In this document: positions 1 through 64,000 of the stretch, in pieces
Numbering within the stretch: the stretch's first letter is position 1
How the letters are laid out: each line of letters starts with the position of its first letter
Source: Acidobacteriota bacterium
Lineage (GTDB): Bacteria > Acidobacteriota > Blastocatellia > Pyrinomonadales > Pyrinomonadaceae
Length of the DNA stretch: 64,000 nucleotides
NCBI GenBank assembly: GCA_046733535.1
Contig: JBKPPH010000055.1
Span: forward strand, 285 to 64,284
Direction: 5' to 3'
The notes under the pieces: model-generated
What the model was told of the DNA's origin: nothing
Seen by the model: the letters and a program-made list of their open reading frames with translations, nothing else
The model's database searches: none
Translations under genes and position numbers: made by a program

Positions 1-189
1 CACGCGCGCCGATGTGATCGCCGGAACGAAGAACGCCAAGCAGAGCGCACTCACCCAAACCCAGTGGCGATATCGCGCGACAGAATTTCGCAAGAGCATC
101 GAGCTAAGAGCGGCGAGCGCCGCGATGAGTGCAATTTGCCAGCAGGCGTTCAAGAGAAAGGTCAACAGCAGTTGGCTACTCGTTCTCAT
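1..189 (-). CDS. BlaR1/MecR1-like M56 sensor-peptidase, N-terminal fragment (continues past left edge)
   Basis: Hand translation of the minus strand from ATG 189-187 gives MRTSSQLLLTFLLNACWQIALIAALAALSSMLLRNSVARYRHWVWVSALCLAFFVPAITSARV.. The hydrophobic N-terminus has an LR-x-SA-x-RY-x-x-W pattern typical of BlaR1 N-termini. It overlaps the stop of the BlaI-like gene by 14 nt (blaI-blaR1 operon layout), and AAGGAAG lies 6 nt upstream. It is not in the ORF track because no stop lies in the window. Confidence 0.55.
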   Translation of the reverse strand, partial: MRTSSQLLLTFLLNACWQIALIAALAALSSMLLRNSVARYRHWVWVSALCLAFFVPAITSARV

Positions 190-568
190 CGGCTTCTTCC
201 TTGACCTGTTCTACGAGCTTTTGCAAGCGCGCGAGTTTTTCCGGCGTGAGATGCTTGGTTTCGACGAGGCTCATCACGAGGCTTTCGGCCGAGCCACCGA
301 AAAGACGATCGACAACGTCTTTCACGTGCTTGCCGACGACTTGTTTGCGGCTGACCGCAGGCTTGTAAAAGTAAGCGCGATTCTTCAGCGTCCGTTTCGC
401 TTTACCTTTGCGCTCGAGAATGTTGAGCATGGTCTGGACGGTGGTATAAGCGAGATCGCGTTTGAGTTTTTGCTGCACGGTTTGCACGTTCGCGGGTCCG
501 GTTTCCCAGAGCACGTGCATGATCTCCAACTCGAGCGGCGTCAGGTTCTCCGTCTTCGGTCGCGCCAT
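176..568 (-). CDS. BlaI/MecI/CopY-family transcriptional repressor
   Basis: 130-aa ORF. The winged-helix N-terminus LTPLELEIMHVLWETGPANVQTVQQKL..AYTTVQTMLNILERKG is typical of the penicillinase-repressor family. A BlaR1-like gene follows on the same strand. Confidence 0.85.
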   Translation of the reverse strand: MARPKTENLTPLELEIMHVLWETGPANVQTVQQKLKRDLAYTTVQTMLNILERKGKAKRTLKNRAYFYKPAVSRKQVVGKHVKDVVDRLFGGSAESLVMSLVETKHLTPEKLARLQKLVEQVKEEADENE

Positions 569-574
569 CGTTGT

Positions 575-639
575 CTCCTAAGTTTTTAGGAGTATAGGCG
601 CGACCTAAAACCGTGTCAACTAATTTTTTAGGAGTCGCG
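575..639. promoter_or_regulatory. Candidate operator/promoter repeats in the blaI / TIR-gene divergent region
   Basis: Perfect inverted repeat CTCCTAA-GTTT-TTAGGAG (575-592), overlapping the blaI RBS. A second, imperfect inverted repeat CGCGACCTAAAA..TTTTAGGAGTCGCG lies at 599-639. The 11-mer TTTTTAGGAGT occurs twice (583-593, 625-635). Function is inferred from position only. Confidence 0.3.
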
Positions 640-757
640 GAACTGTTTGACAACGAGGCTCAGGCGGTTCTACTGTTTCGCTCTCAAAACAGGTCTGTTT
701 GGCCACGCACGCAGAAGGTTCCTTTCGCCACCATTTGTGCGGGTCCGGGATTTCCAT

Positions 758-2458
758 ATGCAACTAGCTGAGTTTCAAAACCAGGCCGACATTCCAGAGC
801 GGCCGTACTTCTATCTCAGTTATGCGCGAGCCGGTGCTGAAGAGACATCGAGGGTGCAGCAGTTTTTCGAAGATCTCTCAGACACAGTTCGCATCCGCGC
901 ACGACTTCCGCTTACGGCAAAGGTCGGCTGTTGCGACGCTTTTGAAGAAAATGCCGGGGATCGCGAAACAGGTGTACGAACAAGTTGCTTGATGATCGCG
1001 CTGCTCTCGCCCGCTTACTTCCAAGACGAAACGGCTGGAGGAGAATGGCAGATCTTTGAAATGCGAAAGGCAAAGGCGAGCTCCACCGATCAGAAAGCGC
1101 TTACACGTTCAATCGTTCCCATAACCTGGTCGCCTTATGCCGGTCCGCTGCCGTTCGTCGTCAGGCAAACGCCAGTTTTTGGTAAGAACGTGAATGGAGG
1201 TCACACACAGGAAACAGTCGGCAGCATGCTTCGATGGCGGGGAAAGAATAGGATGTATGCTGATTTTGTAAAAAGCCTGGCTGATTACATTGTTACTTCC
1301 ACAGCTTCTTTTCAGTTGCCTGAACTCGATGAAACCCCGGATGAAGTGCCGAACGCGTTCATAGATCGCGATGACTCAGGAGCGACTGCACACACCACTA
1401 ACACTCTGCCAAATCAAGAGGGCTATCAGACTCTAAACCAGAACGTAAACCAGAACCTTCTCATTATCGATGGGGCCTTTCTTAAAGGTTTCGTTGAACA
1501 GGTCAAACAAACTGCGCCCCGACCTGCTCCAACTCCCAAGGTAGAAGCATCCGGTGAAACCACCCAGTCGAGTAAAGCAGCCAAGGAAAAATATCTCGTC
1601 TTCGCAATCGACGATGACGCCGAATTGGGACAAATCGAAGCTACGGCCGGTTTCTCTCCTGAGTTCGAGGTAAAGGGTTACAAGGACTCTGACCAACTTC
1701 TAAACGACATCAGCAATCTTTTAGCTGACCGTCAGGAGCCCGATCTCGTGGTGCTGAATCCGGAAATAACTATGCCCAAAACGCACCGGTACAAATTGAT
1801 CGATGCGCTGCTGGACAAAGGAATTCCCTCGGCCATTTTGGCCACCTCTAAAGATCCTGACGCGGGACGCTCGTTGAAGTCCGCCGGCATTAACGACCTG
1901 GTTGGCATCCTGCCAAAACCTTTTACTTCGCTGGACTTGCTGCAGCGGATGAGACATTGGGCGAAAACAGGAAGAGATAAACGGTATCGAAGAGGAAGAT
2001 CAGATCAGCGACCTGTATTTCTGAGTTTTTCAACCCGGGATGAGGCGATGGCAAGCAAGCTCTGCAAATGGCTTGAGCTTCGCGAGATCGGAGTTTGGTA
2101 CTCCATGCAGTCTTTGGAGCCGGGAGATCCGTGGATTGACAAAATAACTCAGGGTCTCGTTAACGCCGAAGTTTTCATTGCCTTGATCTCCAATCATTAT
2201 TCTGAGTCTAAGTTTTGCCAGGCAGAACTCGGGATCACACTTGATCGACTGCCCGCAGCGTCGAATAACCTTCGTGTGATTCCAGTTCTTTACAACTCTC
2301 CCACTACTGCTCTCGACGATCCACAAATCAAGAAGGTTATGAACCAACAGGCAGTAAAAATTTCCGATATGGAATGGCTGCCGGGACTTCAAGACATGCT
2401 GCTGAGTGTTCAGAACTTTTTAAAGCGACATCATTCTGAACCTTCCTCCGCGTTGTGA
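758..2458 (+). CDS. Three-module protein: TIR-like (FxsC-type) domain, Asp-less receiver (pseudo-REC), canonical TIR domain
   Basis: The ORF track gives 647..2458 from a TTG; the first ATG is at 758. The N-terminus reads PYFYLSYARAG (TIR-like beta-A). The middle reads YLVFAIDDD..DLVVLN..AILATSKD..ILPKPF, a CheY-like fold with Asn at the acceptor position. The C-terminus reads RPVFLSFSTRDE..VFIALISNHYSESKFCQAELG (TIR). Confidence 0.8.
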   Translation: MQLAEFQNQADIPERPYFYLSYARAGAEETSRVQQFFEDLSDTVRIRARLPLTAKVGCCDAFEENAGDRETGVRTSCLMIALLSPAYFQDETAGGEWQIFEMRKAKASSTDQKALTRSIVPITWSPYAGPLPFVVRQTPVFGKNVNGGHTQETVGSMLRWRGKNRMYADFVKSLADYIVTSTASFQLPELDETPDEVPNAFIDRDDSGATAHTTNTLPNQEGYQTLNQNVNQNLLIIDGAFLKGFVEQVKQTAPRPAPTPKVEASGETTQSSKAAKEKYLVFAIDDDAELGQIEATAGFSPEFEVKGYKDSDQLLNDISNLLADRQEPDLVVLNPEITMPKTHRYKLIDALLDKGIPSAILATSKDPDAGRSLKSAGINDLVGILPKPFTSLDLLQRMRHWAKTGRDKRYRRGRSDQRPVFLSFSTRDEAMASKLCKWLELREIGVWYSMQSLEPGDPWIDKITQGLVNAEVFIALISNHYSESKFCQAELGITLDRLPAASNNLRVIPVLYNSPTTALDDPQIKKVMNQQAVKISDMEWLPGLQDMLLSVQNFLKRHHSEPSSAL

Positions 2459-2913
2459 AGAAGACGCTCATCCACACACTCATCTACGGCCTATGCGGCG
2501 GGATTCTGATCGTCGGGCTCAAGCTGATCGAGTTTCGCTTCCTCGTCCAACAGCACTCAATCGAGATCTATGGCGGGCTCATCGCCGCCCTCTTCGCCGC
2601 TCTCGGCATCTGGCTTGGCTTGAAGTTGACGAAAAATAAGGAAGTCGTAGTGGTGAAGGAAGTGCCCGTGCCAGCCGCCACACCACCTTTCGCGTTAAAT
2701 GAGGAGCGCCTCAAAGATCTCGGCATCACCAAACGCGAGCTCGAAATCCTCGAGCTGATCGCACAGGGCCTCAGCAACCGTGAAATCGCGGACAAACTCT
2801 TCGTCAGCGAAAACACTGTCAAGACCCACTCAAGCCGTCTCTTCGATAAACTCCGTGCGCGCCGCCGCACTCAAGCCGTACAGATCGGAAAAGAGATGGG
2901 ACTGATTCCTTAA
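2455..2913 (+). CDS. Membrane-anchored LuxR/FixJ-type HTH regulator (2 TM helices + HTH)
   Basis: Two N-terminal hydrophobic helices, then LTKRELEILELIAQGLSNREIADKLFVSENTVKTHSSRLFDKL (LuxR-type HTH). The GTG start overlaps the upstream stop (GTGA, 2455-2458). Confidence 0.8.
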   Translation: MKKTLIHTLIYGLCGGILIVGLKLIEFRFLVQQHSIEIYGGLIAALFAALGIWLGLKLTKNKEVVVVKEVPVPAATPPFALNEERLKDLGITKRELEILELIAQGLSNREIADKLFVSENTVKTHSSRLFDKLRARRRTQAVQIGKEMGLIP

Positions 2914-3042
2914 CTCAAAAGTATGATTTATCGCGGCAACTGCGAAATCACCCGAAAGTATGACGACAACCCCAGCGCACAACAGTAAATTGCGCCGCGA
3001 GTTTCAAGTTCACCACTACAAAATCGATAAGGAGACGTTCTT

Positions 3043-3600
3043 ATGAAAAGAGTCGTTTTGACGTTCGGTTTGATCTCCGGCGCGATCCTGTCCGCGATGA
3101 TGAGCCTCAACGTCGCTTTCATCGAAAACATCGGGTTCGACAAAGGGGTGGTCATCGGCTACACCACGATGGTGCTGGCGTTTCTACTCGTGTTCTTTGG
3201 AATTCGATCTTATCGCGACACAGTCGGCGGAGGACGTATCAGTTTTCTCAGAGCACTCAGTATCGGGCTGTTGATAGTGGCGATTGCCGGCGTCGTGTAC
3301 GTCGTAACGTGGGAAATTCTCTATTTCAACTTCATGCCTGATTTCATTGAGAAATACACGGCTTACGCGACCCAGGAGCTGCGTAACTCGGGTAAGCCGC
3401 CCGCTCAGATCGAGCAGGAACTCCAGGAGATGAACAGAATGATGACTCTCTACAGAAACAATATCTTCGTGAATCTGGCGTTTACATTTCTCGAGCCGCT
3501 GCCGGTCGGCGTCATCATGACGTTAATTTCCGCTCTCATACTCCGCCGGCGTGAACCGAAAGAGCGCCTGGCGACAGGATTACCGGATTTACAGAATTGA
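3043..3600 (+). CDS. DUF4199-like integral membrane protein
   Basis: AAGGAG RBS at 3029-3034. Four hydrophobic segments with the pattern GLISGAILSAMM..GYTTMVLAFLLVFFGIRSYRD..GG.ISF, recalled from DUF4199 proteins. The family call is from memory only. Confidence 0.55.
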   Translation: MKRVVLTFGLISGAILSAMMSLNVAFIENIGFDKGVVIGYTTMVLAFLLVFFGIRSYRDTVGGGRISFLRALSIGLLIVAIAGVVYVVTWEILYFNFMPDFIEKYTAYATQELRNSGKPPAQIEQELQEMNRMMTLYRNNIFVNLAFTFLEPLPVGVIMTLISALILRRREPKERLATGLPDLQN

Positions 3601-3655
3601 CAGGATCAAGTAAAAATCCTGTCTATCTTGCGAATCCTGTAATCCTGTCAAAAAC

Positions 3656-6600
3656 ATGATGATCAACTCCGCGCTGCGTTTCCTGCTCTGCCTGCTGTTT
3701 CTCAGTTCAATCGTTCACGGCCAACCGGCGGATTTCTCCCCCGCGCTGAAGTGGCGGATGATCGGGCCATTTCGCGGCGGACGCACGGTCGGCGCGACCG
3801 GCGTTCCGGGACAACCAAACGTCTTTTATATAGGAGTCAACAACGGCGGCGTTTGGAAAACCACCGACTTCGGACACACGTGGAAACCCATCTTTGACGA
3901 TCAGCCAACGGGTTCGATCGGCGCGCTTGCGATTGCGCCGTCGAACCCCGAAACGATTTACGTCGGCAGCGGCGAGGGACTCCAGCGGCCCGACCTTTCC
4001 ACCGGCGACGGCATTTACAAATCGACTGACGGCGGCAAGACATGGCGACACCTCGGACTGCGCAACGCGCAACAGATCGGCGCGATACTCGTTGATCCGC
4101 GGGATCCGAATCGCGTTTACGTCGCGGCGTTGGGACATCCATACGGCCCCAACGAGGAACGCGGAATCTTTCGCTCGACCGACGGCGGCGAGACGTGGCA
4201 GAAAGTCTTATATAAGGACGAGAACACTGGCGCCATCGCACTCGTGTTCGATCCGAGCAATGCAAAAGTCATCTACGCGGATTTGTGGTCGGCGCGGCAA
4301 GGTCCGTGGGAAAACGGCGCGTGGCAAGGACCAGGCAGCGGACTTTACAAGACAACGGACGGCGGCGATACGTGGCACCAGTTGACGAAAGGTTTGCCGA
4401 CGTTCGAGCAAGGTCTCGGCCGCATCGGTATCGCAGTCGCTCCGAGTGATCCAAACACCGTTTACGCGACAGTCGATGCGCCACAGCTCGGAGGCATTTA
4501 TCGCTCTGACGACGCAGGGGAGAATTGGCGACGCGTCGGCACCGACAGACGCGCGTGGGCACGCGGCAGTGACTTCGCCGAGATCGACGTCGATCCTCGC
4601 AACAAGGAACTCGTCTACACTTCGTCGATAGCCGTTTATCGTTCAACTGACGGCGGCAAAACGTTCACTGCGTTCAAAGGTGCGCCGGGCGGCGACGATT
4701 ACCACACCCTCTGGATCAATCCTGACACTCCGCAGATCATGTTGCTCGCCAGTGACCAGGGCGCGGTCGTCAGCGTCAACGGTGGCGAAACGTGGAGCTC
4801 GTGGTACAACCAACCGACCGCGCAGTTCTACCACGTCATTACCGACAATGAATTTCCGTACTGGGTTTACGGCGGACAGCAGGAGAGCGGCTCCGCGGGC
4901 GTGAAGAGTCGCGGCGATAATGGCGCGATTACGTTCCGCGACTGGCGCACCGTCGGCGTTGAAGAGTACGGCTACGTCGCGCCCGATCCACTTCACCCGA
5001 ACCTGATCTACGGCGGCAAGGCGACGCGCTTCGACATGACCACGGGCGAGGTGCAAAACGTCGCGCCTGAAATTCTGCGCAGTGGCAAGTACAGATTTCT
5101 TCGCACCGCGCCGATTCTCTTCTCGCCTGTCGATCCGCGTGTGCTTTACCTTGCGGGTAACGTGTTGTTCAAGACGACGAATGGCGGTTCGAGTTGGGAA
5201 GTTATCAGTCCCGATCTTTCACGCGAGAAGCCTGACGTGCCGGAGAGCATCGGCGTCTTTCGTCGGCCCGAGATGGCGACGCAACCACGACGCGGTGTGA
5301 TCTACGCCGTTGCGCCGTCGCCGAAAGATGTGAATGTGATCTGGGCGGGCACAGACGATGGGCTAATTCATGTCACGCGAGACGGCGGCAAAACGTGGAA
5401 GAACGTGACACCTCCGGCAATCACTTCGTGGAGCAAGATCTCTCAGATCGACGCCAGCCACTCCGATCTCAACACCGCTTACGTCGCGGTAAACCGGATC
5501 AGGCTCGACGATCAGAAACCGCACATCTATCGCACCACCGACGGCGGCACAACGTGGAAAGAGATTGTCAGCGGATTGCCGGATGGTCCAGTCAACACGG
5601 TGAAGGAAGATCCCCAACGTCGAGGATTGTTGTTTGCCGGAACTGAGCTCGCCGTCTTCGTGTCTTTCGACAACGGCGATAGGTGGCAGCCGCTGCGTCT
5701 GAACATGCCGGCCACGTCGATTCGCGATCTCGTGATTCACAACGACGACGTCGTCGTCGGCACGCACGGGCGCTCGTTCTGGATCCTCGACGACATCACA
5801 CCGCTCAGGCAGTACAACTCTGCCCTGCGCGATGCGGACGTTCACCTGTTCGCTCCGCAACTGGCTTATCGTGTTCAGCGCAACGTCAACACCGATACGC
5901 CGCTCCCGCCGGAAGAGCCCGCGGGACAAAATCCACCCGACGGCGCGATCATCAACTATTATTTGCGTCGAGATGCGACGACGCCAGTCACGCTCGAGAT
6001 CTTCGATAGTAAGAACCAACTCGTACGCCGTTATTCAAGCGACGACAAACCGGAACCGGTGAACCCAACCGATTACGCTGTGCCGGAATACTGGTTTCGC
6101 CCGCCTCAGATGCTCGAAACGAAGGCAGGAATGCAACGCTTTATTTGGGACTTGAAATACGCGGCGCCCGCAGCTTACGGACATGGCTTTCCGATATCAG
6201 CCATCTATCGCGACACGCCCCTCTACCCGCTTGGTCCCGCAGTGTTGCCGGGCACATACACCGTGAAGCTGACGGCAAATGGCGCCTCGCGTTCAGAACC
6301 GCTGACCGTGAAGATGGACCCGCGCTTGAAGACGCCGCTCGTCGATCTAACACGACAGTTCACGCTTTCGATCGAGGCGTATCAAGGAATGAACCAAACG
6401 TTCGCGACGGTGGACCAGATCAAAAAACTTCGCGCTCAGATAAAGACTGCGATCGAGCGCGTCGATCGAGGACCACTTGCAGAGGCGCTGAATACGCTCG
6501 ATAAGAAAGCGGCCGCGATCGGCGGCGAGGGACGTGGCGAAGCGGGCTCACCCGGACTGCCCGGTGGAACAATCGACCTGCGTGAGCCGAACCTAACGCG

Positions 6601-6802
6601 TTTGAACGGAGGCTTCTCGTCGTTACTCGAACATCTGCAAAGCGCAGATCTCGCGCCGACAGAGCCGATGGTTACTGCCGCAACTGAGTTGCAAAAAACA
6701 CTGGCGAGACTGATGGCCGACTGGAACGGGTTGAAGACGAAAGACGTCGCCGCAATCAATGAACAACTGCGCGCGGCAAATCAGCCTTTGCTGAACCCGT
6801 GA
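3656..6802 (+). CDS. Secreted BNR/Asp-box repeat protein (sortilin/VPS10-like beta-propellers)
   Basis: Signal peptide, then about ten S/T-x-D-G-G-x-T-W Asp-boxes (STDGGKTW, STDGGETW, TTDGGDTW, TRDGGKTW, TTDGGTTW and others). Confidence 0.85.
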   Translation: MMINSALRFLLCLLFLSSIVHGQPADFSPALKWRMIGPFRGGRTVGATGVPGQPNVFYIGVNNGGVWKTTDFGHTWKPIFDDQPTGSIGALAIAPSNPETIYVGSGEGLQRPDLSTGDGIYKSTDGGKTWRHLGLRNAQQIGAILVDPRDPNRVYVAALGHPYGPNEERGIFRSTDGGETWQKVLYKDENTGAIALVFDPSNAKVIYADLWSARQGPWENGAWQGPGSGLYKTTDGGDTWHQLTKGLPTFEQGLGRIGIAVAPSDPNTVYATVDAPQLGGIYRSDDAGENWRRVGTDRRAWARGSDFAEIDVDPRNKELVYTSSIAVYRSTDGGKTFTAFKGAPGGDDYHTLWINPDTPQIMLLASDQGAVVSVNGGETWSSWYNQPTAQFYHVITDNEFPYWVYGGQQESGSAGVKSRGDNGAITFRDWRTVGVEEYGYVAPDPLHPNLIYGGKATRFDMTTGEVQNVAPEILRSGKYRFLRTAPILFSPVDPRVLYLAGNVLFKTTNGGSSWEVISPDLSREKPDVPESIGVFRRPEMATQPRRGVIYAVAPSPKDVNVIWAGTDDGLIHVTRDGGKTWKNVTPPAITSWSKISQIDASHSDLNTAYVAVNRIRLDDQKPHIYRTTDGGTTWKEIVSGLPDGPVNTVKEDPQRRGLLFAGTELAVFVSFDNGDRWQPLRLNMPATSIRDLVIHNDDVVVGTHGRSFWILDDITPLRQYNSALRDADVHLFAPQLAYRVQRNVNTDTPLPPEEPAGQNPPDGAIINYYLRRDATTPVTLEIFDSKNQLVRRYSSDDKPEPVNPTDYAVPEYWFRPPQMLETKAGMQRFIWDLKYAAPAAYGHGFPISAIYRDTPLYPLGPAVLPGTYTVKLTANGASRSEPLTVKMDPRLKTPLVDLTRQFTLSIEAYQGMNQTFATVDQIKKLRAQIKTAIERVDRGPLAEALNTLDKKAAAIGGEGRGEAGSPGLPGGTIDLREPNLTRLNGGFSSLLEHLQSADLAPTEPMVTAATELQKTLARLMADWNGLKTKDVAAINEQLRAANQPLLNP

Positions 6803-7227
6803 TGCCCGGTGCAAATCCAATCATGTTCTACGACGGCGTGTGCGGGCTGTGCAATCGGCTGGTCCAATTTTTACTGAAGCACGATGAGCGTGGGCGCTTG
6901 CGTTTTGCGTCTTTGCAGAGCGACTTCGCGAAGAAGGTGTTGGGCCGGCATGGTATAGATCCGACGGACCTGGACACCGTTAACGTCGTGGTCAATTATG
7001 ACGAGCCGGATGAGCGAGTGCTGCAAAGGTCTGATGCGGTCCTTCGAGCAGGACGCGAGCTAGGTGGTTTTTGGGGCACGTCTTCGTCGATCGCCGGAGT
7101 CGTACCGCATGCGCTTCGCGATCTGGCCTACCGCTTCGTCGCTCAAAATCGATATCGCGTGTTTGGAAAATACGACACCTGCATGCTGCCCGATCCGAAT
7201 CAGAGGAGTAGATTCCTTGATATTTAA
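6802..7227 (+). CDS. DCC-family thiol-disulfide oxidoreductase (DUF393)
   Basis: N-terminal FYDGVCGLCNRLVQFLLKHD motif (C-x-x-C). ATG 6802 overlaps the upstream TGA (6800-6802). Confidence 0.8.
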   Translation: MPGANPIMFYDGVCGLCNRLVQFLLKHDERGRLRFASLQSDFAKKVLGRHGIDPTDLDTVNVVVNYDEPDERVLQRSDAVLRAGRELGGFWGTSSSIAGVVPHALRDLAYRFVAQNRYRVFGKYDTCMLPDPNQRSRFLDI

Positions 7228-8902
7228 ATCCGCCTTCATCTGCGTTTTTCTGTGGTCGATGGTTTTGATGCCGTTGCCGCAATCACCGCAATACGATCTC
7301 CTGATCAGAAACGGGCGCATCGTCGACGGCTCCGGACGCGCCGCCTACATCGCCGACGTCGCAATCAAAGGCGATCGCATCGTCCGCATCGGCAAACTCG
7401 CGCAAGCAACAGCTTCACGAACGATCGACGCGCAAGGTCTCGTCGTCGCACCTGGCTTCATCGACATGCTGGGCCAGTCTGAAACCTACCTGCTGATCGA
7501 TCCGCGTGCGATGAGCAAAGTGATGATGGGCGTCACGACCGAGATCACCGGCGAAGGCGAGTCGATCGCGCCGATCAACGAGCGCCAGATCAAGGAGCAG
7601 GCTGACTTCCTGCGCCGCTTCAATCTCACGATCGATTGGCGCACGCTCGACGAATACTTCAAACGCCTCGAGAAGCAAGGATCAGGCGTGAATCTCGGCA
7701 CGTTTGTCGGCGCGACTCAGGTTCGCGAACACGTCATCGGTTACGACGACCGACCACCGACTCCTGCGGAGTTGGAGCAGATGAAGAAACTCGTGGCCGA
7801 TGCGATGCGCGAAGGCGCGCTCGGACTTTCTACTTCGCTCCAATACGTGCCGGCACGTTTTGCTGACACTAAAGAATTGGTCGAGCTTGCAAAGGTGGCG
7901 CGCCAGTACGGCGGCATCTACGCAACTCATCAACGCAGTGAAGCAAACAGGATCGACGCGTCGTTGGACGAAGTCTTCGAGATCGCGCGGAAGGCGCAGA
8001 TACCGGTTGAGATCTGGCACCTGAAGACCGCGTACAAGAAGAACTGGGGCCGCATGTCGCACGTGCTCTCGCGCATCAAGCAGGCGCGCGCGCAAGGCCT
8101 CGATGTTACAGCAGACATTTATCCTTACATCGCGGGCAGCACGTCCCTCAGCGCGTGTTTGCCGCCCTGGGCGCTCGAAGGTGGCGTCGAAAAGATGCTC
8201 GAGCGTCTGCGCGATCCGGCGACGCGGCAACGTTTGAAGAAAGAGATCTCGGAGGACCAGCAGGAGTGGGAAAATATCTATCTCGGAAGCGATGGACCGG
8301 GAGGAGTCTTGATCAGCGCGGTTGTCAATCGCGAGTTGGAGCCGTTGCAAGGCAAACGTGTTTCAGAGATTGCAGCGGAACAGAAAAAAGATCCGCTCGA
8401 TGCACTGTTTGATCTGCTGCTGGCTGACAACGGCCAGACGAGCGCGATCTATTTCATGATGAGCGAAGCCGACATGCGCGCCGCGATGCAGGCGCCGTTC
8501 GTCAGCTTTTGCACTGACAGTGGCGCCCGAGCGACAGATGGCCCACTCGCCGGATCGAAATCACACCCGCGTGGCTGGGGAAGTTATCCGCGCATTCTTG
8601 GTCACTATGTGCGTGACGAAAAAATCCTGTCCCTCGAAGCTGCGATTCACAAGATGACCGGAGGCCCTGCTGCGCGCGTCGGCTTACGCGATCGCGGTTT
8701 GATTCGTGAAGGAATGTTCGCCGACATCACGATTTTCGATCCCGCGAAGGTGATCGATCGCGCCACCTTCGAGTCGCCCAATCAATACCCAACCGGCATC
8801 GAATACGTGCTGGTAAACGGGCAAGTCAGCGTCGATAAAGCGCAGCGCACGAGCGCTCTCGCGGGGCGCGTGCTGCGTGGCCCGGGTTCAGGCCGCAGAT
8901 AA
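7217..8902 (+). CDS. N-acyl-D-amino-acid deacylase (D-aminoacylase) family amidohydrolase
   Basis: YDLLIRNGRIVDGSG..VAIKGDRIVRIG..VVAPGFIDM.. and the C-terminal ADITIFDP..VLVNG are typical of the family. The likely start is TTG 7217 (GGAG at 7204-7207, signal-like N-terminus) or ATG 7259. The track's 7064 start overlaps the upstream gene. Confidence 0.8.
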   Translation: MIFKSAFICVFLWSMVLMPLPQSPQYDLLIRNGRIVDGSGRAAYIADVAIKGDRIVRIGKLAQATASRTIDAQGLVVAPGFIDMLGQSETYLLIDPRAMSKVMMGVTTEITGEGESIAPINERQIKEQADFLRRFNLTIDWRTLDEYFKRLEKQGSGVNLGTFVGATQVREHVIGYDDRPPTPAELEQMKKLVADAMREGALGLSTSLQYVPARFADTKELVELAKVARQYGGIYATHQRSEANRIDASLDEVFEIARKAQIPVEIWHLKTAYKKNWGRMSHVLSRIKQARAQGLDVTADIYPYIAGSTSLSACLPPWALEGGVEKMLERLRDPATRQRLKKEISEDQQEWENIYLGSDGPGGVLISAVVNRELEPLQGKRVSEIAAEQKKDPLDALFDLLLADNGQTSAIYFMMSEADMRAAMQAPFVSFCTDSGARATDGPLAGSKSHPRGWGSYPRILGHYVRDEKILSLEAAIHKMTGGPAARVGLRDRGLIREGMFADITIFDPAKVIDRATFESPNQYPTGIEYVLVNGQVSVDKAQRTSALAGRVLRGPGSGRR

Positions 8903-8942
8903 ACGCAGATTAACGCAGATTAGATCTGCGTGAATCTGCGGC
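8892..8942. repeat. CRCRGAT 10-nt-periodic palindromic element (family 1)
   Basis: GCCGCAGAT-AA-ACGCAGAT-TA-ACGCAGAT TAG ATCTGCGT-GA-ATCTGCGGC. It contains the TAA stop (8900-8902) of the upstream gene. Confidence 0.85.
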
Positions 8943-8947
8943 TTAAG

Positions 8948-10027
8948 TCATACTTTGATAAAGATGCGCTTCCGGTAAAGTAACCACATTAAAAACAACC
9001 ACAGCAGGATAAACGCAATCGCATAAAACAGCGACGCATTGATCGGCGAGGCCCACGAGAGAAACAGCGTGCGAAAGATCCAACCCTGCACGTGCAGCAG
9101 TCCCATCAGCTTCACCATCAACCCTGTTCCGACAAACAGCGCGAGGGCGTTCACACCAAACACTTCAAACGGCCAGGCCCAACGGCGGTAGCCTTTGATG
9201 TCAATGAGCCAGTAACACAGCGCGAGCAGTTGCAACGCCAGCCCCGCCGTGAAGAGCACGTAAGAACTCGTCCACAGCGACTTATTGATCGGGAAGAACG
9301 GATTCCACACCCAGCCGAGTACGACACAAACAGCACCGGCAACGAACATCCCCACGACTTTCTCCATTCGCGTTCGTTCCGTGCGCAACCAGTGTCCGGT
9401 CAAGACGCCGAAGAGTGTCGTCGCCACCGCTGGAATCGTGCTGAGCAGACCTTCGGGATCGTAAACCTTGCCTTGTTTCCAGATGTGTGGTCCAAGGAGC
9501 ACTCGATCTATAAACGACGCGATACTTCCCTCCTTGCTCAGATCTCCCGCCGCAAATCCCGGAGCTGCGAGGCGAGTCATAACGAGGCAATAAACAATCA
9601 GCAGCGCCAAAGCGATCAGCAGTTGGGTCCTGATTCTCGTCGTGAGGAAGATCAGCGACGCGACGAGATAACAGATCGCGATGCGCTGTAGCACTCCGGG
9701 AATACGAATCGTGCCGAGTTGAAAATACGGAAAGCCGTTCAGAAACAGACCGAGACCAAAGATGATCGCCGTGCGCTTGATGACCTTGAGGTAGAGGTCG
9801 CGTTTGACGCCGCCTTCTTCGACGCGACGGCCGAACGCAAGCGTGATCGACACACCGACAATGAACAAGAAGAACGGAAAGACGAGATCGGTGGGCGTCC
9901 AGCCATGCCACTCTGCATGTTCCAGTGGCCAATAGATGCTGGACCAAGTGCCGGGATTGTTTACGAGCACCATTCCGGCGATCGTGAGCCCGCGAAAAAC
10001 GTCGAGCGACACCAGTCTGGACGACAT
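8948..10027 (-). CDS. Heparan-alpha-glucosaminide N-acetyltransferase-like acyltransferase (DUF5009/DUF1624), polytopic membrane protein
   Basis: [55 protein letters not shown] is the characteristic N-terminus. About 10 TM segments. The start is taken at MSSRL (ATG 10027). Confidence 0.7.
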
Positions 10028-10031
10028 AGGC

Positions 10032-10078
10032 CCACAGATTACCACGGATCAATCCGTCTTCATCCGCGTTTATCCGCG
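10032..10078. repeat. Family 1 palindromic element (imperfect) in a divergent intergenic region
   Basis: CCACAGAT-TAC-CACGGAT CA ATCCGTC-TTC-ATCCGCG-TTT-ATCCGCG. Confidence 0.7.
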
Positions 10079-10109
10079 TTCAGGATCGTGTTAAAGTATC
10101 CGCCCGTAC

Positions 10110-11138
10110 ATGTCATTAATGCTTGCGGAGATCGCCGAGCAACCGGCCGCCCTCGAACGCACGATCGCGGAAGAGCGCGTCAAGATCGCGAAACTCGGAA
10201 ACCTGCTGAAGGCTCGCGACATTCATCTCATCGTTCTCGTCGCTCGCGGTAGCTCCGACAACGCGGCCCTGTTTGGTCGTTATTTACTCGAAATCACAAC
10301 CGGCATCCCTGTTTCACTTTCTGCGCCCTCGGTCCATACGATCTACAACGCGCGTCTCAAGTTGGGCCACGCGTTAGTTGTCGGCGTTTCGCAATCAGGC
10401 GAAGGTGAAGACATCAATCGCGTTCTCGAAAGCGCTCGCCGTTCGGGCGCCTACACGATCGGCATCACGAATGAACCAAACTCGTCGATGACCGGGTTGG
10501 TAGATGAAACATTACAGACGCACGGTGGACGCGAGCGCTCCGTAGCCGCGACGAAAACTTTCACCGGCCAGATGCTCCTCTTTCATATGCTCGCCGCCGA
10601 GTTGGCCCAGACTCCTGCGCCGTACGAAGCGATTCCACAACTCGTCGCGGGCGCGCTCGAGCAAAAGCCCGCGATACTCGAGTTGGTCCAACGTTACGTG
10701 TTCATGGAAAACTGCGTCGTCGTCGGACGCGGCCTGGCCTACGCCAATGCTTACGAGCTCGCATTGAAACTGATGGAGACTTGTTATGTCGTCGCGGAGC
10801 GTTTCTCGTCAGCGGATTTTTTGCATGGACCACTGGCGATGGTCGAGCGCCACTTCCCGGTCATTCTTTTTGCCCCACCGGGTGTGATGTTGCCCGGCGT
10901 GAAGAGCCTGATCGAACGTCTCCGCGAGTTGCACGCCGACACTCTTGCGATCACGAGTGACATTGACGCGGCGAGTATGTGCACACGCTCGATCGTGATG
11001 TCTCGTGAGATTGATGAGTTTCTCGCGCCGATACCGTACATAGTTCCCGGTCAACTCTTCGCGGCGCTGCTGGCGGAGGCGAAGGGACTCGATCCGGATT
11101 CGCCGCGATCGTTGTCAAAAGTGACGCGGACGCTTTGA
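10110..11138 (+). CDS. SIS-domain sugar-phosphate isomerase/deaminase (GlmS C-terminal-like; AgaS/NagB-II type)
   Basis: AEIAEQPAAL..LVARGSSDNAALFGRYLLE..GVSQSGEGEDI..; two SIS repeats and no glutaminase domain. Confidence 0.75.
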   Translation: MSLMLAEIAEQPAALERTIAEERVKIAKLGNLLKARDIHLIVLVARGSSDNAALFGRYLLEITTGIPVSLSAPSVHTIYNARLKLGHALVVGVSQSGEGEDINRVLESARRSGAYTIGITNEPNSSMTGLVDETLQTHGGRERSVAATKTFTGQMLLFHMLAAELAQTPAPYEAIPQLVAGALEQKPAILELVQRYVFMENCVVVGRGLAYANAYELALKLMETCYVVAERFSSADFLHGPLAMVERHFPVILFAPPGVMLPGVKSLIERLRELHADTLAITSDIDAASMCTRSIVMSREIDEFLAPIPYIVPGQLFAALLAEAKGLDPDSPRSLSKVTRTL

Positions 11139-11148
11139 GCCACAAAAG

Positions 11149-11406
11149 ATGAAAATCGAGTTGAGAGATCGTTCCCACAATCCCGTGTACGCGCAGGTCC
11201 GCCAGCAGATCGAGAACGAGATCAAAGCGAAGACTGTTGCTCCAGGCGAATCGCTCCCCTCGCCCGCCGCGCTCGCGCAAAAACTCTCCGTCGACAAAGG
11301 CGAAATCCAGCGCGCCTACTACGAACTCGAACAACTCGGCCTCATCACGAAGCAGACCGGCAAAGACTTCCTCGGCAAGCCGCGAATCGATTACCGCGTC
11401 CGCTGA
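11149..11406 (+). CDS. Short GntR-family winged-helix regulator
   Basis: PVYAQVRQQIENEI..PGESLPSPAALAQKLSVDKGEIQRAYYELEQLGLI is a GntR-type HTH; the protein is 85 aa. Confidence 0.7.
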   Translation: MKIELRDRSHNPVYAQVRQQIENEIKAKTVAPGESLPSPAALAQKLSVDKGEIQRAYYELEQLGLITKQTGKDFLGKPRIDYRVR

Positions 11407-11463
11407 CACCTATTTTTTAAATCCTCACATCGCGTGCTATTCTTCATCGACGCTTTTTAACGA

Positions 11464-11548
<85 letters not shown>

Positions 11549-11564
11549 ACAGAATTGAATCAAA

Positions 11565-12893
11565 ATGAAAACCGAACTAATTGACGTCTCTCCAACTCGC
11601 AAAGAGATCAACATCGAGATCGAACCGGAACAAGTGCGCAGCGCTTACGATCGGGTGAGCCAGAATTACAGCAGAGCCGCGACTGTTCCCGGCTTTCGTC
11701 CCGGACATGCACCAACATCCGTAGTCCGCGCTCGATATAAAAGCGAGATCCAAACTGAAGTGCTGCGTGAGTTACTTCCCGAAGCCGTTCAGAATGCCGT
11801 TGCCGAACACAAATTGGCCGCTCTCGCCGAACCGCAGGTGCACTTTGACGACCAGGAGGGTCTCAAGGATTTCGGTCAACAGCCGCTGAAGGTCAGGGTC
11901 GAGGTCGAAGTCCTGCCCGAGATAACTCTGGACACTTATAAAGGACTGGAAGCCGAACGACGCACGCGGCCGGTAACAGACGCAGATATCGACCAGATGA
12001 TCGACAGCTTGCGCGACGCATCCGCCTCGCTCCAACCAGTCGAAGATCGCGCCTCCGTATTGGGCGACACCGTCACCATAAATGCACGCGGAAGAATGGT
12101 GGACGACGAACCGGAAGCGGAAGATATCAAAGTCGATGATGTTGAAGTAATTCTGGGCGGACCCGGCGTGATGCAGGAGTTCACGGAGAACCTGACCGGC
12201 GTCAAACCTGACGACACCCGCACGTTCACAGTCGATTATCCGCAAGACTACAACTCGGCCGGGTTGGCAGGAAAGAGCGTCGAGTATGTTGCTGAGGTAA
12301 CGGCCGTTAGACAGAAGGAACTGCCCGAGCTCGACGACGAATGGGCGAAAAGTCTCGGCGGAGACTTCGATTCCGTTGAGACACTCCGGGCAAAGGTGCG
12401 CGAAGATCTCGAGTCGAGATCGAAAGCCGAGTCTGATCGCGAGCTTCGCGACGACGTCCTGCGCAAATTGCTCGACGTGCACAAATTCGAAGTGCCGCAG
12501 AGCTTAGTAGATGAACAAACAAATTATCGGCTGGAAGGTGTAGCGCGCCAGATGATGGGGCGCGGCATCGATCCACGCCGCCCGGAGCTCAACTGGGAAG
12601 CGGCGCGCGAAGATGTGAAGGTGCAGGCCGAGGCAGATGTACGGGCAACAATGTTGCTTGAAAAGATTGCCGAAGCCGAGAATATCACCGTCTCGGATGA
12701 AGAAGTAGAAGCAGAAATTCAATCGATCGCAACTGCGTCACAACAACCGATAGAGCAAGTGCGTGCTGCCTTGACAAAGAATGGAGGCGAACGTAGCATC
12801 GCGCACAGATTGCGCAATCGTAAAGCGCTTGATCTTTTGATCGAAAACGCGCACGTAACGAACGCAGAGTGGGTCGAACCAAAGGAAGGTTAG
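11565..12893 (+). CDS. tig: Trigger factor
   Basis: 442 aa. The N-terminus reads ..[27 protein letters not shown]. Sits in the conserved tig-clpP-clpX-lon order. Confidence 0.93.
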
Positions 12894-12898
12894 ATTCT

Positions 12899-13483
12899 AT
12901 GGCTCTAGTCCCAATGGTCGTCGAACAAACGTCGCGAGGCGAGCGCGCCTTCGACATTTACTCACGACTACTGAAAGACAATATTATTTTCCTGGGTACC
13001 CCGATCGACGATCAGATAGCCAACCTTATCGTAGCCCAACTTCTATTTCTCGAAGCGGAAGATCCTGAAAAGGACATCAACCTCTATATCAATTCACCTG
13101 GTGGTTCGATCACCGCGGGAATGGCGATCTACGACACGATGCAATTCATTCGCCCGGACGTCACGACTATCTGCGTCGGACAATGCGCATCGATGGGAGC
13201 GCTGCTGCTGGCGGCCGGCGCAAAAGGAAAACGTTTCGCTCTTCCCAATTCGCGTATCCTCATTCACCAACCCTCAGGCGGATCGCAAGGTCAGGCAACA
13301 GACATCCGTATTCAAGCAGAAGAGATCCTGCGAATGCGCGAGCTCACCTCGCAAATCATCGCGAAGCACACAGGGCAGTCTTACGACACTGTCGAACGCG
13401 ATGTCGAGCGAGATAAAATTATGTCTGCCATGCAGGCCAAGGAATATGGTTTAATAGACGAGGTCATCGCGCACCGAGAGTAA
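12899..13483 (+). CDS. clpP: ATP-dependent Clp protease proteolytic subunit
   Basis: [48 protein letters not shown]. The start is taken at ATG 12899. Confidence 0.95.
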
Positions 13484-13521
13484 ACAGCGCATTTCCCCCA
13501 AAGGAGCTTCATCCCTAGAAT

Positions 13522-14766
13522 ATGGTTAGACGAACCGATGATACTCTGCGCTGCTCGTTCTGCGGCAAGTCACAGAACGAAGTCAAGAAGCTCATTGCCG
13601 GTCCCACTGTTTACATTTGCAACGAATGCATCGACATCTGCAACGAGATCATCACCGACGATCAGCAGGCAGAGTCAGTAGCCACTCGCCCACCACTGCC
13701 GAAGCCCGGCGAGATTAAGAACTTTTTAGACGAATACGTGATCGGCCAGGAGGAAACCAAGAAGCGCCTGGCCGTCGCCGTCTACCAGCACTACAAACGC
13801 ATCGAGCTCGGTCGTCGTCGTTCCGACGTCGAGATTCAGAAAGCCAACATTCTTCTGATCGGACCCACCGGCACCGGCAAAACCTTGCTGGCACAAACGC
13901 TCGCGCGCATGTTGAGTGTGCCGTTCACCATCGTCGACGCCACCACGTTGACGGAAGCCGGCTACGTCGGTGAAGACGTTGAGAACATCATTCTCAAACT
14001 GCTGCAAGCCGCGAACGGCGATGTCGAACGCGCGCAACAAGGCATCATCTATATCGACGAAGTCGACAAGATTTGTCGCAAGGATGAGAACCCGTCGATC
14101 ACGCGCGACGTCTCCGGCGAGGGCGTGCAGCAAGCGCTGTTGAAGATCCTCGAAGGGACAGTGGCGAACGTTCCGCCGCAAGGCGGCCGCAAGCACCCGC
14201 ACCAGGAGTTCTTCCCAGTTGACACAACGAACATTCTGTTCCTGTGCGGCGGCGCATTTGTCGGACTCGAGAAGGTGATCGAACGGCGACTGCGCAACAA
14301 ATCGCTGGGTTTTCATGCGGAAGTTAAGTCTGGCATGCATCGTCACGCTGAGGCGCTGGCGGCGGTGCAGCCCGAGGATCTCATTCGTTTCGGATTGATT
14401 CCGGAGTTTGTTGGCCGATTGCCCGTGTGCGGCGTGCTCCACGAGCTCGACGAAGGCGCCCTCATCAAGATTCTTACCGAGCCTAAGAATGCACTCGTCA
14501 AGCAATACCAGAAGAAATTCGACTTCGATAATGTCAAGCTGAAGTTTACCGAGGATGCCCTCAAGGCAGTGGCGCGCCAAGCCGTCGAGCGTAAGGTCGG
14601 CGCCCGCGGCCTGATGATGATCCTCGAAGAACTCCTGCTTGACGCCATGTACACCCTTCCCTCGCAGAAACGCGTCAAAGAATTCGTAATAACCAGCGAA
14701 ATGGTTGAACGCCGCCGGGCAGTTCCGGGTGAAGGTCTCACCGGCATCGACGGCGCGGCAGCCTAA
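13522..14766 (+). CDS. clpX: ATP-dependent Clp protease ATP-binding subunit ClpX
   Basis: Zinc-ribbon [13 protein letters not shown], Walker A GPTGTGKT, and the IYIDEVDKI motif. Confidence 0.95.
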
Positions 14767-14788
14767 GACACCCGCCCGAACAAAGAGA

Positions 14789-14853
14789 TTTCACGCCAAG
14801 GCGCAAAGGACGCCAAGCACTTTCTCATCGCGTCTTTGCGCCTTAGCGTGAAA
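14789..14853. repeat. Long imperfect hairpin between clpX and lon
   Basis: TTTCACGCCAAGGCGCAAAGGACGC (14789-14813) pairs with GCGTCTTTGCGCCTTAGCGTGAAA (14830-14853), with one mismatch and one bulge. No U-tract follows. Confidence 0.6.
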
Positions 14854-14924
14854 AACCTTGAACCGATAGCGCCCCTGCAGGAAATGTTTTACAATTAGGC
14901 CTCTTTCTCAGGTAGAGTTTGATC

Positions 14925-17348
14925 ATGGAAGAATATTCAGACAGAACCCCCGCCGACGTAGCCTGGTACCCGATGGTGCCGATTCGCGACGTCGTGATAT
15001 TCCCTTTTACAAAGGTGGCTTTCAAAATCGGTCGCGCCGGGTCCGTCCGCGCACTCGAGCAGGCCCTGGCCACTGACCGCACGATCTTTCTTGCCACTCA
15101 GCACGACGCCACTGTTGACGAACCCGGCCCCGAGCAGATTTACGGCATCGGGACGCTCGGTCGTATTCTTCAGTCGCAGAAACAGGAGAATGGCCAGATC
15201 AAGGTCGTGGTTGAAGGTCGCGAACGCGCCACCACTGTGCGTGTCGAGAATACCGATGGAGCGTTCATGGCGCTCGTACGCCGCGCGCCCATAGTCAACG
15301 AGGAAGGCACACGTCTCGATGCGCTTATCCAGAAAGTAGGCCAGCTCGTCGAGCAGCACTTGCGACTGGCGCCCGATACGCAAACCGACGCTCTGCAAAC
15401 CGCGCTGCGCAATCAGGAACCTTCTCATCTCGCAGACGCTCTTGCATCACAACTGCGAATCTCAGTAGAAGACAAACAGGGACTGCTCGAGATCTTTTCC
15501 ACTCAAGCGCGTCTGCAACGCTTGATCGAGCTGCTGGAAACCGAGATCGAGAAACGACAACTCGATCGCACGATCCAAACGCGCGTCAAGCGACAGATGG
15601 AGAAGGCGCAGAAAGAGTACTATCTCAACGAGCAGATCAAAGCGATTCACAAAGAGCTTGGTCGCAAGGATGAGAAAGCAGAGCTCGAAGAGCTGAAGAA
15701 GAAGATCGAAGAAGCCGGCATGACCGACGAGGCCAAAGAAAAAGCGATGCAGGAACTGCACCGCCTCGAAGCGATGCCGCCGATGTCTGCTGAAGGCACA
15801 GTCTCGCGAACTTACATCGACTGGCTCATCAGCGTGCCGTGGAAACAGAAATCGAAAGAAATCAAAGATCTCGCTAAAGCTGAAGAAGTATTGAACGAAG
15901 ATCACTTCGGACTCGAGAAGATCAAGGAACGAATTCTCGAGTACCTTGCGGTCCGTCAACTCGTGAAGAACCCGAAGGGATCGATTCTCTGCTTCGTCGG
16001 TCCGCCGGGAGTCGGCAAAACGAGTCTTGGCAAATCGATCGCGCGAGCTACCGGACGTAAGTTCGTGCGCCTCTCGTTAGGCGGCGTGCGCGACGAAGCC
16101 GAGATCCGTGGTCATCGCCGTACTTACATCGGCGCACTGCCTGGACAGATCATTCAGATGATGAAGAAGGCCGGAGCAGTGAATCCGGTGTTGTTGTTGG
16201 ATGAGGTCGACAAGTTGGGCGCAGACTTCCGCGGCGACCCGAGCGCGGCGCTACTCGAAGTTCTCGATCCGGAACAGAACCACACGTTCCAGGACCACTA
16301 TCTCGACGTTGAATACGATCTCTCCAAAGTATTTTTCATCGCGACTGCTAACGTCCTGCACACCATTCCACCCGCACTGCAAGACCGTCTCGAAATACTC
16401 AGGCTGTCGGGCTATACCGAACGAGAGAAACTCGAGATCGCCAAGCGGCATCTCGTGCCCAAACAAGCCGAGGCCAACGGCCTGAAGGTGGATCAGTTCG
16501 ATTTTACCGATGAAGGCATTCTCGAAGTTATTCGTCACTACACTCGCGAGGCCGGCGTTCGCAATCTCGAACGAGAGATCGGATCGTGCTGCCGTAAGCT
16601 CGCGCGTAAGTTTGTGGCTGAACAGCCGGATGAGAACGCGATCGTGATGGTTGATGCGGAACGTGTTCGCGAGATGCTCGGCCCAATCAAGTTTCGCCAG
16701 CAGGGCATTGCGGCCAACAGTGAAGTCGGCCTCGCGACGGGCCTGGCGTGGACTGAAATCGGCGGCGAGGTGCTACAGATCGAAGCCACTCTCGTTAAAG
16801 GACGTGGCGGCGTAACTCTCACCGGAAAACTCGGCGACGTTATGCAGGAGTCGGCACAAGCCGCGTTGACTTGCATCCGTGCACGGGCAGAACGCCTCGC
16901 GATGAGTCTTGATTTCATTCGCAAGCGCGACTTGCATATTCACATTCCCGAAGGCGCGATTCCAAAAGACGGACCGTCGGCTGGTATCACGATGGCGACT
17001 GCAATGGCTTCTGCTTTAGCGCGAGTCGCCGTCAAGAAGAACGTTGCCATGACCGGCGAGATCACTTTGCGCGGCAAGGTGCTCCCGATCGGCGGTGTGA
17101 AAGAGAAGTTGCTCGCAGCGCATCGCTTTGGCATCGACACGATCATTCTGCCGAAGGACAACGAAAAGGATCTCATCGAATTGCCCGAAGAGGTGCGCGA
17201 CTCGCTGTGTATCCATCTCGTAGAGACGATCGACGAAGTGTTGTCGCTCGCACTCGAGGATTCGTGCCCGACGCAGGCAGCGGCCACCGACGAAGGTCCG
17301 CCACTGTGGACGACCGAGCAGCCTTCACAAGGAATTCAGACTAGCTAA
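14925..17348 (+). CDS. lon: ATP-dependent Lon protease
   Basis: LON N-domain, Walker [10 protein letters not shown], and the proteolytic site [15 protein letters not shown] at 14925. Confidence 0.95.
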
Positions 17349-17402
17349 CTACATTCCGATTTACCACCTAAGCTGTGGTTTTCCACAACAGGAGAGATTA
17401 CT

Positions 17403-17858
17403 ATGAGCAAACATCATGATGCCGATCTGATTTTGAAGCTTTACGACCTCCGGCGCGAGAAGACGATGCGTGAAGCGCGGAATTGGTTTTTTCAATTCAA
17501 CCCCCAATCCCCGAAAGATTTTCTGGATGTATTGACCAGCGATAAGAGCGGTTACTACCGCATGGTTGTTTCCTACTGGGACATGGCTTGCTCCTTCGTG
17601 ACGAACGGCGCGATCGATGAGCAGATGTTCAACGACGCTAACGGCGAGCACATCTTTGTTTACGCGAAAGTTGAACCGTTCCTCCAGCCGTTGAGAGCGG
17701 AGAGTAATAATCCCGAGTATCTTGCGCACCTGGAGAAGGTCGTGAAAGGGATGCCGAACTACGAGAGTAGGATCGCGAACGTCCGCGAACGCATTCAAAA
17801 AATCGTCGAGCTGTACCAGCAACGTGCTGCTGCCCAGGCCGCTGCCGCCGGGAACTAG
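17403..17858 (+). CDS. Conserved hypothetical protein (no domain recognised)
   Basis: 151-aa ORF with compact spacing between lon and engB. Coding-like composition; ILKLYDLRREKTMREARNWF..YRMVVSYWDM. Confidence 0.5.
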   Translation: MSKHHDADLILKLYDLRREKTMREARNWFFQFNPQSPKDFLDVLTSDKSGYYRMVVSYWDMACSFVTNGAIDEQMFNDANGEHIFVYAKVEPFLQPLRAESNNPEYLAHLEKVVKGMPNYESRIANVRERIQKIVELYQQRAAAQAAAAGN

Positions 17859-17863
17859 GTTAT

Positions 17864-17924
17864 GCCGCGGATTCGCACGGATGAACACGGATCCAATCCG
17901 CGTTCATCCGTGAAAATCAGTGGC
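17864..17924. repeat. Family 1 palindromic element (imperfect)
   Basis: GCCGCGGAT-TC-GCACGGAT-GA-ACACGGAT CCA ATCCGCGT-TC-ATCCGTGA-AA-ATCAGTGGC. Confidence 0.75.
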
Positions 17925-18500
17925 CGCTTCAATGCCGAGTTTCTCAAGAGCGCCTTCAAAGAAGAAGATTGGCCACGAGACTCAAAACCCGAGATCGCTT
18001 TCCTCGGACGTTCCAATGTCGGTAAGTCGAGCTTAATCAATTCCCTGCTCTCGGTCCGCGGCCTCGCACGCACCTCTTCAACTCCCGGCCGCACTCAATC
18101 TTTAAATTTCTTTTTAATCAATGATCAATTCAAGTTTGTCGATTTTCCGGGCTTTGGGTACGCTCGTGTACCAAGAGAAATAAAATCGAGCTGGGGAGAG
18201 ATGGCCACCAGTTATCTTGCCAAGCGCCGCCAGCTTGTGCTATCAATTCAAATCGTAGATTCGCGCCACGAACCCACAAAACAGGATTTGCAGCTTCACG
18301 AATGGCTTGAGGAAAGTGACAAGCCTCGGTTACTTGTTGCCACCAAATCCGATAAGCTTTCGAACAATGAGTTGAGGAAGAACATGGAGCACATTGCACG
18401 CGTGCTCAATGACGACAGCGTGATGGCCTACTCGGCCAAAAGCGGCCGCGGTCGCGACGAGCTTTGGCGTGCGATCAAAAGCGCAATTCAATCTGTGTAA
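17910..18500 (+). CDS. engB: Ribosome-biogenesis GTPase EngB/YihA
   Basis: PEIAFLGRSNVGKSSLIN (G1), DFPGFGY (G3), TKSDK (G4). GTG 17910 gives a canonical-length N-terminus. The track's ATG 17862 would add 16 residues encoded by the repeat. Confidence 0.85.
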   Translation: MKISGRFNAEFLKSAFKEEDWPRDSKPEIAFLGRSNVGKSSLINSLLSVRGLARTSSTPGRTQSLNFFLINDQFKFVDFPGFGYARVPREIKSSWGEMATSYLAKRRQLVLSIQIVDSRHEPTKQDLQLHEWLEESDKPRLLVATKSDKLSNNELRKNMEHIARVLNDDSVMAYSAKSGRGRDELWRAIKSAIQSV

Positions 18501-18535
18501 TCTGTGGAGAGTTTGATCCACGGATTACACAGATT
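18490..18535. repeat. Family 1 palindromic element, opposite arm order
   Basis: AATCTGTGTAATCTGTGG (18490-18507) pairs with CCACGGATTACACAGATT (18518-18535): 18-nt arms with one G-T pair. It contains the engB TAA (18498-18500). Confidence 0.8.
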
Positions 18536-18853
18536 CGTAACACTGAGCTTGTACGCTTTGGATTAAATCGGCATCCGAAATTCTCATCTGCCCCCTTTTG
18601 GTCAACCTAAACTTTTGGGCCACGCGCTTCGAGTCGGTGGCATCAAAAACATTACCGATTTGCTGCGCGCGAAAAGTTGAGTTACATTGCACGGTACCGT
18701 TTGAGGAGAATTAGTTTATTGCCCCGCGAATGAAGTGGGAGACATTGCGCGCGTCCCGCGTCCAGTCGCTTACCGCACAATCGTTCAATATCCACCGTTT
18801 TGTTAATTGATAAACCGCTGAAACTACGTAAAGAATTTTAGAGAATAACTGAC

Positions 18854-20239
<1,386 letters not shown>

Positions 20240-20240
20240 T

Positions 20241-20329
20241 TGTAGGGGTGGCCCTCCGTGGCCACCCCTCCGCGGAATCCGACCAACCGATTACTTAACA
20301 AGGGGCGGCCACGGAGGGCCGCCCCTACA
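20241..20329. repeat. Twin GC-rich hairpins in inverted orientation
   Basis: TGTAGGGGTGGCCCTCCGTGGCCACCCCT (20241-20269) and AGGGGCGGCCACGGAGGGCCGCCCCTACA (20301-20329). Each copy is itself a 9-bp hairpin. Confidence 0.8.
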
Positions 20330-20343
20330 AATGTTCACCCAAA

Positions 20344-21771
20344 ATGCGCGTCGCGATCCTTACTTCTGAAGCTGTGCCTTTTGCCAAGACCGGCGGGCTG
20401 GCTGACGTTTCCGGCGCTCTTCCCAAAGCACTAATTAAACAAGACGTCGACGCGCGGCTCATACTGCCGCTCTACGATCAAATTGATCGTGAGCTATTGA
20501 ACGGCGGTTCGCTGGAGAGCGTCCGCGTTGAGTGGCGCGGTCAGGTTCATAACGTTCGCTTCCTGTATAGCGACGCAGTCGGCGCCCCAACTTACCTGCT
20601 CGAGACGCCGGAGTTTTTCGCGCGTCCCGCAATCTACGGTTACGACGACGACCACATTCGTTTCGCGTTCTTCTCGCGCGCCGCGCTCGCTTTGCTCAAA
20701 GCGCTCGACTGGCAACCAGATGTCGTGCATGGTAACGACTGGCCCTGCGGTTTCGCTCTTACCGAGCTGCGCGCGCGCCGTCGTTACGAAGCGTTTTATC
20801 AAAACACGAAGAGCCTGTTTTCACTTCACAACGTCGGTTACCAGGGACTCTTCGACGCCGGCGATCTCTGGTGGCTTGGCTTTGGCGATGCGCCGGAGCG
20901 CGACGACTTCATGCTCCACGGCAACGCCTCTGCATTGAAAGCAGGAATCATCGCCGCCGACGCGCTCTCGACAGTCAGTCCGCGTTACGCGCGTGAGATC
21001 CAAACGCCTGAACAGGGACATGGTCTCGATTGGTTGCTCCGCGGTCGCCGTGATCGCCTGGCGGGAATCACGAACGGTGTCGATTACGACGTTTGGAATC
21101 CCGAAACGGATCCGCACATCGCGACAAATTTCTCGGCTGAAGATCTTTCCGGAAAGCGTGACTGCAAGCTCGACTTGCTGCGTCGCTTCGGATTGCCTGA
21201 AGATGCGAATCGACCGATCATCGCGATCATCTCGAGGCTTGTCGGGCAGAAGGGCTACGACTTGATCCGGCAGCTCGCCGGCCCGATTATCGAGACTGGT
21301 GCGTTCTTCATCGCGCTTGGCGCCGGCGCACGCGAGTATGAAGACTTTCTTCAGCGCTGGCATGATGCCGCACCCCAGCAGGTCGGCATCTACAAAGGCT
21401 ACGCAGGCGAGCCGCTCGCCCACCAGATCGAAGCGGGCGCCGACATGTTCCTGATGCCTTCGCTGTATGAGCCATGTGGTTTGAATCAGATGTACAGCAT
21501 GCGCTACGGCACGGTCCCGATTGTGCGCGCCACCGGTGGTCTCGACGACACTGTCGAGCAGTTTGATCCGGCCAGTGGCGCCGGTACAGGGTTTAAGTTT
21601 CGACCTTACGAAGCAGGCGCTTTGCTTGAAAAAATACGCGAAGCCCTTTACTTTTATGCGCGGCCCGAGCAGTGGCAAAAGATTCAGCACAACGGAATGT
21701 TAGTCGATAATTCCTGGGCCGCTGCCGCGAAGAAGTACATTCAGGTATACCAGGAGATGGCCCAATTCTGA
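20344..21771 (+). CDS. glgA: Glycogen synthase (ADP-glucose type)
   Basis: MRVAILTSEAVPFAKTGGLADV..; C-terminal PSLYEPCGLNQMY..GTVPIVRATGGL. Confidence 0.9.
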   Translation: MRVAILTSEAVPFAKTGGLADVSGALPKALIKQDVDARLILPLYDQIDRELLNGGSLESVRVEWRGQVHNVRFLYSDAVGAPTYLLETPEFFARPAIYGYDDDHIRFAFFSRAALALLKALDWQPDVVHGNDWPCGFALTELRARRRYEAFYQNTKSLFSLHNVGYQGLFDAGDLWWLGFGDAPERDDFMLHGNASALKAGIIAADALSTVSPRYAREIQTPEQGHGLDWLLRGRRDRLAGITNGVDYDVWNPETDPHIATNFSAEDLSGKRDCKLDLLRRFGLPEDANRPIIAIISRLVGQKGYDLIRQLAGPIIETGAFFIALGAGAREYEDFLQRWHDAAPQQVGIYKGYAGEPLAHQIEAGADMFLMPSLYEPCGLNQMYSMRYGTVPIVRATGGLDDTVEQFDPASGAGTGFKFRPYEAGALLEKIREALYFYARPEQWQKIQHNGMLVDNSWAAAAKKYIQVYQEMAQF

Positions 21772-21810
21772 TCCGTTCTTAATCCGTTCCCCGATCCGTG
21801 TAATCCGTGG
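21771..21810. repeat. Family 1 half-element (four ATCCGTK units, no partner arm)
   Basis: ATCCGTT (21771), ATCCGTT (21782), ATCCGTG (21794) and ATCCGTGG (21803), between the glgA stop and the purA start. Confidence 0.6.
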
Positions 21811-21813
21811 TTT

Positions 21814-23133
21814 ATGACAAAGGTAATCGCAGTCATCGGCGCCCAGTGGGGCGACGAAGGTAAAGGCAAAATCGTCGATCTGCTCGCAGAGCGTTTCGAC
21901 ATCGTGGCTCGCTACCAGGGCGGTCACAACGCCGGACATTCGGTCCAGGTCGGCGACCAGTCGTTTGTGCTGCACTTGCTGCCGTCTGGAATCGTGCACC
22001 GCGGCAAGACGTGCGTGCTCGGCAATGGCATGGTGATCGATCCGAAGGCGTTTTTCGTCGAAGCGGATCGTCTGACGCAACAGGGCATCGAAGTCTCACC
22101 CGAACGAGTGAAGATCAGTTCGCGCGCGCATCTGATCCTTCCGTATCACCGCGCGCTGGACCACACCAGCGAAGAGCGGCTGGGCAATGAAAAAGTCGGC
22201 ACTACGTTGCGCGGTATTGGACCTGCGTACGAAGACAAGGCCGGGCGTCGTGGAATTCGCACCGCGGACGCGCTTGTTCCGGACGTGCTTCGTTCACGCA
22301 TCGAACGAAACCTCGAAGATGCGAATCGCATCATCGAAGCGTATGGCGGCGAGCGTCTGAACGCCGATGAAATCTTCCGCGAGATGTCGGTGCTGACGGA
22401 ACGTCTCGCGCCGTTCATTGCCGACACCACACACTACCTGAACGTCGCCGCGACTGACGGTCGCTCGATCCTGCTCGAAGGCGCGCAGGCCACGTTGCTT
22501 GACGTGGACCACGGTACTTATCCGTTTGTTACTTCGTCTACGACCGTGGCGGCGGGGGCAATCACCGGCACCGGCCTCGCGCCGCAACGTCTTAATGGCG
22601 TCCTCGGCATCGTGCGCACTTACACGACGCGCGTCGGCGAAGGTCCGTTTCCGACTGAAATGCTTGAAGGCGAGGCGGAGCTGGGCCAGTTGATTCGCGA
22701 GCGTGGTCGTGAGTATGGGGCTTCGACCGGACGGCCGCGTCGTTGCGGTTGGTTTGATGCGTTTGCGACTCGTTACGCGGCGGAGATTAATGGTTTCACA
22801 TCGGTGGCGTTAACTAAACTCGACGTGCTGGACACGCTCGACGAAATCAAGGTCTGCACCGGCTACAAGCTGAATGGTCGATTGTGCGAATCGTTGCCGG
22901 CAGTGTCACAGGATTTGCGGCGCATCGAACCTGTGTATGCGACGTTGCCAGGCTGGCAGAGTTCAACATTGGGCATGACGGAGATGAGTTCCCTCCCCAC
23001 GAATGCGCGTCGTTACGTCGACTTCCTCTCGCAACAGATCGGCGTGGAGATCGGCCTCGTCTCCACCGGTCCCGAACGCTCGCAGACGATCATCGTGCAC
23101 GACTCTGCGCTGGGCGGCTGGCTCCGCGACTAG
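21814..23133 (+). CDS. purA: Adenylosuccinate synthetase
   Basis: VIGAQWGDEGKGKIVD..YQGGHNAGH..TTRVGEGPFPTE. Confidence 0.95.
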   Translation: MTKVIAVIGAQWGDEGKGKIVDLLAERFDIVARYQGGHNAGHSVQVGDQSFVLHLLPSGIVHRGKTCVLGNGMVIDPKAFFVEADRLTQQGIEVSPERVKISSRAHLILPYHRALDHTSEERLGNEKVGTTLRGIGPAYEDKAGRRGIRTADALVPDVLRSRIERNLEDANRIIEAYGGERLNADEIFREMSVLTERLAPFIADTTHYLNVAATDGRSILLEGAQATLLDVDHGTYPFVTSSTTVAAGAITGTGLAPQRLNGVLGIVRTYTTRVGEGPFPTEMLEGEAELGQLIRERGREYGASTGRPRRCGWFDAFATRYAAEINGFTSVALTKLDVLDTLDEIKVCTGYKLNGRLCESLPAVSQDLRRIEPVYATLPGWQSSTLGMTEMSSLPTNARRYVDFLSQQIGVEIGLVSTGPERSQTIIVHDSALGGWLRD

Positions 23134-23168
23134 TAACATCGACGTGATTTCTTGTGGCGAAGAGCTTT

Positions 23169-23197
23169 TGGACAATGTCGCGCGCGTTCGGTAGAAT
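23169..23197 (+). promoter_or_regulatory. Candidate sigma-70-type promoter for tRNA-Lys
   Basis: TGGACA (23169-23174), 17 nt, TAGAAT (23192-23197). A perfect 9-bp hairpin AGAGCACGC-CCA-GCGTGCTCT (23221-23241) lies between it and the tRNA. Confidence 0.35.
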
Positions 23198-23253
23198 GCC
23201 ATCCAGTTCCTCGCGAACAAAGAGCACGCCCAGCGTGCTCTCTGCATGTAGAT

Positions 23254-23326
<73 letters not shown>

Positions 23327-23568
23327 ATTCCCTGGATCAATAACTTACAGGCGCCGCGCAACTGTCTTAGCTCCGTTATCATTGGGTTACTGTCTTCACC
23401 CAGCAACCGTTCGCCGGTTGGCTCACATTTAATCTGCTACAGTCTGAAGTTAAACGTGGAAAAGAGCAGCCGCCTACGAGCTCGCGCTGCCGGCCTGGGA
23501 GCAAGCCCATGGGCTTGCGTTCATCAACGAAAGCAAATCGAGAGGCGCGGTACGCGTGCGCGTAATCC

Positions 23569-23598
23569 TTGACAGCAGGACGTTCAACCGAATATATA
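23569..23598 (+). promoter_or_regulatory. Candidate promoter of the PEP-CTERM gene
   Basis: TTGACA (23569-23574), 18 nt, TATATA (23593-23598), about 70 nt upstream of ATG 23670. Confidence 0.3.
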
Positions 23599-23669
23599 AG
23601 CATTCACCCATTATAAAGAGGCGACTGGTCAATGGCTTCCGCTTCTATCGCCCAGAAAGGAAGTTCTGT

Positions 23670-24332
23670 ATGTCGAAGATTCTCTGCGTATTCGCCACTC
23701 TACTAGTGATCGCAGCATTGACGCCTGCAACGGCTACCGCTGATCCAATTGTAATTACCAGCGGTACGCTTTCTGTCACGGGACTCAGCGGCGGCCCACA
23801 GTTCACTTTAACTGGACTGAACTTTGCCGCAAACGGTGGAGGAGAGCAAGGGAGCTCCCACCCTCAGATGTTATGCTTTCCCTGCGTGAGCGGCCAGGCC
23901 ATCGACGTCGGCGGGTTTTTCGGCGGTTCGAGCGTTCTTCACAGCGTCACCCTTGATGGCATCTTCTACCCTAACATCGGTTTGGGAGGAGTACTCATCC
24001 TAAGCGGGCCTCCAATCATTGTGCCGAACAGCACGTCGAACCTTACCTTGACCAGTCCTTTCTCTTTTTCGGGTCAATTGCTCTTGTGTGCATCCAATTG
24101 TGGTTCTTCCCAACCTCCGACTTTTACTGTTGATCTGATCGGTGGCGGTATTGCAACTGTTAACGTCCAGATCTTTTTTCTTCCGAATGGAAATCCAATC
24201 TTCCAGTTCCAGAGCGTTACTTACAACTTCCAAACGCCCGAGCCAACGCCCGAGCCAATGTCGATACTGTTGCTCGGAGGCGGCTTGCTGGGTTTGGCTG
24301 CAAAGTTACGGCGGCCTCGGTCCCGACGCTGA
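23670..24332 (+). CDS. PEP-CTERM-anchored secreted protein
   Basis: Signal peptide MSKILCVFATLLVIAALTPATATA. The C-terminus is PEPTPEPMSILLLGGGLLGLAAKLRRPRSRR (PEP motif, TM helix, basic tail). GAAAGGA RBS. The track start at 23556 is less likely. Confidence 0.75.
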   Translation: MSKILCVFATLLVIAALTPATATADPIVITSGTLSVTGLSGGPQFTLTGLNFAANGGGEQGSSHPQMLCFPCVSGQAIDVGGFFGGSSVLHSVTLDGIFYPNIGLGGVLILSGPPIIVPNSTSNLTLTSPFSFSGQLLLCASNCGSSQPPTFTVDLIGGGIATVNVQIFFLPNGNPIFQFQSVTYNFQTPEPTPEPMSILLLGGGLLGLAAKLRRPRSRR

Positions 24333-24401
24333 GGCAGCATGGTAACTGTGCCGACAAATTGTAATTTGTCTCGTGTGTCTTCATCTGTATAGGGGACCCA
24401 A

Positions 24402-24441
24402 TTTAACCTGTGGGTCGCAGGTTCGAGTCCTGCTCGGCTCA
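24402..24441 (+). pseudogene. Duplicated 3-prime end of tRNA-Lys (att-like direct repeat)
   Basis: 24402-24441 equals 23287-23326 with one mismatch (24409 T versus 23294 A); 32 nt are identical from GTGGGTCGCAGG to GGCTCA. No matching acceptor 5-prime strand or D arm lies upstream. Confidence 0.8.
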
Positions 24442-24444
24442 CCA

Positions 24445-25677
24445 CTATTGCACAGAAAGAATCCACTCCATCACAGGATCGCGTCCTGAGCTAAACTCCG
24501 TCCACGTCGGCTCGATAGTCCGATCGGGAACGACCGCAGAATCAGTATCGGCAGCGAACCGATAGAATTGAGTCGAGTAAGAGACTCGCAATCCGGAGTT
24601 GGGCAGGCGAAACTCTCCGTGCTCGCCGTAATGGTTCGGTCTCATTCCCGTCGGATTGCCGGCCAGAATCGCGTTCGCCTCGTTGCGCAAATCGAGGGCA
24701 TTCACGGTGGCGGCAGAAAACGTCCCCGGCCCGACGATTACAAACAGCCCGCCCTTTCTATTGATCGCGCGGCGAGACTTTAGCATCGGAAGCAGCAGTC
24801 GCCGGAATCGATCGAGATCTCCGCCTTGATTGCGCCGTAGATCGATTACGAGTCGCCGCGCGTGCGATTCATCGATCAGACTGACGAGCGCCGCTGCACG
24901 ATCACGGAACTCGTCTTCCGGCGGATAGCCGGTGAACGAGAAGTAAACGGTCTGTGAATCGGGGAGAAACTCGGTCCACCATCGCTCATTCAATCGCTGC
25001 AAATAGAGTGGTGGCTTCTCTCCCGATGCGAGCCGCCAACTGGAAAACTCTCCGAGTGGCGCTGGGGAAAATTTCATCGTCTCCCGCTCGCCCGAAGCAA
25101 GCTCTAGATCGAAAGGCGCGTTCTCTCCATCGGCAATCACACTTAAGCCGTGCAAGACTTCGGGAGCGCTCAATTGCATTGTCGCAGTGAGACGCGTCCG
25201 ACCGTCATTCTCGCCGCGGGCGACGAGCTGTGTCGCCTGGTCCATCACATCGCTTACTGGCGCGGATCCGATCGTCAGTACGCGCGCTCCGACTGCCGCG
25301 TGATAAGGGGCTGCCGCTGCAATCACACGCAACTCATCGCCGAACCACTGAAGTTCCATCGGGTAGCGCAGAGAACCCGGCGGCAAATCCAGATGCGTGT
25401 GGCCGTCTCCAATCAGGGCGACGATCCGCATCAGCCCGACGACTACCTGGTCGCCATTCATTTGTGGGATGGCGGCGTCCAGACGAGCTACTCCGTCGTT
25501 AAAAGTTTCGCGGCTGACCGTGTGGAACGCGTTAACATGGCGACCGGGTAGTTCGCGCGCGAGATAGCGAAGATCCGCGCGCCATTCGTCGGAGCTAAGT
25601 TGAGTGACACGCCTCTGTGAGCTGCAAGAGCTAAGAATAAGGAGCAGCACTAAGGGGATGTACGGAGCTGTTTTCAT
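24445..25677 (-). CDS. S41-family (tail-specific/Tricorn-like) serine peptidase lipoprotein
   Basis: Lipobox LLLILSSCSS. RLVIDLRRNQGGD and GGLFVIVGPGTFSAATV are motifs typical of S41 peptidases. Confidence 0.7.
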   Translation of the reverse strand: MKTAPYIPLVLLLILSSCSSQRRVTQLSSDEWRADLRYLARELPGRHVNAFHTVSRETFNDGVARLDAAIPQMNGDQVVVGLMRIVALIGDGHTHLDLPPGSLRYPMELQWFGDELRVIAAAAPYHAAVGARVLTIGSAPVSDVMDQATQLVARGENDGRTRLTATMQLSAPEVLHGLSVIADGENAPFDLELASGERETMKFSPAPLGEFSSWRLASGEKPPLYLQRLNERWWTEFLPDSQTVYFSFTGYPPEDEFRDRAAALVSLIDESHARRLVIDLRRNQGGDLDRFRRLLLPMLKSRRAINRKGGLFVIVGPGTFSAATVNALDLRNEANAILAGNPTGMRPNHYGEHGEFRLPNSGLRVSYSTQFYRFAADTDSAVVPDRTIEPTWTEFSSGRDPVMEWILSVQ

Positions 25678-25700
25678 CGCGTAAGCTTAACAGGATTTAC

Positions 25701-26399
25701 ATGACTATCGAGATTAACAGAATTTTTTCTGCAAAGCGCTGGTCTAAGCTCCTTGGACGGCGCATCTTCACCTGGCGTAACGTCCTGCGCCGCGCGCCGA
25801 AGATCGAACACCAGCCCGACTCGCCACTCCTTATTACCAAGCCGCGGTACTTCGCGTTCGCGTCATTGGGTTCTGGCGTTGGAGGCGTGTTGCGGTACAC
25901 GATTGTAAATAGAAGCACCATGGTGGTCCATTCGTACGCCTGTCGTCACTACACTTCCGGACCGCATGGTAACGGAGCTTACGGCAGCCATCCGCCCGAG
26001 GGCTTGTCGCCGGGGCAGTCGCGCGAGAATTCGATCGCCGCGCATGACTATCACAAGCTGACTTTGACCATTGATTTCGTCCAGTTCGCCGACGGCACAA
26101 TGTGGTTCTCAGGCGATCAGAAGTCAACTGTGAAACCTGAAGGCATCAGGGCGGGAGCGAAAGCGGCGGCCGCGCATCTGCTCCAAGTGTTGGAACGGGA
26201 TGGCCCAGACGCCGTGATGGAGGCGCTGCCGCGAATACACGCTGACGTACGGGGTCCCTTCGGCCACTCGGCGCCGGAGGACTTCGGCAGCTTCGGATTT
26301 TATGATGGCGTTACGAACATGGTGGTTCGTTTCAGTCACGCACATGCGAAAGGCGGGCCGGGGGCGGTGGAAGCTGCACTCCGCGCTGTGGCCGAGTAA
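25701..26399 (+). CDS. Hypothetical protein
   Basis: 232-aa ORF with AGGA 6 nt upstream of the ATG. No domain recognised. Confidence 0.4.
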   Translation: MTIEINRIFSAKRWSKLLGRRIFTWRNVLRRAPKIEHQPDSPLLITKPRYFAFASLGSGVGGVLRYTIVNRSTMVVHSYACRHYTSGPHGNGAYGSHPPEGLSPGQSRENSIAAHDYHKLTLTIDFVQFADGTMWFSGDQKSTVKPEGIRAGAKAAAAHLLQVLERDGPDAVMEALPRIHADVRGPFGHSAPEDFGSFGFYDGVTNMVVRFSHAHAKGGPGAVEAALRAVAE

Positions 26400-26422
26400 C
26401 GTGCCGCCTCAAGAGTATTTCA

Positions 26423-26477
26423 GCCACAAAAAGGCACAAACGCATTTCGATTTTTTGCCTTTATGCTTGTTTGTGGG
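26423..26477. repeat. GCACAAA-word imperfect hairpin (family 2)
   Basis: GCCACAAAAAGGCACAAACGCAT .. TGCCTTTATGCTTGTTTGTGGG. The outer CCACAAA/TTTGTGG and inner AAGGCA/TGCCTT segments pair. Confidence 0.55.
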
Positions 26478-26503
26478 AATGACCGATCAGTAGGAGGGAC
26501 AGG

Positions 26504-27433
26504 ATGAATCGCAGAGAATTTGTGGCAGCAGGCGCAGGCATGCTGGCGGCACCTTGGCGGTCCTCGATCCTTAGCCGACCACAGGGGAGAAAAACGCGTC
26601 TGATTCTACTCGGCACTGGCGGTGGTCCGCGTCCGCGGACGAACAGAACCGCGTCGTCGCAAGTCATCCTCGTCAATGACTCCGCCTACGTAATCGACTG
26701 TGGTGATGGCGTCGCTCGACAGCTCGTCGCTGCAGGTGTGCCCCTCACGCGAGTGCGACACATCTTGATCACGCATCACCATTCAGATCACAATGCCGAC
26801 TACGGAAATCTTATCTTAGGGGCGTGGACGGTCGGTCTGGAGACCAGACTCGATACCTGGGGACCACCGCCACTCGAGAAGATCACGAGACTGTTCTTCG
26901 AGATGAACGCCTATGACATCAATATCCGCATCGCCGACGAGGGTAAACCCGCGCTCGTACCGCTTGTGCACGCGCACGAGCTCACAGATGGTGGCACGGT
27001 CTTCAATGATGAAGCCGTCAAGGTCACCTGTGCGCTGGTCCCTCATCCGCCTGTACAACCGGCTCTGGCCTATCGCTTCGATACTAGTGACCGCTCGATC
27101 GTGATCTCAGGGGATACCGCACCTTCTGACAATCTGATCCAACTTGCCAAAGGTGCCGACGTGCTCGTTCATGAGGCCATGTACTTGCCGGCGATCGATC
27201 GCCTCGCGGCGCGAGTGCCGAACGCCACGCGGCTTAAACAACATATCCTTGCCAGCCACACAGCAGCGGAAGATGCAGGGCGTGTTGCCAACGCTGCCGG
27301 CGTCAAACTCCTTGTACTCTCTCATATAATCCCGGCGGATGACCTCACGATCACGGATGATATGTGGATCAGGGCGGCGCGGGTTCATTTTCGCGGCCCA
27401 GTGATTGTCGGTAAAGATCTTCTCGAAATATGA
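26504..27433 (+). CDS. Tat-exported MBL-fold metallo-hydrolase
   Basis: Twin-arginine N-terminus MNRREFVAAGAGML; ITHHHSDHNADYG (HxHxDH). Confidence 0.8.
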   Translation: MNRREFVAAGAGMLAAPWRSSILSRPQGRKTRLILLGTGGGPRPRTNRTASSQVILVNDSAYVIDCGDGVARQLVAAGVPLTRVRHILITHHHSDHNADYGNLILGAWTVGLETRLDTWGPPPLEKITRLFFEMNAYDINIRIADEGKPALVPLVHAHELTDGGTVFNDEAVKVTCALVPHPPVQPALAYRFDTSDRSIVISGDTAPSDNLIQLAKGADVLVHEAMYLPAIDRLAARVPNATRLKQHILASHTAAEDAGRVANAAGVKLLVLSHIIPADDLTITDDMWIRAARVHFRGPVIVGKDLLEI

Positions 27434-27497
27434 GAGTCGCGCAGGCGACGGCGATCAGTCGACGTTTGCGAACCGAAAATGGCCGTCAAGGTGGGGT

Positions 27498-27779
27498 TTA
27501 ATCGAAACGCCGCGGCTTGATCGACAAGTCACCCGGCTTCACTTTGTCGTCGACGAGATCGTTGATAGTGATCCGGGCAAGCCTCGAGTATGCGAGCAGG
27601 ACCAGCAGTGATGGCTCTCGCCCGCCTTGCTCAAATAGCGAAATGCTCGACGGATAAAGTGTCTCGCCTCTGACGGCGAGTCTCTTAATCAATCCCGGTT
27701 GAGTCAGACCAAAATGAAGGCGAATCATGCGCAGCTTCTCGCCAAGCCGGTTTGGCCGCGCACGATGAGCGCGCCCCAC
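27498..27779 (-). CDS. XRE-family HTH regulator
   Basis: LGEKLRMIRLHFGLTQPGLIKRL..SSISLFEQGGREPSL is a Cro/C1-type HTH. The start is taken at GTG 27779, with GGAGG at 27788-27792 (8-nt spacing). The track start at 27818 has no RBS. Confidence 0.7.
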   Translation of the reverse strand: MGRAHRARPNRLGEKLRMIRLHFGLTQPGLIKRLAVRGETLYPSSISLFEQGGREPSLLVLLAYSRLARITINDLVDDKVKPGDLSIKPRRFD

Positions 27780-27819
27780 TAACGTGTCCTCCCGGACGAA
27801 GCGTGGCTGCACCTGCATA

Positions 27820-27837
27820 AATTTCTAAATAGAAATT
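27820..27837. promoter_or_regulatory. Perfect palindrome upstream of the XRE gene (candidate operator)
   Basis: AATTTCTA-AA-TAGAAATT: 8-nt arms, about 40 nt upstream of the proposed GTG start. Confidence 0.35.
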
Positions 27838-28044
27838 CGTTGTGGCTGGCTTTTGGAGAGGCCCGGAATCCGTGTCTCCGGGCGGCGAACATCTCAGGTG
27901 ATTCCCGTTCGCCGGATAATCATTTCGATGTATGTTAGCGGAGTGGCTGGCCCAGTGGCAATCGCGAAGGGCGAGCGTGTGGCCATGATCGCAGTTCTGA
28001 AGACAGGATTTCAGAATTAAATTTTGATTTACATGAATGAATTA

Positions 28045-28569
28045 CTATTCCTCCAGGACGGGCAAATATGCCTTCCATGGTCCAACGGCGTCGCGGTATT
28101 GCTTCGCCATTACTCGCGCCACCTGCCGGATGTGTCCAAGATCGTGAACGACCCACGTAGCGAGCAACTGCCTCATTGTCACGACGCCAAATTCCGGGTG
28201 CGTGCCGCGCTTGTCCAGGAACTCAGGTGTTAAGTTCATACTCTTTAAGTCGTTGAGACTCCGCGTGCGTAGCTGCGCGAAAATTTCAAGGAGTTCCGCG
28301 ACTGATTTCCCTTGCGAGTCCTCGAACATCGCAAAACGATCAAAGGGATCGAATGGTCGCGTCTCACCGTGCTCGAGAATGATCCTGGCGCGCGGGATCC
28401 AGTCAGTGTGTTCCGCGTGAATGAGATGGCCCAGAATGTCGTACGGACTCCAGGTGTCTGCTCCTTCATTCTGTACGGCCCACGGCTCGGGAATTAGGAA
28501 CAGGAGTGAAGTCAATGTCGCAGGCGTCCGACTGAGAACCGGTATCGCGTGTTCGAGTTCAAAGTTCAT
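28045..28569 (-). CDS. DinB-family (DinB_2) four-helix-bundle protein
   Basis: From MNFELEHAIPVL..: ILGHLIHAEHTDW..WVVHDLGHIRQV gives the His triad spacing typical of DinB. The start is ATG 28569. The 392-aa track ORF is a spurious upstream extension. Confidence 0.75.
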   Translation of the reverse strand: MNFELEHAIPVLSRTPATLTSLLFLIPEPWAVQNEGADTWSPYDILGHLIHAEHTDWIPRARIILEHGETRPFDPFDRFAMFEDSQGKSVAELLEIFAQLRTRSLNDLKSMNLTPEFLDKRGTHPEFGVVTMRQLLATWVVHDLGHIRQVARVMAKQYRDAVGPWKAYLPVLEE

Positions 28570-28612
28570 TGGTGATTCCTTCGTGTAAAACGAGTCCAGC
28601 TTTAAAACACCA

Positions 28613-28642
28613 GGAGGCACAAAGCAAACGCTTCGTGCCTCC
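28613..28642 (-). terminator. Candidate intrinsic terminator after the lysyl-oxidase-like gene
   Basis: GGAGGCAC (28613-28620) pairs with GTGCCTCC (28635-28642). On the minus strand the hairpin is followed by UGGUGUUUUAAA. Confidence 0.4.
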
Positions 28643-28663
28643 CGTAATTTTGACTTCCGAGTA

Positions 28664-29518
28664 TTACTGATTGCAACCGTGGTCGCACTCGACAGTCGCT
28701 TCATTGTTCCCTGCGAGTGGTCCAACGCCTTTACGTCCCGGATGGTCCGGAATCGAAATCGCTGCCGTGCCGACGTTGTCGGTGTAATTGGTCTCCGGCA
28801 ACTGATGACAGAACCCCTTGGTGTCAACGTTTGGACAAGCCTCGCCCTTCTGGGCCACAAACGGCGGATTAACCGTAATGCGAATGATGTAGTCGCCTGG
28901 CGGCACCACAGGTTGACCATCGCCGCCATCCAAAACAAAGTACTGTCCGGCGAGTGTAAACCGGTACGTGTCGGCCCAGCCCGCACTGATGCCCTGATTG
29001 CCAGGAATTCCGATTGCGCCGCAATTATGGAACTGCCCTTCACGAGGCGGCACACCGCCGACGGGAACCGGATTGGGATCCGTGTCGAGCATGCAGAAAC
29101 CGCGCTTCGCTGCACGCCACACCTGTCCGGTGCGTGGATCGACAAGCTCATAGAGTGCGTAGTGACGGAAATGGAAATGGTTATGACAGGTGGCAAACTC
29201 AAAGAGCCCGTCGCCGTTCGCAAAGTGCTCGTTTGGATCGCCCACGAAGATGTCTCGATTTCCGGTGTTCGGCGTCATTACCGTAAAGCGCACGAGTCGC
29301 CGCAGTCCGGGGGTGACCTCGCCTTCGATCGCGCTGCAAGCTGTTGACGAGATGTTTTCATCACGGACCACCCACTGCGAGCCAAGGACGTCCTCGCGAA
29401 CAGAAAGGTTTGGGCCGTCGGCTACAGTCGCACTACCCTTGCTCGTGTAGGCCAGCCAGGAGATGCCCACTGCGACACATAACGTCAGGAGGATAAGTAG
29501 GGAACGGGTTTTTGACAT
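28664..29518 (-). CDS. Secreted lysyl-oxidase-like copper amine oxidase (LOX catalytic-domain homologue)
   Basis: FEFATCHNHFHFRH (His codons 29171-29185) resembles the LOX copper site WxWHxCHxHxH. AAKRGFCMLDT resembles HKASFCLEDT. QGISAGWADTYR resembles QGISxGCWDxY. GDYIIRITVNP..ETNYTDNV resembles GNYILKVSVNP..ESDYTNNV. Signal/anchor N-terminus and AAGGAG RBS. Confidence 0.75.
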   Translation of the reverse strand: MSKTRSLLILLTLCVAVGISWLAYTSKGSATVADGPNLSVREDVLGSQWVVRDENISSTACSAIEGEVTPGLRRLVRFTVMTPNTGNRDIFVGDPNEHFANGDGLFEFATCHNHFHFRHYALYELVDPRTGQVWRAAKRGFCMLDTDPNPVPVGGVPPREGQFHNCGAIGIPGNQGISAGWADTYRFTLAGQYFVLDGGDGQPVVPPGDYIIRITVNPPFVAQKGEACPNVDTKGFCHQLPETNYTDNVGTAAISIPDHPGRKGVGPLAGNNEATVECDHGCNQ

Positions 29519-29726
29519 ATTGTCTCCTTCGGATTAGAGGTTAATTGTCGTTCCAAACCGGCACTGCTCCCACGCAGAGATAGTTGAGGCTAGTCTGGAA
29601 AGTGACTCCGCAAGTTGTCGAGGTGCTTTGCTTGCGTAGGGGATCTGAACGGTTAAACTTCACCCACTCCACGGTGAAGTCGGCAGACTACGCTGGACAC
29701 AGGGCTCAAGTCAAGCTTCGGTGGCC

Positions 29727-29807
29727 TAGCCTCAAAGTCAGACATCGGACTTGGAGACAGTGAGTACAGGGAGCGGTAGCGACCTGGTCAGTGATCAGCA
29801 TGCGATA
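29727..29807. repeat. About 80-bp intergenic element (family 3, GTACAGGGAGCGGTAGCGACCTGGTCA core)
   Basis: TAGCCTCAAAGTCAGAC..TTGGAGACAGTGAGTACAGGGAGCGGTAGCGACCTGGTCAGTGATCAGCATGCGATA. Nearly identical to the reverse complement of 40176-40264. Confidence 0.8.
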
Positions 29808-29815
29808 CGGCCGAG

Positions 29816-31954
29816 TTAATAGATCGTGAACTTGAACTGCTCCGAGGCGCTGGCTTTCTTTGTCTGGTCCGTGATCGTCACTTGCAACTCGTAATTGCCC
29901 GGCGGCAACGAGCTCAACGGAAACTCGCCCGTGTAAGGAATGTTCGTGAAGTTAGTCAGCTTCTCTGTTGAGATCTTTACCTCCGGCGGCGCGATCACGG
30001 CTTTGTTACCGTGCAGCACCTTGATCTGCGCACTCAACTGCGGCGGCGTACTCGCGTTGTAGATGTAAGCAGTGAAGCGCATCCGCGAGTTGCGAGCGAA
30101 GCGCCGGCTCGCATTCACGCCCACCGGCGTTGCTGCTGCCGACTCGCCGATCTCGCCCACGTACAAACTGCTGATCGCAAAACTTCCCGCCTTCACCTTC
30201 GGGATGTCGATCCACTCCATCGTGCTGGTCAGGTTCCTCGTTCCCAGTCCGCGCTCGTAAGCCAGAATCCGCACTTGATACAGTCCGGGCGGCACATCCA
30301 CCTGGTGATTCACGGTGGCGTAGAGCGGCGTCTGCGGGGGGGTGCGCGGCACTTCGATGCGTTGCTTGAAACTCCCCACCGCCTTGCCCTTCGAATCAAA
30401 CACCGCGCCTAACACGTTCGCATCGATCTTCCCTGAACTGTTGTCACGCGAGTGTGCGTTTAGCTGCACGGCGGAAGTGAGCTGCATGTTCGGTCCCGAG
30501 ATTTGTTTGTAGCCGAGTGCGAGGGCGGCATGCAGTTCTCCAGTTGAGGTTTCAGTCACGCCGAGCACGTCCGTGCTCTCGACCTGCACTGGAGCCGCCG
30601 CTTGCGCCTGCGCACTGTTCTTGTCGGGCGGTGGTCCAAGGTAGCCGCGTCGCAACTGCACTTTCAATTCCGGCCGTCCGGCGATCGTTACTTTTATCTT
30701 CGAGAAGTTTGAGACACGTTGTGCGTCGTTCGCCGGTCGCCAGGCAAGCAGGTAGTAACGCGAAGTTTCGTCGAGGGCGCGCGCGATGCCGCCAGCCAGA
30801 TCGTTCGAGTTCAGTAGCGCGCGTCCACCGGTGTCAGCCGCGAGTACGTGCAGCGGTTCCTGGATAAAGCTTCGTTCACCAGTCATTCGGCTTTGTAAGA
30901 TTCCGTATGGATCGAAACCACCGCTCGTACTCGCGTCGAGCGACGAGTCAACACTGAGTCCTTTAGCGTCCAACGTGTAGATAACAACAGCGCTGCGATT
31001 CGCAGCCCCGGTGACGCGACGTATCATCAAGGTGAAGTCAGAACCGGTAAAATTCGGAACAAAGCCGTCAGAAATGAAGAAGATGAGTTTGCGTCCTGAC
31101 AGTTTCGCCGTGGAGCTCATCAGATTCACGAGGGAGGAGAGGGCGTTTTTAACGGCGAGATCCGACTGGCGCAGGATCGTTCCCGCCCGCTGTCTAACGA
31201 GGGGCTCAGCAATTTCCCGCGGGACACGGTTGTCTTTGATCGTTTGCTGAACGAAATACTCGAACAGAGTCGGAGGCGGCGGTCCTTGCGAGCCGAAAGC
31301 GTCGCGCGGCACGTCACCTCGTTCAACGATCAGGTACGCCGCATAGGGACTCATGTACGGGCGTTGCCCGTCGGTAGCCATGCCCGGAACGAAATTGAGC
31401 CGGGCGAGGGCCGCACGCAAGACGACGGGGTTGTTAGTCAGTTGCTGGAGGAAACCGATTTGGCCACTCGACGAAGTGATCGCAACTTGATCGTTCGGGC
31501 CCATCATGCGCTCGATGAATTGCGTGACAGTTTTGTGTACGCGCGCAAGACTGCCCGGCTCGAGCATCAGATCGTTAATGAAAAACAAGATCGTGCGGCC
31601 ACGCTCCGACGCCGGCTCTTTGCTGTCGTCAACCACCTGCGACGGCTTCTTGCCACCCGCTGCTCGCAACGCCGCTACTTCACTTCTCCCACCGGTGACA
31701 ACACTGTCAAAGAAACTGATCGGCTGGGGTTGACCTTCGATAAGCAACTCGAAGTCTTCCTGCTTTAAGCCGCTGACGAACTTCCCGTCTTTATCAAAGA
31801 CCATCACGTCGGTCTGCACCAACTCCGTGTTGACGCGCACCACGTCGTCCGGGTCCTGAGGCTTGGGACTCGGCGACGGCTTCTTCTCCTGCGCGCGCGT
31901 CGTGAGAGAAAACGACAGCAGCGCTGCAACGAGAAAGATGAGCGTTTTGTGCAT
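29816..31954 (-). CDS. VWFA-related Acidobacterial-domain protein (TIGR03436-like), paralog A
   Basis: Signal peptide, then VVRVNTELVQTDVMVFDKDGKFVSGLKQEDFELLIEGQPQ (the family-defining N-terminal domain) and a VWA-like core (ILFFINDL..IFFISDG..IYTLDAKG). Confidence 0.8.
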   Translation of the reverse strand: MHKTLIFLVAALLSFSLTTRAQEKKPSPSPKPQDPDDVVRVNTELVQTDVMVFDKDGKFVSGLKQEDFELLIEGQPQPISFFDSVVTGGRSEVAALRAAGGKKPSQVVDDSKEPASERGRTILFFINDLMLEPGSLARVHKTVTQFIERMMGPNDQVAITSSSGQIGFLQQLTNNPVVLRAALARLNFVPGMATDGQRPYMSPYAAYLIVERGDVPRDAFGSQGPPPPTLFEYFVQQTIKDNRVPREIAEPLVRQRAGTILRQSDLAVKNALSSLVNLMSSTAKLSGRKLIFFISDGFVPNFTGSDFTLMIRRVTGAANRSAVVIYTLDAKGLSVDSSLDASTSGGFDPYGILQSRMTGERSFIQEPLHVLAADTGGRALLNSNDLAGGIARALDETSRYYLLAWRPANDAQRVSNFSKIKVTIAGRPELKVQLRRGYLGPPPDKNSAQAQAAAPVQVESTDVLGVTETSTGELHAALALGYKQISGPNMQLTSAVQLNAHSRDNSSGKIDANVLGAVFDSKGKAVGSFKQRIEVPRTPPQTPLYATVNHQVDVPPGLYQVRILAYERGLGTRNLTSTMEWIDIPKVKAGSFAISSLYVGEIGESAAATPVGVNASRRFARNSRMRFTAYIYNASTPPQLSAQIKVLHGNKAVIAPPEVKISTEKLTNFTNIPYTGEFPLSSLPPGNYELQVTITDQTKKASASEQFKFTIY

Positions 31955-31958
31955 CAGG

Positions 31959-34085
31959 TTAATATACCGTGAACTTGAACTGCTCCGAGGCGCTGGCTTT
32001 TTTTACCTGGTCCGTGATCGTCATTTGCAACTCGTAATTGCCCGGCGGCAACGAGCTCAACGGAAACTCGCCCGCGTACGGAATCGTCGTGAAGTTAGTC
32101 AGCTTGTCCGTCGAGATCTTTATCTCCGGCGGCGCAATCACCGCCTTGTTGCCGTGCATTACTTTGATCTGTGCCGTCAATTGCGGCGGCGTGCCGGCGT
32201 TGTAGATGTACGCCGTAAACCGCATCTTTGAATTGCGTCCAAAACGCCGGCTCGCGTTCACACCGACCGCCGCTGCTGCTCCTGACTCGGGGATCTCGCC
32301 CACGTACAAACTGCTGATCGCAAAACTTCCCGCCTTCACTTTCGGGATGTCGATCCACTCCATTGCGCCGGTTAGGTTCGTAACCGTCATTGCGCGTTCG
32401 TACGCCAGGATACGTACTTGATACAGTCCCGGCGGCACCTCCATCTGATGGTTCACCGTTGCGTACAGCGGAGCCTGCGCCGGCGTGCGCGGCACCTCGA
32501 TGCGTTGCTTGAAACTTCCTACCGGCTTGCCCTTTGAATCAAACAAGGCGCCCAATACGTTGACGTCAACCTTCCCCGAACTGTTGTCGGGCGAGTGCGC
32601 ATTGAGCTGCACGGCCGTCGTCAGTTGCATGTTGGGACCAGCGGTTTGTTTGTACCCGAGGCCAATGGCAGCGTGCAGTTCTTCAGTGGAGGTCTCCGTC
32701 ACGCCCAACGGGTCGGTGTTTTCAACTTGCACGGACGCCGCTGCTTGAGCCGCAGTGGTTTTATTCTTCTCGGGCGGTGGTCCAAGGTAACCACGCCGCC
32801 ACTGCACTTTCAGATCAGGTTGGCCGGCAATCGTGATTTTGATCTTGGAGAAGTTTGACGCCCGCTGCACGTCGTTGCTGGGGCGCCACGCGAGCAGGTA
32901 GTAACGCGAGGTTTCGTCGAGCGCACGCGCGATACCGCCTGTCAGATCGTTGGAGTTGAGGAGCGCGCGTCCACCGGTGTCGGCGGCGAGCGCGTGCAGC
33001 GGTTCCTGTGTAAAAGTTAGCTCACCGCTCATCCGGCTGCGCATGACACCCGAGACGTCGAAACCGCCGCCGGTACTTGCATCGAGCGACGAGTCAACAC
33101 TCAACCCGCGCGCGTCCAACGTGTAGATGACAACGCTGCTGCGGTTCGCAGAACCCGTGACACGACTCATCAACGTGGTGAAATCCGATCCACCAAACTG
33201 CGGTACAAAACCGTCGGATATGAAGAATACGAGTTTGCGCCCTGGCACCTTGGCCGTCGCGCGCACGAGATTCACGAGCGAAGCGAACGCTGTTCTGATA
33301 GTTGCTTGTGCGCTGCGAAGAGTCGTGCCCACCCTCCGTTCGACCATAGCCGTAGCTATCGGACGGTCGTCGGGGTCTTTCATCGTATTCTGTTTTATTG
33401 TTTCCCGAACGAAGTATTCAAACAGGTCGCGGTCATTGCGTTCGCCGATCAGGTAGGCGGCATAATCGCTCATCGGAGGACGCTCGGCGTCGGTGGCCGC
33501 ACCTGGAACAAATTTTATTCGATCGAGAGCAGCGCGAAGTACAATCGGGTTGTTTGTCAGTTGCTGAAGAAACCCAATCTGCCCGCTCGCCGACGTGATC
33601 GCCACCTGGTCGTTTGGACCGAGCATCGTATCGATAAACTGTCCGATCGTTTTGTTTACGCGCGCGAGGCTGCCCGGCGCAAGGTGCAGGTCGTTAACGA
33701 AGAATAGAATCGTGCGTCCGCGTTCAGAACCCGGTTCGGCTGGTTCCTCGACGACGGGTTGCGCGTGTTTCTTGCCGCTACCGGCACGCAGCGCGGTTGT
33801 CTCGTTTCGGCCACCCGTCACCACGCTCTCAAAAAATGCGATCTGCTGTGCTTGACCGTCGACGAGTAACTCGAAGTTTTCCGGTTTCAATCCGCTGACA
33901 AACTTTCCCTGCTTGTCAAAGACCATTACGTCGGTCTGCACCAGTTCCGTGTTCACGCGCACCACGTCCTCAACCTCTGGGGGCGTAGAGCTCGGCGACG
34001 GCGACGGCTTTTGCTTTTTGTCCTGCGCGATAACCGAGGTAATCGACAGGAAGGCAACAATGATTGGGAGGGTTGTTTTATGCAT
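31959..34085 (-). CDS. VWFA-related Acidobacterial-domain protein, paralog B
   Basis: Collinear with paralog A over its full length, and only 4 nt separate the two genes. Confidence 0.8.
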   Translation of the reverse strand: MHKTTLPIIVAFLSITSVIAQDKKQKPSPSPSSTPPEVEDVVRVNTELVQTDVMVFDKQGKFVSGLKPENFELLVDGQAQQIAFFESVVTGGRNETTALRAGSGKKHAQPVVEEPAEPGSERGRTILFFVNDLHLAPGSLARVNKTIGQFIDTMLGPNDQVAITSASGQIGFLQQLTNNPIVLRAALDRIKFVPGAATDAERPPMSDYAAYLIGERNDRDLFEYFVRETIKQNTMKDPDDRPIATAMVERRVGTTLRSAQATIRTAFASLVNLVRATAKVPGRKLVFFISDGFVPQFGGSDFTTLMSRVTGSANRSSVVIYTLDARGLSVDSSLDASTGGGFDVSGVMRSRMSGELTFTQEPLHALAADTGGRALLNSNDLTGGIARALDETSRYYLLAWRPSNDVQRASNFSKIKITIAGQPDLKVQWRRGYLGPPPEKNKTTAAQAAASVQVENTDPLGVTETSTEELHAAIGLGYKQTAGPNMQLTTAVQLNAHSPDNSSGKVDVNVLGALFDSKGKPVGSFKQRIEVPRTPAQAPLYATVNHQMEVPPGLYQVRILAYERAMTVTNLTGAMEWIDIPKVKAGSFAISSLYVGEIPESGAAAAVGVNASRRFGRNSKMRFTAYIYNAGTPPQLTAQIKVMHGNKAVIAPPEIKISTDKLTNFTTIPYAGEFPLSSLPPGNYELQMTITDQVKKASASEQFKFTVY

Positions 34086-34188
34086 GCCGGGCCTGGAGGA
34101 GAGAGCGAGATTAAATCACAAAAGCAAAAAGACGAAAAGCATTTTACGCCGGAAAATTGCACAAAAGCACGAAAAATTGAGCGGGGTC

Positions 34189-35142
34189 TTATTGTGGCGC
34201 ATTCACGGTCAGCAACACGATCTCAGGTGGGACGCCGAAGCGCACGGGCAAAATACTGGTGCCGATTCCAGTCGTCACGAACAGATGATGACTGTTTTCA
34301 AACACGTGTCCCACCTCATAGCGCTCGCCTACTCGTGACGAGTGGACAACGCTTCCGATCCACGGAAGCCTCACTTGTCCGCCGTGAGTGTGCCCCGCCA
34401 ACAACAGCGGCACGCGTTGCGGAACTTGCGGAAAGATGTCGGGGTTGTGCGTCAAAGCGATCACCGCCACACCTTCCGGCACCTTGTTGATTGTTTCTTC
34501 GACGTTCTGTGCACGCGTCCACAGATCAGCGAGACCAACAAGCCACAGTGAAGTGCCTCGCGCATTGAGTTGGGCCACCTCATTCTCGAGCACCTTGATG
34601 CCGTTCTGCTCCAGAGCGGTGCGTACCTTCCTTCCGTTGTACCACCAATCATGATTACCGAGAACCGAATAAACACCGAGCGGCGCATTCAAGTCTTTCA
34701 GGATCGGGCCGAACGCTTCAGGCTCCATCGTTCGACGTACCCAACCATTGCCGGTCATGTAGTCGCCGAGTATCACGATCAGATCGGGGTGAAGTTCATT
34801 TGTGCGCTGGACGATTAGTCGCAACTTCCGCTGGTCGATGAACGGCGCGCCCGCGTGGATGTCTGCGAGTACTGCGATGCGAAGACCGTTGAGTGGCTGC
34901 GGCCAGTTGTCGATTTGAATCGTTTGCTGGCCAACTACGAGTCGATTCGGCTCGATCAAGAAAGCCCAGAACACCAACACGCCGAGCAGAAAAATGATCG
35001 CACCGAGGGAAACGCGCAGCCGCTTGCCCCAACGAGGCGTGCGGCCCCATTCTGGTGGACCAGGCCAGCGACGTACCTCCTGAACCAGAAAGAGCAGCAG
35101 TCCCAGCAGAACCGCTACGCCGATTACAAACGGTACGGTCAT
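34189..35142 (-). CDS. Membrane-anchored metallophosphoesterase (YkuE/calcineurin-like)
   Basis: IAVLADIHAG, ILGDY, LGNHDWW, THNPD, AGHTHGGQV motifs. Two N-terminal TM helices. Confidence 0.85.
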   Translation of the reverse strand: MTVPFVIGVAVLLGLLLFLVQEVRRWPGPPEWGRTPRWGKRLRVSLGAIIFLLGVLVFWAFLIEPNRLVVGQQTIQIDNWPQPLNGLRIAVLADIHAGAPFIDQRKLRLIVQRTNELHPDLIVILGDYMTGNGWVRRTMEPEAFGPILKDLNAPLGVYSVLGNHDWWYNGRKVRTALEQNGIKVLENEVAQLNARGTSLWLVGLADLWTRAQNVEETINKVPEGVAVIALTHNPDIFPQVPQRVPLLLAGHTHGGQVRLPWIGSVVHSSRVGERYEVGHVFENSHHLFVTTGIGTSILPVRFGVPPEIVLLTVNAPQ

Positions 35143-35185
35143 TGGATTTCAATTTATCACGCGGAGCTGCAGGTTTTGTTATCTT

Positions 35186-36634
35186 ATGCGCGCCATGAAA
35201 ACCAAAATCACACTTCTTGCGCTGCTCTTTTGTTTTGTCATCAACTCGTTCGCGCAGCAGGCGCCCGAGCGCCAGCAGTTTATACGTACCGAAGCGCCCG
35301 TAGTTGCCTTGACTCACGTGCGCGTCATTGACGGCACTGGCGCGCCGCCGAAGGAAGACCAAACAATCATAATCACTGACGGAAAGATTCAGTCGGTTGA
35401 CGCGAGTGCTGCGGCGCGCATACCGGCGAATGCGCAGACGCTGGATCTCAACGGCTACACGGTGCTGCCCGGCCTCGTGGGAATGCATAACCACATGTTC
35501 TTTCCGATGGGTGGCTCGCCGCCGATGTACTCCAACATGGGCATAAGCTTTCCACGCCTGTACCTCGCTCTCGGCGTCACGACGATTCGCACGACGGGCA
35601 GCGTTGCGCCGTACGCCGATCTCGAGATCAAGAAACTGATCGATGCCGGGCGGATGATCGGACCAAAGATGCACATCACCTCGCCGTATCTCGAAGGGCG
35701 CGGGTCGTTCACACCCGTGATGCACACGCTCACCGGTCCGGACGATGCACGACGGATGGTCAACTACTGGGCCGACCTCGGCGCGACTTCGTTCAAGGCG
35801 TACATGAATATCTCTCGCGAGGAGTTGCGCGCGGCCGTTCAGGAGGCGCACAAGCGCGGGCTTAGAGTCACCGGACATCTCTGTTCGATCGGTTACAAAG
35901 AGGCAGCAGAGATCGGCATCGACAATCTCGAACACGGTTTGTTTGCAGATTCGGAATTCGTTCCGAACAAAGAGCCGGACAAGTGCCCGCAGGGCGTGTC
36001 GAACAGTTTGCGTTCCCTCGATCTGAACGGCCCCGCGGCACAGGAGACGATTCGCACACTCGTTTCGAAAAACGTCGCCATTACTTCAACGCTGCCAGTC
36101 TTCGAAGCGGGAGGCGCGCCGCTGGCTGCAAACGGAATCGGCGCCAGCAGCGCGTTGCTGAACCAGCGTGTGCTGAATGTGATGTCGACTGACGCTCGCG
36201 TGCGTTACCTGCAAGCACGCGCGCGCGTTTCGCCTGAGGCAAACTTCGTCGCCCTCCTGCGGAAGGCGATGGACTTCGAGCGTGAGTTTGTGAAGGCGGG
36301 CGGCCTGCTGATCGCAGGACTCGATCCGACTGGCAACGGCGGGATTGTCGCCGGCTTCGGCGATCTGCGTGAAGTTGAACTGCTGGTCGAGGCGGGATTC
36401 ACCCCGGTTGAAGCCATCAAGATCGCGACACTGAACGGCGCGAAGTTTCTGGGTGAAGACACGCGCATCGGGTCGATCGCGACCGGCAAACAGGCTGACT
36501 TGATGGTCGTGAAAGGAAATCCAGCCGCGACGATCGGCGACATCGAGAACGTCGAGATCGTTTTCAAAGACGGGGTTGGGTACAACTCCGAAAAGTTAAT
36601 CCAATCCGTCCAGGGTCTCGTCGGCATTCGTTAA
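35186..36634 (+). CDS. Secreted amidohydrolase-family protein (imidazolonepropionase/Xaa-Pro dipeptidase-like)
   Basis: Signal peptide; LPGLVGMHNHMF (HxH); C-terminal ADLMVVKGNP..IENVEIVFKDG. ATG 35195 is an alternative start. Confidence 0.75.
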   Translation: MRAMKTKITLLALLFCFVINSFAQQAPERQQFIRTEAPVVALTHVRVIDGTGAPPKEDQTIIITDGKIQSVDASAAARIPANAQTLDLNGYTVLPGLVGMHNHMFFPMGGSPPMYSNMGISFPRLYLALGVTTIRTTGSVAPYADLEIKKLIDAGRMIGPKMHITSPYLEGRGSFTPVMHTLTGPDDARRMVNYWADLGATSFKAYMNISREELRAAVQEAHKRGLRVTGHLCSIGYKEAAEIGIDNLEHGLFADSEFVPNKEPDKCPQGVSNSLRSLDLNGPAAQETIRTLVSKNVAITSTLPVFEAGGAPLAANGIGASSALLNQRVLNVMSTDARVRYLQARARVSPEANFVALLRKAMDFEREFVKAGGLLIAGLDPTGNGGIVAGFGDLREVELLVEAGFTPVEAIKIATLNGAKFLGEDTRIGSIATGKQADLMVVKGNPAATIGDIENVEIVFKDGVGYNSEKLIQSVQGLVGIR

Positions 36635-36779
36635 ATCATACCTCCACGCCCGTCAGCCCTCACTTTGTGTCTGCCGGGCGTTGTTGTTCCCCGCCCCGCC
36701 TCGAAATGATTTTGCTCTCTGAGCCATAGATGTAAGGAAAAGCCATTTCCAAAAAAGCTCACCGACAGAGGGACAAATC

Positions 36780-39700
36780 ATGAATAACAACGGAGAAGCC
36801 GCCGAGCCGACGAGGGAAATATTTTTTTGCGAGATCCTGCTCGAAGAGTACGAGGGGCTAAATCAACCAGGGTTGGATGAGGCAGAAGTTCGAGACATAA
36901 GGAATCAACTAAACCATTACCGGACTACGGTTGGATGCCCTCACCGGGAGCCCCAACCAGTGTTCGAGGGCCGCATATTGAAACGTATCTACCGGTTGAT
37001 GTACGAGGCCCAGGAGCGGACCGCTGAACAGAGCGCTCTTTCGGCGGGCGAAAAAGACTGTGACAAGGAGTGTTTGAGCCAGGCGGGAGCGCTTGCCACT
37101 ATCAGCGACATTAGTATCGGGATCCCAACCCTCAACGGCAATCTGGCGGGACACCACGGCTCGCTCATACCGGAACAACGGGAGAAGCTTGCCGGCTGTA
37201 CGCTTCGGTCGGCGCTTTGTTTGTCCGGCGGCGGCGTTCGCAGCGCAACCTTTAATTTAGGAATTCTCCAGGGTCTGGCGCGACATGGATTGCTGGATAA
37301 GTTTGACTATCTTTCCACCGTTTCGGGCGGAGGTTTTATCGGTGGGTGGCTGTCCGCGTGGATACGCCGCAACGGGATAAATGAGGTCGTCGATGAGCTC
37401 GCAAAGCCGCCCAAGACACCACTGACGCCCGATCCCAATCAAGTCGAACATCTTCGCATCTACAGCAATTACCTGAGTCCGCGGCCGGGTTTGCTGAGCG
37501 CTGACACATGGACTCTGGTGGCCAGCGTCGTCCGCAATCTAATGCTTAACTGGCTGGTGTTTGTGCCGGTATTTCTGGCATTTCTCCTCGTGCCACGAAT
37601 GTGGATTTCCGCTCTCATAAGCAGCGCTAAGTATCAGTCGTATACGATTCCAATCTCACTCGCAATTGGATTTCTCTCCGGACTCTGGGCTCTTTCCTAT
37701 ATTGGACGAAACCTGCCGAGCTCCCAGGATTACCGTTCGGTGAAGCCGAATCCCAAGTGCTACAAAGTCGAAGAAGGAAGATTTATCTCGCGTTGCTTGA
37801 TTTGGCTGGTTGTCAGTGCGGCGGCATTGGCGATGTGTCTTTGGACTTGCTGTCAGCCGGGCAGTCCACCGCTTCCGTGGTACTACTACCCGGCATTCCT
37901 GGCAGTGACGAGCCTTTTAGCGTGGATCTCCGCCGCTTGGAAAATCAGCAAGATCACTCCAAATGAGAAAAAGAATAGCCGTTATTTAGGTATGCTCTTG
38001 AAGGCGACAGGGATCATCGTTCTACTCGTCCCTTTAATTCTCGGGGTGATCGTCAGCTACATAATTAGTCGCGGCCTTCCAACATTCCATCAGCATCCTG
38101 TTAGTTACGCCGTGTTCTCTGTTCCCGTCATCCTGCTGCTCATGGGGATTAAAGGGGTACTCATTACCGGTTTTACAAGCCGCTTCAGTAGGGATCAGGA
38201 TCAAGAGTGGTGGGCGCGCGCGGGCGGTTGGGTGTTGATTGTCGTGCTTGCGTGGAGCGCAGTGCATCTGCTGGTGCTGTATGGCCCGTTGCTGCTTTTA
38301 AGCCTCGGTCGTATGTATCAGACCTTGACCACGACAAGTAAAGGTTTGAGCGGACTTGCCTGGAGGGACTGGGGAAAATTGCTCGCGACCGTCGCGGGTA
38401 TTGTCTCTGGAATTGTGACAATCATCGGCGGTTTTAGTGCGAAGACGCCGGCTAATTCCAAAGAAGCGGAAAAGGCGGGCACCGGAGGAATTTTTCTCGG
38501 TTTTGCCACTCAAGTGCTGGCTCCGGTGTTCCTTGGTTTTCTGATTGTCCTGCTCTCCTTCGCAACCAACTGGATTTTGATCAGCCGGCCGTCTCGGATC
38601 ATCAGCAACTTCGTCGGAGGCGCAGTCGTTCCGTACCTGACTCACCCGGTAGCCGCCTGGCACATGACGCTGCTCAAAACGACGCCTTTTCGGCTCCTCG
38701 TGGGGCTGGCAATCCTGATAGCGGTGTTTGGCGCTGTTATGAACTGGATGATCAGCACGAATGTCTTCTCTCTCCAATACCTCTGGCGCAACCGAATCAT
38801 TCGTGCCTATCTCGGCGCCTCTCATTGCAACCGGCGCCCGGATCGCTTCACGGGCTTCGACAGTTTCGACAATCTGCAGATGCATGAGTTGTGGCCGCAA
38901 CCCGGCCATGGTGACACGTGCACCGAGCGAGAAGACCGGCCCCAGGAAGATTTGGTACCGGTTCGTCACTCACGAAAACTCTTTCACGTTTTGAATATGG
39001 CCCTGAACCTAACGGGTGGAGAAAAGCTTCAGTGGCAAGATCGCCGGGCCGAGTCGTTCACAGTTTCTCCGCTTCATGCGGGCAGCTACTGGCTGGGTTA
39101 TCGTCGCTCTACAGAGTATGGCGGAGACGACGGCATCACGCTCGGAGCGTCCATCGCGATCTCCGGTGCGTTCGTGAGCCCAAACATGGGCTTCATGATG
39201 ACGTCACCGGTGGTGCGATTTCTGATGGCGGTCTTCAATGTCAGGTTTGGGTGGTGGATGGGTAATCCAGGACCTGCGGGCGAGGATACGTTCAAGCGCG
39301 ACACTCCCAAACTTTCCGTGCTTCCATTCCTTGCGGAAGCGTTCGGCACTATCGACGACAAATCTCGCTACGTTTACCTTTCTGATGGCGGTCACTTCGA
39401 AAACCTCGGTCTGTACGAAATGGTTTTGCGGCGCTGTCGCTTTATCGTCGTCAGCGATGCGACGACGGATCCGGATTACTCGTTTCAATCATTGGCGATG
39501 TCCATCAGGCAGATCCGCGTTGATCTCGGAGTGCCCATTGAAATTCCCGAGATGGCAGTCGGCGTACCATCTCAGAACCTGAAGAGTAAGTATTGCGCGA
39601 TCGGCAGGATAGCCTATTCCTGTGTCGACAAGGCTCCGGGAGATTCGAGACCAAACGAAGACTTCGACGGCATTCTGATTCTGATTAAACCCTCGCTCAT

Positions 39701-40037
39701 CGGTCGAGAGCCACGCGACGTGATCAATTACTGGCAGGGTCGTTCAACGTTCCCGCAGGAGACTATCACCGACCAATGGTTTAGTGAGGCGCAGTTTGAA
39801 AGTTATCGCACTCTCGGTTCGTCGATCATCGATGCGATTTATCCGGACCGCGAACGCAAAATGACGCTGGAATCGTTTGCGCAGAGCGCACAAGCACACA
39901 ACGAACTCCGATTTGATGCGTTCCGGGAGCAGATCGGCCTGCTTGCGCTGGAGCACAAGTTCAAAGAAGTGATGCAGGACGCTCCGGATTCCTACGGCTC
40001 GAAGGTGCGTGATTTTATGAAGACGATGCTTCGTTAA
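36780..40037 (+). CDS. Patatin-like phospholipase interrupted by a polytopic membrane domain
   Basis: GGGVRS oxyanion motif (37227-37244). TVSGG nucleophile elbow (Ser codon 37323-37325). About 10-11 hydrophobic helices across aa 235-700. LSDGGHFENLG with the dyad Asp codon at 39384-39386. AGAGGGA RBS. Confidence 0.8.
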   Translation: MNNNGEAAEPTREIFFCEILLEEYEGLNQPGLDEAEVRDIRNQLNHYRTTVGCPHREPQPVFEGRILKRIYRLMYEAQERTAEQSALSAGEKDCDKECLSQAGALATISDISIGIPTLNGNLAGHHGSLIPEQREKLAGCTLRSALCLSGGGVRSATFNLGILQGLARHGLLDKFDYLSTVSGGGFIGGWLSAWIRRNGINEVVDELAKPPKTPLTPDPNQVEHLRIYSNYLSPRPGLLSADTWTLVASVVRNLMLNWLVFVPVFLAFLLVPRMWISALISSAKYQSYTIPISLAIGFLSGLWALSYIGRNLPSSQDYRSVKPNPKCYKVEEGRFISRCLIWLVVSAAALAMCLWTCCQPGSPPLPWYYYPAFLAVTSLLAWISAAWKISKITPNEKKNSRYLGMLLKATGIIVLLVPLILGVIVSYIISRGLPTFHQHPVSYAVFSVPVILLLMGIKGVLITGFTSRFSRDQDQEWWARAGGWVLIVVLAWSAVHLLVLYGPLLLLSLGRMYQTLTTTSKGLSGLAWRDWGKLLATVAGIVSGIVTIIGGFSAKTPANSKEAEKAGTGGIFLGFATQVLAPVFLGFLIVLLSFATNWILISRPSRIISNFVGGAVVPYLTHPVAAWHMTLLKTTPFRLLVGLAILIAVFGAVMNWMISTNVFSLQYLWRNRIIRAYLGASHCNRRPDRFTGFDSFDNLQMHELWPQPGHGDTCTEREDRPQEDLVPVRHSRKLFHVLNMALNLTGGEKLQWQDRRAESFTVSPLHAGSYWLGYRRSTEYGGDDGITLGASIAISGAFVSPNMGFMMTSPVVRFLMAVFNVRFGWWMGNPGPAGEDTFKRDTPKLSVLPFLAEAFGTIDDKSRYVYLSDGGHFENLGLYEMVLRRCRFIVVSDATTDPDYSFQSLAMSIRQIRVDLGVPIEIPEMAVGVPSQNLKSKYCAIGRIAYSCVDKAPGDSRPNEDFDGILILIKPSLIGREPRDVINYWQGRSTFPQETITDQWFSEAQFESYRTLGSSIIDAIYPDRERKMTLESFAQSAQAHNELRFDAFREQIGLLALEHKFKEVMQDAPDSYGSKVRDFMKTMLR

Positions 40038-40107
40038 CAGTTTAGCCGCGAAGAGGCACAAAAGCTCAAAACCGGCATGGCTTTGGCTCAAAACTCGAAG
40101 ATCATTC

Positions 40108-40264
40108 TTGGAGAAAGTCAGTACAGGGAGCGGTAGCAACCTGGTCAACGATTGGAGTCAAAAATCTTTAGGAAATATCGCATGCTGATCACTGACCAGG
40201 TCGCTACCGCTCCCTGTACTGACCGTCTCCAAGCCTGACGTCTGACTTTTGAGTCAGGCTAACC
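40108..40264. repeat. Family 3 element: truncated copy plus full inverted copy forming a long hairpin
   Basis: Left arm TTGGAGAAAGTCAGTACAGGGAGCGGTAGCAACCTGGTCA (40108-40147). Right arm TGACCAGGTCGCTACCGCTCCCTGTACTGACCGTCTCC (40193-40230). The full copy spans 40176-40264. Confidence 0.8.
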
Positions 40265-40290
40265 GGCATTGATGGTTTTGTGCTTTGTGC

Positions 40291-40992
40291 TTAAGGTTTT
40301 GTGACCTCAAGCCCTGTGACAAGAACTTCGGTGTTGTGTGCGAAGCGAAGGCCGTAAACGCCGTCAGTTGATTTGAGCTTGCCGGTGGTGACGAGGTCTG
40401 ATTTGTTATAACTCGCAACCACCTTTTTATTGATCGCACACTCGACCTTGTCGCCCTTCACTGACATCGCGATTTCCTGTGTTACGGGTTCGCCCGGGCC
40501 GGCTGCTTTGTTAACTGCCGGATCCGCCGCACCGCGTGGTCCATTCATTTGAAATGGGTCTGGTCCAAAACCGCGCACGATGAAGTTGCCGGTGCCGTAC
40601 GCTGCGCAGTACAAGTAACTCTGCTGGCCCGTTCCCAGATCGTTGCCCGCGATCATTAACCCGTAAGGATGAGGGTGGTTATTGAGGTTCATGTACTTCG
40701 GTTCCTTGAACGTCGCTTTGACTGTGTAATCGCCAGTCGCTTTGTTCGCGGGATTCCAGTAAGTTACTGCGGGTCCGGTAATGACGTGCAAGGCGTTGCC
40801 CTCGTTAGACAACTTCGCGCTGTTGAGTGTCATGCCGGCGAGTTCTTCTTTAACATCGATCTTTCCGGTCCAGCCGGGGACAGAGATTCCGCCGCCGGCG
40901 ACGCCGCGCGAAGTTTCCATCTGCCCACCCTGAGAGAAATGTGCGGCCGGCAGTGACAGAATTGCTAGAGCTAGAGCAGCAAGGTAACGCAT
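40291..40992 (-). CDS. Secreted jelly-roll protein (LamG/DUF1080-like; weak call)
   Basis: Signal peptide MRYLAALALAILSLPAAH and GGAGG RBS. Beta-rich sequence with YTVKATFKEP..GLMIAG..YGLRFAHN. The start is taken at ATG 40992. Confidence 0.5.
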   Translation of the reverse strand: MRYLAALALAILSLPAAHFSQGGQMETSRGVAGGGISVPGWTGKIDVKEELAGMTLNSAKLSNEGNALHVITGPAVTYWNPANKATGDYTVKATFKEPKYMNLNNHPHPYGLMIAGNDLGTGQQSYLYCAAYGTGNFIVRGFGPDPFQMNGPRGAADPAVNKAAGPGEPVTQEIAMSVKGDKVECAINKKVVASYNKSDLVTTGKLKSTDGVYGLRFAHNTEVLVTGLEVTKP

Positions 40993-41038
40993 AGTGGCAA
41001 GCCTCCTCATGAACCGTGTTTTGGAAAGGGGAAACGAT

Positions 41039-41326
41039 ATGGCAGAAGAGAAAATACTGACCAAACATCCGCAAGGCAAGAGCGGACGAAACATCAGCAA
41101 GGAATCTTACGACCAGCTCACAACCGCGATCCTGTCGGCACTGCAAAAGAAAGAGCTAACGCACGACGAATTGTTCGAGCAGCTCAATAAGAATTTGAAA
41201 GGTAAGTTCTCGGGGAATATCAGTTGGTATGGTGAGACGGTGAAGCTCGATCTCGAAGCGAGGAAGATCATCGAGCGGACGGGTTCCAAACCTCAGACGT
41301 ATCGAGTGCTACCCGGTAAGAAGTAA
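41039..41326 (+). CDS. Small conserved hypothetical protein (DUF6958-like; recalled from memory)
   Basis: MAEEKILTKHPQGKSGRNISKESYDQL..ISWYGETVKLDLEARKIIER; GGGGA RBS. Its 3-prime end overlaps the convergent gene by 34 nt. Confidence 0.45.
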   Translation: MAEEKILTKHPQGKSGRNISKESYDQLTTAILSALQKKELTHDELFEQLNKNLKGKFSGNISWYGETVKLDLEARKIIERTGSKPQTYRVLPGKK

Positions 41327-41673
41327 GCCGAAGCCTGGCGGCGAAAGACGAAGTACAGAATCACGGCAAAGATTACCACGTGCAGCAACAACTGCATGAC
41401 GGAATGAAGGGCACTGACGACTACGTGGAACACCATCCAAACAACGAGGAGCCAGCGTGCCCAATTGCGGCCGTAGAGCATGAACACCCCCGCAACCACT
41501 GCGATCATCCGCGCCAGATAAACCATCCAGTGTGCTTTTAACTCCGGAATCCATTGTGCAAAGGTGATACCGCCGAGTGGCAGCAATGCAGCGATGAGGG
41601 AGATGCTGCCGAAAACGATGAATACCCAACCAATAATGGTGATGGATCGCGGGCGCGGGTGCATGCGAGCCAT
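41293..41673 (-). CDS. Small integral membrane protein (4 TM)
   Basis: From MARMHPRPRSITIIGWVFIVFG..; four hydrophobic segments. The start is taken at ATG 41673. Confidence 0.5.
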   Translation of the reverse strand: MARMHPRPRSITIIGWVFIVFGSISLIAALLPLGGITFAQWIPELKAHWMVYLARMIAVVAGVFMLYGRNWARWLLVVWMVFHVVVSALHSVMQLLLHVVIFAVILYFVFRRQASAYFLPGSTRYV

Positions 41674-41681
41674 ATGATAAC

Positions 41682-42182
41682 TTAACGCAAACGGATCCTG
41701 CGCCGGTAAAACAGGACGCCTCCAGCGAGGGCCAAAGCAGCGGCGCCACCACCACCAAACATCAACCACCGATAACCCGCTGAAGAGGAAGCAGACAATT
41801 TATTCTGAGGCCGCGCGCTTTCCTGATACGCACGCGCTTCAGCATTTGCGATTGCAGTTTCCAAACGCTGCCGGCTCGTCTGCAATAAATTGAGTTGCGC
41901 CTGCACACCCTCTCTTTCGATCGTCAACTGGCGACGTCGCGTCTCACGCAACTCCTCAGGCTTCGTCGAACCGATTCCCGCCAGCGAATGCTCGATGTTT
42001 TCAGGTTTCAAACTCTCATCGAGCTGCTGCACCCGAACGCGCAGAGCCTCTTCCTTGGTCTGCACCTCGAGTAACTGTGCCCTTAGTTTCTCGACAGATT
42101 CCGCGGCACTCGAGGACTCCTGCGCCTTCGTTGTCACCGTAAAAATCGAAACCAACAAGACCAGAAATAATGTGGCCTTCAT
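41682..42182 (-). CDS. Secreted coiled-coil protein with C-terminal TM anchor
   Basis: Signal peptide MKATLFLVLLVSIFTVTTKA. Heptad-like, E/Q/R/L-rich middle. C-terminal WLMFGGGGAAALALAGGVLFYRRR. Confidence 0.5.
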   Translation of the reverse strand: MKATLFLVLLVSIFTVTTKAQESSSAAESVEKLRAQLLEVQTKEEALRVRVQQLDESLKPENIEHSLAGIGSTKPEELRETRRRQLTIEREGVQAQLNLLQTSRQRLETAIANAEARAYQESARPQNKLSASSSAGYRWLMFGGGGAAALALAGGVLFYRRRIRLR

Positions 42183-42256
42183 CGCCGCCTCCAGGACGTT
42201 CAAGCATTGTCGACGTCTCGATAGTAACGCGAAAATCAGGCCAAAAGTGTGTCAGG

Positions 42257-42286
42257 ATCCGTGTCAATCCGTGTAAATCTCGCGGC
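42257..42286. repeat. Family 1 half-element
   Basis: ATCCGTG-TCA-ATCCGTG-TAA-ATCTCGCGGC. Confidence 0.5.
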
Positions 42287-42300
42287 CTAAAACACCGAGG

Positions 42301-44163
42301 CTAAGGGCGCAAGCGGATGCGGGCGAGGAGGTCGGTGAATTTGCGGTTTGAGCGGAGCTTGGAGAAGACGGGATCGACTTTGAGATTCATTAACCAGATG
42401 TCGCGGCCTTCGACGGCGGTTTCCAACCACTTGAACGCCTCGTCCTGATCGCCGAGACCGGCATGAATCGCCGCGACTGTGTATGGCGAGACGTAGCGTG
42501 TTCCCTGCAACTGCTGCAAGTCGGTGAGCACTTGTTTCGCTTCCGCAGTTTTTCCTGAAGCAGCGTAAGCATGTCCGAGAAGCGCAAGCATCAACGGACT
42601 ACCCGAAAGCTTCACGCCCGTCTGAAACTCCGCGATCGCCTCCGCATACATTCCCTTCGCTTCATAAGCGAGACCGAGATAGCGACGCGCGGGAAATGAA
42701 CTCGGATCGAGTTCGAGAATTTTCTTGCACTGCGCGATCGCTTTATCGTTCTGCCCTGACAGGTAATAGATCCAGCCGAGGTGTGAGCTCGCGACGAACG
42801 AGAGTGGCTCCAGCTCCTCCGTCCGTTTTGCCTCAGCAATCGCTTCATCAAAACGCTCGACTGCAACAAGGTACGAGCTGTACCACTGGTGCGCCGGAGC
42901 ATAAGCAGGCTTGAGCCTGATCGCCGTCTGGAATTCACGTTCGGTCGCCGCGCGATCCCAATCCCAACGAAACTTTATGAAAGCGAGCGACGTGTGCGCT
43001 TCGGCTGAGCTTTCGTCGATCTCGAGTGCGCGTTCGGCTGCTTCCTTCGCTTTTGGAAAACCTTCTTTCGGTTCCAACCTGCCGTACACGACGAGCATGT
43101 TGTAACAGTCCGCGAGCCCCGCGTACGCGGCACCATAATTCGAATCGATCGCGATCGCCTGGTTGAAAAACTCAATCGCTTCCTGCAACGCATCACCCGT
43201 GCGCTTGTTCCAGGCGTTGCGGCCTTTGAGATAAAGTCGATAAGCCTCGAGCTGCTTCTTCTCCTCGACGTTCAACTTGAGACGCAAGTTCTCGAAGATG
43301 TCGCGCGAGATGTCGTCCTGCACCAGCAGCACGTCGGAAACTTTATGATCGTAGTGCTGCCCCCAGATTTGAGCGAGGTTTTCAACGTCGATCAGATCAG
43401 CCTGAATACTGACGATGTCGCCATGGCGACGCATGCGACCCGTCACCACTGCGCGAACGTTCAACTCCTCGCCGGCCTTGCCGGGATCGATCTGCTTCCC
43501 TTTGTAGCCGGCAACAACACTGCGCGGCACGACGCGTAGCTGCGGCAGCTTTGAGAGACTATTGATCAAGCTCTCCGCGATCTTGTCATTAATATATTCG
43601 GCGTCAGGATCGGAAGACTCGTCGACGAAGGGCAAGACCGCGATCGACTGAATGGCGGACGCGTTTCCGGCTTTGCCCCAGCCCGTGAAATAGACGATGC
43701 CGATAATGGCGATCGCGATGATGCCGGCGGCCATGGCAAACATGGGAGTTCGCTTGATTCCGGCAAGTTGATTGCTGGTGTTGGGAATCGAAACAACAGG
43801 CTGCGGAGTCTCGATAGGTTTAGAGTCGTTATTCGGCGCGTGACTGGTCTCCGCGACAAACCGGTAGCCACGACGCGGCACGGTTTCAATAAACTGCACT
43901 CCGCCCGGCGTCTCACCCAGCGCCTTGCGCAGAAGCGAGATGTTTTGCGTGAGATTTCCCTCCTCTACAAAGGTGTTTGGCCACACTCGTTTCATCAGTT
44001 CGTCTTTGGCCATCACCTGCCCGCCGTGTTCGACGAGGGTGACGAGGATGTCAAAGACTTTTGGCGTGAGCGGAACGGGCTCGCCTTCGCGCAACAGGAC
44101 GCGTTCCGCCACCTTGAGGCGAAAACGACCGAATTCGTAACTGTGATTGTCCTGCTGACCCAT
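42301..44163 (-). CDS. CadC/OmpR-type winged-helix regulator with TM segment and periplasmic TPR domain
   Basis: YEFGRFRLKVAERVLLREGEPVPLTPKVFDILVTLVEHGGQVMAKDELMKRVWP..ETVPRRGYRF, then one TM helix and multiple TPR repeats. Confidence 0.85.
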   Translation of the reverse strand: MGQQDNHSYEFGRFRLKVAERVLLREGEPVPLTPKVFDILVTLVEHGGQVMAKDELMKRVWPNTFVEEGNLTQNISLLRKALGETPGGVQFIETVPRRGYRFVAETSHAPNNDSKPIETPQPVVSIPNTSNQLAGIKRTPMFAMAAGIIAIAIIGIVYFTGWGKAGNASAIQSIAVLPFVDESSDPDAEYINDKIAESLINSLSKLPQLRVVPRSVVAGYKGKQIDPGKAGEELNVRAVVTGRMRRHGDIVSIQADLIDVENLAQIWGQHYDHKVSDVLLVQDDISRDIFENLRLKLNVEEKKQLEAYRLYLKGRNAWNKRTGDALQEAIEFFNQAIAIDSNYGAAYAGLADCYNMLVVYGRLEPKEGFPKAKEAAERALEIDESSAEAHTSLAFIKFRWDWDRAATEREFQTAIRLKPAYAPAHQWYSSYLVAVERFDEAIAEAKRTEELEPLSFVASSHLGWIYYLSGQNDKAIAQCKKILELDPSSFPARRYLGLAYEAKGMYAEAIAEFQTGVKLSGSPLMLALLGHAYAASGKTAEAKQVLTDLQQLQGTRYVSPYTVAAIHAGLGDQDEAFKWLETAVEGRDIWLMNLKVDPVFSKLRSNRKFTDLLARIRLRP

Positions 44164-44452
44164 TAAAACCGGCCTTGAGAAACATCTTTGAGGAAATCTT
44201 GAGTGCCGTCTGAGGACTTAGCGAGCGTTCCCACTCTAAGATTAGGCGCTCGAAAAGCTCTAAAACAACTTTGGTTAAGACAAATCGTTAGGCGGAGTGA
44301 TTGTAATCCAAGCATCCACCGCGAGCAACGAGCTACTTACGACAAGGAATCTCCCCATGATTAATGAGAAAAAAACTTCCGAGGTCATCGAAACGTCGCT
44401 GATTTATCTGTTGAGTGCTGCCGTGGCCGTCGGCGCATTCGTCCTGGTCTGG

Positions 44453-45973
44453 CTAGTCTCTTTGCTCCTGGGATTTGGCCAGGCCTGACTTTCTGATGAG
44501 CAGCCACGCACTGCCGCCGCTCGCCAGCGCGAGGGCTGCCGACAGGATCATGATTACCCGAAAGCCAAACACAAACGACTCGGCGACCGCCTCTTTGATC
44601 TTCTCGCGCGTCGCCGGGTCAGTGTTTGGCGGCAACTCCAAACCCGCCAGTTTCACCCGCTCTTGATAAACCGCATGTTTCAGTTGCTCATCCATCTGAA
44701 GCTCGTTCATTCGGTTCGCCAGTGTTTGGCTGAAGGCATGCAGCATTACAACTCCAAACACAGCGATCGCCAGCAGACCCGCAGTGCGTGAGACCGCGTT
44801 GTTGATGCCCGACGCCACCCCCGCCTGTTCCTCACCGACAGAACTCATCACCGTCGTCGTCAAAGGCGCCACGATGATCGTCATTCCAAATCCAAGCACG
44901 AGAACCGCCGGGAAGAAACTTGTCCAGTAGTTTCCACTCACAGCCGGAACCGCGAACAGCGCAAAGCCGGCGGCGGCAATGATCGGTCCAATCGTCAGCG
45001 GCAGACGAGCGCCGAAGCGATCGATCAAACCGCCGGCCCAGCGAGATAACGAAAACATCAGGGCGACGAACGGCAGCAACGCAGCACCGGCCGCAGTTGC
45101 CGAATAACCCTGGATCTGAATCAAGTTGAGTGGAAGAAAGAAGAACGTGCCGCCGAGGGCCGCGTAGAGAAGCAGCGTCAGAATATTCGCGCCCGAGAAA
45201 TTCCGGCTGCGGAAGAGCCGCAGAGGCACCATCGGACTCTTTGTACGAGCTTCCTGGAAAACAAAGAACGCCAAAGACACGGCGCCGCCAATGAGCGTCA
45301 ACAGCACGAGCGGGTTTGAAAAACCAAGCCGCGGTGATTCGATCAATCCGTAGACGACGCCGCCCAAGCCAACAGTCGCGAGCGCAGTGCCCAACCAATC
45401 AAGCCGCCCGCGCTGATTCTTTTCACGACTTTCCGGCACTTTCCAAACTGAAATCAAAAGCACTGCGACTGCGAGCGGGAGATTGACGAAGAACGCCGCG
45501 CGCCATGACCAGTGCTCGACAAGCCAGCCGCCGAACACCGGACCGATCGCAGTAGTGATCGCGGAGAAACCTGACCACGTACCGATCGCTTTGCCGCGCT
45601 TGTCTTCGTCGAACGACGAACTGATAAGCGCGAGACTGCCGGGAACAAGCAGCGCGCCCCCAATTCCCTGCACCGCGCGAGCAACGATCAACTGTTCGAT
45701 ACTCGCAGCCATGCCGCAGAGCGCGGACGCGACCGCAAAGATCACGACGCCGATGTTGAAGATCTTGCGCCGTCCATAACGATCGCCGAGTGATCCGCCG
45801 ACGAGTAGGAGTGCAGAGAGAAAGAGGGAGTAGGCTTCAATAACCCACTGGATACCGATCGCGGTGGCGTTGAGATCTTTCTGAAGGAAAGGAAGGGCGA
45901 CGTTGACGACGGTGCCATCGATAAAAGCCATGCTCGAGGCAAGAATCGTCGCCGCCAGAATCCAACGTCCCAT
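44453..45973 (-). CDS. MFS transporter, EmrB/QacA (DHA2, 14-TM) type
   Basis: SSMAFIDGTVVNVALP..LLLVGGSLGDRYGRRKIF motif, and about 14 hydrophobic segments. Confidence 0.85.
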   Translation of the reverse strand: MGRWILAATILASSMAFIDGTVVNVALPFLQKDLNATAIGIQWVIEAYSLFLSALLLVGGSLGDRYGRRKIFNIGVVIFAVASALCGMAASIEQLIVARAVQGIGGALLVPGSLALISSSFDEDKRGKAIGTWSGFSAITTAIGPVFGGWLVEHWSWRAAFFVNLPLAVAVLLISVWKVPESREKNQRGRLDWLGTALATVGLGGVVYGLIESPRLGFSNPLVLLTLIGGAVSLAFFVFQEARTKSPMVPLRLFRSRNFSGANILTLLLYAALGGTFFFLPLNLIQIQGYSATAAGAALLPFVALMFSLSRWAGGLIDRFGARLPLTIGPIIAAAGFALFAVPAVSGNYWTSFFPAVLVLGFGMTIIVAPLTTTVMSSVGEEQAGVASGINNAVSRTAGLLAIAVFGVVMLHAFSQTLANRMNELQMDEQLKHAVYQERVKLAGLELPPNTDPATREKIKEAVAESFVFGFRVIMILSAALALASGGSAWLLIRKSGLAKSQEQRD

Positions 45974-45977
45974 TTGG

Positions 45978-46037
45978 GCCACAGATTAACACGGATGACA
46001 CCGATCAATCGGAAATACAATCCGTGTTCATCGGCGG
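45978..46037. repeat. Family 1 palindromic element (imperfect)
   Basis: GCCACAGAT-TA-ACACGGAT-GA-CACCGAT CA ATCGG..ATCCGTGT-TC-ATCGGCGG. Confidence 0.7.
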
Positions 46038-46038
46038 T

Positions 46039-47304
46039 CTAAAATGGTTCGTCTATTGAGGCGCTTTGTTTCGTGAAAAACTTTGGACCATCCGGCCTGA
46101 TGTACAGGCAATCTTCCAAACGAATTCCGAACTCACCGTAGATGACGATCGTAGGCTCATCACTGAAACACATTCCCGGTTGAATCGGAGTCTTGTTGCC
46201 GCGTACAAAGTTGGTCCATTCATGACCGTCGAGACCGATGCCGTGCCCGGTGCGGTGTGGCAGGCCAGGCACCTTGTAATCTGGTCCAAAGCCGGCGTCC
46301 GTGATCACTTTACGCGCAGCCGCATCGACAGCCTCACACGGAGCACCGACTTTCGCCGCCGCAAAGCCGGCGTCCTGCGCCTTCTTTTCAAGGTCCCAGA
46401 TCTGTCGCTGGCGATCCGTGGCTTTGCCAAACACAAACGTGCGCGTGATGTCTGACTGGTAACCCTCGACACTACAACCGCCGTCCATCAACACGACGTC
46501 GCCTTGCTTCAAACGCTGCGGCGTGCTGCTGCCGTGTGGAAACGCGGTGTACTTCCCGAAACTGACGAATATTCCACCCGACGTTCCGAGCGCGCGAAAG
46601 GCTGCCGCGCAGTTGCCGGCAAACTCGCCCTGCGTCATTCCTTCCGTCATGCTGTCGCGCGTCGCTTTGTAGGCTTCGATCGTGATGTCGTTGGCGATCT
46701 GCATCAACGCCAGTTCGGCCGGCGATTTGAACATGCGGCAGCCCGCGGTGACTGGTGTTGCACTGACAAACTTCAACGCGGGCGCGGCGAGTCGAATCCC
46801 GTCGTACAAAAAGAAGCGCACACGTTCTTCCATGCCGACTGTTCCAGTGCGCACGCCGCGGTCTTTCAGAATTTCAGCAACGCGCTGGTAAGGGCTCTCG
46901 TCCTCTTCCCACGTGCGAATGTCTGTGCCCATGCGGATCAGTTCGCGCGCGCGTTCTTCTTCAAACTTCGGACACACCCACGCGAGCTCGCCGCGCGCCG
47001 GAATCACGACAGCAAACATTCTTTCGCTGGTGCCCCAACGCATGCCGGTGTAGTAGAACATGCTGCTGCCCGGCTCAATGTAGATCGCATCGATGCGGTG
47101 CTCGCGCATCAGTCGTTGCGCTTTGTCGATCCGGGCTTTGTACTCTTCAAGGGTGATGGGGACGACGTTATCGGTCATGCGACGCAAACGGCGGATCGCT
47201 TCCGGCTGCGAACCCTGTTGCGCGTATCCAACGGAACTGCCGAGCAGCGTTGCGCCAGCCACACCTGCTGACAAGCGTAGAAAGTCTCTGCGATCTGTGC
47301 ACAT
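46039..47304 (-). CDS. Tat-exported M24-family Xaa-Pro peptidase
   Basis: RRDFLRLSAGVAGATLL twin-arginine signal. DGGCSVEGYQSDITRT..HRTGHGIGLDGHE..EPTIVIYGEFGIRLED. Confidence 0.85.
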   Translation of the reverse strand: MCTDRRDFLRLSAGVAGATLLGSSVGYAQQGSQPEAIRRLRRMTDNVVPITLEEYKARIDKAQRLMREHRIDAIYIEPGSSMFYYTGMRWGTSERMFAVVIPARGELAWVCPKFEEERARELIRMGTDIRTWEEDESPYQRVAEILKDRGVRTGTVGMEERVRFFLYDGIRLAAPALKFVSATPVTAGCRMFKSPAELALMQIANDITIEAYKATRDSMTEGMTQGEFAGNCAAAFRALGTSGGIFVSFGKYTAFPHGSSTPQRLKQGDVVLMDGGCSVEGYQSDITRTFVFGKATDRQRQIWDLEKKAQDAGFAAAKVGAPCEAVDAAARKVITDAGFGPDYKVPGLPHRTGHGIGLDGHEWTNFVRGNKTPIQPGMCFSDEPTIVIYGEFGIRLEDCLYIRPDGPKFFTKQSASIDEPF

Positions 47305-47306
47305 GG

Positions 47307-47361
47307 GCGACAGATTAGCACGGAAAAACCAAATCCGTCCTTGTCCGTGTTAATCTGTGCC
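47307..47361. repeat. Family 1 palindromic element (imperfect) in a divergent promoter region
   Basis: GCGACAGAT-TA-GCACGGA .. ATCCGTC-CTTG-TCCGTGT-TA-ATCTGTGCC. It ends 1 nt before ATG 47363. Confidence 0.65.
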
Positions 47362-47362
47362 C

Positions 47363-47962
47363 ATGCCGCGCACAACTCATGATCTTCACGGCTCTGCTCC
47401 CGACAAATCCGAAGCCGTCCTGCTTTTGATCGACGTCATCAACGACTTCGAGTTTGAAGAGGGAGACCAACTCCTCGGGCTCGCGCTTCCCGTCGGCAAA
47501 AACATCGCGGAGCTGAAGAAGCGAGCCAGGGCGGCGGGAATTCCGTGTGTTTACGTGAACGATAACTTCGGCCGCTGGCAGTCAGACTTCAAAAAGATCG
47601 TCGACCATTGCAGTCGTGAAGACGCGAAAGGAAAAGCTTTTGTCAAACCACTCGCGCCTGACGACGACGATTACTTCGTGCTCAAACCAAAACACTCGGG
47701 CTTCTATTCGACGACTCTCGAACTGCTACTCACGCATCTCGGCGCGAAGAATTTGATCCTTACCGGCATCGCCGGAAACAACTGCGTGCTCTTCACCGCC
47801 AACGACGCTTACATGCGCGACTTCAAACTCTTCATCCCTGCGGACTGCGTCGTTTCGAACACGCAGGAGGAAAACGAGCACGCGTTGGAGCAGATGAAGA
47901 CCGTGCTGAAAGCTGACGTGACAGTCGGCTCCGAATTGGATCTCAAGTCGATCGGCGGCTAA
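47363..47962 (+). CDS. Isochorismatase-family cysteine hydrolase
   Basis: AVLLLIDVINDF..KPKHSGFYST.LE..L..LILTGIAGNNCV. Confidence 0.85.
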   Translation: MPRTTHDLHGSAPDKSEAVLLLIDVINDFEFEEGDQLLGLALPVGKNIAELKKRARAAGIPCVYVNDNFGRWQSDFKKIVDHCSREDAKGKAFVKPLAPDDDDYFVLKPKHSGFYSTTLELLLTHLGAKNLILTGIAGNNCVLFTANDAYMRDFKLFIPADCVVSNTQEENEHALEQMKTVLKADVTVGSELDLKSIGG

Positions 47963-47967
47963 AACAG

Positions 47968-49482
47968 TTGCCACGAAAAAGCACAAATGCATTACTCAAA
48001 TCGTTAGTTGCTTTATGTGCCTTTTTGTGGCCCATTTGCACTGTTGAGGCGCAACAAGTTTTGAGGTGGGGCGCGGATCCGAGTGGTGGCGCACCTTATG
48101 TTTTCACCGACCCCGCAAATCCCGATCGTTACATCGGCTACGAAAAAGAGATGGTCGACGCGTTGGCCCAGGCGATGGGCCGGCGCGCCGAGTTCGTTCC
48201 CAGCGATTGGGAAACACTCGTCTCCGCGTTGCAACGACAGTCATTCGATGTGATCGTCAATGGCCTCGAGCCCACCGGCGATCGCGCGCAACAGATTCTC
48301 TTCAGCAAGCCTTATTACATCTTTCAGCTTCAACTCACCGTACGTCGCGACGACGATCGCATCAACTCGCTCGACGATTGCAAAAAATGCCTCGTCGGAA
48401 CGCTCGCGAACACAGCCGCCTCGCGCCTGCTGCAACAGCAAGGCATTCCTTATCGCAGTTACGCAGATCCCGTCGGCGCTTATCGTGATCTCGAGCTGAA
48501 GCGTCTCGACGCGGTCGTGATGGACGTGCCCGCCGAGGCTTTCTATGCGCGCTCGAATCCGAAGTTGAGACCCGCCGGACCACCGTTCACGCGCGGTCTT
48601 TACGTCATCGGCCTGCGCAAAGGCGACGAGGCGCTGAAGAAAGAAGTCGACGCCGCAATCGACAAGATCATCTTCGACGGCACACTCGAAAACATTCTGA
48701 AGAAGTGGGGACTTTGGAACGACGCGCAAGTCGAGTTTCAAGCGCCGATCCGCGCCGGAACGCAAAGTACAAAGCCGGAGGAGTACACTTCGACCAACGC
48801 GAGCTTCAACTGGAGTGAAGCACTCTGGCGACTGACGCGCGCCGCCGCGGTGACCGTGCTCATCGCTCTCGGTTCGATGGTCATCGCAGTCGTTTTAGGT
48901 CTGCCGCTCGCAGTCGGACAGTGGAAAGGCCCGGCCTGGCTGCGCGCACTCTGCACGATCTACGTCGAATTCTTTCGCGGCACTCCAGTGCTGGTCCAGC
49001 TCTTGTTTCTTTACTTCGGTTTGCCGGTGATCGGAATCGCGATGCCAGGCTGGCTGACAGCGCTCGTCGGTCTCGGACTGAACTACGCAGCTTACGAATC
49101 GCAGGTCTATCGCGCGTCGCTCGAAGCGATTCCGCTCGGCCAGTGGGAAGCCGCTTACTCGCTCGGCATGGGCCCATTGCTCGCCTTTCGCCGCATCATC
49201 CTGCCGCAATCGTTTCGCATCGCACTGCCGCCGATGACAAACGACTTCGTCTCGCTTTTCAAAGACACTTCAGTCGCTTTTGCGATCTCTGTTTGGGAGC
49301 TAGCGACAGCATATCGCGAACTCGCGAACGCGTCCGGACAGTTCCTGCTGCTCGGCGCTGCCGTCTCAGCATTTTATCTCGCGATGAGTTTGCCGATGGC
49401 CCACCTCGCACGTCTGCTCGAAAGGCGTTTGCGCGATCGGAGCGAGGAGCGCGTCGTTGAAGAGGAGGCGCTGGCTACATGA
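47968..49482 (+). CDS. Polar amino-acid ABC transporter, fused substrate-binding protein and permease
   Basis: N-terminal family-3 SBP-like region (LRWGADPSGGAPYVF..) and a C-terminal HisM/GlnP-type permease (EAAYSLGMGPLLAFRRIILPQ). TTG start immediately after the upstream stop. Confidence 0.8.
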   Translation: MPRKSTNALLKSLVALCAFLWPICTVEAQQVLRWGADPSGGAPYVFTDPANPDRYIGYEKEMVDALAQAMGRRAEFVPSDWETLVSALQRQSFDVIVNGLEPTGDRAQQILFSKPYYIFQLQLTVRRDDDRINSLDDCKKCLVGTLANTAASRLLQQQGIPYRSYADPVGAYRDLELKRLDAVVMDVPAEAFYARSNPKLRPAGPPFTRGLYVIGLRKGDEALKKEVDAAIDKIIFDGTLENILKKWGLWNDAQVEFQAPIRAGTQSTKPEEYTSTNASFNWSEALWRLTRAAAVTVLIALGSMVIAVVLGLPLAVGQWKGPAWLRALCTIYVEFFRGTPVLVQLLFLYFGLPVIGIAMPGWLTALVGLGLNYAAYESQVYRASLEAIPLGQWEAAYSLGMGPLLAFRRIILPQSFRIALPPMTNDFVSLFKDTSVAFAISVWELATAYRELANASGQFLLLGAAVSAFYLAMSLPMAHLARLLERRLRDRSEERVVEEEALAT

Positions 49483-50228
49483 TCCGTGTCAACGGCTTGA
49501 GCAAACGTTTCGGCGATAGCGAGATCCTGAAAGGGATTGATTTCGAAGTGCCTCCGCAAACTGTCCTCGGAGTTATGGGTCCGTCAGGCAGTGGAAAATC
49601 GACACTGCTCCGATGTCTCAACGGTTTGGAAACCATCAGTGGCGGAACGATCGAATGCGACAACGTGCGACTCGAAGCCGGTTTATCTCATACGGACTAC
49701 CGGCGCCGCGTGAAAGATCTGCGGCTGAAAGTCGGCACCGTGTTCCAACACTTCTTTCTTTTTCCTCACCTGTCGGTGCTCGGGAACATCATCGAAGCTC
49801 CCGTGCACGTGCTGCACACACCGAAGAAGACAGCCGAGACTGAAGCGTACGAACTTTTGGAGTCGGTCGGGCTGCGACAGGCGGCACGCAGGTATCCGGG
49901 TTCGTTGTCGGGTGGTGAACAACAGCGAGTGGCGATTGCGCGCGCGCTCGCGATGCATCCGGCGCTGCTGCTGCTCGACGAACCGACGAGTGCGCTCGAT
50001 CCGCGGCGCATCAATAGTCTGCGTGCGTTGTTGCGAACGTTTGTGGATCGCGGTCACACGATGATCATCATCTCTCACTCGATGGGATTTCTGAGTGGAG
50101 TCGCGGACAACATCCTTTTCATGGAAGGTGGTTACGCGGTGGAGTTTGGACCAACGGAAGAGGTGTTGAACGCTCCGCAGGACGCGCGCACCAAAGACTT
50201 TCTCTCATCCGCGGATTCCGCAGATTAA
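49479..50228 (+). CDS. Amino-acid ABC transporter ATP-binding protein (GlnQ-like)
   Basis: Walker [10 protein letters not shown], signature LSGGEQQRV, Walker [13 protein letters not shown]. The start overlaps the upstream stop (ATGA). Confidence 0.9.
50209..50228. repeat. Family 1-like half-element at the ABC ATPase gene end
   Basis: CCGCGGAT-TC-CGCAGAT-TAA. It encodes the last residues ..ADSAD and the stop. Confidence 0.4.
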
Positions 50229-50824
50229 TCGCCTGTGTGTAACTTGTGGTTCCTGCCTGAAACAGTCTCGAGATAGCGCTCAAATTTCGCACGGTCTTTA
50301 ACGTTCGTGATCCGCGTCCCCAGCAGGTAACCCTGGCCGGAGTATGCACCACTCAGCCGTTCACACCTGACCGGGCTGACTTCCATACCGATCACGCCGT
50401 CAGGCACAAACAAAGAAAGACTCAACCGGTTTCCGCCACTGCAAAATCGCTCGTCGATCGTCGTCGATGGCAGGACCATCGCTAAACCGCCGGCGCTGAG
50501 GTCGTGCGTCCGGCCCATGAAGACGAGCGACGAACCGCCGCCCTGCACCTCAGTGTCCAAAAACGACAGGCCCGCGACGAGCTCCACCTCGCACTTGGCC
50601 CTGAGCCTGCGCGTTCTTCGCCGTTCAATTGAGGAAGCAAGCTTGTCCAAGATGGTCAGTCGTCCAATCTTTGAGCCGCTGAAATCGTTCCCAGTTGGCT
50701 CAAATTGTTGCCTGATATTTAAGGTGCGAAGCCGAAGTCCGAGTCCGGTGGTCGGCCAGTAGTAGCACGAAACTATTAGTTTGTACATGAAGAGGCTGAA
50801 CAAAACAGAGTTAATGAGACCCAC
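50225..50824 (-). CDS. PilZ-domain protein (start uncertain)
   Basis: ERRRTRRLR (RxxxR) and DLSAGGLAM (D-x-S-x-x-G) motifs. The stop overlaps the convergent ABC ATPase stop (TTAA, 50225-50228). Confidence 0.6.
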   Translation of the reverse strand: MGLINSVLFSLFMYKLIVSCYYWPTTGLGLRLRTLNIRQQFEPTGNDFSGSKIGRLTILDKLASSIERRRTRRLRAKCEVELVAGLSFLDTEVQGGGSSLVFMGRTHDLSAGGLAMVLPSTTIDERFCSGGNRLSLSLFVPDGVIGMEVSPVRCERLSGAYSGQGYLLGTRITNVKDRAKFERYLETVSGRNHKLHTGD

Positions 50825-50912
50825 TCTGCTGCCGTTCCGGCATTCTGCAATTTCGATTTATCGTAGGAGTTAAAAAGCTTAATGCGGCTATAATCCCACT
50901 TTCTGAACCCCC

Positions 50913-51452
50913 ATGGAAGCAACCGACGACTTCGCCGCGCGAGCGCAGTTAATTGCCGTTTTGCAACTGGCCTATTCCGGCGAGTTGGCCGCGGGTTATG
51001 CCTATCGCGGCCACTGGCATTCAGTGAGCGACGCGGAGGAACGAGCTCGCATCAAGACGATTGAAGACGAGGAGTGGCATCACCGAAGGCTGGTCGGCGA
51101 GATGCTGAAGAGTCTCGGGGCTGGTCCAAACCAGGTGCGGGAAATCCGAGCGACTGTGGTTGGCCGTGTCCTCGGATTGATGTGTCACGTGAGCGGCTGG
51201 TTTGCGCCGATGTACGGTGCGGGCCGGCTCGAGAGTCGGAATATCGTGGAGTATGAGACCGCGGCGCGCCATGCGCGAGCTTGCGGGCGCGAGGATCTGA
51301 TCGACTGCTTGCTGACGATGGCTGAGGTTGAGTGGGAACACGAACACTATTTCCGCGCGTGTGTGCTGCGGCACGGTTGGTCGCGAAGGATCTCGATCTG
51401 GCCCGAGCCGCCGCCGAAGGAAGCGATCCGGCGCACGTTTGAAAAGATCTAA
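50913..51452 (+). CDS. Ferritin-like four-helix-bundle protein with two E-x-x-H motifs
   Basis: EDEEWHHRR and EVEWEHEHYF are di-iron-carboxylate-like motifs. TATAAT at 50889-50894, and no obvious SD. Confidence 0.5.
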   Translation: MEATDDFAARAQLIAVLQLAYSGELAAGYAYRGHWHSVSDAEERARIKTIEDEEWHHRRLVGEMLKSLGAGPNQVREIRATVVGRVLGLMCHVSGWFAPMYGAGRLESRNIVEYETAARHARACGREDLIDCLLTMAEVEWEHEHYFRACVLRHGWSRRISIWPEPPPKEAIRRTFEKI

Positions 51453-51473
51453 AAGAGGCACCGAAAGCACAAA

Positions 51474-52799
51474 ATGAAAATCCTGCTGCTGTTGATGATC
51501 CTGCCCCTAGCCGTGCACGCCCAAACACCAAACAAGAAACTCGCCGCTGAAGTCAAAGCCGAGTTTCTGCACGCGTGGAATGGTTACAAGAAATACGCGT
51601 GGGGCCACGACGACCTGAAGCCGCTTTCAAAGACGCATCACGATTGGTATTCGCAGCCGCTGCTCATGACGCCCGTCGACTCGCTCGACACCATGATCCT
51701 CATGGACATGAAAGAGGAAGCGGCGGCGACGAAGCAGTACATCCTCGACAATCTCTCATTCGACAAAGACATCGAGGTGCAAAACTTCGAGATCACCATC
51801 AGGCTGCTTGGCGCACTGCTCACCAATTATCAACTCACGGGCGACAAGCGTCTCCTGGACCTCGCCGTGGATCTCGGCAATCGACTCTTGCCGGTCTTCA
51901 ACTCGCCAACCGGTCTGCCATATCGTTACGTAAATCTCAAGACCGGCAAAGTGAGTAAGCCAGTGAGCAATCCCGCTGAAACGGGGACGCTGATTATCGA
52001 GTTTGGAACGTTGAGCAGGCTCACCGGCAAGCCGATCTTTTACGACAAGGCCAAACGCGCGCTCATCGAAACATACAATCGCCGCTCCAAGATTGGGCTG
52101 GTTGGTGAGTGGATCAATGTCGAGACGGGCAATTGGACCAACCCTGACAGTCACATCAGCGGCGCGATTGACAGTTACTACGAATACCTTTTGAAGTGCT
52201 CATTGCTATTCGGCGATCCGGACTGCAAGCGGATGTGGAATGACAGCATGGCGACCATCAACAAGTACCTCGCAGATGACGATGGTTCGGAACTGTGGTA
52301 CGGCCATGCTGACATGAACACTGGCGCGCGGCGAGCGACCACGTACGGCGCACTCGACGCGTTCTTTCCCGCGGTGCTCGCGCTCTCAGGAGACTTGAAA
52401 CGGGCGAAGCGTTTGCAGGATTCGTCGTTCAGGATGTGGAACGAGGCGGGCATCGAGCCGGAGGAGTTTGATTATCGCGAGCGCAAGATCACTTCACCCG
52501 GCTATCACTTGCGACCGGAGATTGTGGAGTCGACTTACTACCTCTATCGTTACACGAAAGATTCCAAGTACCTGCTGATGGGCGAGAAGCTTTGGCGCGA
52601 TTTCGTGCAGCATTGCCGGACTGACGAGGGTTACGCGGCGCTCAAGAACGTTGAGACGAAAGAGAAAAGCGACTCGATGCAGAGCTTTCTCTTTGCGGAG
52701 ACTTTCAAATACTTTTACCTGCTCTTCGCGCCACCGGAGACGCTCGATTTTGAGAAGGTGATTTTCAATACCGAAGCGCACCCGATCCGGAAGTTTTAG
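51474..52799 (+). CDS. Glycoside hydrolase family 47 (class I alpha-1,2-mannosidase-like), secreted
   Basis: AWNGYKKYAWGHDDLKP, FEITIRLLGALLTNYQLTGD, AETGTLIIEFGTLSRLTG and DSYYEYLLK match GH47 signature blocks. Signal peptide present. Confidence 0.8.
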   Translation: MKILLLLMILPLAVHAQTPNKKLAAEVKAEFLHAWNGYKKYAWGHDDLKPLSKTHHDWYSQPLLMTPVDSLDTMILMDMKEEAAATKQYILDNLSFDKDIEVQNFEITIRLLGALLTNYQLTGDKRLLDLAVDLGNRLLPVFNSPTGLPYRYVNLKTGKVSKPVSNPAETGTLIIEFGTLSRLTGKPIFYDKAKRALIETYNRRSKIGLVGEWINVETGNWTNPDSHISGAIDSYYEYLLKCSLLFGDPDCKRMWNDSMATINKYLADDDGSELWYGHADMNTGARRATTYGALDAFFPAVLALSGDLKRAKRLQDSSFRMWNEAGIEPEEFDYRERKITSPGYHLRPEIVESTYYLYRYTKDSKYLLMGEKLWRDFVQHCRTDEGYAALKNVETKEKSDSMQSFLFAETFKYFYLLFAPPETLDFEKVIFNTEAHPIRKF

Positions 52800-52825
52800 C
52801 CGCGGATTAACGCGGATCTCCGGCC
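52799..52825. repeat. Family 1 half-element
   Basis: GCCGCGGAT-TA-ACGCGGAT-CTCCGGCC, abutting the TAG stop at 52797-52799. Confidence 0.5.
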
Positions 52826-52868
52826 TGTTTCTTGACATGCCACAGCCGAAGGCAGATATTCAGACGCA

Positions 52869-53513
52869 ATGAAGCTGCTAATCCTTACCATCTTGCTCGT
52901 CCTGTTACCAGTTCAACAAACTCCGACTGTTGATCGTGAAGAGTCAGATATCCAGGTCGTCAAGTTCTCATGGTCCAGGTACCGGCAGAATAGCGACCTG
53001 ATTCACAGCGCACAGGATCCTGGCCCGGCGATGAACGAGCCGATGTCGATCAAGCCGCCCACTTCCCGAAACGAACCGCAGGAGGTCAGAAACAGAAGAG
53101 ATAGAGAGGAGCGCCGGGCCGACTTGCTCACCGCCGAAAGGAATGCGGCCCAATCGTCGACCCGAAAGCAGGACTACTATTTCCTTCGTCTCGAAGTGAA
53201 GAATATCGGTCCAAACACGATCAAGAGTATGGTTTGGGAATACCAGCCCACGGCAGCGACTGCCGACTATGATTTACGACAATACATCTGCACGATGAAG
53301 GCCAAGCCGAAGGAGAGCAAGACCTTTGAGTTGGTGAGTCCGGTGGCGCCGGTAAAAGTAGTGAGCGCCGAAAAGCAATCTCAGGACGGCAAGGTCGTGA
53401 TCAACAGGATCGAGTACGCGGACGGATCAGTGTGGAAGCGCAAAGGCTGGTCCGTCCTCATCCCTGCGGAGATGACGGACCAGATGGGAAACGGGAAGTG
53501 CGTCATGTTTTAG
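52869..53513 (+). CDS. Hypothetical secreted protein
   Basis: Signal-like MKLLILTILLVLLPV. 214 aa. No domain recognised. Confidence 0.45.
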   Translation: MKLLILTILLVLLPVQQTPTVDREESDIQVVKFSWSRYRQNSDLIHSAQDPGPAMNEPMSIKPPTSRNEPQEVRNRRDREERRADLLTAERNAAQSSTRKQDYYFLRLEVKNIGPNTIKSMVWEYQPTAATADYDLRQYICTMKAKPKESKTFELVSPVAPVKVVSAEKQSQDGKVVINRIEYADGSVWKRKGWSVLIPAEMTDQMGNGKCVMF

Positions 53514-53582
53514 CCGCAGATAAACGCAGATGAACGCAGATCAGAAAATTCTAATCTGCGTTCATCTGCGCTTATCTGCGGC
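53513..53582. repeat. Family 1 palindromic element, 3+3 units, between convergent genes
   Basis: GCCGCAGATAAACGCAGATGAACGCAGAT, loop CAGAAAATTCTA, ATCTGCGTTCATCTGCGCTTATCTGCGGC. 29-nt arms with one mismatch. Confidence 0.9.
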
Positions 53583-53589
53583 TAAATTC

Positions 53590-55785
53590 TTACTTGTACT
53601 CCACCCCTAAATTCTCAAACAGGAACGCATAGATATCTCGCGTCTGCTCGATGGCCTTCGTCGTGTTACTCGCGCCGTGAGCAGATTTCGTATCGACACG
53701 GATGAGAATCGGGTTTGGACCATCCTGCGCTGCTTGCAACGCAGCCGCGTACTTGTAATTGTGCGCCGGGACCACGCGGTCGTCGTGATCCGCAGTGGTA
53801 ATCAACGTCGCCGGATACTTCGTGCCCGGCTTGATGTTGTGAATCGGCGAATACGCATAAAGCGCTTTGAACTCAGCTTCGCTCGCCTCGCTCGAACCAT
53901 AATCTGCGATCCAGTTCCAACCAATCGTAAACTTCTGGAAGCGCAGCATGTCCATGACGCCTGCCTGCTCGATCACCGCGCGAAACAGCTCGGGACGTTG
54001 ATTCGACACTGCTCCCACGAGCAGTCCACCATTCGAACCACCCTGGATCGCCAGTTTGCTCGATGAAGTGTACTTGTTCGCGATCAGCCACTCAGCCGCT
54101 GCGATGAAGTCGTCAAACACATTCTGCTTCTTCAACTTCGTGCCGGCCTCGTGCCACTTCTCGCCGTACTCACCACCGCCACGCATGTTTGCGGAAGCAT
54201 AAACCACGCCCTGTTCGAGCAGCGCCAAACGCAGCGAACTGAACGTCGGCGCCGTCACGACGTTGAAGCCGCCGTATCCGTAAAGCAGTGTCGGATTGTT
54301 TCCGTCGAGCTTCAGGCCTTTCTTATAGACCAAAAACATCGGCACGCGCGTGCCGTCTTTGCTGTTGTAGAAGACCTGCTTGGTCTCGTAGTTCTCAGGT
54401 TTGAAGCCGGGAATGTCTACCGTGCGGAAGACCGTCGACTTCTTCGTCGCGATGTCGTACTTGTAAATCGTCGGCGGGAAGTTGAAGGACGTGAAGCTGT
54501 AAAAAACATACTTGTCGTCATTCAGACCACCAAAACCGCCGGCCGTGCCGACACCCGGCAACACGATCTCGTTCTCGAGCTTGCCGTCGAGACTAAACAC
54601 GTAAGCGCGAGTCGCAACGTCTTTACGCCACGAAGCAAAGAGTTTGCCGCCCGCAGTGCCAACGCCCTGCAGCGGTTCCGTTCTTTCCGGCAAAATGTCC
54701 TTCCAGTTTTGCTCGGCCGGGTTCTTCGGATCGACGAGAATCACGCGTCCATTCGGCGCGTTCCGGTTCGTGCGAATCAGGAACTTGTCGCCGACGTTGT
54801 CGATGACACCAAAACTGTCGTCGCCGATTTCGGCGATGATGGGAGAAAACTTGTCCTCATTCTTCGACAGATCTTTGTAGAAGAGCGCGTTTCCTTTTTT
54901 GCCTTTGCCGCGCTCGGAGATGGTGAGGATTGCGAAACGCTCGTCTTCAGTTGTATCCACATTCTGAAAACGCTGAGGGTGCTCTTTGTCCTCGTACACC
55001 AGCACGTCCTCGGATTGCGGCGTGCCGATCTTGTGGAAATAGACGGTTTGAAACTCGTTCTTGCTGCTGAGCTCCCTGCCCTTCTCCGGCTCGGGATAAC
55101 GGCTGTAGTAAAAGCCATTGCCTTGCCACGCCACGCCCGATGACTTCATCCAGACGATTTCATCTGACAGCTTGTTGCGCGAATCGACTTCCATGACGCT
55201 GAGCGAGACCCAATCCGAGCCGCCCTGCGAGATGCCGTAAGCGACGTGCTTGCCGTCTTTCGAAAGCGAGAACGCGCTCAACACTGATGTGCCGTCAGGC
55301 GAGAACTTGTTTGGATCGAGAAAAACGTCCGCTTTGCCGTCCATGCCTTTTTGAATGTAGAACACGCTCTGGTTCTGGAGCCCGTCGTTCTTCGTGAAGA
55401 AGTAAGTCTCGCCACGACGAAACGGCGCGGAGATACGCGGGTAGTTGAAGAGTTGCGTCAAACGCGCTTTGAGTTTTTCGCGGTACGGAATCTTATCGAG
55501 ATAAGCGAAGGTCACGCGGTTCTGGTCTTCAACCCAGGCCTTCACTTCCGGGGAGGTTTCATCTTCGAGCCAACGATACGGGTCGGCCACTTTGGTCCCG
55601 AAGTAGTCGTCGACTTGTTCGACCTTCTTGCTTTCGGGGTAGTTGATCTTGGTATCCGAAGACGCGCGCGCGCCGCTCGTTGCGGTGCCCGGCGCCATAC
55701 TCTGCGCGCTCGAACGTTGCAAGAACGGTAGCGAGACGGCCGCAGCCACAAACAAAACGAGGAAAAGGGTTCTGAGCTTAATCAT
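53590..55785 (-). CDS. Prolyl oligopeptidase (S9A), secreted
   Basis: YPESKKVEQVDDYFGTKVADPYRWLED; C-terminal GGSNGGLLVG (GxSxGG) and ADHDDRV. Confidence 0.9.
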   Translation of the reverse strand: MIKLRTLFLVLFVAAAVSLPFLQRSSAQSMAPGTATSGARASSDTKINYPESKKVEQVDDYFGTKVADPYRWLEDETSPEVKAWVEDQNRVTFAYLDKIPYREKLKARLTQLFNYPRISAPFRRGETYFFTKNDGLQNQSVFYIQKGMDGKADVFLDPNKFSPDGTSVLSAFSLSKDGKHVAYGISQGGSDWVSLSVMEVDSRNKLSDEIVWMKSSGVAWQGNGFYYSRYPEPEKGRELSSKNEFQTVYFHKIGTPQSEDVLVYEDKEHPQRFQNVDTTEDERFAILTISERGKGKKGNALFYKDLSKNEDKFSPIIAEIGDDSFGVIDNVGDKFLIRTNRNAPNGRVILVDPKNPAEQNWKDILPERTEPLQGVGTAGGKLFASWRKDVATRAYVFSLDGKLENEIVLPGVGTAGGFGGLNDDKYVFYSFTSFNFPPTIYKYDIATKKSTVFRTVDIPGFKPENYETKQVFYNSKDGTRVPMFLVYKKGLKLDGNNPTLLYGYGGFNVVTAPTFSSLRLALLEQGVVYASANMRGGGEYGEKWHEAGTKLKKQNVFDDFIAAAEWLIANKYTSSSKLAIQGGSNGGLLVGAVSNQRPELFRAVIEQAGVMDMLRFQKFTIGWNWIADYGSSEASEAEFKALYAYSPIHNIKPGTKYPATLITTADHDDRVVPAHNYKYAAALQAAQDGPNPILIRVDTKSAHGASNTTKAIEQTRDIYAFLFENLGVEYK

Positions 55786-55858
55786 TTTTTATCTCCGCAG
55801 GCAGGAATTGAAGGCAAATCTTAATAAACCAACGGCCAAAGTTCAAACCGGGATATTA

Positions 55859-55916
55859 GCCACGGATTACACGGATTGTTCTGAACGATCCGTGCTTGTC
55901 CGTGTTAATCTGTGGC
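55859..55916. repeat. Family 1 palindromic element (imperfect)
   Basis: GCCACGGAT-TA-CACGGAT .. ATCCGTG-CTTG-TCCGTGT-TA-ATCTGTGGC. Confidence 0.75.
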
Positions 55917-56096
55917 TGATACAATTTGCTGCCTTCAAAAGCGCCATGTTGAATTCAAAACCGTTACATTATCGCCCGCTGGAATCCCGCGCGAACCTCT
56001 TCGCCGACTAGTTTTTCCTGTCTTCTTACGTCTAATTCTAACCTTGCCGGTCGTTCGACCCGGTTGTTATTGGCCTCTTTGACAAGGGAGTTAAAA

Positions 56097-57431
56097 ATGT
56101 CTACCACGGTACTCGCACCCACTAAGCGCCCGGAAATCAAAACGGCGCTGCCAGGCCCCAAAGGCCAGAAGATAGTCGAAGCTGACGCGAAGTTTGTTAA
56201 CCCTTCCTACCCGCGACCGTCGTTCAAGCTCGTCGCCGAACGCGCCAGCGGCGTTTGGGTTGAAGACGTCGACGGGAATATTTTTCTCGATTGCAACGCC
56301 GGAGTCGCGGTTTGTTCCACCGGACATTGCCATCCGGAAGTGGTGAAAGCAATCCAGCAACAGGCAGAACAACTGATTCACATGTGCGGCACTGACTACT
56401 ACTACCGTCACATGCCGCAACTCGCCGAGAAGCTCGATGCGATCGTGCCGGTGAAATCGCCAACGCGAACGCACTTCGCAAACAGCGGGACCGAAGCAGT
56501 CGAGACTGCTCTGAAACTCGCGATGCATGCGACCGGCCGTGAGAAGTTCATTGCTTTCTTCAACAGCTTTCACGGGCGAACACTCGGTTCGCTTTCATTG
56601 ACATCTTCGAAGGCCGCGCAGCGCAGAGGTTTTAAGCGACAGGCGCTAGACGTGGTCCACGTGCCTTATCCAAACGAGTTTCGCAATCCGTTCAGTGCGG
56701 CTGATTGCGGTGATGGCGGAGCAGGTCAGGGGGCGCTCAATTGGATTGAAGAGCGCTTGTTCAAAACAACGACGCCGCCTGAGGAAGTAGCTGCGATCGT
56801 GGTTGAGGCAGTGCAGGGCGAGGGTGGATACGTGCCCGCGCCGAAGGGTTTTCTACAGGGACTGCGCCGGATCTGCGATGAGCACGGAATTTTGTTGGTG
56901 GTAGATGAAGTTCAATCGGGAATGGGTCGCACGGGCAAGATGTTCGCGTGCGAGCATTACGATGTGCAGCCCGACATTGTCTGCATCGCGAAGGGCATCG
57001 GTTCAGGTTTGCCAATCGGGGCTTGCGTTGCACGCGCGGATCTCATGGACTGGAAGCCCGGCGCGCACGCGTCGACCTTTGGCGGCAATCCGGTTTGTAT
57101 CGCCGCGGCGTTGAAGACAATCGAACTCCTGGAAGGTGGGTTGGTCCAGAATGCGGCGGAAGTCGGTGCTTACCTGAAAGCGGGATTGGAGAAGCTTCAG
57201 CAGAAGCATGATTGCATCGTCGACGTGCGCGGCATGGGATTGATGGTTGGTGTTGAATTTTCGAGTGCGGAACTGCGCGATCGTGTTGAGGTGGCGTGTT
57301 TCGAACGTGGGTTGATTATTCTCGGCGCAGGTGCGCAGACGATTCGTTGGTCACCGCCGTTGATACTGACGAAGGAGAATGTAGACGTCGCGTTAGAAAT
57401 CTTCGACGAGGCAATCGCGGCATCGGTATAA
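56097..57431 (+). CDS. Class III PLP aminotransferase (GabT/ArgD-like)
   Basis: DEVQSGMGRTGKMFA, STFGGNP. GGGAG RBS upstream of ATG 56097. Confidence 0.88.
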   Translation: MSTTVLAPTKRPEIKTALPGPKGQKIVEADAKFVNPSYPRPSFKLVAERASGVWVEDVDGNIFLDCNAGVAVCSTGHCHPEVVKAIQQQAEQLIHMCGTDYYYRHMPQLAEKLDAIVPVKSPTRTHFANSGTEAVETALKLAMHATGREKFIAFFNSFHGRTLGSLSLTSSKAAQRRGFKRQALDVVHVPYPNEFRNPFSAADCGDGGAGQGALNWIEERLFKTTTPPEEVAAIVVEAVQGEGGYVPAPKGFLQGLRRICDEHGILLVVDEVQSGMGRTGKMFACEHYDVQPDIVCIAKGIGSGLPIGACVARADLMDWKPGAHASTFGGNPVCIAAALKTIELLEGGLVQNAAEVGAYLKAGLEKLQQKHDCIVDVRGMGLMVGVEFSSAELRDRVEVACFERGLIILGAGAQTIRWSPPLILTKENVDVALEIFDEAIAASV

Positions 57432-57437
57432 AATTGG

Positions 57438-57504
57438 GCCGCAGATAAACGCAGATGACGCAGATCAGAAGATCTGATCTGCGTCATCTGCGTTTATCTG
57501 CGGC
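57438..57504. repeat. Family 1 palindromic element, perfect 32-nt arms, between convergent genes
   Basis: GCCGCAGATAAACGCAGATGACGCAGATCAGA, AGA, TCTGATCTGCGTCATCTGCGTTTATCTGCGGC. It contains the stop (57494-57496) of the minus-strand gene. Confidence 0.92.
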
Positions 57505-58804
57505 TCAACCTTTGTTCGATCTCTTCCATGCGGGCGCGTAAGCGGTCTTCATCGACATTGCTTACGCGCCCGTTCCGATATACCTCATTACCAGCTATGA
57601 CCGTCAGGATCACATCGCGCCCCGATGACGCAAAGATCAACGTCGCAACAGGATCGTAGGTCGGCACCTGATGCGCGCCCGTTAACGAGACAACCGCGAG
57701 GTCAGCCGGCGCGCCCTCTTTCAATTCCCCTCCGAACGTCGCAACGCTAAGCGCGTGTTCGGCAGTGATAAGTGCCCCGGCTGCGCGCGATAACAGAGTC
57801 GCGAATCGCGCTTCTTCCAGAATGTCGCACGTGTTGTTGCTCGCGACCGAATCACTTCCCAGCCCAACTGCAATCCCTGCCTCGAGAAACTTCGCAAACG
57901 GCGCGCGTCCATGGCCCAGCTTCGCATTCGATTTCGGACAATGCGCCACGGTGGCGCCCGAGCTGCGCAAAGTGTCGATGTCGACGTCGTCAACTCGAAT
58001 GCAATGGGCCAACAGTGGGCGAGTATCGAGTATGCCCGTCTGCTTCAAGTATTGAATCGTTGAAACCGCCGGCGACTGCCACTCGATCGAGCGGCGCGCC
58101 AAACCTTCAGCAAACGGTCCGCAGCCCGTGCGCAGAAGCTGATCTTCAGCCTCCGACTCCGCCGCGTGCATCATTACTGGCAGTCGTTCCGCGTGGGCGA
58201 ATTCCGCGATCATTTGGAGTTGCGAAGCGCAAACCGTGTACGGCGAGTGTGGGGAAACGCCCGCACGCACAAGGTCATTCTCGACGCTACGAAGCTGATC
58301 CACCTTGCTCTTCAACTTGTCAAAGTTTTCATTCGCCAAACGCGCATCCGGCCCAAACGATTCCTGGTAAACAACTCCACGCAACCCAACCTCGCGCAGC
58401 GCCATCATGGTCATCATCGCCGAGTCGCTGGCGTCGCCCACGCACGTTATCCCTGCACGCACCGCTTCACACGCGCCCCACGTCGCCGACACGCGAATGT
58501 CATCGGGCGTCATGCGCTCGAGTCGAGCGAGCGTCAGCTTCCTGAGCCACGCGAAGAAATCCGGTTCCTCGTTTTCGAGATAGCCGCGCAACGCGGTGAG
58601 TTCGAGATGTGTGTGAGTATTGACCAGCCCGGGAAGAATAACCGCCTCGCCGAGAAGCACAACACAAAACTCAGGAAACCTCGCGACGATCTCCGCGCGT
58701 GGTCCAACGCCCACGATGTGTGTTCCCTCGACTGCGACGGCGCCGTTCTCGATCGGCGGCGCTGCAACAGGAAGCACCCAACGCGCAGAATAAATCGTGG
58801 TCAT
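57494..58804 (-). CDS. Amidohydrolase (chlorohydrolase / nucleoside-base deaminase family)
   Basis: ILPGLVNTHTHLELT (HxH), MHAAES, LGSDS. 436 aa. Confidence 0.75.
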   Translation of the reverse strand: MTTIYSARWVLPVAAPPIENGAVAVEGTHIVGVGPRAEIVARFPEFCVVLLGEAVILPGLVNTHTHLELTALRGYLENEEPDFFAWLRKLTLARLERMTPDDIRVSATWGACEAVRAGITCVGDASDSAMMTMMALREVGLRGVVYQESFGPDARLANENFDKLKSKVDQLRSVENDLVRAGVSPHSPYTVCASQLQMIAEFAHAERLPVMMHAAESEAEDQLLRTGCGPFAEGLARRSIEWQSPAVSTIQYLKQTGILDTRPLLAHCIRVDDVDIDTLRSSGATVAHCPKSNAKLGHGRAPFAKFLEAGIAVGLGSDSVASNNTCDILEEARFATLLSRAAGALITAEHALSVATFGGELKEGAPADLAVVSLTGAHQVPTYDPVATLIFASSGRDVILTVIAGNEVYRNGRVSNVDEDRLRARMEEIEQRLSRR

Positions 58805-59409
58805 TTGGCGGGAGAAGTTTCCTGGAGAACAGCGCTCGACGTTCTTGAGCTCTTGACTTCGCGATAACGTTGCATGATCGAAATCACGTAGGCCTTCGTC
58901 GAAGGAATGTCGATCCGGTTGATGAAATCAGCGCCCGACTGAGTTGTTCCGGCGCCATCGACACGGTTCCACTCAACCGCTCGGCTTGGTCCCGCGTTGT
59001 AAGCGGCGATCATTCTCACTTCAGCTTCGGGCGCGTCTCGAAACTGCTCGTAGATCTTTTCGAGGTACCAACACCCGATCTGAATGTTGCGTTCCGGATC
59101 GCGGAGTAGACTTTCGGGATCGGAATTCATTTGTGACTGGAGTTCACGCATGCCGGTTTCGGTGGCCCATTCACGGCCCACGGTGGGAGTGACTTGCATG
59201 AGACCGATCTCGCCATCGCGGCCCGTCTTCCACGGGCTGAAGTAAGTCTCTTCGTAGATGATGCTCCAAACGAGATCGGGATCGACGCGATAGATGGCTG
59301 CTTGCCGGGCGATCAGGGAATCGAAGCGGTGGGTCCAGTAACGATTGAAAGCGTAAGCGGCAAGAAGCAGTGTGAGGACCAGGAAAATAACGACAATCGC
59401 GCGTCTCAT
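58801..59409 (-). CDS. Lytic transglycosylase (SLT domain) with N-terminal anchor
   Basis: EIGLMQVTP..AYNAGPSRAVEW. The stop overlaps the downstream start (ATGA). Confidence 0.8.
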   Translation of the reverse strand: MRRAIVVIFLVLTLLLAAYAFNRYWTHRFDSLIARQAAIYRVDPDLVWSIIYEETYFSPWKTGRDGEIGLMQVTPTVGREWATETGMRELQSQMNSDPESLLRDPERNIQIGCWYLEKIYEQFRDAPEAEVRMIAAYNAGPSRAVEWNRVDGAGTTQSGADFINRIDIPSTKAYVISIMQRYREVKSSRTSSAVLQETSPAK

Positions 59410-59417
59410 AGTGTTTC

Positions 59418-59479
59418 GCCACAGATTTACACGGATTTACACCGGATCTGACCTGTGTAAATCCGTGTAAATCTGTGGC
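59418..59479. repeat. Family 1 palindromic element, perfect 25-nt arms
   Basis: GCCACAGATTTACACGGATTTACAC, CGGATCTGACCT, GTGTAAATCCGTGTAAATCTGTGGC. Confidence 0.9.
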
Positions 59480-59480
59480 T

Positions 59481-60269
59481 TCAATTTCTTCGTCTCAGTC
59501 CGCTCCAGAAACTCGCGCGCGAGCAGGTGTAATCAACGCCCTCATAACGTGAGCGCAGCGCGTGTTCGTCGAGCACGTGTCCCTGAAGCCAAACCTCGGC
59601 GTCGAGAGTGGCGCCGACAGTCAATGAGTCGCCGCGCAGGGCGCGTTGGTTGACGAGCACTTCGAGCTTGATGCGTTCGAGATCGAGGTGAATCCAGAAG
59701 AGCTCGCCTCCCGAAAGCGGGTTCTTCAAAGGTTTGAAGGCAATCACGCGGCCCGACAAACTCCAATCGTTCTCGTGTGCCGCGCGCGCGGGCGCGGCCT
59801 TTTCGAGTGGCGTCCAACGCGTCTTCGTTTTTCCGCGGCGCACGCGCGCGCGATAAGCCAGACCACAAAGACCGATGTGCAGCTCCTGCGCGCCAAAGCC
59901 GGCTGGACCAACCTCGGTGAGATTTTGTAACTCGAAGAGAACTTCGCAATCGGTGCCTTCGCGATAGCCGTGGATGATGGCCTCGCCTTCTTCGTCGTAT
60001 TCGGTCAGTGCCCACGGCGCGATCGTTTGAGTGTAGCGAGCACGAAATCCCGGACGGCAGTCGGCGTAAAAAAGATCGCCGCTGCCTGATTCATAAAGGA
60101 CGGTCCAAACTTCGAGTCCTTCTCCGAGTTTCCAACAGCGCCCGTGCAAGACAGCGCCGCGCCTGTTGAGTTGTGTAGGCTCGCCCTGGTCCCCTGCTCG
60201 CTCTGCGAGATAGTTAAAGGCCTTCTCGCTGGCAACTTCTAAACCGATCGTCTGAAAAGTAGGGTTCAT
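59481..60269 (-). CDS. Hypothetical protein (262 aa, no domain recognised)
   Basis: The ORF fills the gap and lies 17 nt downstream of the preceding small ORF on the same strand. Confidence 0.5.
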   Translation of the reverse strand: MNPTFQTIGLEVASEKAFNYLAERAGDQGEPTQLNRRGAVLHGRCWKLGEGLEVWTVLYESGSGDLFYADCRPGFRARYTQTIAPWALTEYDEEGEAIIHGYREGTDCEVLFELQNLTEVGPAGFGAQELHIGLCGLAYRARVRRGKTKTRWTPLEKAAPARAAHENDWSLSGRVIAFKPLKNPLSGGELFWIHLDLERIKLEVLVNQRALRGDSLTVGATLDAEVWLQGHVLDEHALRSRYEGVDYTCSRASFWSGLRRRN

Positions 60270-60286
60270 AGTTTACTTGCCGGGTA

Positions 60287-60514
60287 TTATTGCGCGCTGC
60301 GCTTGCGCTGTCTATGCTTCGCGGGCTTGCCGTTACCATTCTCAGCGCGCGGCGCGCGTGACCTGAAGCCGCGGATGACACGCTGTGGTCCATGTGACGG
60401 TTGCATTCCGGAGCGCACCATCTCGGCAAACAGATCGACATCGTAGTCAGCCTCGCGCGACATCTCCTCGCGAATCGCATGCAGCACTTCGAGAAATTTT
60501 GGACGACGATACAT
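60287..60514 (-). CDS. Small protein with basic tail, possible antitoxin-like partner of the PIN protein
   Basis: MYRRPKFLEVLHAIREEMSREADYDVDLFAEMVRSG.. followed by an Arg/Lys-rich tail. The start is taken at ATG 60514. The functional call is weak. Confidence 0.4.
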   Translation of the reverse strand: MYRRPKFLEVLHAIREEMSREADYDVDLFAEMVRSGMQPSHGPQRVIRGFRSRAPRAENGNGKPAKHRQRKRSAQ

Positions 60515-60523
60515 AAGACATTT

Positions 60524-60590
60524 CCAATTGCCGATTGCCGATTGCGGATTGTCCGACTCTTTCAATCGGCAATTGGCAATCGGCAATCGG
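60524..60590. repeat. 7-nt-periodic TTGCCGA palindromic element (family 4)
   Basis: CCAATTGCCGATTGCCGATTGCGGATTG, TCCGACTCTTT, CAATCGGCAATTGGCAATCGGCAATCGG. 28-nt arms with 3 mismatches. Confidence 0.85.
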
Positions 60591-60593
60591 AAA

Positions 60594-61070
60594 TCAAGTC
60601 ACCTTCTCAGTGGCCTCCGACACCAAAAACTCCGGCGTGACGATCATCGGCACATAAAACCCTGCCGCGGTATTGAACAGCTTGATTCGTGCCTGCCGGC
60701 GCACGTTCGCAAGATGCCCGAAATTCCACGTCACGAGGTAATCGATCTTGTGAACCGACGCAACCGCCACGTGCAGCGCGTCGGCAATGTACTTGCGATG
60801 AAAGATCCCGCGCGCGATATAACCTTCCGCGAGTATGGCCGCCTCTTCAGTGAGATCGACCTGTTCCAGATCGCGTATGAGTTTCAGGTACGAAGTGCGA
60901 TGCGGCTCTTTCAAACGGCCCAACTCAGATGCGACTAACGGCGAGATCACCGTGCGGTAGTCGGGCATCTCGTGTTCCCACCATCTGATCGTCAAGTCGC
61001 GCCGGAATGGTTCTCCGTTGTCGAGATACGCGCCGATCACCGACGTCTCCAAATAAAGACCTTGCTTCAT
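60594..61070 (-). CDS. PIN-domain protein (VapC-like fold, variant acidic residues)
   Basis: LYLETSVIGAY.., SPLVASEL.., ADALHVAVA.., LVTWNFGH. This is the spacing of the four PIN acidic positions, read here as E, E, D, N. Confidence 0.6.
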   Translation of the reverse strand: MKQGLYLETSVIGAYLDNGEPFRRDLTIRWWEHEMPDYRTVISPLVASELGRLKEPHRTSYLKLIRDLEQVDLTEEAAILAEGYIARGIFHRKYIADALHVAVASVHKIDYLVTWNFGHLANVRRQARIKLFNTAAGFYVPMIVTPEFLVSEATEKVT

Positions 61071-62716
61071 GGAGTAAATACCACTTCCGGATTGATTGTT
61101 TCGGCGCTCCTGGGTTTTTGATTCAACGGTTCCAAACGCATTGCCCCCCTTGCGAAGTCAAAATATATACGAAAGTGCCGCAGGAAGTTACCACCGAGAA
61201 TACCGCTTTGCGTGAATCCCGCGGTCTCATTTACCGGTTCCATATCGAGCACCGCGGCGTTGATCTTCTCTAGTTTACCCAAACCGAGACTCAACCGCGG
61301 CAACTGCAACAGCTTCACGTCCTCTGTCACTCCAGCAGCGCCAAACACACGCATCTTCGACGGCTGTAGCAGATCGAGAAGCTGTTGTTCCTGCGAAAGC
61401 TTTTCGGAAATCACCGTGATACTCGCTGCGGTATCAATAATAAAGTTGACGTTCTTGTCAAAGCCCTCGAGACCGACTTCGCCACTCAAGAACCCACTCG
61501 ACGTAGTCCGCAGCGGAACTTCGATCGCGACGTCATTCGGCAAAACAGGTAAGAGGCTTTGAACTCCCTCGGGACGTCGCACCATGGTCCACGACTCGAG
61601 ATCATTCGTCTGATGCTGGCGCACGAGAGACATGCGTCTCGTGCCGTAGTCGAGCGAAGTCAGAAACTTCGAAACGACTGACAAGCCAAGATAGCCGTCG
61701 ACGGGTATGTGGGTGTCGAAAAACTTTCGGATGTAGACCGGAATGTTTTCGATCTTGGCGGTACCAATCTCGATCGAGCTGACAAAGCCATAGACGATCT
61801 CGAATTTTCCGCCGCCACCGACGGCGCGCGCCATGCCGCCTCTCGCAATCGGTTTGATACCGAGACGCTTGGCTGTTTCATCCGAGATGACCGACATCCC
61901 CGATCCGGTGTCGAGCACGAAACGTAGCGGATCTTTCTGTCCATTCACGCGCACCTGAAGAATCGGACGATTGTCAGTGGCTTCAAAAGAAATTGACGAG
62001 CGGTTCTCACCCGTCGGAACGTAAAGCGAACCTTGCTTGCCGAGATAACGGAGAAACTCGATCAGTCCGAGAATGCGAGCGCGCCGATCGTAATCAGTCT
62101 TCGGCGAGATCATCAAAAACCGTTCGTATGCATCTGCCGCCTCTTTGTACCGCTCGCTGCGCGCGGCTGCCTGGCCCAGGTTGAAAACAAAGTCGGGCTC
62201 TTCGGGATCCATGCTCACGGCTTTACGCAGTTGCGGTAGCGCGAGCGACAAACGGTTCTCGTAAAAGTCGACCATCGCCAGACCAGCGACGGCCAGCGAT
62301 TCATTCTCGTTGAGGGCCAGTGCCGTCTTGAACTCCTCGATCGAAAGTCGAAACTCCCCGGCGCCGAGAATGGCGGTGCCGAGCAACGCATGCGCGCGCG
62401 CCGAGAGCGGATTGACCATGAGCACTCGCGCAGCGTGGTCGTACGCGGCCTGCAGGCTTCTCTGTTTCAGCAGCGCAAGACTCAGACCGAGGCGGGCCTC
62501 GACGTCCTGCGCGTCTTTGTTGAGCAAGTCGCGAAAGATCTTCTCAGCCTCCGGAAAGTCGCCTTTGCGTACCGCTCGATAACCTTTGTTGTAAGCCTTC
62601 TTGTCGGAAGTGGCGGCGGCGGAATGCGTCGCACCGGCAAAGGCAAAACAAAGCATGAAGGCGGCCACAGTGAAGGCCGCCATCCGGGAAAGACTCCGCT
62701 TGGTGTTAGATTGCAT
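61067..62716 (-). CDS. Secreted TPR protein with two retropepsin-like aspartyl-protease domains
   Basis: Signal peptide, TPR repeats, then FVLDTGSGMSVIS and FIIDTAASITVIS (two D-T/S-G-type motifs). Confidence 0.7.
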   Translation of the reverse strand: MQSNTKRSLSRMAAFTVAAFMLCFAFAGATHSAAATSDKKAYNKGYRAVRKGDFPEAEKIFRDLLNKDAQDVEARLGLSLALLKQRSLQAAYDHAARVLMVNPLSARAHALLGTAILGAGEFRLSIEEFKTALALNENESLAVAGLAMVDFYENRLSLALPQLRKAVSMDPEEPDFVFNLGQAAARSERYKEAADAYERFLMISPKTDYDRRARILGLIEFLRYLGKQGSLYVPTGENRSSISFEATDNRPILQVRVNGQKDPLRFVLDTGSGMSVISDETAKRLGIKPIARGGMARAVGGGGKFEIVYGFVSSIEIGTAKIENIPVYIRKFFDTHIPVDGYLGLSVVSKFLTSLDYGTRRMSLVRQHQTNDLESWTMVRRPEGVQSLLPVLPNDVAIEVPLRTTSSGFLSGEVGLEGFDKNVNFIIDTAASITVISEKLSQEQQLLDLLQPSKMRVFGAAGVTEDVKLLQLPRLSLGLGKLEKINAAVLDMEPVNETAGFTQSGILGGNFLRHFRIYFDFARGAMRLEPLNQKPRSAETINPEVVFTP

Positions 62717-62760
62717 AGTGCACCTTGCTCAACTCATTCTGTGCCTTTTGTGCCTGTTGC

Positions 62761-63429
62761 CTACTTCAAAACTTCTCCGGTCTTCATGGACCAGAGAACA
62801 AGATCGAGCTCGTCGAAATCTACACCGATGTCGCGAGCAAACCCAACCAGTTGCTGCTCAACTTCGAGATACTTCTTTCGCGTCGAAGGCGGCTTGGCTG
62901 CATCGATGACTCCGATTTCAGCCAAACATCGCATCACGTGTTTATCAAGTATCGCGTGACCCTTCACGCCGATGTTTCGCAGGAAGTGGCTGGCTTCTTT
63001 GTAACCCAACCCTTTGACTTGCTTTTCCTGGGCCAGCCAGTCGCGGCGTTCAAACGGATCTGAGAAACTGCGCAAACGTTTGCGCAGCGCCATACCGCAG
63101 TCGGCATGAAAATAGTTTCTGGTACTAACAATGTAACGCGGCCGCGCCACGGGAAAACGATGCGCGCCGTTTTCCTTCAACGCGGCGGTCATCGACTCAG
63201 AGTCGCCGTCAAGCAGCAACGATCGAACGGCGGCAACGGAATTGAGTCCCATGCGAGCAGAGGCGCCGGCAGTGAAAATACAGTAGGCCAGTTCTTCCCA
63301 AAGCCGCGCGTCGGATCCTCTGCGCCAAACGTCTTCAAACTCACGGAGCCGCTTCCGAATTTCTTTACGTCGTGCTCTGTGAGTGGCAACCACTTTTTCA
63401 ACTGTGACGGGTTCTTGATTGCGTTGCAC
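62761..63429 (-). CDS. Ogg2-type 8-oxoguanine DNA glycosylase/lyase (HhH-GPD)
   Basis: LGYKEASHFLRNIGVKGHAILDKHV is the characteristic HhH/Lys-Asp region of archaeal-type OGG. 222 aa. Confidence 0.7.
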   Translation of the reverse strand: MQRNQEPVTVEKVVATHRARRKEIRKRLREFEDVWRRGSDARLWEELAYCIFTAGASARMGLNSVAAVRSLLLDGDSESMTAALKENGAHRFPVARPRYIVSTRNYFHADCGMALRKRLRSFSDPFERRDWLAQEKQVKGLGYKEASHFLRNIGVKGHAILDKHVMRCLAEIGVIDAAKPPSTRKKYLEVEQQLVGFARDIGVDFDELDLVLWSMKTGEVLK

Positions 63430-63492
63430 TGTAGTTTGTCAACACCGCGATTCTATGAGCGGGTCGGAGGCTTGTCAACGAGTTGGGAGTTT

Positions 63493-63557
63493 GCCGCAGA
63501 TAAACGCGGATGACGCAGATTTCTTTCCAATCTGCGTCATCCGCGTTTATCTGCGGC
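63493..63557. repeat. Family 1 palindromic element, perfect 28-nt arms
   Basis: GCCGCAGATAAACGCGGATGACGCAGAT, TTCTTTCCA, ATCTGCGTCATCCGCGTTTATCTGCGGC. Confidence 0.92.
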
Positions 63558-63656
63558 AAAAAAATTTCACCCTTTCAACGCCAAAGTTCGCTATGATGAT
63601 TTGCGGCATCCCGGTTTGGCACCTGAGCATCAAAGTGCTCTCCTCACAATCCCATT

Positions 63657-64000
63657 ATGACTTGTAGCCGATTAAAAAAAGAGCTGGCGCTGGTGCTGAC
63701 GATTATCGCGCTGACGCTGATTGCGCTTTGCCGCACGAGTTATGCCCAGCAACCAGAAGCTTCGCCGCAAGCTTCTCCTGAGGCGTCACCAGCGGAGACC
63801 GGGAGACCGCTCTACGGACTCCAGGGAGTGCTGATCGAAACGCTCGACGGCAAAGTTGTTTCCTCACAAGCCGAGAACGAACAGTTCAATCCCGCCTCGA
63901 CAATGAAACTCGCGACCGCTCTCGTTGCCCTACGCACGCTTGGACCAGACCACCGCTTCGCAACAGGCGTGTGGACTGATGGAGTGCTCGATAAAGCTAC
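63657..64000 (+). CDS. D-Ala-D-Ala carboxypeptidase/endopeptidase (PBP4/S13-like), N-terminal fragment running off the right edge
   Basis: Hand translation from ATG 63657 gives MTCSRLKKELALVLTIIALTLIALCRTSYAQQ..EQFNPASTMKLATALVALRTLGPDHRF (SxxK motif STMK). It is not in the ORF track because no stop lies in the window. Confidence 0.65.
   Translation, partial: MTCSRLKKELALVLTIIALTLIALCRTSYAQQPEASPQASPEASPAETGRPLYGLQGVLIETLDGKVVSSQAENEQFNPASTMKLATALVALRTLGPDHRFATGVWTDGVLDKA

Follow-up and report, generated by a model that had tools for sequence, protein, structure and literature searches.

Organization of the Locus

The window, that is, the whole stretch of 64,000 nucleotides that was analysed, carries near its beginning a gene for a protein composed of a TIR-like module, a receiver-like module and a TIR domain. 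This gene is preceded by a divergent blaI-type gene and followed by a LuxR-type and a DUF4199 gene. The features of the region are as follows.

176..568, minus strand: gene for a blaI-type repressor (Penicillinase_R), transcribed away from the TIR gene
572-593 and 614-635, no strand: two 22-nt palindromic boxes, CTCCTAA-N4-TTAGGAG, probable BlaI operators
619 to 591, minus strand: blaI promoter (TTGACA, 17 nt, TATACT), flanked by the palindromic boxes
646..688, plus strand: conserved noncoding block upstream of the TIR gene, with TTGACA (647-652), 18 nt and TACTGT (671-676)
758..2458, plus strand: ORF of the TIR-like/pseudo-receiver/TIR protein, ATG start, 566 aa
2455..2913, plus strand: membrane-anchored GerE/LuxR-type regulator, 2 TM, GTG start
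2913..2970, plus strand: cis-element between the LuxR and DUF4199 genes, with a 14-nt direct repeat (2913-2926 and 2950-2963)
3043..3600, plus strand: DUF4199 membrane protein, about 4 hydrophobic segments

An alternative TTG start at 647 would lengthen the TIR gene. The N-termini of the homologues begin 10-16 residues ahead of the PYFYLSY string, and the conservation of 646-688 as noncoding DNA argues against this start. The product is soluble, with a peak Kyte-Doolittle hydropathy (19 residues) of 1.08. A second copy of the gene was sought across the window and none was found. Its GC content (48-54%) was like that of the LuxR and DUF4199 genes, while further downstream it was 57-60%; base composition gave no clear signal of foreign origin for the TIR gene.

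The surroundings described in an earlier note on this DNA were recovered. The stop of the TIR gene overlaps the GTG of the LuxR gene (GTGA, 2455-2458), the product of the latter has a GerE/LuxR match (E 7.8e-21) and two hydrophobic segments, and the next gene matches DUF4199 (E 4.5e-30). The 9-nt direct repeat AAAGTATGA, located at 2918 and 2955, is real as well; it occurs 3 times in the window, where 0.26 occurrences would be expected by chance, and it can be extended to the 14-nt repeat listed above. The second copy of the repeat lies within a block, AATCAyCCGAAAGTATGACGACA, which was near-identical in the seven loci compared (7/7), with an invariant core GAAAGTATGACGACA. The repeat is conserved to the same degree where the TIR gene is missing; it is part of the LuxR-DUF4199 module. 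The search of 400-3800 against Rfam gave nothing credible; therefore, this intergenic block is not a known RNA.

On the other side, a scan of 88 locus entries recovered both palindromic boxes in 49. In the loci examined individually they accompany blaI and are missing from two loci without it, and the window has no further copies. They are probably the BlaI operators. The arrangement resembles that of BlaR1/BlaI (MecR1/MecI, CopY) in the Penicillinase_R repressor, in the M56 sensor gene, which falls beyond the window start and was seen in syntenic loci, in the two palindromes over the repressor's own promoter and in the divergent operon. It differs in that the divergent operon consists of LuxR-DUF4199, with or without the TIR gene, instead of beta-lactamase or PBP2a, and in the sequence of the boxes, which is not that of the TACA/TGTA operators.

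The block at 646-688 was common to all five TIR-bearing loci and absent from the sites that lack the gene, and it is probably the promoter of the TIR gene itself. In a sigma-70 scan neither the TIR nor the LuxR gene had a plus-strand promoter ahead of it, and no terminator was detected from one gene to the other. The block escaped this consensus scan because its second hexamer matches at only 3/6 positions, and its assignment draws on conservation only.

Domain Composition of the TIR Protein

Profiles, two AlphaFold models and Foldseek were concordant in dividing the protein into the three modules that had been proposed. The model of the whole protein had a pTM of 0.46 and its interdomain geometry is unreliable; therefore, we drew no conclusions on domain packing. 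The domains and residues are the following, all on the plus strand.

803..1309: N-terminal FxsC-type TIR-like domain, aa 16-184 (profile match and isolated model)
1046-1048 and 1058-1060: codons of W97 and E101, from the W97-x-x-x-E101 of the N-terminal module
1367..1582: linker, aa 204-275, probably disordered (pLDDT <50)
1442..1513: short conserved motif NQNLLIIDGAFLKGFVEQVKQT within the linker, aa 229-252, with 240-248 predicted helical
1586..1990: CheY-like receiver, aa 277-411 ((beta-alpha)5 fold in the model, family profile, homologues)
1757..1759: Asn334 codon AAT, phospho-acceptor position, end of beta3
1964..2008: end of receiver alpha5 and basic linker KTGRDKRYRRGRSDQ, receiver-to-TIR junction
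2009..2434: canonical TIR domain, aa 418-559 (Pfam, Foldseek, family profile)
2225..2227: Glu490 codon GAA, equivalent of the catalytic Glu of NAD-cleaving TIRs

The C-terminal module is a canonical TIR domain, as had been claimed. It matched Pfam TIR_2 over residues 420-523 (E 5e-26, 92 bits with a cutoff of 28) and Pfam TIR with 38.7 bits (cutoff 21.3). By Foldseek it was similar to the TIRs of RPS4, L7, MAL, SARM1, Cat1 and SPARTA, with target TM-scores of 0.6-0.7, and the family profile matched the L6/L7 TIRs at about 1e-12. E490 was aligned with the Glu of the W-x-x-x-E motif of Cat1, PdTIR and TcpB, and a Glu is almost invariant at this position across roughly 90 diverse family sequences. 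From this residue and the homology we infer that the C-terminal TIR may be an NAD-cleaving enzyme.

The earlier note had also placed the N-terminal module among TIR-like domains, and its fold was in agreement. Modelled in isolation (pLDDT 78, pTM 0.80), it had the TIR of MyD88 as its top PDB match (E 3.5e-4), followed by weaker matches with TRAM, TLR10, SPARTA and MAL; in addition, the homologue P0017 matched TIR_2 in its own N-terminal module. The NCBIfam FxsC_Nterm profile matched residues 16-182 with an E of 1.1e-32. This domain is what the protein shares with FxsC of the FxSxx-COOH system (NF040588 and TIGR04276), but its 113.5 bits are under the cutoff of 130, it has no TIGR04276 C-terminal domain and there are no Fxs genes in its neighbourhood. 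The TIGR04276 domain is present in the true FxsC proteins P0214, P0220 and P0235, and two relatives that keep the acceptor Asp, P0018 and P0145, gave FxsC_Nterm scores of 133-134 bits, above the cutoff. E101 does not vary in the clade of the window protein, but it does so elsewhere in the family and among true FxsC proteins. The N-terminal TIR-like domain is more likely a partner for TIR-TIR assembly or regulation than a second enzyme.

It could be argued that both TIR folds only assemble proteins, like the animal TIR adaptors, and that the conserved Glu is structural. The adaptors MyD88, TRAM and MAL among the top structural matches of the N-terminal module, and an E101 that is not conserved outside the clade, would agree with such a scaffold. 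However, the near invariance of the C-terminal Glu and its alignment with the W-x-x-x-E of solved TIRs speak against it, and conservation of such degree is atypical for purely adaptor TIRs. We regard a nonenzymatic role for both folds as highly improbable and retain the C-terminal TIR as the candidate enzyme.

Pfam Response_reg gave no match in the window protein itself, so that the family profile, the homologues and the structure model were needed to recognise the middle module. PF00072 was matched by 10 of 19 family members, and the family profile matched solved receivers, namely StyR (1e-7), NarL, NtrC and CtrA. The model has a (beta-alpha)5 fold at 279-411 in which the receiver pocket is kept: D285/D286 follow beta1, S364 closes beta4 and K387 follows beta5, with N334 located after beta3. 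The claim of a receiver without its phospho-acceptor was thus borne out, with the acidic pocket, Ser and Lys retained and an AAT codon, for Asn, at the acceptor position. Asn occupies this position in all 14 close-clade sequences (14/14), while the acceptor Asp is found in almost all other REC-TIR proteins; outside the window clade, Asn appeared in only two family members. Within the Asn clade the identity was 61% for the N-terminal TIR-like domain, 56% for the receiver and 60% for the TIR; judged by these values, the pseudo-receiver is not decaying and is as conserved as both TIR modules. The middle module is an Aspartate-less (pseudo-) receiver, in which the fold is kept, the Asp replaced and the domain under constraint. 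Other pseudo-receivers (HP1043/HsrA, ChxR, FrzS and the second receiver of PleD) also have the CheY fold with a replaced acceptor Asp and a largely kept pocket, but their outputs are DNA-binding, coiled-coil or GGDEF, not TIR. PleD was the top Foldseek match of the whole-protein model.

The linkers are conserved in part. The motif at aa 229-252 had a mean pairwise identity of 70% in the Asn clade, the highest of all segments, and strings of the type hFhIDxxFhKxLAxQhxET are present in many Asp-type members. The GRxRR-type basic linker is kept throughout the REC-TIR family, and the segment 1964..2008 had 68% identity in the Asn clade.

The REC-TIR Family

The earlier note had matched this architecture with none that could be named. 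By exhaustive profile search we obtained about 30 full-length three-domain representatives and many REC-TIR proteins of about 300 aa, so the protein is not unique but a branch of a wider family. The two-domain proteins share with it the receiver, the GRxRR-type linker and the TIR with invariant Cys and Glu, and that one profile retrieved them with E values from 1e-50 to 1e-80; they differ in having neither the N-terminal TIR-like domain nor the long linker, and in keeping the acceptor Asp. In the databases they are labelled as response regulators or TIR proteins, the two-domain ones only as 'FixJ/CheY/OmpR-family response regulator' or 'TIR domain-containing protein', and we found no experimental study of the REC-TIR or three-domain architecture in the literature consulted. 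By homology, the product of 758-2458 is a cytoplasmic member of an uncharacterised family of TIR-output response regulators. Its branch is distinguished by the added N-terminal FxsC-type TIR-like domain, and the sequences with Asn make up a single small clade of Pyrinomonadaceae-like Acidobacteria from soil. When the contigs of species-representative genomes were scanned with the close-clade pattern, all the loci recovered were unrelated ones of TIR or FxsC-like type, without an orthologue among them; the apparent absence of the family there is limited by this pattern.

No histidine kinase gene was seen near the TIR gene in the window locus or in the homologous loci examined. Orphan response regulators exist, and a missing neighbouring kinase is weak evidence. 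In the loci examined, the three-domain Asp-type and the two-domain relatives had unrelated surroundings, where no gene for a histidine kinase, LuxR or DUF4199 was present.

Comparison with NAD-Cleaving and Defence TIR Proteins

The NAD-cleaving TIR effectors (AbTir, ThsB, Cat1, SPARTA TIR-APAZ, SARM1 and plant TIRs) share with the window protein the TIR fold, the beta-A FLSFS and the Glu at the catalytic position, but the sequence identity is only about 15-20%, and they are regulated via SAVED, CARF, Argonaute, ARM-SAM or NB-LRR modules, whereas here regulation would go via a receiver. In the case of Thoeris, the matches with ThsB/ThcB4 were weak and partial (E 5e-5 to 1e-2) and the pairing with a ThsA effector gene (SIR2 or Macro/SLOG) was not found, there being no ThsA-like or other signal-receptor gene adjacent to the TIR gene, whose neighbours are BlaI, LuxR, DUF4199 and a sortilin-like gene. 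The matches with the TIR effectors of CBASS and type III CRISPR (TIR-SAVED, Cat1) covered only the TIR, and the middle module is a receiver instead of SAVED/CARF.

A single-gene abortive-infection system, in which the phage would trigger assembly and NAD+ depletion with the pseudo-receiver and the N-terminal domain as the sensor, would agree with the matches of the TIR to retron-TIR, Thoeris ThcB4/ThsB, PDC-S66, SAVED-TIR and TIR-NLR profiles, with a gene that is present or absent at a fixed chromosomal site and evolves faster than its flanks, and with one Asp-type relative whose surroundings abound in PIN/DUF433 toxin-antitoxin and Xre-type genes. Nevertheless, the matches with defence profiles are limited to the TIR domain and far under any family cutoff, no defence genes flank the window gene, and other relatives are located among housekeeping genes (dnaK-dnaJ, tsaD, Sua5, RRF). 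A phosphorylatable Asp is retained by the majority of the family, as expected for a two-component input, and receivers are not known as phage sensors. An anti-phage function is, on balance, unlikely.

The TIR Gene as an Accessory Insert

Among 45 informative metagenome loci the TIR gene was absent from 43 and present in 2, and three long syntenic contigs also lacked it. In all these empty loci blaI directly adjoins LuxR, and the upstream operator region is common to filled and empty sites. From these loci, the TIR gene is a presence/absence insert of about 1.8 kb that separates the blaI operators from the start codon of LuxR. Neither terminal inverted repeats nor target duplications were seen flanking it. 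The identities among loci were 94-98% for BlaI, 79-93% for LuxR and 53-63% for the TIR protein, and in the neighbour-joining tree of LuxR the TIR-bearing loci were not monophyletic. LuxR-DUF4199 is a highly conserved core pair and is not specific to the TIR insert.

The earlier note considered the TIR protein to be wired to the membrane LuxR. A single dedicated signalling or defence system of TIR protein, LuxR and DUF4199, in which a TIR-made nucleotide or the TIR protein itself would control LuxR, finds some agreement in that all Asn-type genes with readable context are directly upstream of LuxR, with junctions that, across the five loci read, go from the 4-nt overlap to a gap of about 17 nt, and in that the genes found at this location are those that have lost the phospho-acceptor. 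Such a linkage did not hold up, however, in the empty loci, where the same pair is maintained without the TIR gene, nor in the wider family, since the Asp-type three-domain and the two-domain relatives have no LuxR or DUF4199 nearby. Moreover, no nucleotide-binding domain was recognisable in the LuxR protein, which has only the 2 TM segments and GerE, and the intergenic repeat is conserved independently of the TIR gene. Taking this into account, a dedicated system is very unlikely. Considering that the insert lies directly ahead of the LuxR start codon, the TIR gene is probably cotranscribed with LuxR, and this does not imply a dedicated partnership. The location upstream of LuxR of all Asn-type genes with readable context makes a functional tie specific to this clade possible, and the tight or overlapping junctions, maintained despite a protein identity of 53-63%, could reflect selection for coexpression.

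Proposed Mechanism

The explanation that we favour, with some reserve, is that of a TIR-output regulator in which the receiver sets the self-association of the TIR, encoded by an accessory insert ahead of the LuxR-DUF4199 operon. The C-terminal TIR would cleave NAD+, or make a signal derived from ADP-ribose, only on TIR self-association. By analogy, the receiver may set this association via its alpha4-beta5-alpha5 face and the conserved alpha5-basic linker; in PleD-type regulators the receivers drive a dimer-dependent catalysis. In the Asp-type relatives the trigger would be an unlinked histidine kinase. Since the window clade has Asn as acceptor, phosphorylation at that site cannot be the trigger, and control has probably moved to a bound partner, a ligand or the expression level.

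A broader proposal is that the REC-TIR proteins are response regulators with TIR NAD+ cleavage or an ADP-ribose-derived signal as a physiological, and not only anti-phage, output, that the receiver of the Asn clade is independent of phosphorylation, and that the gene was captured as first cistron beside BlaR1/BlaI, an arrangement that would place an NAD switch and a membrane LuxR together under an envelope signal. In its entirety we consider this proposal unlikely.

As regards annotation, tight spacing or even the overlap of start and stop codons may result when a gene enters an existing operon, and genes so arranged do not necessarily form a functional system. The close relatives with and without the TIR gene at one locus form a natural knock-in/knock-out pair, and the window clade provides a natural comparison of Asp and Asn receivers. 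No experimental report of a link from phosphorelay to NAD+ was found in the literature; should the C-terminal TIR prove active, REC-TIR proteins would join the two-component phosphorelay directly to NAD+ chemistry.

Domain Architecture of the TIR Protein

The sequence reproduced what the earlier note had placed in it, namely, the open reading frame (758–2458, plus strand, 566 residues), the Asn codon (AAT, 1757–1759), the Glu codon (GAA, 2225–2227), and the GTGA at 2455–2458, where the stop overlaps the GTG of the next gene. ATG 758 is the likely start, since homologues begin 10–16 residues ahead of the PYFYLSY strand and the DNA at 646–688 is conserved as a noncoding block.

The three proposed modules (TIR-like, receiver, and TIR) were borne out by profiles, predicted models, and Foldseek, and we hold this architecture with high confidence. 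The C-terminal module matched Pfam TIR_2 (E 5e-26, residues 420–523), and its E490 aligned with the W-x-x-x-E Glu of Cat1, PdTIR, and TcpB, in agreement with the catalytic position attributed to it. This Glu is the catalytic residue of NAD-cleaving TIRs. The N-terminal module matched NCBIfam FxsC_Nterm (E 1e-32, residues 16–182) at 113.5 bits, under the 130-bit cutoff, and holds a second W-x-x-x-E motif, W97-x-x-x-E101. When its isolated model (pTM 0.80) was compared with the PDB, the TIR domain of MyD88 came out best (E 3.5e-4), ahead of weaker matches to the TIRs of TRAM, TLR10, SPARTA, and MAL, a result that places the module in the TIR fold. The middle module of the window protein received no Pfam call; Response_reg was matched there by 10 of 19 family members, and the family profile matched the solved receivers StyR, NarL, NtrC, and CtrA at 1e-7 to 1e-5. 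The whole-protein model (pLDDT 71) showed a (beta-alpha)5 unit at residues 279–411, in which D285/D286, N334, S364, and K387 correspond to D12/D13, D57, T87, and K109 of CheY, respectively. Foldseek with this model retrieved receivers (PleD; CheY4 and VicR, target TM-score 0.75) and TIRs. Residues 204–275 were modelled with low confidence, yet they hold a strongly conserved short motif (229–252).

The REC-TIR Family

Only 20 clusters were returned when 5.8 billion proteins were searched by a word index. When the family profile was run exhaustively with HMMER, about 30 full-length three-domain representatives (50% clustering level) emerged, together with many proteins of about 300 residues formed by receiver, basic linker, and TIR alone, and true FxsC proteins, which have just the N-terminal module in common with the family. 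Source databases label the members "response regulator" or "TIR domain-containing protein [Pyrinomonadaceae]". The earlier note had put the arrangement forward as a candidate for an undescribed system. Our literature search on REC-TIR or the three-domain architecture found no paper; by the profile search, the window protein is a three-domain, Asp-less form that belongs to a wider REC-TIR family, itself uncharacterised.

Across the family, the TIR Glu and the Cys before it are almost invariant; E101 varies in FxsC and in members beyond the window clade. Nearly all sequences have Asp as the acceptor; the exceptions are Asn in the window protein's 14 close relatives and in two others, Ser in one, and Gly in one. 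Within the Asn clade, the N-terminal domain (61% identity), the receiver (56%), and the TIR (60%) are about equally conserved, and therefore the pseudoreceiver is not decaying; conservation is highest in the receiver-TIR linker and the 229–252 motif.

Genomic Context

Wherever the flanks of an Asn-type locus could be read, the M56 sensor and BlaI lie leftward and the TIR gene, the 2-TM LuxR, and DUF4199 rightward. The features of the window are as follows.

176–568, minus strand: blaI
572–593 and 614–635: 22-nt palindromic boxes, CTCCTAA-N4-TTAGGAG, flanking a near-consensus minus-strand blaI promoter
646–688: promoter-like block directly past the second box in filled loci (perfect TTGACA, 18 nt, TACTGT)
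758–2458, plus strand: TIR gene
2455–2913, plus strand: 2-TM LuxR gene
3043–3600, plus strand: DUF4199 gene

Compared with the TIR gene, the LuxR gene is far commoner and more conserved. E 1e-8 was passed by every one of the 8,000 candidates scored, and the best 120 listed were 83–100% identical. Three long contigs share the order CM_2, PDT, DAHP synthase, BlaR1, BlaI, LuxR, DUF4199, sortilin-like or DCC1, and amidohydrolase, and in all three the TIR gene is absent and blaI lies 115–155 nt from LuxR. The metagenome loci recovered with LuxR as query are classified below.

Content upstream of LuxR in 80 metagenome loci
blaI directly adjoining LuxR, no TIR gene: 43
TIR gene: 2
Other content (e.g., DAHP synthase directly, without BlaR1/BlaI): 24
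Upstream sequence too short to classify: 11

DUF4199 followed LuxR in 63 of the 80, and many of the remaining contigs end shortly past LuxR. The region upstream of LuxR varies in other ways (L046, L069, L083, and L087, as well as L099 and L101, are examples among the homologous loci): some loci without BlaR1/BlaI have DAHP synthase immediately upstream, and in others an additional 400–650 nt separate blaI from LuxR, with a 147-aa minus-strand ORF inside them in L101.

Between filled and empty loci, BlaI is 94–98% and LuxR 79–93% identical; the TIR proteins are 53–63% identical. A neighbour-joining tree built from LuxR DNA, without bootstrap, clusters four TIR-bearing loci with one empty locus and places the window among empty loci.

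Asp-type three-domain relatives were found beside dnaK-dnaJ-YARHG and tsaD, in other small-gene neighbourhoods, and, in one case, in a PIN/DUF433- and Xre-rich region of a Pyrinomonadaceae MAG; a two-domain REC-TIR gene is an orphan adjoining Sua5/YrdC. In the loci examined, neither LuxR, DUF4199, nor a histidine kinase was near Asp-type or two-domain relatives. The Asp-type three-domain member of the Pyrinomonadaceae MAG (L105 / L106, GCA_035278765.1) is surrounded by densely packed PIN, DUF433, Xre-type HTH, and excisionase-like HTH_17 genes and numerous small ORFs of unknown kind, and the region resembles an accessory or mobile island. In L007 and L008 (7716–8867) and in L024 (5101–5739), the respective neighbours tsaD and Sua5/YrdC (TsaC family) both belong to families that take part in making the tRNA t6A modification, possibly by coincidence.

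A conserved downstream LuxR, for which the earlier note had suggested a search, was missing from the Asp-type relatives examined, and 43 of the 45 informative metagenome loci lack the TIR gene. With blaI directly beside LuxR in these 43 loci and in three long contigs, the window protein and LuxR probably do not form an undescribed multigene system. LuxR is likely a neighbour by insertion and not a dedicated partner; a dedicated TIR-LuxR-DUF4199 system, whose sole support is the perfect association of the two genes inside the small Asn clade, is very unlikely. The LuxR link is unsuitable for defining a system.

Insertion Site and Repeats

From the blaI start across both boxes, the sequence is common to filled and empty loci. 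The boxes also occur in L001, L004, L011, L020, L022, L023, and about 40 metagenome loci; in individually examined loci they accompany blaI, being missing from two loci without it, and the window holds no further copies. They are most likely BlaI operators, a prediction made from sequence, and differ in sequence from the classical TACA/TGTA boxes. At the position of the promoter-like block, empty loci carry unrelated sequence, in two of them a hairpin with 27–29-nt arms. This GC-rich hairpin (L020, 4927–4984; L023, 4916–4987; absent in L022), between the BlaI boxes and LuxR, occupies exactly the position of the TIR gene and may serve as a leader structure or represent a small repeat element.

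The TIR stop lies from a 4-nt overlap to about 17 nt ahead of the LuxR GTG. Considering this tight junction and the shared block after the second box, the present/absent unit is about 636–2454, promoter-like block plus ORF. The scan called no terminator-like site at the window junction, and LuxR is probably transcribed through the TIR unit in filled loci. No repeats or mobile-element marks were found at the insert boundaries, and the base composition of the insert is not distinctive: GC is 48–55% over blaI-TIR-LuxR-DUF4199 (600–3600) and 56–60% in the following genes (3800–8800), a dip that is no sign of foreign origin for the TIR gene because it also covers the core LuxR and DUF4199 genes.

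The two copies of the 9-nt repeat AAAGTATGA were located where they had been described; the 9-nt sequence has 3 copies in the window versus 0.26 expected, and the repeat lengthens to 14 nt. The second copy lies in a block that is almost the same in the seven loci aligned, of which four have the TIR gene and three lack it, and its GAAAGTATGACGACA core is invariant; the first copy is kept in the window and in two empty loci and is degenerate in the rest. The repeat is a cis-element of the LuxR-DUF4199 module, whose intergenic block matched no known RNA family. An exact 12-nt direct repeat, CACTCAAGCCGT (2827–2838 and 2868–2879, 41 nt apart), inside the LuxR HTH coding region is probably due to chance or similar codons. 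Over the DUF4199 stop and the gap ahead of the sortilin-like gene there is a 34-nt inverted repeat (3573–3649; 82% complementary, 9-nt loop, abundant CAGGAT/ATCCTG units), with no terminator call and a chance-level miRNA as sole Rfam match.

Proposed Mechanism

Our analysis establishes the folds, a conserved Glu, an acceptor Asp lost in one clade, the accessory status, and the close placement ahead of LuxR. We propose that NAD+ is consumed by the C-terminal TIR, an enzyme that would require self-association. The receiver would set this association via a surface running into helix alpha5 and via the conserved basic linker. An unlinked kinase would be the switch in Asp-type members; the Asn clade would respond to a different input, for example, a partner or ligand, or its level of expression. 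A role in assembly or regulation, rather than catalysis, is proposed for the N-terminal TIR-like domain. We favour this picture with moderate confidence. A single-gene abortive-infection system would fit the presence/absence pattern, but defence context is absent and profile matches are confined to the TIR, so that we regard it as unlikely; that the protein acts as a nonenzymatic scaffold seems highly improbable. For the family as a whole, a possible control of TIR chemistry by two-component signalling merits experiment.

Follow-up and report, generated by a model that had tools for sequence, protein, structure and literature searches.

The window, a stretch of DNA of 64,000 nucleotides, harbors a gene whose predicted product carries the Ser and Asp motifs of the patatin/cPLA2 superfamily on either side of a block of putative transmembrane helices. 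The encoded protein is likely a stand-alone integral inner-membrane Ser-Asp acyl hydrolase of this superfamily acting on the lipids of the cell itself, a reading to which we assign a probability of roughly 55%. It belongs to a very large family in which two thirds of the protein length lack a Pfam model, for which no structure is available and on which no paper could be found.

Gene, catalytic motifs and predicted fold

The open reading frame is single and intact, as the initial annotation had claimed, and its ATG is the first start codon of a frame that opens at 36723. A ribosome binding site of its own had likewise been proposed and was recovered, while no sigma-70-like promoter was found in the region 36500-40400. 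The G+C content of the gene (54.3%) is slightly below that of the window (55.9%). The positions given earlier for GGGVRS, the Ser182 and Asp869 codons and the cysteine motifs CPH and CDKEC were all reproduced exactly. The nested cluster of palindromes noted earlier downstream of the gene is one copy of a repeat spread throughout the genome and is unrelated to the gene. The features of the locus are as follows:

36767..36773, + strand: Shine-Dalgarno-like AGAGGGA, 6 nt 5′ of the ATG, read from the sequence
36780..40037, + strand: whole ORF, predicted membrane-embedded patatin/cPLA2-like lipase, 1085 aa plus stop
36780..37199, + strand: N-terminal helical module, aa 1-140, with an EILLEEYEGL motif; lineage-variable, aa 99-125 disordered
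37206..37499, + strand: catalytic N-half, aa 143-240; Pfam Patatin match, 69% mean identity across 117 relatives
37227..37244, + strand: oxyanion/phosphate loop GGGVRS (G150-G-G-V-R154-S); G150, G151, G152 and R154 invariant
37323..37325, + strand: TCG codon of the nucleophile Ser182, in T-V-S-G-G; V181, S182, G183, G184 and G185 invariant
37500..38759, + strand: predicted ten-helix membrane block, aa 241-660, from Kyte-Doolittle hydropathy and AlphaFold2 helices
Transmembrane cores 1-5 of this block: about aa 246-268, 288-308, 337-357, 369-390 and 405-428
Transmembrane cores 6-10 of this block: about aa 441-465, 483-507, 531-552, 572-598 and 637-659
38760..39839, + strand: catalytic C-half, an alpha/beta region with the dyad Asp, aa 661-1020; 58% mean identity
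39384..39386, + strand: GAT codon of Asp869, in LSDGGHFENLG; block Y866-F873 invariant
39840..40034, + strand: C-terminal helical tail, aa 1021-1085; 17% mean identity, 61% occupancy

Judged from the sequence, the pattern of catalytic motifs is far beyond chance. The residues S149-G150-G151-G152, R154, S182-G183-G184-G185 and Y866-L867-S868-D869-G870-G871-H872-F873 do not vary among 117 full-length relatives drawn from many phyla, and conservation of T180 reaches at least 90%. This near-invariant Thr, in place of the first Gly, is a deviation from the G-x-S-x-G consensus. In the AlphaFold2 model, S149-G-G-G-V-R154 follows strand 144-149 and forms the Gly-rich G-G-G-x-[RK] loop, T180-V-S182-G-G sits between strand 177-181 and helix 183-198 as a nucleophile elbow, and D869-G-G lies directly behind strand 864-868, in the position of a D-G-[GA] catalytic Asp. 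The elements of the N-half run in the order strand 1, GGGxR loop, helix, strand 2, nucleophile elbow and further helices. Ser182 and Asp869 are 687 residues apart.

The assignment to the patatin family made in the initial annotation stands above the Pfam gathering score (PF01734; 38.7 bits against a cut-off of 27.7; E=1.5e-9), but recognition extends over aa 146-208 only, covering profile positions 1-61 of 191. The C-half has no sequence match to Pfam or the PDB, including any patatin or cPLA2, and the full-length profile retrieved nothing relevant from the PDB. When the membrane block was removed from the catalytic-domain profile, only weak matches of the N-half appeared (VipD: E=0.023; ExoU: 0.5; cPLA2: 1.4-1.5), and a sub-threshold HMM alignment paired the Asp869 motif with the DGG motif of VipD. 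The N-half aligns with VipD, ExoU and a 288-aa patatin of the same genome over the GGGxR-to-GxSxG segment, with only 58 N-terminal columns aligned by hhalign in the case of the latter.

A first AlphaFold2 run with 30 close homologues gave a mean pLDDT of 67, a disordered C-half and non-significant Foldseek matches, and was replaced by a run on an alignment of 117 sequences from multiple phyla. The final model is one compact body (mean pLDDT: 88.5; pTM: 0.87), with human cPLA2-alpha (1CJY; E=2.6e-4; probability 1.00; 427-448 columns) and cPLA2-delta (5IZ5; E=4e-3; probability 1.00) as its best PDB matches and only significant structural relatives. Between the two models the cPLA2 match grew from about 100 columns at E~0.3 to 427-456 columns at E=2.6e-4, becoming significant once the C-half was modelled confidently. 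The TM-scores are low (0.30 per target), limiting the resemblance to cPLA2 to the core, and the columns of a single alignment may not span both halves. Patatin, VipD, ExoU and CapV aligned over only 90-134 columns (CapV, 8ZR9: 117 columns; E=0.75), and the closest solved fold to the soluble part of the model is that of cPLA2, rather than of potato patatin or CapV. The confident single-body model and the significant cPLA2 matches argue that the two halves form one catalytic domain, in agreement with the initial annotation of a single patatin-superfamily Ser/Asp gene with a polytopic block between its motifs.

Membrane block and terminal modules

Hydrophobic helices between the Ser and Asp motifs had been noted before as 10-11 in number; they are present, but number ten (aa 246-659). 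They are predicted to be long and show a positive-inside bias, consistent with a membrane-spanning region, and their pLDDT is mostly 85-98. Since the number of helices is even, both catalytic halves would lie on the same side of the membrane. Lysine and arginine residues number 19 on the putative cytoplasmic side against 9 outside, and loop conservation is 0.50 for cytoplasmic against 0.25 for outer loops (p=4e-9); on charge bias and loop conservation, both halves are predicted to be at the cytoplasmic face. No signal peptide is present, and the 240 aa ahead of TM1 form a soluble, acidic stretch. The block contains the invariant polar residues N253, E476 and W492 and the near-invariant R252, D474 and R480, and no structure in the PDB or BFVD matched it above a Foldseek probability of 0.25.

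The first 140 residues, with 12% mean identity to relatives, contain no Pfam domain, including C2, and are all-helical in the model, where helices 16-26, 34-49 and 59-95 have pLDDT values above 90. Of 176 relatives with N-terminal extensions, jackhmmer searches found this module in 80 and an EE[YF]xx[LI] motif is carried by 74. The CPH (aa 53) and CDKEC (aa 94) motifs, noted earlier, are unconserved, and CDKEC lies at the edge of a low-confidence linker. In 35 relatives with long N- or C-terminal extensions, no known domain could be identified except for one PG_binding_1, and none of a sensory or nucleotide-binding type. The sensory or autoinhibitory role suggested initially for the membrane insertion is unsupported. 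Some few relatives start with hydrophobic N-terminal segments. The C-terminal tail is modelled as three helices (1030-1040, 1045-1066 and 1070-1084).

Family distribution and genomic context

The split architecture was sought in other genomes and recurs in thousands of proteins, on which basis a frameshift is discounted. Both motifs, in the same split arrangement and with a Ser-Asp spacing of 570-1085 residues, are found in 322/331 relatives, which likewise speaks against the possibility, raised earlier, that two genes had been joined. An exhaustive search yielded 6,767 sequence clusters at E<=1e-30, with many phyla represented, and 16,603 at the looser threshold of E<=1e-3. Full-length homologues with up to 90% identity number in the thousands. 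Full-text literature searches found no description of the architecture or the family, whose members are annotated only as 'patatin-like phospholipase family protein' or 'hypothetical protein'. Examples are WP_111069335.1 of Azospirillum ramasamyi, WP_012329697.1 of Methylobacterium radiotolerans (pMRAD01) and WP_036760297.1 of Paracoccus versutus. Such annotated members share the split architecture with the window protein, at 30-40% identity over aa 144-1020, but their N-terminal module is different or missing.

The gene is accessory and patchily distributed, being carried by eight of 41 close relatives and, across the phylum, by 30 of the 299 good genomes. Some relatives occur on large plasmids (41 plasmid records). 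The same genome has a paralogue, encoded in one direction with genes for a second patatin (DUF3376 type), a PhzF-like protein and a flavoprotein. Synteny is kept with a species whose homologous protein is 73% identical. Genomes of the same genus without the gene do contain the flanking amidohydrolase, but their gene order differs, and no clean insertion site could therefore be defined.

In the window the gene is surrounded by genes for a metallophosphoesterase, an amidohydrolase, an MFS transporter and an OmpR-TPR regulator, and most annotated contexts of relatives are similarly metabolic. Clustering of 921 ORFs from 80 loci revealed no conserved operon partner; the largest neighbour cluster, a Pyr_redox_3 flavoprotein found at 11 loci in Pyrinomonadaceae, reflects lineage synteny. 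Between them, the 120 immediate neighbours of relatives contain 117 different Pfam families, the commonest occurring in six. A c-type cytochrome-like gene, adjacent at four loci, was considered and set aside, as it differs in family from the di-haem peroxidase beside the Methylobacterium copy. No phage copies were found by tblastn against 50,697 phage records or by Foldseek against BFVD.

Proposed function and comparison with known systems

We suggest that aa 143-240 and aa 661-1020 fold together at the cytoplasmic face, where they would rebuild the Ser-Asp dyad, as inferred from the pTM, the invariance of the motifs and the fold match. The helix block would hold this active site against the cytoplasmic leaflet, with TM1, TM6-TM7 and the conserved cytoplasmic loop 466-482 probably forming the path of a phospholipid from the bilayer to Ser182. 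R154 would bind the phosphate, and a fatty acyl chain would be removed from the cell's own glycerophospholipids or lysophospholipids by phospholipase A or lysophospholipase activity. The variable N-terminal helical module may regulate the enzyme, which would have an accessory role in the membrane-lipid turnover or remodelling of soil bacteria, rather than in defence.

It may be tentatively proposed, as a rather doubtful extension of this mechanism, that the ten-helix block, rather than being a passive anchor, is a lateral portal or gate through which phospholipids of the bilayer pass directly to a cPLA2-type active site, and that membrane condition, be it damage, packing or the presence of oxidised chains, may influence it. 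The 'lipid-gated' character put forward in the initial annotation is pure inference. Were such a portal to exist, the family would represent a new class of 'intramembrane-fed' phospholipases, one that spans bacterial phyla, comprises over 6,000 sequence clusters and has a membrane fold for which no related structure has been solved.

Patatin lipases are known as defence effectors, CapV being an example, and the initial annotation had considered an abortive-infection effector. Such a single-gene system would consist of a lipase that the N-terminal module or the membrane block keeps inactive until a phage cue or membrane perturbation frees it and the cell's own membrane is destroyed. The patchy distribution, paralogues, variable N-termini and plasmid-borne relatives all fit this reading, and a distant relative on a Bradyrhizobium conjugative plasmid adjoins WYL, MPN/JAB and canonical patatin genes, with another located near RelE/ParD. 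However, the protein matches no PADLOC family at E<=1, and neither a sensor or nucleotide-binding domain in the 35 long relatives nor a recurring partner gene is found. No operon partner for sensing infection or making a signal (CD-NTase, STAND, TIR and similar) occurs among the window neighbours or the immediate neighbours of relatives. Among 233 flanking genes about 14 (~6%, a figure that carries no background control) match scattered PADLOC models, and five of these matches are one HerA-like gene of a Nitrospira lineage; no recurrent defence system emerges. The metabolic contexts and the synteny kept with the 73%-identity species also argue against a defence effector, which we consider unlikely, and the abortive-infection idea is unsupported.

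The lipase could alternatively be a transacylase or acyltransferase, which would pass an acyl group from a membrane phospholipid to another lipid or a membrane-bound acceptor on the ten-helix block and so make a specialised lipid. Enzymes of the cPLA2 and patatin type are known for transacylase and lysophospholipase activities, the large conserved block with its invariant N253, E476 and W492 exceeds the needs of an anchor, and the grouping of the paralogue with a DUF3376-type patatin, a PhzF-like gene and a flavoprotein gene would also suit this reading. An acceptor-binding domain is, however, not recognisable and no biosynthetic gene is a conserved neighbour, and no sequence-level feature separates transacylation from hydrolysis; we regard this as a somewhat less likely alternative still. 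An inverted topology, with periplasmic catalytic halves acting on the outer leaflet of the inner membrane or on outer-membrane lipids, would agree with the hydrophobic N-terminal segments of a few relatives and the peptidoglycan-binding domain of one long relative. It is very improbable given the missing signal peptide, the acidic soluble stretch ahead of TM1 and the K+R bias, which favours the cytoplasm. The unusually long Ser-Asp spacing is all that could be cited for a fusion of two genes by frameshift or misassembly, or for a decayed pseudo-enzyme, and this reading is refuted: the catalytic residues are invariant, and the same uninterrupted design recurs across thousands of independent assemblies as well as on complete plasmids from cultured strains.

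The preferred reading, that of an inner-membrane acyl hydrolase, bears on a general feature of its superfamily. Patatin and cPLA2 enzymes are classic examples of interfacial enzymes, soluble proteins which must first dock on a membrane, and their regulation is largely a matter of this docking, through Ca2+ and C2 domains, lids, cofactors or cyclic nucleotides. Ten transmembrane helices welded into the catalytic domain would remove the docking step, raising the questions of how a lipase living permanently in its own substrate stays harmless, what the membrane block selects or gates, and why about one tenth of soil-bacterial genomes keep such a gene. Members occur in the cultured and genetically tractable Methylobacterium, Paracoccus, Azospirillum and Rhizobium, and these questions are therefore directly testable. 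Present annotation labels would hide a distinct class of membrane enzymes.

Among characterized systems, the protein shares with the group IV cPLA2 enzymes (1CJY; 5IZ5/5IXC/5IZR) the Ser-Asp dyad residues, the GGGxR loop and a long Ser-to-Asp spacing; in cPLA2-alpha the dyad is formed by Ser228 and Asp549, with a cap between them. It differs in being bacterial, in lacking a C2 domain, in having ten predicted transmembrane helices rather than a soluble cap between Ser and Asp, and in its predicted permanent membrane integration in place of Ca2+ recruitment. At the sequence level, Pfam PLA2_B (PF01735) gave no match at E<=1, and the PDB cPLA2 chains matched via the GGGxR segment, with nothing past the first 60-70 residues.

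The D-G-G motif and the Pfam-matching N-half are shared with canonical bacterial patatins (PF01734: RssA-type, CapV of CBASS, ExoU and VipD). In these, however, a single soluble domain holds both dyad residues at a spacing of about 115-200 residues, whereas the present protein has a C-half unrecognisable by sequence and a Thr for the first Gly of GxSxG, and is without a cyclase, chaperone or secretion partner. PNPLA6/NTE and PlpD/FplA resemble it in the physical attachment of a patatin-type catalytic domain to the membrane, but no cNMP-binding, POTRA or barrel domain was identified in it by Pfam. The catalytic domains of both are uninterrupted, NTE having an N-terminal helix ahead of an intact patatin domain and PlpD a C-terminal beta-barrel. 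In the window protein, by contrast, the predicted membrane block is located inside the catalytic domain, breaking the patatin domain by 420 residues.

Catalytic motifs and predicted fold

The best-supported reading of the gene at window positions 36780-40037 is that it encodes an enzyme of the patatin/cPLA2 superfamily, here termed the lipase, which is predicted to be integral to the inner membrane and to act as a phospholipase A or lysophospholipase. The gene comprises a single ORF without interruption, its frame is open from position 36723, with ATG 36780 as the earliest in-frame start codon, and at 54.3% its GC content differs little from the 55.9% of the window. The motif and codon coordinates of the initial annotation all proved exact when checked against the sequence.

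36780-40037 (+), lipase ORF, 1,085 amino acids
6 nt 5′ of ATG 36780 (+), AGAGGGA, read from the sequence
37227-37244 (+), GGGVRS motif
37323-37325 (+), codon of Ser182, within T-V-S-G-G
39384-39386 (+), codon of Asp869, within LSDGGHFENLG
aa 53 and aa 94, Cys motifs CPH and CDKEC, respectively

The Pfam Patatin match is restricted to aa 146-208 (E-value: 1.5e-9; 38.7 bits; cut-off: 27.7) and covers positions 1-61 of the 191 in the profile, while no match was obtained against NCBIfam and PADLOC. Within aa 246-659, hydropathy analysis identified ten segments long enough to span the membrane. The earlier observation that a membrane domain separates the Ser and Asp motifs is confirmed; its interpretation, as a membrane-embedded or lipid-gated phospholipase, stands in part. 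The protein is described below as an N-half (aa 143-240), a membrane block (aa 241-660; TM1-TM10) and a C-half (aa 661-1020).

AlphaFold2 modelling from 30 close homologues gave a pLDDT of 67.3 and a disordered C-half; an alignment of 117 sequences raised the mean pLDDT to 88.5 (pTM: 0.87), with values below 50 only at aa 1-7 and 99-125. A pTM of 0.87 on a chain of 1,085 residues indicates that the N-half, membrane block and C-half are confidently placed relative to one another. The modelled N-half contains, in order, strand 144-149, the GGGxR loop, helix 152-168, strand 177-181, Ser182 and helix 183-198; long helices extend from aa 241 to 657, and the C-half forms an α/β region in which strand 864-868 runs directly into Asp869.

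The best Foldseek match in the PDB is human cPLA2-α (1CJY; E-value: 2.6e-4; probability: 1.00; 427-448 aligned columns), and cPLA2-δ is also matched (5IZ5; E-value: 4e-3; probability: 1.00), the TM-scores being low (0.30 per target) and the aligned columns being reported without residue ranges. With the first model, in which the C-half was disordered, the cPLA2 matches spanned only about 100 columns (E-value: ~0.3), and the gain is therefore owed to the C-half. Comparisons with potato patatin, VipD, ExoU and CapV aligned only 90-134 columns (E-value > 0.1), and no significant viral match was found in BFVD. The C-half matched nothing at the sequence level in PDB profile searches or in hhalign comparison with a patatin of the same genome; a sub-threshold alignment pairs YLSDGGHFENL of the lipase with YIADGGILDNM of VipD. 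The best matches for the membrane block, including XylE, TTYH and MurJ, reach a probability of at most 0.23, so that it has no recognizable solved relative.

The model also places three confident helices at aa 1-95. In this N-terminal module, the sequence EILLEEYEGL is an instance of LLxEVLLEEYxxL, a motif carried, in several phyla, by 74 of the 176 relatives whose N-terminus is extended; jackhmmer relates 80 of the 176 in this module. Pfam domains were found neither in the module nor in the long extensions that 35 relatives carry, and the Cys motifs singled out in the initial annotation are not conserved among relatives. A regulatory function for the modelled module is possible.

Genomic context and possible role

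The lipase gene is neighbored by two tandem paralogous genes, genes for a metallophosphoesterase and an amidohydrolase, a gene of 269 codons without Pfam match, and genes for an OmpR-TPR regulator and an MFS transporter. The same neighbors flank the copy of another species (locus L001), whose product shares 73% amino acid identity with the lipase. The tandem products share 74% identity along their entire length, each with a hydrophobic N-terminus; for the 708 amino acid copy, Pfam gives no match at a threshold of E ≤ 0.001. Two overlapping minus-strand ORFs, likewise without Pfam matches, are also present; one product is hydrophobic, the other begins with a signal-like segment and resembles a coiled coil in its middle part.

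29816-31954 (-), tandem paralogue, 712 aa
31959-34085 (-), tandem paralogue, 708 aa
40084-40152 and 40188-40256, arms of an imperfect palindrome, 69 nt each
41293-41769 (-), overlapping ORF, 158 aa
41682-42203 (-), overlapping ORF, 173 aa

The nested palindromic cluster noted in the initial annotation downstream of the gene does contain a palindrome (arms 81% complementary), but it is not specific to the lipase, as its 17-nt core, GTACAGGGAGCGGTAGC, occurs in 143 copies in the 5.24-Mb assembly. Most copies form inverted pairs with a spacing of about 82 nt, and a contig end is often less than 100 nt away; the element also occurs at window positions 29764-29780. The 258-nt spacer has a predicted folding energy of -131.5 kcal/mol (z = -11.8). 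The element is a dispersed REP/MITE-like repeat, which probably breaks the assembly and, 3′ of the lipase gene, may act as a terminator.

The lipase gene is accessory, being present in 8/41 close relatives (6/26 counting good genomes), and in 30/299 good genomes and 26/191 genera of the phylum. No neighbor cluster recurs in more than 11 of 80 related loci, and the 120 immediate neighbors of relatives represent 117 different Pfam families, the commonest occurring six times. PADLOC models match seven of these 120, five being one HerA-like gene syntenic in Nitrospira, and at most 9 of 113 second neighbors, nearly all to different models. In Azospirillum, Methylobacterium and Paracoccus, annotated copies on plasmids or chromids are surrounded by metabolic genes; the more distant copies found on plasmids of Bradyrhizobium, Rhizobium and Burkholderia have hypothetical genes around them, and one has a RelE/ParD pair nearby. 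None of 50,697 phage records searched by tblastn encodes a relative.

On the conjugative Bradyrhizobium barranii plasmid pBb323S2c (L095, 1-8421), a distant member (30% identity) is located directly downstream of genes for a WYL-domain protein, an MPN/JAB-family protein and a canonical 403 amino acid patatin, an arrangement that looks like a conflict-system region. In 4/80 loci (L013, L058, L071 and L072; Verrucomicrobiota, Alphaproteobacteria and Gammaproteobacteria), the lipase gene adjoins one for a 565-867 amino acid protein with two CxxCH haem-binding motifs. Equating this protein with the di-haem cytochrome c peroxidase beside the Methylobacterium pMRAD01 copy was rejected, as the two belong to different families.

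A paralogue of 1,298 amino acids (Ser253, Asp1102) is encoded on another contig of the same genome, with 52% identity to the lipase in the C-half and 35% in the N-half and membrane block.

L094 3807-13173 (-), paralogue and three other genes, head-to-tail on one strand

Its companions encode a 1,158 amino acid patatin carrying DUF3376, a PhzF-like protein and a Pyr_redox_3 flavoprotein; in 11/80 related loci, all in Acidobacteriota, this flavoprotein gene likewise follows the lipase gene.

A role in lipid turnover or remodelling is weakly favored over one in defence, because no partner, defence signature or sensor domain was found among those looked for. A single-gene abortive-infection lipase is an unlikely alternative. 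It is rather improbable that the enzyme is a transacylase producing a special lipid instead of a hydrolase.

Orientation in the membrane

The lipase lacks a signal peptide, and TM1 is preceded by 240 soluble, acidic residues. With ten helices, both catalytic halves are expected on one side of the membrane. Loops assigned to the cytoplasm contain 19 Lys and Arg residues as against nine outside, and their conservation is double that of the outer loops (0.50 versus 0.25; Mann-Whitney p = 4e-9); an inverted topology, with the catalytic halves facing the periplasm, is highly improbable. Among the cytoplasmic loops, conservation is highest in the junction loops and in loop 466-482 (TSRFSRDQDQEWWARAG); among the helices, it is highest in TM1 (with R252 and N253), TM6 and TM7. 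This pattern fits cooperation of the cytoplasmic face of the membrane block with the catalytic domain, and lipid may enter at this face. In the phospholipase proposed here, the two halves of the catalytic domain would meet on the cytoplasmic face, where the inserted ten-helix block would fix the active site on the cytoplasmic leaflet and probably open it to that leaflet. By analogy with cPLA2 and patatin, the invariant Arg154 of the GGGxR loop would suit a phosphate-bearing substrate.

The family and its relation to known enzymes

More than 6,500 matches were obtained from 5.8 billion proteins in a word-indexed search; the best 120 are nearly all full-length (identity up to 90%) and derive mostly from Pyrinomonadaceae/Blastocatellia metagenome bins. 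When 1.84 billion cluster representatives were scanned exhaustively with HMMER, 16,603 matched at E ≤ 1e-3 and, with the threshold set to E ≤ 1e-30, 6,767, scores out of reach for the 60-residue patatin segment alone, so that these matches share the rest of the lipase. At least 593 loci (contigs, one genome per species) carry relatives, with a conserved core at aa 143-1040. Among the matches listed are Acidobacteriota, Verrucomicrobiota, Nitrospira, Gemmatimonadota, Bacteroidota (Spirosoma), Chloroflexota (Limnocylindria), Desulfobacterales, Geobacter, and Alpha-, Beta- and Gammaproteobacteria.

The split architecture recurs widely among relatives: 322/331 contain both [ST][VIA]SGG[GS] and [ST]DGG[HN][FY], separated by 570-1085 residues (median: 695) that include seven or more hydrophobic segments. 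This recurrence across thousands of relatives, with the catalytic residues invariant, leaves a negligible chance that the lipase is an artefact of gene fusion or misassembly, or a decayed pseudo-enzyme. Residues S149-G-G-G152, R154, V181-S182-G-G-G185 and Y866-L-S-D869-G-G-H-F873 are invariant in the 117-sequence, multi-phylum alignment. Together, the invariant motifs and recurring split indicate that the family is under selection for active Ser/Asp catalysis and that the split is its defining trait.

Members are publicly annotated as 'patatin-like phospholipase family protein' or 'hypothetical protein', and a full-text literature search found no description of the split-lipase design, which is of relevance to lipid enzymology and membrane-protein structure. 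Cultured bacteria that carry a member include Methylobacterium radiotolerans JCM 2831 (MRAD2831_RS61425, plasmid pMRAD01), Paracoccus versutus (EQ718_RS17275) and Azospirillum ramasamyi (DM194_RS20000). The lipase gene is an ordinary representative of this large, unstudied family. By motifs and fold it belongs to the patatin/cPLA2 superfamily and is predicted to work like its enzymes. It falls outside the cPLA2 family proper, lacking a PLA2_B sequence match and a C2 domain, and outside the defence patatins, lacking a PADLOC match and a partner, and it is not NTE-like. In the membrane-tethered patatins NTE and PlpD, the catalytic domain is intact and an anchor is added at one end, whereas the membrane block of the lipase sits inside the catalytic domain.
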